Shown here one piece after another: positions 1 to 64,000 of a stretch of DNA of 64,000 bases; the stretch's first letter is position 1, and every line of letters starts with the position of its first letter. Location: assembly GCA_951406725.2 (NCBI GenBank), contig OX597830.1, positions 16,182,001 to 16,246,000 on the forward strand, read 5' to 3'. This DNA is from Octopus vulgaris. Lineage: Eukaryota. The translations under genes and the position numbers were made by a program. A model generated the notes under the pieces. The model was not told the DNA's origin, searched no databases, and saw only the letters and a list, made by a program, of their open reading frames with translations.

Positions 1-31423: not shown

Positions 31424-31469
31424 GGTGTTGGTGGGGATGATGATGGTGATGGTAATGATAATGATGAGA

Positions 31470-31528
<59 letters not shown>

Positions 31529-31575
31529 GGTGGTGATGGTGGTGGTGGTTGTGGTGGTAGTGGTGGTGGTGTTGG

Positions 31576-31640
<65 letters not shown>

Positions 31641-31900
31641 GTGATGAGGATGATGAGGATTGGGATGGTGATGGTGATGATGAGGATGAGGATGATATAT
31701 GAGTTCACTTTCCAACTACTTGGTTTTCGGGTTCAATCTTTCAATCCACAGTGCCACTGGGTGGCACTGTGGGCAAGTGTCTTCTACTAAATCCACATCT
31801 TGACCAAAGGCTTGTGAGTGGATTTGACTGATGGAAACTGAATGAAGGCCATCATATTTATATATACATATAAATGTATATATCTATGTATAAGTATATA

Positions 31901-33178
31901 TCAGGTCATCCCATAAGTTCTGTCCAATTTTACCTTTTCTAAAATTGAATGAAATTTAATGGTATTTTAGAATTTCTAATGGAATTTAAAATTTTTTTTA
32001 TGCATTTGTGTACATTTAAACTAATTAAATATTATTCTACAGAATAACAGAATTAAAATTTCTTTGATTAAAACCCTTTCTCACATGGAAGTATCCAAAG
32101 AGCATTTGAAGCACATAATGCTTTAAGAGTACTAAAAAGGAAACTCTGCAGCTGAAGCAACTCGAATCATACACTCATTTTATGGGAAAGAATGTTTGAA
32201 TGAAAGAACTTGCAGAAGATGGTTTGCAAAATTCAGAAGTGGAGATTTCAGCCTTGGAGATAAATACTGAACAGAACATCCAGTTGAGTTTGATGATAAG
32301 CTCCTTGAGACATTACTTGAAGAAAATCCTGCATTATCAGTTGAAGAATTGGCAATAAAGCTTAGTTCAAACCATACAACTGTTCATTGTCATCTTCAAC
32401 AACTTGGAAAGGTTCTTAAATTTGGAAAATGGGTGCCTCATGAATTGTCCGAAAGCAACCGCAAATCCCGAGTTGACATCTGCTCTTCTCTCTATTCTCG
32501 CAAATTCATTTCACCCATTTTGGATAGACTTGTGATTGGTGTCGAAAAATGGATCTTCTATCGAAATGTTAAATGTCATAAACAGTGGCTTGGTAAAAGG
32601 GAAAAAATCTCAGCCGCAACCAAGAAAGGAACTTCATGGGAAAAAGGTTCTTCTCTCTATTTGGTGGGATTGCAAAAGAGTAATTCATTTTGAATTGTTA
32701 CCACCTAATGCAACAATCAATGCTCAAGTTTACAGTCAGCAATTAGAGCATTTGAACCAAGCTTTGAAGGTAAAAAAGAACCTCTTTAGTGAATCAAAAA
32801 GGAGTAATGTTTCATCAGGACAATGTGCGACCCCACACTGCAAAGATCACATCATAGAGGATCGAAGAGCTTGGTTGGGAAAAAATTCCTCATCCACCTT
32901 ATTCTCCCAACCTTGCTCCTTCAGACTACCATTTGTTTTGGAGTTTACAGAATCATTTGGGGGACATAACTTTTGCAAGGAGATCGAAACTGACATTTCA
33001 GAGTCTTCGCTTTCAAACCAAAAGAGTTTTATCTTGATGGGATTAAAAAGCTTGTAAATAGATCGAAGGAAGTCATAGATAATCAGGGAAAGTACATTGA
33101 TGATTAAATTTCAATTAAATATAACATTTGATCACTTGTTTTCTTTATTCAAAATTCAGACTGAACTTATGGGATGAC

Positions 33179-33182
<4 letters not shown>
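31901..33182 (+). mobile_element. Full-length decayed mariner (DD34D-type) transposon
   Basis: TIRs TCAGGTCATCCCATAAGTTC / GAACTTATGGGATGACTTCA with TA flanks. Motifs WVPHEL, EKWIFY, KVLLSIWWD, HQDNVRPH and YSPNLAPSDY. Length ~1.28 kb. Confidence 0.93.
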
Positions 33183-33258
<76 letters not shown>

Positions 33259-33482
33259 TACTCTTTTACTCTTTTACTTGTTTCAGTCATTTGACTGCAG
33301 CCATGCTGGAGCACCGCCTTTAGTCAAGCAAATCGACCCCAGGACTTATTCTTTGTAAGCCTAGTACTTATTCTATCAGTCTCTTTTGCTGAACCGCTAA
33401 GCTATGGGGATGTAAACACACCACCATCGGCTGTCAGGTGATGTTGGGGGAACAAACTCAGACACACAAACATATACACACA

Positions 33483-33527
<45 letters not shown>

Positions 33528-33690
33528 GACGGGCTTCTTTCAGTTTCTGTCTACCAAATCCACTCACAAGGCTTTGGTTGGCCCGAGGCTATAGTAGAAG
33601 ACACTTGCCCAAGGTGCCACACAGTGGGACTGAACCTGGAACAATGTGGCTGGTAAGCAAGCTACTTACCACACAGCCACTCCTGTGCCT
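33259..33690 (-). mobile_element. CORE-type SINE copy
   Basis: Family match. Confidence 0.87.
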
Positions 33691-33765
33691 TGATCATTGA
33701 TATTATGATCATCATCACCACCACCAAAACCACCACCATCATCATATCACTACCATCACTACCAC

Positions 33766-33798
<33 letters not shown>

Positions 33799-34229
33799 TA
33801 TCCCACAGATATACCACTCCTGTATGTATGTATGCATGTATGTATGTATGTATATATGTATGTATGTATGTATGTGAGAATGGTTGGAGAAATACAAAAA
33901 GCAGCACACAACTCATTAGGTTGGAGATCCATGTATTCAGTAACAGTTTCACTCAGATCCATTTGACTTCACTCTTTTTTTGTTGCTTATTTCTGTCAAC
34001 ATATGCTGCTGCCTTTGTTTCAATTGATTCTTAAAATAATGAAGCATTTAGTAAAATAACTTCCTCATTATTAAGCTGAGATCTGGAATAATTTAGCATA
34101 AAATTGGAAAATTATATATATATATATATATATTTATAAAAAAGAAGTTTGAAAACGCCACTATATAAGATGAATTATAATTTTCTTAGAAATTTTACAT
34201 GTTTCGGTTCTTCTTGAAAAAACGAACCT

Positions 34230-34297
<68 letters not shown>

Positions 34298-34323
34298 CAT
34301 GTGTGTGAGTGTGTGTGTATGTA

Positions 34324-35531
34324 TAGGGTGTGTAAGATATTTGAGGAAAGATTTATGTTTATAAAAAACAGATATACAATAATAGATAATAATTTTGTTT
34401 ATGAAAAATGCTATGAGGATAAAAATAAACCTTCTTTTCTATACTGCTTCAACAACTGCTTCTATATAAGATCTGAATCATCTCCATGCTCGAATCAAGT
34501 GGTCCTGGTTCATTTTGGACATTATTCTCCATATGGCAGCTTTCAAAGAATCTTTGGTGTTGTGGGTGTGTTCATTGACTTCTCTCTCAACAACACTCCA
34601 CATGTAATAATCCAATGGAATGAGATCTGGGAAATTAGGAGGCCAAATGTTAAGAGCTATGTGGTCATAAAAATTTTCAGACATCCATTCCTGTTACTAG
34701 AGTCATGTGTGATAAGGCAGAGTCTTATTGAAACACACATGGCCTTCCATTGCATATACCGTCTGTCCAGGGCTTATTTCCAGGACCTTGGTGTAGGCAG
34801 CAGAGTTATCTCTAAGGCCTTGTGGAAAGCAGTAAGGAGGCATCACATGTCCTTCATTGCTGACAACCCCTAAAACAATGACAGTTGCCGAAAATTTTGT
34901 ATGCATAACACTTGGAACTTCAGAAGGGTCTGCACATAGCCATCTGTCATTTCTTCTGTTAACTTTTTGATCTTGGTCGAAGTTTTTCTCGTTTGAGTAA
35001 AACCAAATCAAATCTTCTGCTGAATTTTTCAGTTTGTTTAAGAGCCTTTTAGATCTGGTGTAGTGATTTCCTTTTGCTTTTTCTGACAAATTGACCTTTC
35101 TTTGTCATATAAGACTTATATCTGATGACAACATTTCTGACTGTTCCTTCTTATATATGGAGATCTTATGCAATTGATCTCATGGACTTTCTAGGATTGT
35201 AATCAATGGTCTTTTGAACTTGCTGGATAAATCAAGTGTTCTGATGATTTCAGAACATTTAGAATGCTTTTTATGCTTTGATACTGGCGCCAAATTTCCA
35301 TCTTCAGTCTCTAACTCCTTACAAACTTTGTAGATGAAAGATCTGGCAACTTTTAAAAATTGAGATATTTCTAAATCACTAAGCTCAGCCTTTATAACCA
35401 CAATAACAACATGCCTCTTCATTTCTTGAGGGTCAGCCATTATCATTTTCTGAAACAAAGATTATACAGAGTTAGCAAAAAATGCAGTAACGACCCCGAA
35501 AGTTATGTCCTCAAATACATTACGCACCCTG
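34324..35531 (-). mobile_element. Decayed Tc1/mariner element of DD37D (maT)-like type
   Basis: TIRs (T/C)AGGGTG(T/C)GTAA(G/T)..ATTTGAGGA with TA flanks. Motifs FYSNEKNFDQDQKVNRRNDRW, VVSNEGHVMPP and WPPNFPDLIPLDYYMW. Confidence 0.88.
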
Positions 35532-35605
35532 TATATATATATATAAATATATGAAATTATATATATTTATACATATACATATATATTATATATACATATA
35601 TGTAC

Positions 35606-35636
<31 letters not shown>

Positions 35637-35651
35637 TGTACATATATATAC

Positions 35652-35765
<114 letters not shown>

Positions 35766-35810
35766 ACACATATATATATATGTACATATGTATATATGTA
35801 TATATATATA

Positions 35811-36304
35811 CAATGATAAATCTCAGAGCGAGTTATAAACAGTAGCGGTAACACATTGTGACACAGGAAGATACCTCCTCCAGCTGGCTATAGACACACT
35901 TTCTGTGCCCTATCAGTATTTGTGATATTCAAATGGCAAATATGCGTCACGATGTGTTACCGCTACTGTTTATAACTCGCTCTGAGATTTATCATTGTTT
36001 GATTTCACTTTTTCAATATCAGTGTCAATCGACACTGGAAAAAGTATATGTATTTGTGGGGGAAACTGAATTCTCGTCGACAACTGTGATTGTCACACGC
36101 CGATGATAGGTCAATACCTTGAAACTCGAGTCCGTGTGTATCATGAGTTGAAGATGGGAAGGATGACTTCCCTTCACAAATACTGATAGGGCACAGAAAG
36201 TGTGTCTATAGCCAGCTGGAGGAGGTATCTTCCTGGGGTTACAAACTACAGTAGCATCCACCCTTAGGGGTTAGCCATATTCAAATGGCAAATATGCGTC
36301 ACGA
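35811..36304 (+). mobile_element. (TA)n-flanked hammerhead element with terminal direct repeat and inverted 5' fragments
   Basis: TATTCAAATGGCAAATATGCGTCACGA occurs at ~35926 and ~36278. 35811-35862 inverts ~35947-35997, and ~35863-35925 inverts ~36174-36235. Confidence 0.85.
36094..36138 (+). ncRNA. Minimal type-I hammerhead ribozyme (U4C variant)
   Basis: CACACG-CCGATGA-TAGGT-CAAT-ACCTT-GAAA-CTCGAG-TC-CGTGTG with a perfect 6-bp stem I. Confidence 0.8.
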
Positions 36305-36328
36305 TATATATATACATATATATATATA

Positions 36329-36396
<68 letters not shown>

Positions 36397-36736
36397 TAGA
36401 TATATATATGACAGGCTTCTTTCACTTTTCATTCACCAAATCCTCTCACACGGCTTTGGTCATTCTGAGGTCATAGTAGGAGACACTTGCCCAAGGTTCC
36501 ATACAGTGGGACTGAACCTAGAACCATGTGGTTGGGAAATGATCTTCTTACCACACAGTCATGCCTGCACCTATGCATTTTTTAATTTGTCGCTCATGAA
36601 AATGAAAGATATGTATTAAACATGTTTTTATTATTTGCATCCTTCTGTATAGCTAACAAATGCATGCACACCTTGCACCCATGCAGGAAACATCTCTGGT
36701 TTGACTTATAGTCCTCTATGTTCTGTCCTTTTTCAG

Positions 36737-36822
36737 ATGTTACTGCGCAGATGAATTTGGTGCCCCTATCACAGATGTTGATATCAGTTTGGAAGAGGTC
36801 AAGAGAACAAACATGAACTGTA
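36737..36822 (+). CDS. Internal exon of the same thyroglobulin type-1 protein; (G)CYCADEFGAPITDVDISLEEVKRTNMNC
   Basis: Polypyrimidine tract plus TTTCAG acceptor and GTAAGT donor. Phase 2 in matches the exon at 1-52 (GG+A = Gly) and phase 1 out matches the next exon. It supplies the CYC-x-D-x-x-G motif and the last Cys of the domain. Confidence 0.9.
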
Positions 36823-36847
36823 GTAAGTATGCTACACATTTTGTATC

Positions 36848-37262
36848 TATTTCTTTACTACCCACAAGGGGCTAAACACAGAGGGGACAAACAAGGACAG
36901 ACAAACGGATTAAGTTGATTACATTGACCCCAGTGCATAACTGGTACTTATTTAATTGACCCCGAAAGGATGAAAGGTAAAGTTGACCTCGACGGAATTT
37001 GAACTCAGAATGTAGTGGCAGACGAAATACCTATTTCTTTACTACCCACAAGGGGCTACACACAGAGGGGACAAACAAGGACAGACAAATGGATCAAGTC
37101 GATTATATCGACCCCAGTGCGTAACTGGTACTTATTTAATCGATCCCGAAAGGATGAAAGGCAAAGTTGACCTCGGCGGAATTTGAACTCAGAACATAGC
37201 GGCAGACAAAATACCGCTAAGCATTTCGCCCGGCGTGCTAACGTTTCTGCCAGCTCGCCGTC
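36848..37262 (-). mobile_element. Third-family SINE with duplicated body, ~25 nt downstream of the exon donor (another at 44508-44915 minus)
   Basis: Reverse complement of 12761-13173. Confidence 0.88.
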
Positions 37263-37605
37263 GTATATACTACACGTTTTGTATCATGCACAACAGGGTA
37301 GATAAAGGGGTCAGTATTTACAGCTTTCTCACAGGGAAGAGTCAAACACTGCCCTTTACTGTGTATCTCATGGTGAACATGAGAATAAAGTGTCTGTGCA
37401 ACTTGGGCAGAATAAATACCACAAGGTATTTCTGTTTGACACAATGGTTTTTCCAACAATTTTCTCACCAGTAAATATGCATATATATGAGTATTTATGT
37501 GTTTGTAAATGGGTATATGCATTTTGCATGTGTCTGTGTATATATGAATATATTCCACCTGATGAAGCACCCACACACAGGTGTTGTTGAAAAATATTCA
37601 ACTAT

Positions 37606-38215
37606 ATAGGTGCAGGAATGGTTGTGTGGTAAGAAGCTTGCATGCCATCCACATGGTTCTGGGTTCAGTCCTGCTATGTGGCACCTTGGGCAAACATCTT
37701 TTATTATGGCTTCAGGCTGACCAAAGCCTTGTAAGTTTGGTAGATGGAAACTGAAAGAAGCCCATTGTATATATATATATATATATATATAGGGAGAGTT
37801 TACGACAAGAAACAAAAGACGAAGACAGGTGGTGTACAAAGCAAACAGATGTATTAGTATAACACTCAGGAATAGAAAAAAGTCTTTTACGTTTCGAGCT
37901 TACGCTCTTCTACAGAAAGGGACACAGAAAAAACAAGGAGAGAAACAAAGAGAAACAATATATATATATATATATATGTCTGTGTGTGTGTCCTTTGTGC
38001 CTGTGTTTGTCCCACCCATTACTGCTTGACAACTGGCATTGGTATGCTTACATGCCTATAACTTAGCAGTTGAGCAAAAGAGATTGATAGAATAAATACC
38101 AGGCTTTAAAAGTAAGTCCTGAGATCGATTTGTTTCAATAAAACCCTTCAAGGCAGTGCCCCAGCATGGCCACAGCCAAATTACTGAAACAAGTTAAAGA
38201 ATAAAAGACTAAAAG
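37606..38215 (+). mobile_element. CORE-type SINE with a hammerhead-like element nested in its internal (TA)n
   Basis: SINE 5' half 37606-37766, insert ~37790-37957, SINE 3' half 37978-38215. Confidence 0.8.
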
Positions 38216-38367
38216 TATATATAGTTATTGTAATGAATAATCTTCTGTAATGATGCATGAATATAAACACAGCAACTTAAAGCTACTGTGCAATGCAAAA
38301 ACAAATGCTGTGACCTGCTACTGAACCCTGATATCCTCTATCCTTGTATTAATATTACACAGAGAGG

Positions 38368-38762
38368 AGGAGGAGTGGCTGTGTGGTAAGTAGCTTACCA
38401 ACCACACGGTTCAGGGTTCATTCCCACTGCGTGGCAACTTGGGCAAGTGTCTTCTGCTTTAGCCTCAGGCCGACCAAAGCCGTGTGAGTGGATTTGGTAG
38501 ATGGAAACTGAAAGAAGCCTGTCGTATATATGAGTATGCATATATATATATATATATACATGTGTGTATATGTTTGTGTGACTGTGTTTGTCCCTCCAAC
38601 CGATGCTGGTGTGTTTACGTCCCCATAACCTAGAGGTTCAGCAAAAGTGACCGACAGAATAAGTACTTACAAAGAGTAAGTCCTGGGGTCAATTTGCTCG
38701 ACTAAACGCGATGCTCCAGCATGGCTGTAGTCAAATGACTGAAACAAGTAAAAAAAAAAAAG
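38368..38762 (+). mobile_element. CORE-type SINE copy
   Basis: Family match. Confidence 0.85.
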
Positions 38763-39306
38763 AGAGAGGAGTGTCACATGTTTTTCCCACCCAGCAATAT
38801 ACCCTGCTGTAGGATAACATGTGGTAACCAAATTACTACGTAAGAGCTCTTAACTGCACATAACATTTTTCCCCAAATTGAATTAAATTGTACCAAATAT
38901 ATATATTAGAAATTACTATTTTGAATGAAATGAGAAAACATAATGGTTACCCAATGCTTAGAACTTCATATGAATTCATGTTTGTTTGAATTCTAATCAA
39001 ATATTAAACTTTCTTTTTTTTTGCGAGACAATGAACTTTTATTTAGCAACATTTTCACAAGAAAGAAATTAAAAAACATTAAAAGTATAAAAGATTAAAT
39101 TATTGATAAAAAAAAAGCACCATTGTCCTTCGATTTTCTTCTAGTACTGTATGCATTAGGAGAACTGTCAGAATGTATATGTGAGAACAGAATAAAACAA
39201 AAGATTTAATTTATCTTTTTGTTATAACATAATGATAGAGTGGAAAGATAAACTAAATCACCTGCTTTATCCTGGTCTCATATGTATATATATATATATG
39301 TGTATA

Positions 39307-39380
<74 letters not shown>

Positions 39381-39495
39381 GATCTAGATATATATATATA
39401 TGTTAGAAATATTGAATTTCTAAATGTCTCGGAGAGACATGAGTGGTGGTAGAGCGATATATTTGCGAAGAGGTTGCAGTCATCTCAGCGAGCGA

Positions 39496-39560
39496 GACTG
39501 GCTACCCTGGACTGACGATGAGCATTAGACTCAGAAACATATGTCTTCAGGTGCTCAGTC
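39496..39560 (+). ncRNA. Type-I hammerhead ribozyme inside a (TA)n-flanked ~313-nt insert (39402-39714)
   Basis: CCTGGA-CTGACGA-TGAG-CATTAGA-CTCA-GAAA-CATATG-TC-TTCAGG. Stem I is extended by GACTG/CAGTC. Confidence 0.88.
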
Positions 39561-39735
39561 CCAGCTGGCAGGGGTGATTGCCTCCCCTTTGCAAATATAA
39601 GGACACAGAAAATGTGTCAAAGCCGACAGGAGACGTCGATGTTTCCTAGGGCTAACTGGCGGTGATGTAATTCCCTTACGATACTGTCACATTGAGTTGA
39701 CAGTATACGACCACTATATATATATATATATATTT

Positions 39736-40183
39736 GTCCGTTGCCAGCCTCGCCTGGCCCCCGTGCTGGTGGCACGTAAAAGCACCATCCGTTCGTGTCC
39801 GTTGCCAGCCTCACCTGGTCCCCGTGCCGGTAGCACGTAAAAGCACCATCCGCTCATGTCCGTTGCCAGCCTCGCCTGGCCCCCGTGCCAGTGGTACGTA
39901 AAAGCACCATCCGTTCGTGTCCGTTGCCAGCCTCGCCTGGTCCCTGTGCCGGTGGCACGTAAAAGCACCATCCGTTCGTGGCCGTTTGCCAGCTCTGTCT
40001 GGCACCTGTGCGGGTGGCACGTAAAAAGCACCCACTACACTCATGGAGTGGTTGGCGTTAGGAAGGGCATCCAGCCGTAGAAACACTGCCAGATCTGACT
40101 GGGCTTGATAAGCCTTCCGGCTTCACAGACCCCAGTTGAACCGTCCAACCCATGCTAGCATGGAAAACGGATGCTGGATGATG
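39736..40183 (+). mobile_element. LINE (RTE-like) 3' UTR fragment with a 61-bp tandem array (~4.7 units) and (GAT)n tail
   Basis: Units start at 39736, 39797, 39858, 39919 and 39980. The shared tail CCAACCCATGCTAGCATGGAAAACGGA-(TGA)n also occurs near 26715, 31000, 41705, 45520-45815, 47090, 48090 and 57890. Confidence 0.8.
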
Positions 40184-40197
40184 ATATCAAATCAATC

Positions 40198-40298
<101 letters not shown>

Positions 40299-40342
40299 CG
40301 TGTGTGTATGTGTGTATATATAAATGTGTGTGTAGTGTGTGC

Positions 40343-40389
<47 letters not shown>

Positions 40390-40648
40390 AATATGTATAT
40401 ATATAAAGGGAAAGTTTACGAAAATAAGCAAAAGACGAAGGCAGGTGGAGTACAAACAAACAAATGTATTAGTATGGCGCTCAGGAATAGAAATAGAAAA
40501 AGTATTTTATGTTTTGAGCCTACGCTCTTCGACAGAAAGATACACAGAAAAAAACAAGGAGAGAAAAAAATGTGTGTAGGAGCTAACAATCTATCATGGC
40601 GTCCTGACTATATATATACATATATTTATATATATATATATAAATATA

Positions 40649-40751
<103 letters not shown>

Positions 40752-40800
40752 AAAAAAAGTCAAGATACAAAATGCTAAAATAATTTAATAAAAAATATTT

Positions 40801-40838
40801 CAGCACTGGTTTTCAGTCATTGAGACCTTTTCAACTGT
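40801..40838 (-). ncRNA. Degenerate hammerhead motif with U3/A8 core
   Basis: Minus strand reads CAG-TTGAAAA-GGTC-TCAAT-GACT-GAAA-ACCAGTG-CTG inside a (TA)n-flanked insert at 40749-40970. Confidence 0.45.
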
Positions 40839-40966
40839 AACAATTAAACAATTAAATTTAGAAAAATTAAAAGAAAAGTTTTTTTAAAAGAATATTTGTA
40901 TAATATTCAAATACAAGTGGCATTTTCCTTGTTTCTGCCTGTCTCTGTCTCTCTTCTTTACTCTTG

Positions 40967-40997
<31 letters not shown>

Positions 40998-41284
40998 GAT
41001 AGATAGATATAGATATATATGTATATGTATATACATATATACACACACACATACATACAAATTTGTGTGTGTGTATGTATGTGTATGAGTGTACGAGGTG
41101 GTGTTGAAAAGTTCCTAGATTTAGGACATGTACTCAATATAGTGCATGTAGATTTTATACATCCCAGTAACTTAGTGGTTCAGCAAAAGAGACCAACAGA
41201 ATAAGTCCTGGGGTCGATTTGTATGATTAAAGACAGTGCTCCGGCATGGCCACAATCAAATGACTGAAACAAATAAATTTAAAT

Positions 41285-41690
41285 AGTGAAGCAAAGCTAA
41301 CTGTTTTTGTGCGTTCTTAAATGGCTTACAAACATCTTCTACATTCAAATTGTAAGCCATTCAAGAACACAAAAAAAACGTTAGTTTTACTCCAATATTT
41401 AAATTTAATTTGTGTCAAATTATTTTTCATTCCTTTAAAACCGTGACCTGTCTACTGACAAAACTTCCTGCTGCATCTCCAAGTGCTGAAGCATGAAGAT
41501 TTGTCAGTGGACAGGTCATGGTTTCAAAACAGCGAAAATATTTTGACACAAATTGAATTTAAATGTTGAAGTAAAACTAACAGTTTTTCTGTGCTCCGGA
41601 ATGGCTTACAAACATCTTCCATGCTACAATTGTTTTTGTTTCAATACGCCATCTTAGATTAAGTCACTTGCTATGCAAGTACATCTTCCT
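41285..41690. repeat. Fold-back element, older copy of the 24572-24800 family
   Basis: Arms at ~41351-41468 and 41496-41611, followed by the same tail CTTAGATTAAGTCACTTGCTATGCAAGTACATCT and (TA)n. Confidence 0.85.
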
Positions 41691-42062
41691 ATATATATAT
41701 ATATCACCTTGACTGGCTTCCGTGCAGGTGGCACGTAAAAAGCACCAACCGATTGTGGCCATTGCCAGCCTCCCCTGGCACCTGTGCCGGTGACACGTAA
41801 AAAGCACCCACTACACTCACGAAGTGGTTGGTGTTAGGAAGGGCATCCAGCTGTAGAAACACTTCCAGATAAGACTGGAGCCTGGTGCAGCCTCCTGGCT
41901 TCCCAGACCCTGGTCGAACTGTCCAACCCATGCTAGCATGGAAAACAGACATTAAACGATGATGATGATGATATATATATGTATGTATGTATGTATATAC
42001 ACATGCACACAGACACATACATCATATATATATAAGTAGTGATGATGATGATGATGATGATG

Positions 42063-42094
<32 letters not shown>

Positions 42095-42121
42095 ATACAT
42101 ACACACACACACAGACACATA

Positions 42122-42165
<44 letters not shown>

Positions 42166-42171
<6 letters not shown>

Positions 42172-42703
42172 TATACGTGAGAAGACCAGGCAGGACAAGT
42201 GAGCCCAGCCCACTTATGAATGCCTTTCCTCCCTTGGACACAAAGACCTGTTGAGGCAAGTGAAGTCGATATAGAACCTCATCCGATGACAGGCACCCTT
42301 GCCAACCCCCTTTGCTTGCGAAGACATGTTGGGGCAAGCGAAAGTGAAATCGAAATTGAATTGAACCAGCCAGGATCCCTGGTCTGGTGGTACGTAAAAA
42401 GCACTATCCGACTCGTGACCGATGCCAGCGCCACCTCCACTGGCTTCCGTGCCGGTGGCACACAAAATACACCGTTCCGACCGTGGCCGTTGCCAGCCTC
42501 GCCTGGCACCTGTGCAGGTGGCACGTAAAAAGCACCCACTACACTCACGGAGTGGTTGGCGTTAGGAAGGGCATCCAGCTGTAGAAACATTGCCAGATAA
42601 GACTGGAGCCTGGTGCAGCCTTCTGGTTTCCCAGATCCCCGGTCGAACCGTCCAACCCCTGCTAGCATGGAGAACGGACGTTAAACGATGATGATGATGA
42701 TGA

Positions 42704-42705
<2 letters not shown>
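42166..42705 (+). mobile_element. RTE-like LINE 3' end (ORF tail plus 3' UTR)
   Basis: YAIREKTRQDK* precedes the UTR. A related piece at 47975-48290 extends upstream (DLWQYTVLEK). Confidence 0.7.
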
Positions 42706-42792
<87 letters not shown>

Positions 42793-42841
42793 CAGTGATG
42801 ATGATGATGACGATATGATATACATATATATATATTAAATT

Positions 42842-42966
<125 letters not shown>

Positions 42967-45605
42967 AAAAATGAAAAAGGAATGAACTGAAGGTGAAGAA
43001 AAATAGGTGGGTAAAGAGGGAAGCAGAAGAAGTCTTTGGAGCAAATATTAACAAGAAACCCCATAAAACTGTAATTTATCTTAATGATGTATCTATTATT
43101 ATAGGATGTAATCTAAGAAATGAAATAGTCATAAGATCATTGAGATAACACTAATTATTAATTACTTCTGTTAAGTCAGTTAGTTAGATGAGCAATATGT
43201 TTATTAATTAAAGAAATATATTTACTGAGAGAAACAGAGAGTTTATATTTGAATACAGTATATATCTAAAGAGATGTAACAGACAATAGGTTGGGTGGTA
43301 GATATGTGACAAATTTCTTTTAGTTCCCTTCTACTAAATCCATTTACGTGGCTTTGGCCAGTCTGGAGCTGTAGTAGTAGAACACTCACCCAAGGTGCTG
43401 TGGAGTGGGACTGAACTTGAGATCACATGGTTGGAAAGCAAGTTGCTTTAACCACCAGTTATGCCTGCATCTATATCATATTCTTGATTTAGTAAAAAAA
43501 AAAGTCATTAAAAGTCAGTTTACACATTGAAACCAATATTTCTAAGGTGACAAGCTGACAGAATCATTGGCATGTCAGGCAAAATGCTTAGCAGGATCTG
43601 AACTCAAAATGCTGAGTTCATTCTGTACATTCAGTTCATTCTGAGTACATTCAGTTCAATGTACATTCTGAGTTCAAATTCCACCAAGCTTGACTTTGCC
43701 TTTTATCCTTTTGGGGTAGATAAATTAAGTACTAGTTGAAAACTGGGATCAATGCAATCAACTTACACCCTCCCCAAAACTTGCTGGCCTTGTGCCAAAA
43801 TTTGAAATCAATACTTATTAATGGCAGCTGTGGAAATTCCACACTGCATAAACATTCTTGATTCTATTTTGTAGCTTAAATATAAATGACTTCATAACAT
43901 TGTTTCATTATGTTTGCAAGTAAATTTGGTAAGCAGAAACTGTGTGGAAACCTGTCATTTATCTGTGTGTGTGTGTGTCTTTGTCCCCCACCATTTGATA
44001 AGCAGTGTTGGTTTGTTTACATCCCCATAACTTAACCAAAAAAACTGATAGAATAAGTACCATACTTAAAAGAAAATAGGTAATGGGGTTGGTTTGCTTG
44101 GCTAAAGCCTCCAAAATAGTGCTCCAGCATGGCCATTGTCCAATGACTGAAACAATTGAAAGATAAGAGATGGAAGACATAAAATAAAAAACAAAATAAT
44201 TGAATATGACTTAACAAGATCAGTCGCCATTCACTGGACCTTCACATATAAAAATGTTCAATGTTCCTTGAGGGGATCCCTATATTGACCCTAGTGTGGC
44301 CAAATGGTTAAGAAGGTTATTTTGGAATCACAAGGTTGTGGGTTCAATTCCATTGCGTGCCAGGTGCCATGAGCAAGTGTCTTCTACCATAAACTCTGGT
44401 CAACCCAAGCCTCATAAGTGAAACAGTGTTCAGGGAAACTATATGGAAGCTTGTAACATGGTTCGTACTTGTAATTTAAGAGACCAGTCTAGTCATGTAA
44501 TCTTATTTATTTATTGCCCACAAGGGGCTAAACATAGAGGAGACAAACAAGGACAGACAAACGGATTAAGTCGATTACATCGACCCCAGTGCGCAACTGG
44601 TACTTAATTTATCAACCCCAAAAGGATGAAAGGCAAAGTCGACTTCGGCGGAATTTAAACTCAGAACGCAACGGCAGATGAAATACCTATTTCTTTATTA
44701 CCCACAAGGGGCTAAACACAGAGAGGACAAACAAGGACAGACAAAGGGATTAAGTCCATTACATCGACCCCAGTGCACAACTGGTACTTAATTTATCAAC
44801 CCCGAAAGGATGAAAGGCAAAATCGACCTCAGTGGAATTTGAACTCAGAACGCAACAGCAGACGAAATACCGCTAAGCATTTCACCCGGCGTGCTAACGT
44901 TTCTGCCAGCTCACCATCTAGTCACATTTTCTGTCAGATTAATTCAATTTGAAAATTAGTTTAAGGGTATAATTAACAATGTAGTACACAGATAATTTAC
45001 ATTCCTACTCAATGAGCAGATAATTAATTAAACAATTGAATACTAATTGTTGAAGAAACACATCAGAGATCCATTTGCTTTTTATATGATTAGTACTTGA
45101 TGGTACTTTATTTTATTGAACCGAAACGAATGAAAGGCAAAAAATCAACTGCAGCAAGGCTCTGAACCCAGAATGTCAAGATGAAACTAACAGCCACATG
45201 GAATTAAAATTACTCGCTCTACCATTTTCTGCTGCTCCTTGCCGTGCTGTTATTGATAAAATGATGAAAGTTCCCTTCTGGGTACCCTTTTGTTAATCAA
45301 TATCCAATATAGAAAATGTAGTGTCGTATTATTAACTTGTTCAGATTTTCAAAGAGGGATCGAACAATGTTTTTTATAGGACATTGAGACTCACTTGCTG
45401 ACTTAAACAAATGAATATATGTAAATATGCATGTTTGTGTATGTATATATGTATGTGAATAGGTATGTGTGTGTGTGCGTACATCTCTCTCTGTCTCTGT
45501 ATATATATATATATATATGTCCAACCCATGCCAGCATGGAAAATGGACGTTAAATGATGATGATGATGATGATACATACATACATACAAATACATATATA
45601 CATAC

Positions 45606-45641
<36 letters not shown>

Positions 45642-45812
45642 GTAGTCTACTCTTCTGGCTGGTTGATGTTAGGAAGGCCATCCAGCCATAAAAACCTTGC
45701 CAAATCAGACACAGAAGTCTAGTGTGGGCTCTTGCCTGGCCAACTTCTGTCATACCATCCAACCCATGCCAGCATGGAAGGCAGACATTAAACGATGATG
45801 ATGATGATGATG

Positions 45813-45845
<33 letters not shown>

Positions 45846-45953
45846 TGTATGTATGATAGATAGATAGAGAGAAAGAGAGAGAGAAAGGGAAAGAGAAAGA
45901 GAGGAAGGGAAAGAGAGAGAGAGAGAGCTAGCCAGCTCACTAGCTAGCTATCT

Positions 45954-46006
<53 letters not shown>

Positions 46007-46051
46007 TAGATAGATAGATATAGATAGATAGATATATAGCTTGATAGATAA

Positions 46052-46136
<85 letters not shown>

Positions 46137-46586
46137 TAGATAGATAGATATTAAAAGAATAAATTCATCCTGTTGGTATTAAGCCCAGGATTTTAGTACA
46201 ACTGTAACCACGCAGCCACTTTTGTTTTCAGTTATCGTTAACAATTGTTTTTCAATAAACCTCCATTCTTGTTTAATGTCGTTGCAATTGTTTGAGCAAT
46301 TTTCTTGCTGTGTCTTTTGTATGAATACACAAACGTGATCTAAAATTTGGTAATTTCCTCCTCCTACTTTTGTAATAAATCACAACAGAAGAATCCATTG
46401 AGTCCTTTTGTTCTCTGTCACACACAGCTTCAATGTATGAATTATGGCAATAATTGCTGCAGGATTCTGCTTCATTAATCAGTCTTTTACATTTATTAAT
46501 TCTTCTGTCTTTCACAAATACTTCCATATCCTGCTGTGGACGGACAGTGGGGATGCACACATGAATATATATATACATATATATAC

Positions 46587-46650
<64 letters not shown>

Positions 46651-46659
46651 GTGTGTGTG

Positions 46660-46734
<75 letters not shown>

Positions 46735-47279
46735 GTGTGTGTGTGTAATGTGTGTATGTATGTATATATGCTCGTTATATTGCAATAATAGAAACAGCTA
46801 TAATTAATCTGATATCTAGACAATATATGCAACGTTAACCTGAGAATCTACAGATCTGAGATTTTGTCTCCATTAATTCCTTGTAATTCACCAAATATTA
46901 AAACACTTTTCCTTAGCCAGGAAAATACATCAATACCTTTTACATACAAAAGACACAAACTTCACAGGCTGTCAGTTTATCTATCTATCTCTCTCTCTTT
47001 CTCTCTCTCTCTCTCCCTCTCTCTTTCTGTATAAATATATGTATACTCATGCATATATTTTCATATTAACTATACATATATGCACATCTGTGCTGGTGGC
47101 ACGTAAAAAGCACCCACTACACTCACGGAGAGTGGTTGGCGTTAGGAAGGGCATCCAGCTGTAGAAACACTGCCAGATTAGACTGGAGCCTGGTGCAGCC
47201 TCCTGGCTTCCCAGACCCCAGTCAAACCGTCCAACCCATGCTAGCATGGAAAACGGACGTTAAACGATGATGATGATGA

Positions 47280-47321
<42 letters not shown>

Positions 47322-48325
47322 GTATGGTATGTATATGCATGCATACTTACATGTGTGTGTCTGTGTGTTCGTGTAGTGTAAATACAATAAACCTTAAAAA
47401 GGACAGCAGTGGAAGAACAAAGTTTTACAAATACCTTATTAACTTAATGATTTTATAAAAAGAGAAAGTGTCTTAATATTTTTGGCATTGGCTCTTCATC
47501 AGAAATTAGAAAGACAACAGTATAGAGGAAGTGACAAAGAGAAATAGTCCTCAGAAAAAATAAACGTTATGAAGGTGGGAATTTTGTTGAGTGACAGAGG
47601 AAGTAGAGAGTGGAGGACAGGCAGATGTGTTGATGCAAGTAGCAGATGGTATGTATGACTCTAAGTGGGCATAAGTAGGGAGTAGAATGTGTGTCATTGT
47701 GACTACGTATGTGTATAGAACTGTGCAAGTGTGGAAGTATAACAGTGTTAGTGGGAGTGTGAGGGTTTGATGTATATGTATAATTGTTACATGGGTGGTG
47801 TGGATGTATGTATGTGAGGAGGGAGGTGAGAGTGTATACAAGTGTGAGGGAGTAAAAGTATTCATGATGTATATAGTATGGCATGAGCAAGGGGGAAGAT
47901 GTTGCTGATGTGTGCGCAAGTGCATAACAAAAGTATGTAGGGGTGTATAGCACATAAAAAAACAATTTCCAAGCATTGGGCCACATGGAGCCACAGAGAA
48001 ATGACCCGAGACCTTTGGCAATATACTGTGCTTGAGAAGAGACATTAGACGAAGTGAAATCATAGTCATGGTAGATATTGGTGTCACACAATTGCCACCT
48101 GTGCCAATGGCATGTAAAAGCACTCATTACACTCACGGAGTGGTTGGCATTAGGAAGGGCATCCAGCTGTAGAAACTCTGCCAGATCAGACTGGAGTCTG
48201 GTGCAGCCCCTCAGTTTATCAGTCCTGATCAACCCATCCAATCCATGCCAGCATGGACAACTTACATTAGATGATGATGCTGATGATGATTATGGTGCTG
48301 CTGCTGCTGATGATGATGATAATGA

Positions 48326-48356
<31 letters not shown>

Positions 48357-49236
48357 TGTGGTGGTGGTGGTGGTGGTGGTGGTTGTGGTAGTGGTGGTGG
48401 TGGTGATGATGATGATGAGGGACAATTAGAAAATGGGAGAATATATGCAAATTCCATGAAGAGAAGAGAAGTCTAAAGAAATTGGTAGAAGTTGCTAAAA
48501 ATTACCATTTCATATCATCAACTTCTTGATTCCAAGTATTCTTTTCTGCTGGTGTCATGATTCTGATTTGAGGAGATCCCAATTGCCAGGAAGTGTCCCA
48601 TGCAGTGTGGTTTCAAAGACACATTTCACATGTGACTTGCAGGGTCAGACAGCAAAACTGCAATGGACAGCCATTGACCCAGGCATAGCTTGAGCTGTGC
48701 TTTCTCAGCCAGTCCATCAGGCATTGCTCTCCTTCACTCTTCCACTGGTTCAGCTGTTGAGAACATTTGTTTTGTTGTAGAGGACTTTTGCCATTTTTTC
48801 AAGGAATGCCCTTTAGATCTGCTCAGATTAGAGGAAACAGACCCTCTTTGTGAAAGTTTTAGCAGGGTCAGTCTTGCTACTAAATCAGAGATTCAGGTCT
48901 TTCTCTGAACGTGACTAGTCACCTAGCAGTATAAGAACCAGTATCTGAGGAGAGGCTACGTGTTCTGCATCACTCAGGGAAGGGATACTACCTCTGCACT
49001 GTTTTTAAACCTGATAAAAATGACACAACAATGGTAAAAGGTCTGCACAGTTTGCCTGGGTGTCCAGAAGATGATATGAAACTGGTAACATCAAGGAAGG
49101 AGAAGATATGCATGAGATGAAGAGGTGAAAAGCTGTACACTCATATTATCAAAAGAAAATGGTGAAGAGAAGAGTAGAGAGTTAGGGGAAGGAAACTGAA
49201 GATGAAGTAACGTGTGTGAATGTGTATGTGTATGAG

Positions 49237-49565
49237 TCATCATCATTGTTTGACCATGGTCGAGACAATGGAATTTACTATGTTGCACCAGACTTCACGG
49301 TCCATCAAGGCATTACGGAGGTCCTGTTGCTGGATGCCTGTATCCCTGGAGATTACATCAGGGTAGGAGAGTGTGTGCCCTCTGGTATCGCAAGCAGATG
49401 GCTTCCAGAGGAGAAGAGTAGAAATTACTTCGTTTTCAGCTCTACAACAATGTCCAGCAAACTGGGCTCTTCTAGCTTTCACGTGAGATGATACAGGTGG
49501 TAGTTTCCCATATATTTGTAGTTTGGCTGGATGATGCTTCCACGAGAGATTTTGAGCTCTCATAA
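49237..49565 (-). mobile_element. 3' end of an RTE/RTE-X LINE
   Basis: ISW-like LSWKHHP..QIYGKLPPVS...RRAQFAGHCCR...LLLWKP...MDREVW, followed by a (TGA)n tail. Confidence 0.82.
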
Positions 49566-50357
49566 GGAGGCAAGTGGGGATGTCTGCAAGCTAAAGAGTG
49601 AGTGGCTGTCAAGCAGAGGTGATAGGTGGAAGGGAAACGAAATGTGTGATTCAAAGCTGCCAAACAAAACAGGAGTGCCAAAGTGTAAAAGAATGCATGC
49701 ATGTATGCGAGCGAGTGTATCTGTGTATGTAAGTGTTTATCTGTGAAAAGTAGGTGTGTGTCGTTATGTTGTCTATGTGTCAGAGTACCAATGTGTGTGA
49801 GTGTATGAGTGTGTATATGTGCATATAAGCGAAAAATGGAGGATTTACGTATGAGAGTGTAAGTGGCTGTGCAGGTATGTGGGTGTGTGCGTGTGGGTGG
49901 GGGTTGTGTATGTCCACATGGTGATGTGTTCATGCGTCACAGAGGAACAAGATGGTTGGTAAACAGAGTTGAGTGTGTGAATATATGAAGAATAGGTGTG
50001 AGCTTGTGTGTGGTGGGGTGTGTGTGTGTGTGTGTGTGTGTATGCTTGTGGGTTTGTGTGTGTCCACATGGTGGTGTGTGTATGCGTCTCAAAGAAACAA
50101 GATGGTTGGTAAATAGAATTATGAGTGTGTGAATATATGAAGAATAGGTGTGAGCTTTTGTGTGTGTGTGTGTGTGTGTGCGTGTGTGCGTGCATTCGTG
50201 CGCATGTGTGTGTGCATTCGTGCACATGTGTGTGTGCATTTGTGTGCATGTGTGTGTGCATTTGTGCGCATGTGCGTGTGTGAGTGTATGTGTGTTGAGA
50301 AGAAAAGCCTGTAGGTTAATAAAGATGTGTGTATATGCATATGTATGCTTGTATATG

Positions 50358-50396
<39 letters not shown>

Positions 50397-50400
50397 TTGG

Positions 50401-50470
<70 letters not shown>

Positions 50471-50472
50471 GC

Positions 50473-50511
<39 letters not shown>

Positions 50512-50664
50512 TGGAGATAGATAGATAGATAGATAGATAGATAGGCAGATAGATAGATATATAGATAGATAGCATAGGTAGATAGATACATACATGCATG
50601 CACATTTACACACATATGCATGCATGCATGCAAGCAAAAAAGATGCAAGTCATAGAAGGAATAA

Positions 50665-51420
50665 ATCATATAAAAATCTTGGCACAGACTATTGACAAGT
50701 TTATGACACCCCTACTTTGAAGGCTACCTCCATGCAAAACAAGAACAAGAGATCCCTGCCAAGAACCTACAGCACAAAAGGCAGAAAACATTGACAAATG
50801 ACAAATGTAAGCCGAACAAAGCTAAAACTGAAAGTATCAATCATATTATTGCCAACTTTAAGAGAATGTCTCTTAGATTCTATATCCTCATGAGGTATGA
50901 TGCAGTGGCTGGAACAATCTGGAATGGAATAAGAATAAAGAAATAGCAGCACACAAAGTTGGCTGTATTGAAATTTGAGAGTTAAAAGAATACTGGTGGA
51001 ACTTGAAGATTAAAACAATCACCAAGTTAAGACACAGACAACCTGGTACTGCATGGGGCCATTAGAAAAAATTATGTTCTGTTGTGGAAATCAGCTAATC
51101 CCCGCACACTAATATGGTCAGAAAAATACAGAAGTAAAAAAGGACATTTATAAACCGTTGATAAGGAATTTGAAAATCCGGTATCCAAAGTGATTTACAG
51201 TTTCATACCTATTATTACTGGGGCAAAAGTATATATACCAACCCATCTGGAGCAAAGTATGGCTGAACTTGGGTTTTTAGGGAGGGAGAAGAACTCCTTA
51301 ATTCATACTCTACAAATGATTATAATATCTGGGACAATGAAAGTCTGCAAGACCTTCTTAAGGTTTAAGGGATGATGAACAAAACAATAGGTGTTTCTTC
51401 ACAATCTTGCTATACAGCAA
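50665..51420 (+). mobile_element. Decayed RLE-type non-LTR retrotransposon 3' part
   Basis: FEGYLHAKQEQEI, TESINHIIA, HDAVA-like, WWNLKIKT, VVEIS and FIPIITGA motifs across frames. Confidence 0.72.
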
Positions 51421-51563
51421 GTGGCCAGTCAAAATTCATGACGGAAGGAGGTCTTTACCCTTTCTAAAGAATACTTTACTTCGAGCTGTGCAGATAATAC
51501 CAGACTGACTTGGTGCCTCAACTTAATTTCCTAATTCAACTGAATCTTAATTATTTATATATA

Positions 51564-51597
<34 letters not shown>

Positions 51598-51660
51598 CGC
51601 ACACACACACACATATATATACATAATATATGTATATATACATATGTGTGTATGTGTGTG

Positions 51661-51766
<106 letters not shown>

Positions 51767-51790
51767 CATATATTGTGTGTGTGTGTATAT

Positions 51791-51942
51791 ACTTAGTCGT
51801 ATGGAGGTAATTATCTCTGCTTGCCATGTGGGAGACCAGGAATTGATTCCTGCCTGAGAGGCATTTCTTCTTTCACTGGTGGTGCCTCAGCATGGCCACA
51901 GCCTTAGGGCTGAAACATATAAAAGAATAAAAGAATAAAAGA
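51791..51942 (+). mobile_element. Short SINE with tRNA-like head (GCC at anticodon position) and the CORE-SINE tail
   Basis: CTCTGCTTGCCATGTGGGAG anticodon-like arm, ATTGATTCC B box and tail CAGCATGGCCACAG...GCTGAAACATATAAAAGAATAAAAGAAT. Confidence 0.55.
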
Positions 51943-52072
51943 ACATACACTCATACACATACACATATCTATCTATACCTATGTGTGCATATATATATAT
52001 ATACAATTAATAATATTTTTATTACCAGTGGCCTAGTGTAAAAAAGTTAGTCAATAGACTATATATTATTCA

Positions 52073-52508
52073 TATAAAATACAGTGTACATCAAAACACA
52101 TTAAGAGGCTTCCATCATAGGAATCCTTTATGCTAGAAAGAACAGTTAAAGTCCAAACCCCTAATTAGGGATAAATTCTCAAAGGGAATGATAAATAGAA
52201 ACATTTACCATCTAATTCCTGGACCATGGTTTCTGACTTATTTTAGTCGTTATCAACAGGGACGCCATAGATAGATTAATCTATGGCATCCCTGTTCATA
52301 ATGACTTTGCCTGGTGGATAATAATTTTTATTTACTAAAATGAGTCAGAAACCATGGTCCAGGAATTAGATGGTAAATGCTTTTATCTTTCATTCCCTTC
52401 GAGAATTTATCCCTAATTAGTGGTTTGGACTTTAACTGTTCTTTCTAGCGTAAAGGATTCCTATGATGGAAACCTCTTAATGTGTTTTAATGTACACTGT
52501 ATTTTATA
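52073..52508. repeat. Large fold-back element (~200-bp arms) with a hammerhead in each arm
   Basis: Minus 52217-52261 reads CCCTG-TTGATAA-CGACT-AAAATA-AGTCA-GAAA-CCATGG-TC-CAGGA. The plus copy at 52290-52364 has a longer stem II loop. Confidence 0.88.
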
Positions 52509-53067
52509 TATATATAACTATATATATATATATATATAGCATGTATGTATGTATGTATGTATGTATATATTCATGAATACACAGAGGTGGAGGGATGGGG
52601 TGAAGAGAGAGAACAGCAAGCACCACAAGTACATGAATATATGATGTGTTGAATTATGTGATACATGTTTTAAATGCATCTATAACTTTAGTATAGAATT
52701 TTCTATAGAATGTATGTATAAAGTGTAATTGTATGGAAACATCCTCTGTTTGGAAATGCTGGCATTTTATACAATGACCTAAATTATTCTTCTTAATCCT
52801 CGAGAACAAGAATACTAGGCCAGATCATTTGGAGAGATTTCTAAAAATGGATAGATATTGCAAGCAGAATATTTCTAACAATAGTTAGAATTTTTTTCTC
52901 CATTGCCACTTAAGATGTTGCTATGGCATTAGGTAAAGCCTTTTCTAACCACCCAACTTAGTGTTTGCAGATAGACTTATTCAGTGAAAATCCACCACAT
53001 TATGTATAAGTATGTGTAAGTGTGTGTGTGTGTGTGTGTGTGTGAGCATGTGTGTATCTATCTATCA

Positions 53068-53119
<52 letters not shown>

Positions 53120-53122
53120 CTA

Positions 53123-53170
<48 letters not shown>

Positions 53171-53431
53171 TATATAAATATATTTGTATATGTATATACA
53201 TACATATATATATATATACATGCATACGTACATACATTATATATAAATATATATATGTATGTACATAACATATAGAAATAAATACATATATACATATATA
53301 CATGCGTGTGTGGATGTGGGTGTGTGTATGCGTGATGTATATGTGTGTATGTATATATATATGTATATATATATATACACATATATGTACATACATATAT
53401 ATACATACATATATACATATACATATATATA

Positions 53432-53477
<46 letters not shown>

Positions 53478-54028
53478 TATATATATATAATATGTTGTAT
53501 ATATGATAATGATATAAGAATAGAAAGCTTTTTGTACAACAATATTGGTTCTCCAGTTTTGGTAAAGAATACAACTAAGTGAGAAGTCCATTTCTGTTTG
53601 TGTTTAAGGAAAAACAGTAATAAAAAAAAAATTGAAAATAGATCAATACATAGAAGAAGCCTTTCAACAGAAAATTTTTAGTCATATTATTTACTTTTTT
53701 TTAATCATTCTTTTATTTTACATATATTTTGTTATTGGTGTTAATCTAAGTATTGGGTGTAAAAATACATAGCTGCCAACACAAGAAGAATTTTGAAGTC
53801 TTATCCCTTTCCATGCTGGAATACAGACAATCCATTCTGTGACAGTCAAGACTAGACATCATTCCATGGTTGACTGGTTTTGTGTTGGGAAATATATTCA
53901 GCTGTAATAATTCAATAATTCTTGCCAAAATTAAATCTGCAGAATTTCGCATTCTCTGCTAGTTATGGAATGATGGATGCAAAAGTGCAAAAGAAAGAAG
54001 AATGGTTAGAACAGCATTTCTTTTAGAA

Positions 54029-54067
<39 letters not shown>

Positions 54068-54094
54068 AAGAGAGAGAAAGAGAGAGACAGAGAC

Positions 54095-54125
<31 letters not shown>

Positions 54126-54195
54126 AAAAGAGAGAGAGAGAATGGTTGGCATATTTCCCAGAATTAGAAATGAGTAAATAGAGAAACCTTTAAAT

Positions 54196-54445
54196 CATTG
54201 GTTCTCAGCTGGGGTTTATATGGCCTTTAGGGGTCAATGTAAGATCTTCTTGTTAATATCTGCAATAAATTGGTTATAATTCTGCAATACACAAAATATT
54301 TATAGAATTTTTTAATATATTTTCTGATAATATTTAAGTATAAAAATATCATAGAATTTTTAAGCATCAAATGGTTATGTGGATCCAGTAAAGTAAATAG
54401 AAACTAAAAGGGCCGAAGGGTAAAAAAAATGGTTGAGAACCACTA
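54196..54445. mobile_element. hAT-type MITE
   Basis: TIRs CATTGGTTCTCAGC / GTTGAGAACCACTA and 8-bp TSD-like flanks CTTTAAAT / CTTAAAAT. Confidence 0.7.
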
Positions 54446-54675
54446 CTTAAAATGGTTCTTTGACTTTTTAGAAATAACAAACCAAACCTCCTTCGATGAG
54501 ACACTGAATGTTGTAGTCTTAGATATACAATGGCTGGGAGGCTTTTGATCATATGGCTTCATAATTAGGATTGATATGTAGCAAACAACAACAACCAGGC
54601 GAAGAGGAACTCTATGCAGTCACTTAACTTGCTAGAAACAGCAGCCAAATTTCTCTCAAGCAACACTTCACCATC

Positions 54676-54905
54676 TTAACCCTTTAGCATTCAGATTACT
54701 CTGTTAAATGTAATACTTATTTATTCATTTTGTTTTGAATTAATCATGCCTTATGTTGGTAGCTTTGAGATTTCGATGGTGTGTTTGTTTAGATTTAGAA
54801 TGACATTGTAGGGTAGGTGTAAGAGGCGGAATCTTACCAGTTTGAACATAAAACAGCCGGAATATTTGAGCTGGATATGGCCGGTTTAAACATTAAAGGG
54901 TTTAA
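54676..54905. mobile_element. TTAA-flanked MITE
   Basis: TTAACCCTTTA ... TAAAGGGTTTAA termini. Confidence 0.55.
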
Positions 54906-55482
54906 CAAAGATAAAGAAGGAACATGTTTGGGAATGTATTAATACATATCTTCAAAAAAGGGAGGATGATCATGGATGGAATGCCTTTGAAACAGCTGAG
55001 AGACTAGGTCAGTGGTTCCCATATTACAGTCCAGAGAACCCCTGGTGATTCACAAAGATTCAACAGAAAAGTGTGAAGGAATGGTATCTGTGAGCTGTAT
55101 TCCAAATTTTAAAAGACTGCTTATGTAAAATGCATAAATAATTACAGATAATTATTCTGTTACATAATTAATAATTACATATAATTACATATATTTATTC
55201 AGTTCCTTATGTCTTTCATTTCAGAGATGAAAGTGGGAAAACGAGATTGTTGTTAGTTAATGAAATTAGTTTAATGTGCAAAAATGTCCTTTCAAAAGAC
55301 TATGGACTAATGAGAAACTCATTGAAATATGAGGGGTCCTGGATAGTAGAAAGGTCAGTAGCAAGGGTCACTGACCTGTTGCCAGTATTGTAGTTTGTTC
55401 ATAGTCAAGGCTGACAGTACCCAAGTCTGCATAGTTTTCTACATAGACAAGTACAGGTATATCAAATACCAAGTAATTAACA

Positions 55483-55930
55483 TAGGCACAGGTGTGATTG
55501 TGTGGAAAGAAGTTTGCTTCTGAACCACATAGTCCCAGGTTCAGTCCCACTGTGTAGAACCTTGGGCAAGTGTCTTCTGCTATAGCCGCAGGTCGACCAA
55601 ATCCTTGTGAGTGGACTTGGTAAATGGAAACTGAAAGAAGCCTGTTGTATGTGGGTGTCGGTGTGAGTGTGCATGGGTGTGTTTGGGCATGTGTGTGTAT
55701 GTGTGTCTTTTTGTATGTATTTGTCTCCCACCCCCGCATGACAAGCAGTGTTGACATGTTTACATCTCCATAACTTAGCAGTTTGGCAAAAGTGACTAAT
55801 AGAATAAATACCAGGCTTTACAGAAACATAAGTTCTGGAGATAATTCTTTCGACTAAAATACTTCAAGGTGGTGTCCAGCATAGCCACTGTCAAATGACT
55901 GAACCAAAGAAAAGAACACGATAAAGATAA
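55483..55930 (+). mobile_element. CORE-type SINE copy (diverged)
   Basis: Family match. Confidence 0.8.
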
Positions 55931-57130
55931 TTCTTTGATCTATCAAAATGATCTCAGAGTTACCAAATCAAAAAGGAAGAAGAAAGGCCCCATTCCATCA
56001 GGAATGAGCACCTAGAAAGTTCCCCTCCAAGGCACAAGTCCAGGCAAGGTTGTTTTTTTTTTATGGGAGACCATGAGTCACCCATGCATACCAGCCTCCC
56101 CTCTCCATGCCACCAATGTTATCCAAGGGAAAGGCAAAGGCCGATACAGCTTGGCACCAGTGACATCACAAGTCATTTCTACAGCTGAGTGAACTGGAGC
56201 AATGTGAAATAAAGTGTCTTGCTCAAGAACACAACACACAGCCCAGTCCTGGAATCAAACTCACTCCCTCATGAGTGTGAGTCCAACACTCTAACCACTG
56301 AGCCATGTGACCAATTAAGAACAGCTCCATATTAGAAGAGAAGATAATCGCCAAACCTTACAATCTGAATTCAAATGCCATTGGAATTGATTTTTGCTTT
56401 TCATCATTTTAAGTTTGATAAAATAACAACCAGTTGGCCACTGGGGTTGATGTAATTGACTCACCCTCTCACACAAAATTGCTGGCCTTGTGCCAAAATT
56501 TGAAACCAACATTATTTAGCAAGTTCTTCCAAACATTTACCAAAGTCGTATTCTTCAAATCCTTATATGCTTTAGGTAAGTGGAGACTTAATGTTGAAGG
56601 TTTGTAGATCCTGAGATGTAATGTTCCCTGCTTCACCTCCCATATCTTCATCCACATCATCTTCATCCTCCAACACAACCATTATTTTGTTCCCCAAAAT
56701 CTTCCTTATACAGCCTCTTGCCAGCATTAATTATTCTCTAAGCCTGTGGCTGAATAACTGAAGATCTGTTAGGAGGCAAAAAAGCCATGTTGACTTACAA
56801 AACTTCTCAGCATTAGGGTAACCAAGAGTGTTGTCAAGATACAAAATTACCTTTACATTATTAGATGAAATCTTCAGAACGTATTTCCCTTACTTTGTTT
56901 CTATTTTGTGTTTTGCTTTCTTCTTCCTTTCATATTGCTCCAGGGAACAGCTCACTCACTCTTTCTCTGTCTCTCTCTTTCTATCTCTCTCTCTCTCTCT
57001 CCTTCTCTCTCTACCTAGTTATCTATCTATCTATGTATCTCTTTCTTTCTCTTACTATCTCTATAAAAGCTATCCATTACGTCAGTAATCAAGAGAATCA
57101 GGGTTCATTAAACCAAAGGCTAATTGGATA

Positions 57131-57171
<41 letters not shown>

Positions 57172-57380
57172 TAGAGATAGATAGATATATGTGTGTACAT
57201 GTGTGTGTATGTATGTATATATATGTGTGTGTGTGTATATATATATACATATATATATATATGTATATATATATGTATATATATATATATACATATACAT
57301 GTATATGCATAAATATATATACATATATATACATGTACATATACACACACATACTCACAGAAACACACACACGCACATAC

Positions 57381-57413
<33 letters not shown>

Positions 57414-57423
57414 TATAGATAGA

Positions 57424-57521
<98 letters not shown>

Positions 57522-57545
57522 ATATATATAAAAAATATAGATAGA

Positions 57546-57625
<80 letters not shown>

Positions 57626-57889
57626 CTAGAGACAGCCTGATATCATCATTCTATTGAGCAAGCAGACAAAGTGTTGCTCTGTTCCTGCAGTTCCTCCCAT
57701 TCTCAGATCTAGCTGTATGGTTAAGAAACTCAATTTGCAACCACAATTTCACTCTGTGACAGCTTGTATAATTGTCTTGCACAATAGCTCCGAGTTAATT
57801 AATGCCTTTTGACAGAATTTTGTAGGCAGAAACTGAGTGGAAACCAATCATATGTAAGTGTATGTATGTATGCGTTTGTGTGTGTGTGT

Positions 57890-58261
57890 GTATCATCATC
57901 ATCATCATCATCGTTTAACGTCCGCTTTCCATGCTAGCATGGGTTGGACAGTTCGACCACAGTCTGGGAAGCCAGGAGGCTGCACCAGGCCCAGTCTGAT
58001 CTGGCAGTGTTTCTACAGCTGGATGCCCTTCCTAACGCCAACCACTCCATGAGTGTAGTGGGTGCTTTTTACATGCCACCGGCACAGGTGCCAGGTGAAG
58101 CTGGCAATGGCCATGATCGGTTGGTGCTTTTTACGTGCCACCACCACGGAGGCCAGTCAAAGTGGCGCTGGCAATGGCCACGTTCGGATGGTTCTTTTAC
58201 ATGGCGCTGGCAATGGCCACTGGTATCACAACTACAATTTCCATTGATTTTTGATCGATTT

Positions 58262-58262
<1 letters not shown>
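57890..58262 (-). mobile_element. RTE-like 3' UTR fragment
   Basis: Reverse complement of the 42400-42705 family. Confidence 0.8.
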
Positions 58263-58295
<33 letters not shown>

Positions 58296-58343
58296 TGGGT
58301 ATTTATCGCCCGTGATGGTCTAATAAATTGTATCAAAAACTAA

Positions 58344-58417
58344 TGCTGCTGATGATTTATAGATAAATATGTGAGTATAATTGCATATTATGTTGATAAA
58401 GAAACAATTGTTCAGCA
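58344..58417 (+). ncRNA. Type-I hammerhead ribozyme inside a (TA)n-flanked insert (~58294-58670)
   Basis: TGCTG-CTGATGA-TTTAT...ATAAA-GAAA-CAATTG-TT-CAGCA, with perfect stem I and canonical core. Confidence 0.85.
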
Positions 58418-59606
58418 CTAATCTATCTTTTCGTTGTATTTCGCTTTCCATACGTTGGAGGTAATGTTATTTCTTTTGTGGAAACAATTTCGGTGGCTAT
58501 ACCAGAATAAGGAGCTATTTCTAGCACTAGAGTTAACCACTTAACGGTAACTCTCTTATATTTACGTATAAATTTGTATTGTCTCCCTGGTTTTTTATGT
58601 GCTAGGCCACTTGGTGTTAAACTGATGGTATTATTAAATTAATATCTAATTTTTCACCCTCATTTATGAATGTATATATATATATATATATATTAAGGCA
58701 ATCTTTATATCCAACTTAATGTGGATGTTCTTTAAGAACACTAAATACTGCATTATTTACCTAGAGAGGACCTCTCATAAGGATGTATGTTCTGGTGCCT
58801 TTAGCAGATGATTCTCATCTGCCAACGATATATATATATATGTGTGTGTGTGTTTATGCACCATATATGACTTAATGCCATGGCAAAAAGAGGTCAATGG
58901 AATACATACTATACTCTAGAAAAATATTTTATGTGGTCGTTTTGTTCAACTAAACACTTCAAGGGGATGCCCCTGCATCATGTATACTAATTTTCAAGTT
59001 ATTATCATTATAAAAAAAATTTCATTACCTGATCTGAATGCTTTTATCTAAACTATTTTTTGTCTCATCACAGACGAAACATATATTTTATTTCCTTGTC
59101 AAAGACTCTGTTACTTGATTGAGATATATTCGTGTGTGAACTAATTTTTTATTCCTATCATTTAAAAAAATTTTATGACCTGACCTGAATGTTTTTATAT
59201 AAACTATTTTTGACTCATCACAGAAAATACATAAAATTTCAAAATTTTTTCTTATCATTGTCAAAGACTCGATCACTTGATTTGAATACATTTTTGTCAA
59301 CTACTTTTTTTTTGACACCACAGAGAATACACAAAACTTACACTCTACTTTTGAAAATCTTTTTAATTAAGTGAAACCGGTTAAGTTAATGAATACTTTT
59401 AAAAGACTCCTGCATTTTCAGATTCTTTTCCTTATATCTTTACTCATGCGGTAACACTGCATATATATATATATATATGTATGTAAGTATGTATGTATGT
59501 ATGTATGTATGTATGTATGTATATATGTATATATATATGCATATATATAGATAGATAGATAGATGGATATAGATATATATACATATATATTTATACATAT
59601 ATATAC

Positions 59607-59673
<67 letters not shown>

Positions 59674-61884
59674 CACACACAGAGAGACACACACATTATG
59701 GCTTAGTGGTTAGAGTGTTGGGCTCACACTCATGAGGTAGCGAGTTCGATTCCCAGACCAGCTAGTGTGTTGTGCTCTTGAGCAAGACTCTTTATTTCAC
59801 GTTGCTCCAGTCCACTCAGCTGTAGAAATGAGTTGCGACATCACAGGTGCCAAGCTGTATCGTTCCCTTTGCCTTTCCCTTGGTTAATATTGTTGATGTG
59901 GAGAGGGGTAAGACCTCACTGCACTTATTGAAGTAATGATGAGGGAATCTCTGAGTAGATGCACAAAATTACAATAATATTATAACATGAATAAGAATGA
60001 AGATTTCGAATAATTAAAAGGATAAATTACTGAGTCTGGTTAATAATTTAGAAATGTCTTCTGTATAAATAAGAATTCGCCAAGTGGTGAGGAAAAGATA
60101 ATATAGCTTGATGTCTCTTTTAATAACTTCAGCTTCTACAATAATGTATCGTCATTTAGTAAACATTATCGTTTCCTACAGTATCATTATTTTTAATAAG
60201 CATTTTGATGTGTGTTCTATTAAGTCAGTTGATAATAATTTAACTATTGTTGTTTTATGCAGCTGATGTCTCTGAGTAATTTCTTTCCATTATTTATGCT
60301 TTTTAATTCAATCACTGCTTTATTCTGCCTAACTTTCAGTTGATTTTAGCCACTAGAACTAAACAAATTTCAATCCAATTTTTAAATTACAAAGGAACTC
60401 TTTGCCCTTTTCCATGACATTTTGATGCTTTTAACAGCCATTCCTTGTTCTCTTGTATTCCCAATATCCCTAAATCTAATCTGCCATATCACATTCAAAT
60501 ATCATAATAGACAATGGTTATATAAAACAACAGCTGTGATAAAATTTAAACACTATACATAACAAAAGCTATATAAAACAATAGCTATATGAAATGATTG
60601 TTATATAAAACAATATCTGGCGGCTATTTGCTCAGTTTTCTCTCAAATTCATTCAAAATTCAAGATAATTTGTTCATTTATGAAGGATTTTTTTTTTCAA
60701 TAATATTTTCTCAACAAACTTCTCTTCCCATAACTCAAAGTTCATATTCCACTAATATAATACACAGTATTTTGTTATCTTTTGATGCTGGCATTTATTA
60801 TACGTTAGTCAGTTCTGCCCAGGAAATAATATTGAATTGACTTGTTAAACTGTAAATAAATTTCCTCCCAGGAATCTAAGCACTGATGGAAACATTGAAT
60901 ACAGATTCCTGGCCATACATACTTTACACACAAACAATTCTTGTTAATCTTTATTGTGCACATGTACATATTCTTATTGAGAGATACATATTGTAATATT
61001 GATCTTAACTCAAATGGAACTAAATAGGATAGCACAAAACTCCCCCAACTCACTGTGTTCTCATCTTTAGCTCATCTTATATTTATAAATTACTGATGCA
61101 TGTTTAGATGGAGAATAAAAAAACATCTTAATATTTTAAGTAGTTTTCTCATGAATAAATTATTAACAAGGTTTGCTTTCTACAAAATACAGCTCTTACA
61201 CATCAATAAAGATTGCTAATATTTTATAGGGATCTGAATGGAATACATTTCAGCCATCTGAGAGATAATTCCTTTATAGCAATATAACATGAAAAAAATG
61301 CTAAATGGCATATTAACTAAACATATCACAACAAATTACTTTCATTCTATTATTTTCTGAAGCTTACCGCAAATAACAGTTTTGGAAATATAACATTTTC
61401 TATTTGGTCAATCAGATCAGATCTAACAGCGTGTCAGATCAAACCTTGGGTCACTGCTATTTTCGGTTCAAACTTCAGATCAGTGTATTCTCAAGTCTTT
61501 TCTAACCTCAGGCCTGTTCTAACCTCGGGTCAGATATAACTTCAGGCAAGACTAGCTTCAGTCGAATAATTCTCTCACAACATTTATCTGAGTCTTTTCC
61601 TTTATTATTTTTAAACAAATTTTTTTTTTGGTATCCTTTATTTGAGAAAAAAGAGGAAAGAACAGGTCAACCTAGATATGACTTAGAGTAATATTGAAGA
61701 TTAAGGTTTTAAAAGAAGAACCCTGAACAGAAAGAGAAGGAGGGTTGGGTTCTAGAGGATCCCTGGTCTGAAGTAAAAGGATTAGTAAAGCAATTCAGTA
61801 TGAGGATCATACGAGACATACAAAAGATGAGGTATGGAAGAGAAAGGTGTATCAAGTCAGGCTGGGCTCAGATACTACATAGTT

Positions 61885-62082
61885 TATTCTTTTATTCTTT
61901 TACTTGTTTCAGTCATTTGACTGCAGCCATGCTGGAGCACCGCCTTTAGTCGAGCAAATCAACCCCGGGACTTATTCTTTGTAAGCCCAGTACTTATTTT
62001 ATCGGTTTCTTTTGCCGAACCGCTAAGTGACGGGGACGTTAAACACACCAGCATCGGTTGTCAAGCAATGCTAGGGGGACAA

Positions 62083-62115
<33 letters not shown>

Positions 62116-62280
62116 CATATATACGACAGGCTTCTTTCAGTTTCCAAATCCACTCACAAGGCATTGGTCGGCCCGGGGCTATAGCAGAAGACACTTGCCC
62201 AAGATGCCACGCAGTGGGACTGAACCCGGAACCATGTGGTTGGTTAGCAAGCTACTTACCACACAGCCACTCCTGCGCCT
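61885..62280 (-). mobile_element. CORE-type SINE copy
   Basis: Family match. Confidence 0.88.
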
Positions 62281-63129
62281 TTGTTAGCAAGTTATTATAA
62301 TAATGTTAAAAAAGACAGACAGGAGATACAGAACATTGAGAGGGTAGATGTTTACTCCATGTTGCTGAATGAGTGAATGTCTGAAGGCTTCTTTACCAGT
62401 CCAGTGGTTTTATTTTGGATAAAGTTAAAATGTACAGTGTTATCTGGAAATTTTCACTATCCTGAATATTTGAACAATAATCTAATGTGAATTATATTTG
62501 CAGATGGGTTAGTAACTGCTTTCACAGCTACTGAAATATATTGTTGCTTTGGGGAAATTTCTAGTCTTTGCCCTGGTTATTTTTAGAAATGATTGATGGA
62601 TATGAAAGGTCAACAGAAATAATGAAGTCTGGCATTTTGCAGGGAGTTTGAGGGTTTTAGTTGTGTATTATTTACAAATAGGGAGGCTGTAGTATTTCAT
62701 GTTTCTTTGATATTTATAGTGGTTATATGACTCATCACACACACTCACCACAGCCTACTCTTGCAGGAATTCTCTAAATGGATTTAATTATGCATATACA
62801 TTCTTTGAACACGTGGATAACCAAATCAATAGAAACCATGTTATTTAATAAATAATGTGTGGTCTAGATTTATTAGTTAGTCGGGCAGGGTGGGGGACGA
62901 TTATTGTGCAGTGAAGAAACGCACTTTCAGCGGGTTTTAACTCATATCTCTTTACTTTCAACAGTTTGATTTCATTTTTGACAACATCCCTTTGTCTCCT
63001 GAACTAGACATGATTTTCTCGGCTCCCTTCTACCTAATAATTACATTAAAGTGGAATCAGACTGGTATTGATTCTAGATATATTTCATGAAATGTGCAAT
63101 TTGTGATTTTGAAAACTTTTTAGCTTTTT

Positions 63130-63400
63130 GTTAACATGTAGTGTACTATCAAATACCGTATAACGGGAAACTATAATTTATAGTATATTATCGTTTAACA
63201 AGTAATGTACAATTATTTAACATATATTATTCTAGTATTTGTATTATGTATCATTTATAGTGTATATTATGTATAGTGGGCTATCATTTAAATTTATAGT
63301 GTACTAATATTTAACATGTAGTGTACTACCATTAAACATATCATGTGCTGTAATTTAACATGTAGCATACTATGATTTAACTATATAACATCTCACAAGC
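63130..63400. repeat. Degenerate ~30-bp minisatellite (TTTAACATGTAGTGTACTATCA...)
   Basis: The motif recurs near 63132, 63311 and 63354, with decayed copies between. Confidence 0.6.
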
Positions 63401-63661
63401 CATGTAGCCTTCATTTAAATATACATTCTACAGCATTTTGTGAAAACATGATATTTATTTTATAAAATTATGCGCCTGTTTATTTCCTTATAATGTTCAA
63501 GTATTCGACCCAAGACACCAAAATACTTAAGCAAGCAACACAAAGGCTGTAACAGAACATTTCAATTCCGGGATCTCTCATCCAGATCCTTCTGCTGCCA
63601 TAATTCATTTCTGTATTATTTCAATCTTTCACTTCTGATTACTATCATTGTGTAATTCCAG

Positions 63662-63867
63662 AATGTGCCCGTGATCGGCTAAAATATCTGAACATGATAA
63701 AGGAGAGACCAGACGAGAAAAACGACCGAATATTCCTGTGCGAACGTAATGGAAATTATGCTAAAGTGCAATGTACTGGTTCGGTGTGTTACTGCGTCGA
63801 TGAACAAGGGAATGAATTGAGAAGTAGCACAGTTCACATTTCAGAGACTGGTTCAGTGAAGTGTTAA
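63662..63867 (+). CDS. Last coding exon with one complete six-Cys thyroglobulin type-1 domain: (K)CARDRLKYLNMIKERPDEKNDRIFLCERNGNYAKVQCTGSVCYCVDEQGNELRSSTVHISETGSVKC*
   Basis: TTCCAG acceptor in phase 1 (A+AA = Lys). Motifs C-x-x-N-G-N-Y-x-x-V-Q-C and CYCVD-x-x-G. TAA stop at 63865-63867. Confidence 0.92.
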
Positions 63868-64000
63868 GTAAGTACTGGTCTCTCTCTCTCTCTTTCCTTT
63901 CCTGCATCTCCCAATCAATATTTTGATAGTGAGATCTTTGCTCTGATATCTGCTACTACATCAATGGACCTCCATGCCTGTTCGTGCTGGCACCAAAACA

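Follow-up and report, generated by a model that had tools for sequence, protein, structure and literature searches.

The element at 35810-36305 of the window (the whole 64,000-nt stretch of Octopus vulgaris DNA that was analysed) very probably works like an insertion of a Penelope-like element (PLE). Its most likely source, favoured by a modest degree, is a short repeated non-coding hammerhead unit of about 352 nt that was inserted in trans by a Penelope-like RT/GIY-YIG protein; the 352-nt unit is read from a single locus. By its sequence the element would be filed as PLE-mobilised and retrozyme-like, with the tandem arrangement of an active retrozyme absent at the locus. The features of the locus, together with a related segment further downstream, are as follows.

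35532-35810, no strand: left (TA)n array; target site
35810-35856, minus strand: inverted piece A, which forms the 3' end of the inverted copy, PLE-type tail (47 nt exact against 35952-35998)
35857-35863, minus strand: 7-nt linker, best read as the direct-repeat end 35945-35951 with two CpG-type transitions
35864-35925, minus strand: inverted piece B, which makes up the 5' part of the inverted copy (62 nt exact against 36174-36235)
35925-35953, plus strand: first (5') copy of the 29-nt direct repeat, belonging to a partial upstream unit
35953-36304, plus strand: 352-nt unit, 42% GC, strongly self-paired
36007-36045, plus strand: hairpin upstream of the hammerhead rod (fold)
36050-36183, plus strand: long rod extending stem I, with the hammerhead at its tip (fold; kept in the paralog, with compensatory changes)
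36094-36138, plus strand: type I hammerhead (motif descriptor)
36189-36207, plus strand: small hairpin with a GAAA-containing loop (fold; among the best conserved stretches against the paralog at 39401-39716)
36277-36305, plus strand: second (3') copy of the direct repeat, at which the forward copy has its 3' end; putative first RT start site
36304-36409, no strand: right (TA)n array
39401-39716, plus strand: distant paralog, 316 nt between (TA)n arrays, without a terminal repeat (alignment, hammerhead, fold)

Anatomy of the insertion

The element was flanked on both sides by (TA)n arrays and carried an exact direct repeat of 29 nt (35925-35953 and 36277-36305; spacing 352; blast E 2e-9 against the window), which corresponds to the terminal repeat of about 27 nt described in the earlier note once the last AT, common to the (TA)n array, is left off. 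The two upstream reverse-complement pieces that had been assigned there to different internal positions proved to be exact as well: piece A (47 nt, 35810-35856) is the reverse complement of 35952-35998 and piece B (62 nt, 35864-35925) that of 36174-36235, and the two are separated by the 7-nt linker. Outside the linker, no difference was found over the 138 nt of the duplicated parts, i.e. the direct repeat and the inverted pieces (95% upper bound 2.1%), so the insertion is young.

On the minus strand the order of the inverted head was B, linker, A and then (TA)n. When the linker was compared with the final 7 nt of the direct repeat ahead of A, 5 of the 7 positions were identical and both mismatches were CpG-type transitions; the chance of this colinear reading was about 0.001, against about 0.02 for the exact 7-nt match of the linker to 36091-36097 instead. 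The linker is linked to piece B at the skip by a 2-nt microhomology. In tandem numbering the head covers 36174-36235 and, after a skip of 61 nt, 36297-36350; it crosses the unit junction and overshoots the forward copy's 3' end by about 46 nt, and the inverted and forward copies, overlapping by 1 nt, join head to head at 35925. Judged by this order, the head is better read as a single inverted, 5'-truncated copy with a 61-nt internal skip than as a patchwork. A spliced intron was considered for the skip and rejected, as it has no GT-AG ends.

The locus amounts to 1.08 units and contains one hammerhead only, so no monomer could be released from the locus itself by double self-cleavage. Six-frame translation of the element gave short frames only, with no telomerase-like RT or GIY-YIG endonuclease frame, and the element is not an autonomous PLE. 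An open frame of 57 aa crosses the unit junction; it had 0 matches in a word-indexed protein set (restricted to 31-100 aa), 0 among 1.84 billion protein representatives and 0 in Pfam. A conserved reading frame after the hammerhead was also considered and rejected, as the frames close early and differ between the unit and the paralog. Beyond the right (TA)n array, an exon-like stretch at 36737-36822 (plus strand) with AG/GT ends and a short cysteine-containing frame was observed, with 0 matches in Pfam or PDB.

Hammerhead motif and predicted fold

The mid-unit hammerhead reported at 36094-36138 was recovered as a type I motif, and a search with the hammerhead descriptor in 5000 dinucleotide shuffles of the unit gave 0 matches. 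It consists of a 6-bp stem I (36094-36099/36133-36138), the core CCGAUGA (36100-36106) with GAAA at 36121-36124, a 4-bp stem II with U.U at its base, and a stem III region formed by an 8-nt palindrome (36124-36131, dimer type); the GUC ends at 36132, after which the cut is predicted from the sequence. Position 4 of the core is C (U4C). This change considerably reduces activity in vitro, yet a viroid tolerates it (PMC3088659), and U.U at the base of stem II is found in an active axolotl ribozyme (PMC7229834). Given the young insertion, both variants probably came with the template. Rfam gave 0 matches in the window at the gathering score, and the 4 weak matches obtained up to E 10 included no hammerhead family. 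Type I hammerheads are described as lying in pLTRs, with dimer-dependent cleavage, and copying of more than one unit from circles has already been proposed (PMC4209133).

The unit was predicted to fold more stably than its shuffles (z -5.0 linear and -4.2 circular; 0/100 shuffles equally stable). The z value was -5.35 without piece A and -5.0 with it, so that inclusion of A was not favoured. A helix predicted between the tail and 36236-36255 was not significant (P 0.09), and a hairpin across 35998/35999 had zero probability in the ensemble.

A distant paralog in the window

The segment at 39401-39716 contains an intact hammerhead core (39512-39545), and the distance from the core to the 3' end is 204 nt in both the paralog and the unit. 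Its local alignment score with the unit was 89.5, against 38.5 +/- 6.7 and a maximum of 72.5 for shuffles (n=500), and its fold was similar to that of the unit (z -8.4 linear and -7.3 circular; 100 shuffles). In a joint fold of the unit and the paralog, 13 of the 44 consensus pairs were changed on both sides, a count that comes from two sequences and a fold chosen to pair. The similarity, the shared fold and the two-sided pair changes together point to an old family under structural constraint. The 3' end of the paralog aligns with the direct repeat, which argues that the repeat belongs to the element and not to host sequence. At the other end, the paralog begins 111 nt before its core, as compared with 101 nt from 35999 in the unit, and its first 24 nt had no significant alignment to piece A (P 0.37-0.79); an earlier 46-nt test had given P 0.009, uncorrected and one of four. 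GC content of the unit and the paralog is 42-47%.

No close second copy was detected in the 64-kb window by blastn or by a two-sequence profile, with the paralog as the only relative, and no tandem array of the unit was present in the window. A scan for exact 26-nt matches among bacterial and archaeal genomes found 0, which carries little weight for an animal repeat. Directly after the (TA)n flank of the paralog, 4.9 copies of a GC-rich 61-nt unit were observed (39735-40032).

Signature of PLE insertion and window controls

PLEs are characterised by partial tandems, an adjoining inverted 5'-truncated copy, a 30-40-bp tail often present at one end only, and microsatellite targets (PMC8557442), and the insertions of rotifer PLEs have the identical shape (PMC3846280). 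All of these have counterparts at the octopus locus, namely an inverted 5'-truncated head (35810-35925), a one-ended tail of about 46 nt, a 29-nt partial tandem and a (TA)n target, together with the type I hammerhead. The architecture is that of a textbook PLE and is no surprise to a specialist.

As controls, the window provided 52 segments that lie between (TA)n arrays and measure 100-1600 nt. Three other segments among the 52 had an inverted head and a one-ended tail, 24572-24801 (58 nt), 26366-26553 (68 nt) and 52003-52504 (74 nt), and a unit-spaced direct repeat was found in none of the three. In the family formed by 24572-24801 and 41265-41689, the short end lies at about the same motif in both copies; kinship of the unit with this family was unsupported (P 0.25-0.82).

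A relaxed hammerhead scan of the window, with a descriptor tuned after three of the window's motifs had been viewed, gave 8 matches, 6 of them under stricter rules, against a mean of 0.1 (maximum 1) in 40 block shuffles. The six motifs belong to type I and have a palindromic stem III (9571+, 15735-, 36100+, 39512+, 52256- and 58349+), and in every case a TA run follows downstream within about 260 nt.

Proposed route of insertion and nature of the template

The purified anole PLE protein PAc acts on both strands of AT-rich DNA in vitro, cutting and extending them, begins RT at two internal sites, the interval between which equals the tail, and uses uncleaved RNA, with no need for hammerhead cleavage (PMC11167929). 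By analogy, an endonuclease would cut both strands within the (TA)n tract at the octopus locus, both 3' ends would prime cDNA, and RT would begin at two internal start sites separated by about 46 nt. Of the two cDNAs, the right-hand one would start at 36304, pass the uncut hammerhead over a run of 352 nt and continue for 29 nt within the next unit; the left-hand one would start at the second site (the 35998 equivalent), skip 61 nt at the 2-nt microhomology and stop at 36174; and the two cDNAs would then be joined head to head at 35925.

Since both cDNAs would read across the unit junction, the template would in effect have been longer than one unit. An uncleaved tandem transcript and a circle are given roughly even odds as this template, because uncleaved RNA is favoured by the U4C core and the PAc result, and a circle by retrozyme biology. 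The narrower proposal that both cDNAs came from a retrozyme-type RNA circle caught mid-insertion by PLE machinery, primed from opposite strands at two fixed start sites, with the circle's junction read through by both and the ribozyme site by one, is conceivable and somewhat doubtful. If true, it would be direct genomic evidence for the proposed link of animal hammerhead circles to the PLE RT, and a cephalopod genome would perhaps be very dense in hammerhead elements: 6 per 64 kb would correspond to about 260,000 if the window were typical of 2.8 Gb, as extrapolated from one window.

The earlier note had explained the terminal redundancy by RT around a circular or tandem RNA. Passage of the forward copy through the uncut GUC and back into the unit agrees with that explanation, as does the crossing of the junction by the head. 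Re-initiation at the second RT start site in a single insertion would give the identical sequence without a 352-nt unit, and to that extent the explanation holds only in part.

Competing explanations

The best surviving competitor builds on such a re-initiation and is a one-off chimera from a long linear PLE, in which 306 nt of pLTR (36304 to 35999) would be copied, RT would restart at the second site on another RNA, and the tail and 29 nt would follow, so that 352 = 306 + 46 and no unit is required. It is considered unlikely. In it the refuting case of the earlier note, copies colinear with a long linear PLE, returns in altered form. The inverted copy stops exactly at 35998, which marks an RT start site and hence a plausible jump target, and partial tandems and 5' truncation are normal in PLEs (PMC8557442). 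The start of the paralog, 111 nt before its core, is near the 101 nt from 35999; this similar length fits a fixed unit equally well. An additional direct partial copy near the short end of its family is present in 41265-41689, but that case is about 80% diverged and perhaps represents two insertions. The hammerhead of the PLE-like fragment at 15452-16759 lies about 400 nt past the stop codon, so absent coding at the present locus proves nothing; against the chimera, the unit and the paralog have 42-47% GC and a compact hammerhead, and the 3' region of that fragment has 28% GC and a long stem II. Three RT runs and a skip would moreover be needed in one event. Such a chimera event could itself be a birth route of mini-units.

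Fold-back or template switching of the first-strand cDNA during second-strand synthesis, with two patches of the element copied from itself, is judged quite improbable as the origin of the head. Both pieces occur in the forward copy, so that a DNA template would have been at hand, the 7 nt of the linker are identical to 36091-36097 (P about 0.02), and self-priming has been proposed for head-to-head junctions of PLEs (PMC3846280). The pieces nevertheless stand in unit order across the junction, the short end of the 24572/41265 family recurs near one motif, which is expected of a fixed start site but not of random termination, and PAc extends both strands from RNA in vitro (PMC11167929). The patchwork head by second-strand template switching, as suggested in the earlier note, is therefore weakened: the pieces are colinear with one skip, the shape is standard for PLEs, and three other insertions in the window are alike.

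A TSD, local duplication or assembly artefact combined with a chance hammerhead is barely credible: the complete identity over 138 nt and the position between long microsatellites would allow it, but the repeat, 114 nt inside the left flank, represents the element's own 3' end and aligns with that of the paralog, the hairpin is conserved, none of the 5000 shuffles contained the hammerhead, the linker carries two CpG-type transitions, and the window has the three other insertions of like shape.

A possible driver

In favour of the trans-inserted unit, the window also contains a 5'-truncated PLE-like fragment at 15452-16860 (minus strand), with a 203-aa frame (16151-16759) and a (TA)n end; its hammerhead has a long stem II and lies about 400 nt past the stop codon, in a 3' region of 28% GC. 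The nearest Atlas clusters of the 203-aa frame carry GIY-YIG and HTH_animal at 0.92-0.94, with GIY-YIG on under a third of the members. Only two matches were obtained among 46 candidates, both Octopus sinensis proteins, one of which has the YIG-like motif in common with the frame. The fragment gave 0 Pfam families and 0 matches among 461 longer candidates, and the frame is called GIY-YIG-like on the Atlas features and the YIG-like motif. Comparison of the unit with the fragment (15452-16759) gave no DNA similarity (3' region P 0.45-0.68), and kinship of the unit with the fragment was unsupported.

In O. vulgaris, 31 recently active PLE families have been reported (PMC13282606). Hydra-clade PLEs have (TA)n targeting and canonical hammerheads and occur in molluscs (PMC8557442); they are a candidate driver class. 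Neptune-type elements favour microsatellites too (PMC8557442).

Comparison with known systems

Insertions of EN+ PLEs (PMC8557442, PMC11167929 and PMC3846280) resemble the octopus element in the inverted 5'-truncated head, the one-ended extension, the partial tandem, the type I hammerhead upstream of the 3' end, the AT-rich or (TA)n target and a TSD that is not visible. They differ in that the octopus element has no RT or endonuclease frame, its unit would be 352 nt as compared with about 3 kb, its tail is about 46 nt as compared with the published 30-40, and its head has a 61-nt internal skip.

Non-LTR retrozymes (PMC7229834; bioRxiv 10.64898/2026.07.22.740005) are alike in unit size, GC under 50% and strong self-pairing, and in the type I hammerhead, in which stem I has 6 bp, stem II has 4 bp and stem III is a short palindrome. 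Retrozymes are about 150-450 nt, non-coding, under 50% GC and self-paired, and the values of the octopus element, if the unit is real, are 352 nt, 42% GC and z -4.2 to -5.0. Mussel retrozyme repeats are 350-390 bp (PMC7229834), retrozyme monomers are common, and mobilisation by PLEs has been proposed (PMC7229834; bioRxiv 10.64898/2026.07.22.740005). In contrast to these retrozymes, the octopus locus has no tandem array of two hammerheads, its core has U4C and it is known from DNA alone; it also carries the full PLE insertion signature, which is not described for retrozymes in the accessible parts of PMC7229834 and the preprint.

PLEs of Chlamys such as MRC1 (PMC8557442) are likewise non-coding and PLE-mobilised, with pLTRs and head-to-tail copies, whereas they are green algal, mostly without canonical hammerheads, and have a 3' end that resembles an autonomous partner; none was found for the octopus element in the window. 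A literature search over listings and the beginnings of abstracts, with few subscription papers, returned no paper that dealt with hammerhead elements of octopus or described tail-and-head signatures for retrozymes, and supplements or repeat libraries may hold the family.

How animal hammerhead repeats spread is still to be elucidated (bioRxiv 10.64898/2026.07.22.740005), with PLEs named as candidates (PMC7229834). An insertion of slightly more than one unit, with a tail and an inverted head, ties a retrozyme-like unit to the PLE insertion signature. RT start sites are predicted from the locus at two positions, and the 35998/35999 junction is diagnostic. What makes the locus valuable is that this junction can be tested, along with how abundant such elements seem to be in the genome.

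Other repeats in the window

The segment at 26366-26553 is a palindromic insertion between TA runs with a 68-nt extension at one end. One family with an inverted head and a 58-nt tail is represented twice, by 24572-24801 and 41265-41689, and no hammerhead was found in it; 41265-41689 has an additional direct partial copy on the left, near the short end of the family. Three dispersed dimers of a 184-nt unit (12807-13176, 36847-37215 and 44504-44871) have about 91% identity between units, and no hammerhead was found in them in the scans. Broken frames at 32271-33057 (plus strand), 34703-35104 (minus strand) and 5585-5920 (plus strand) look like a mariner transposase, another transposase and a LINE endonuclease, respectively. 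A short element with a minimal hammerhead lies at 9484-9702, and 40459-40542 (minus strand) is a partial paralog of it, 73% identical. The segment at 52003-52504 (minus strand) has an inverted head, 161/171 identical, a forward copy, a 74-nt tail and a hammerhead with a U3-A8 core; a short motif near its 3' end, noted by eye, is in common with 58295-58672.
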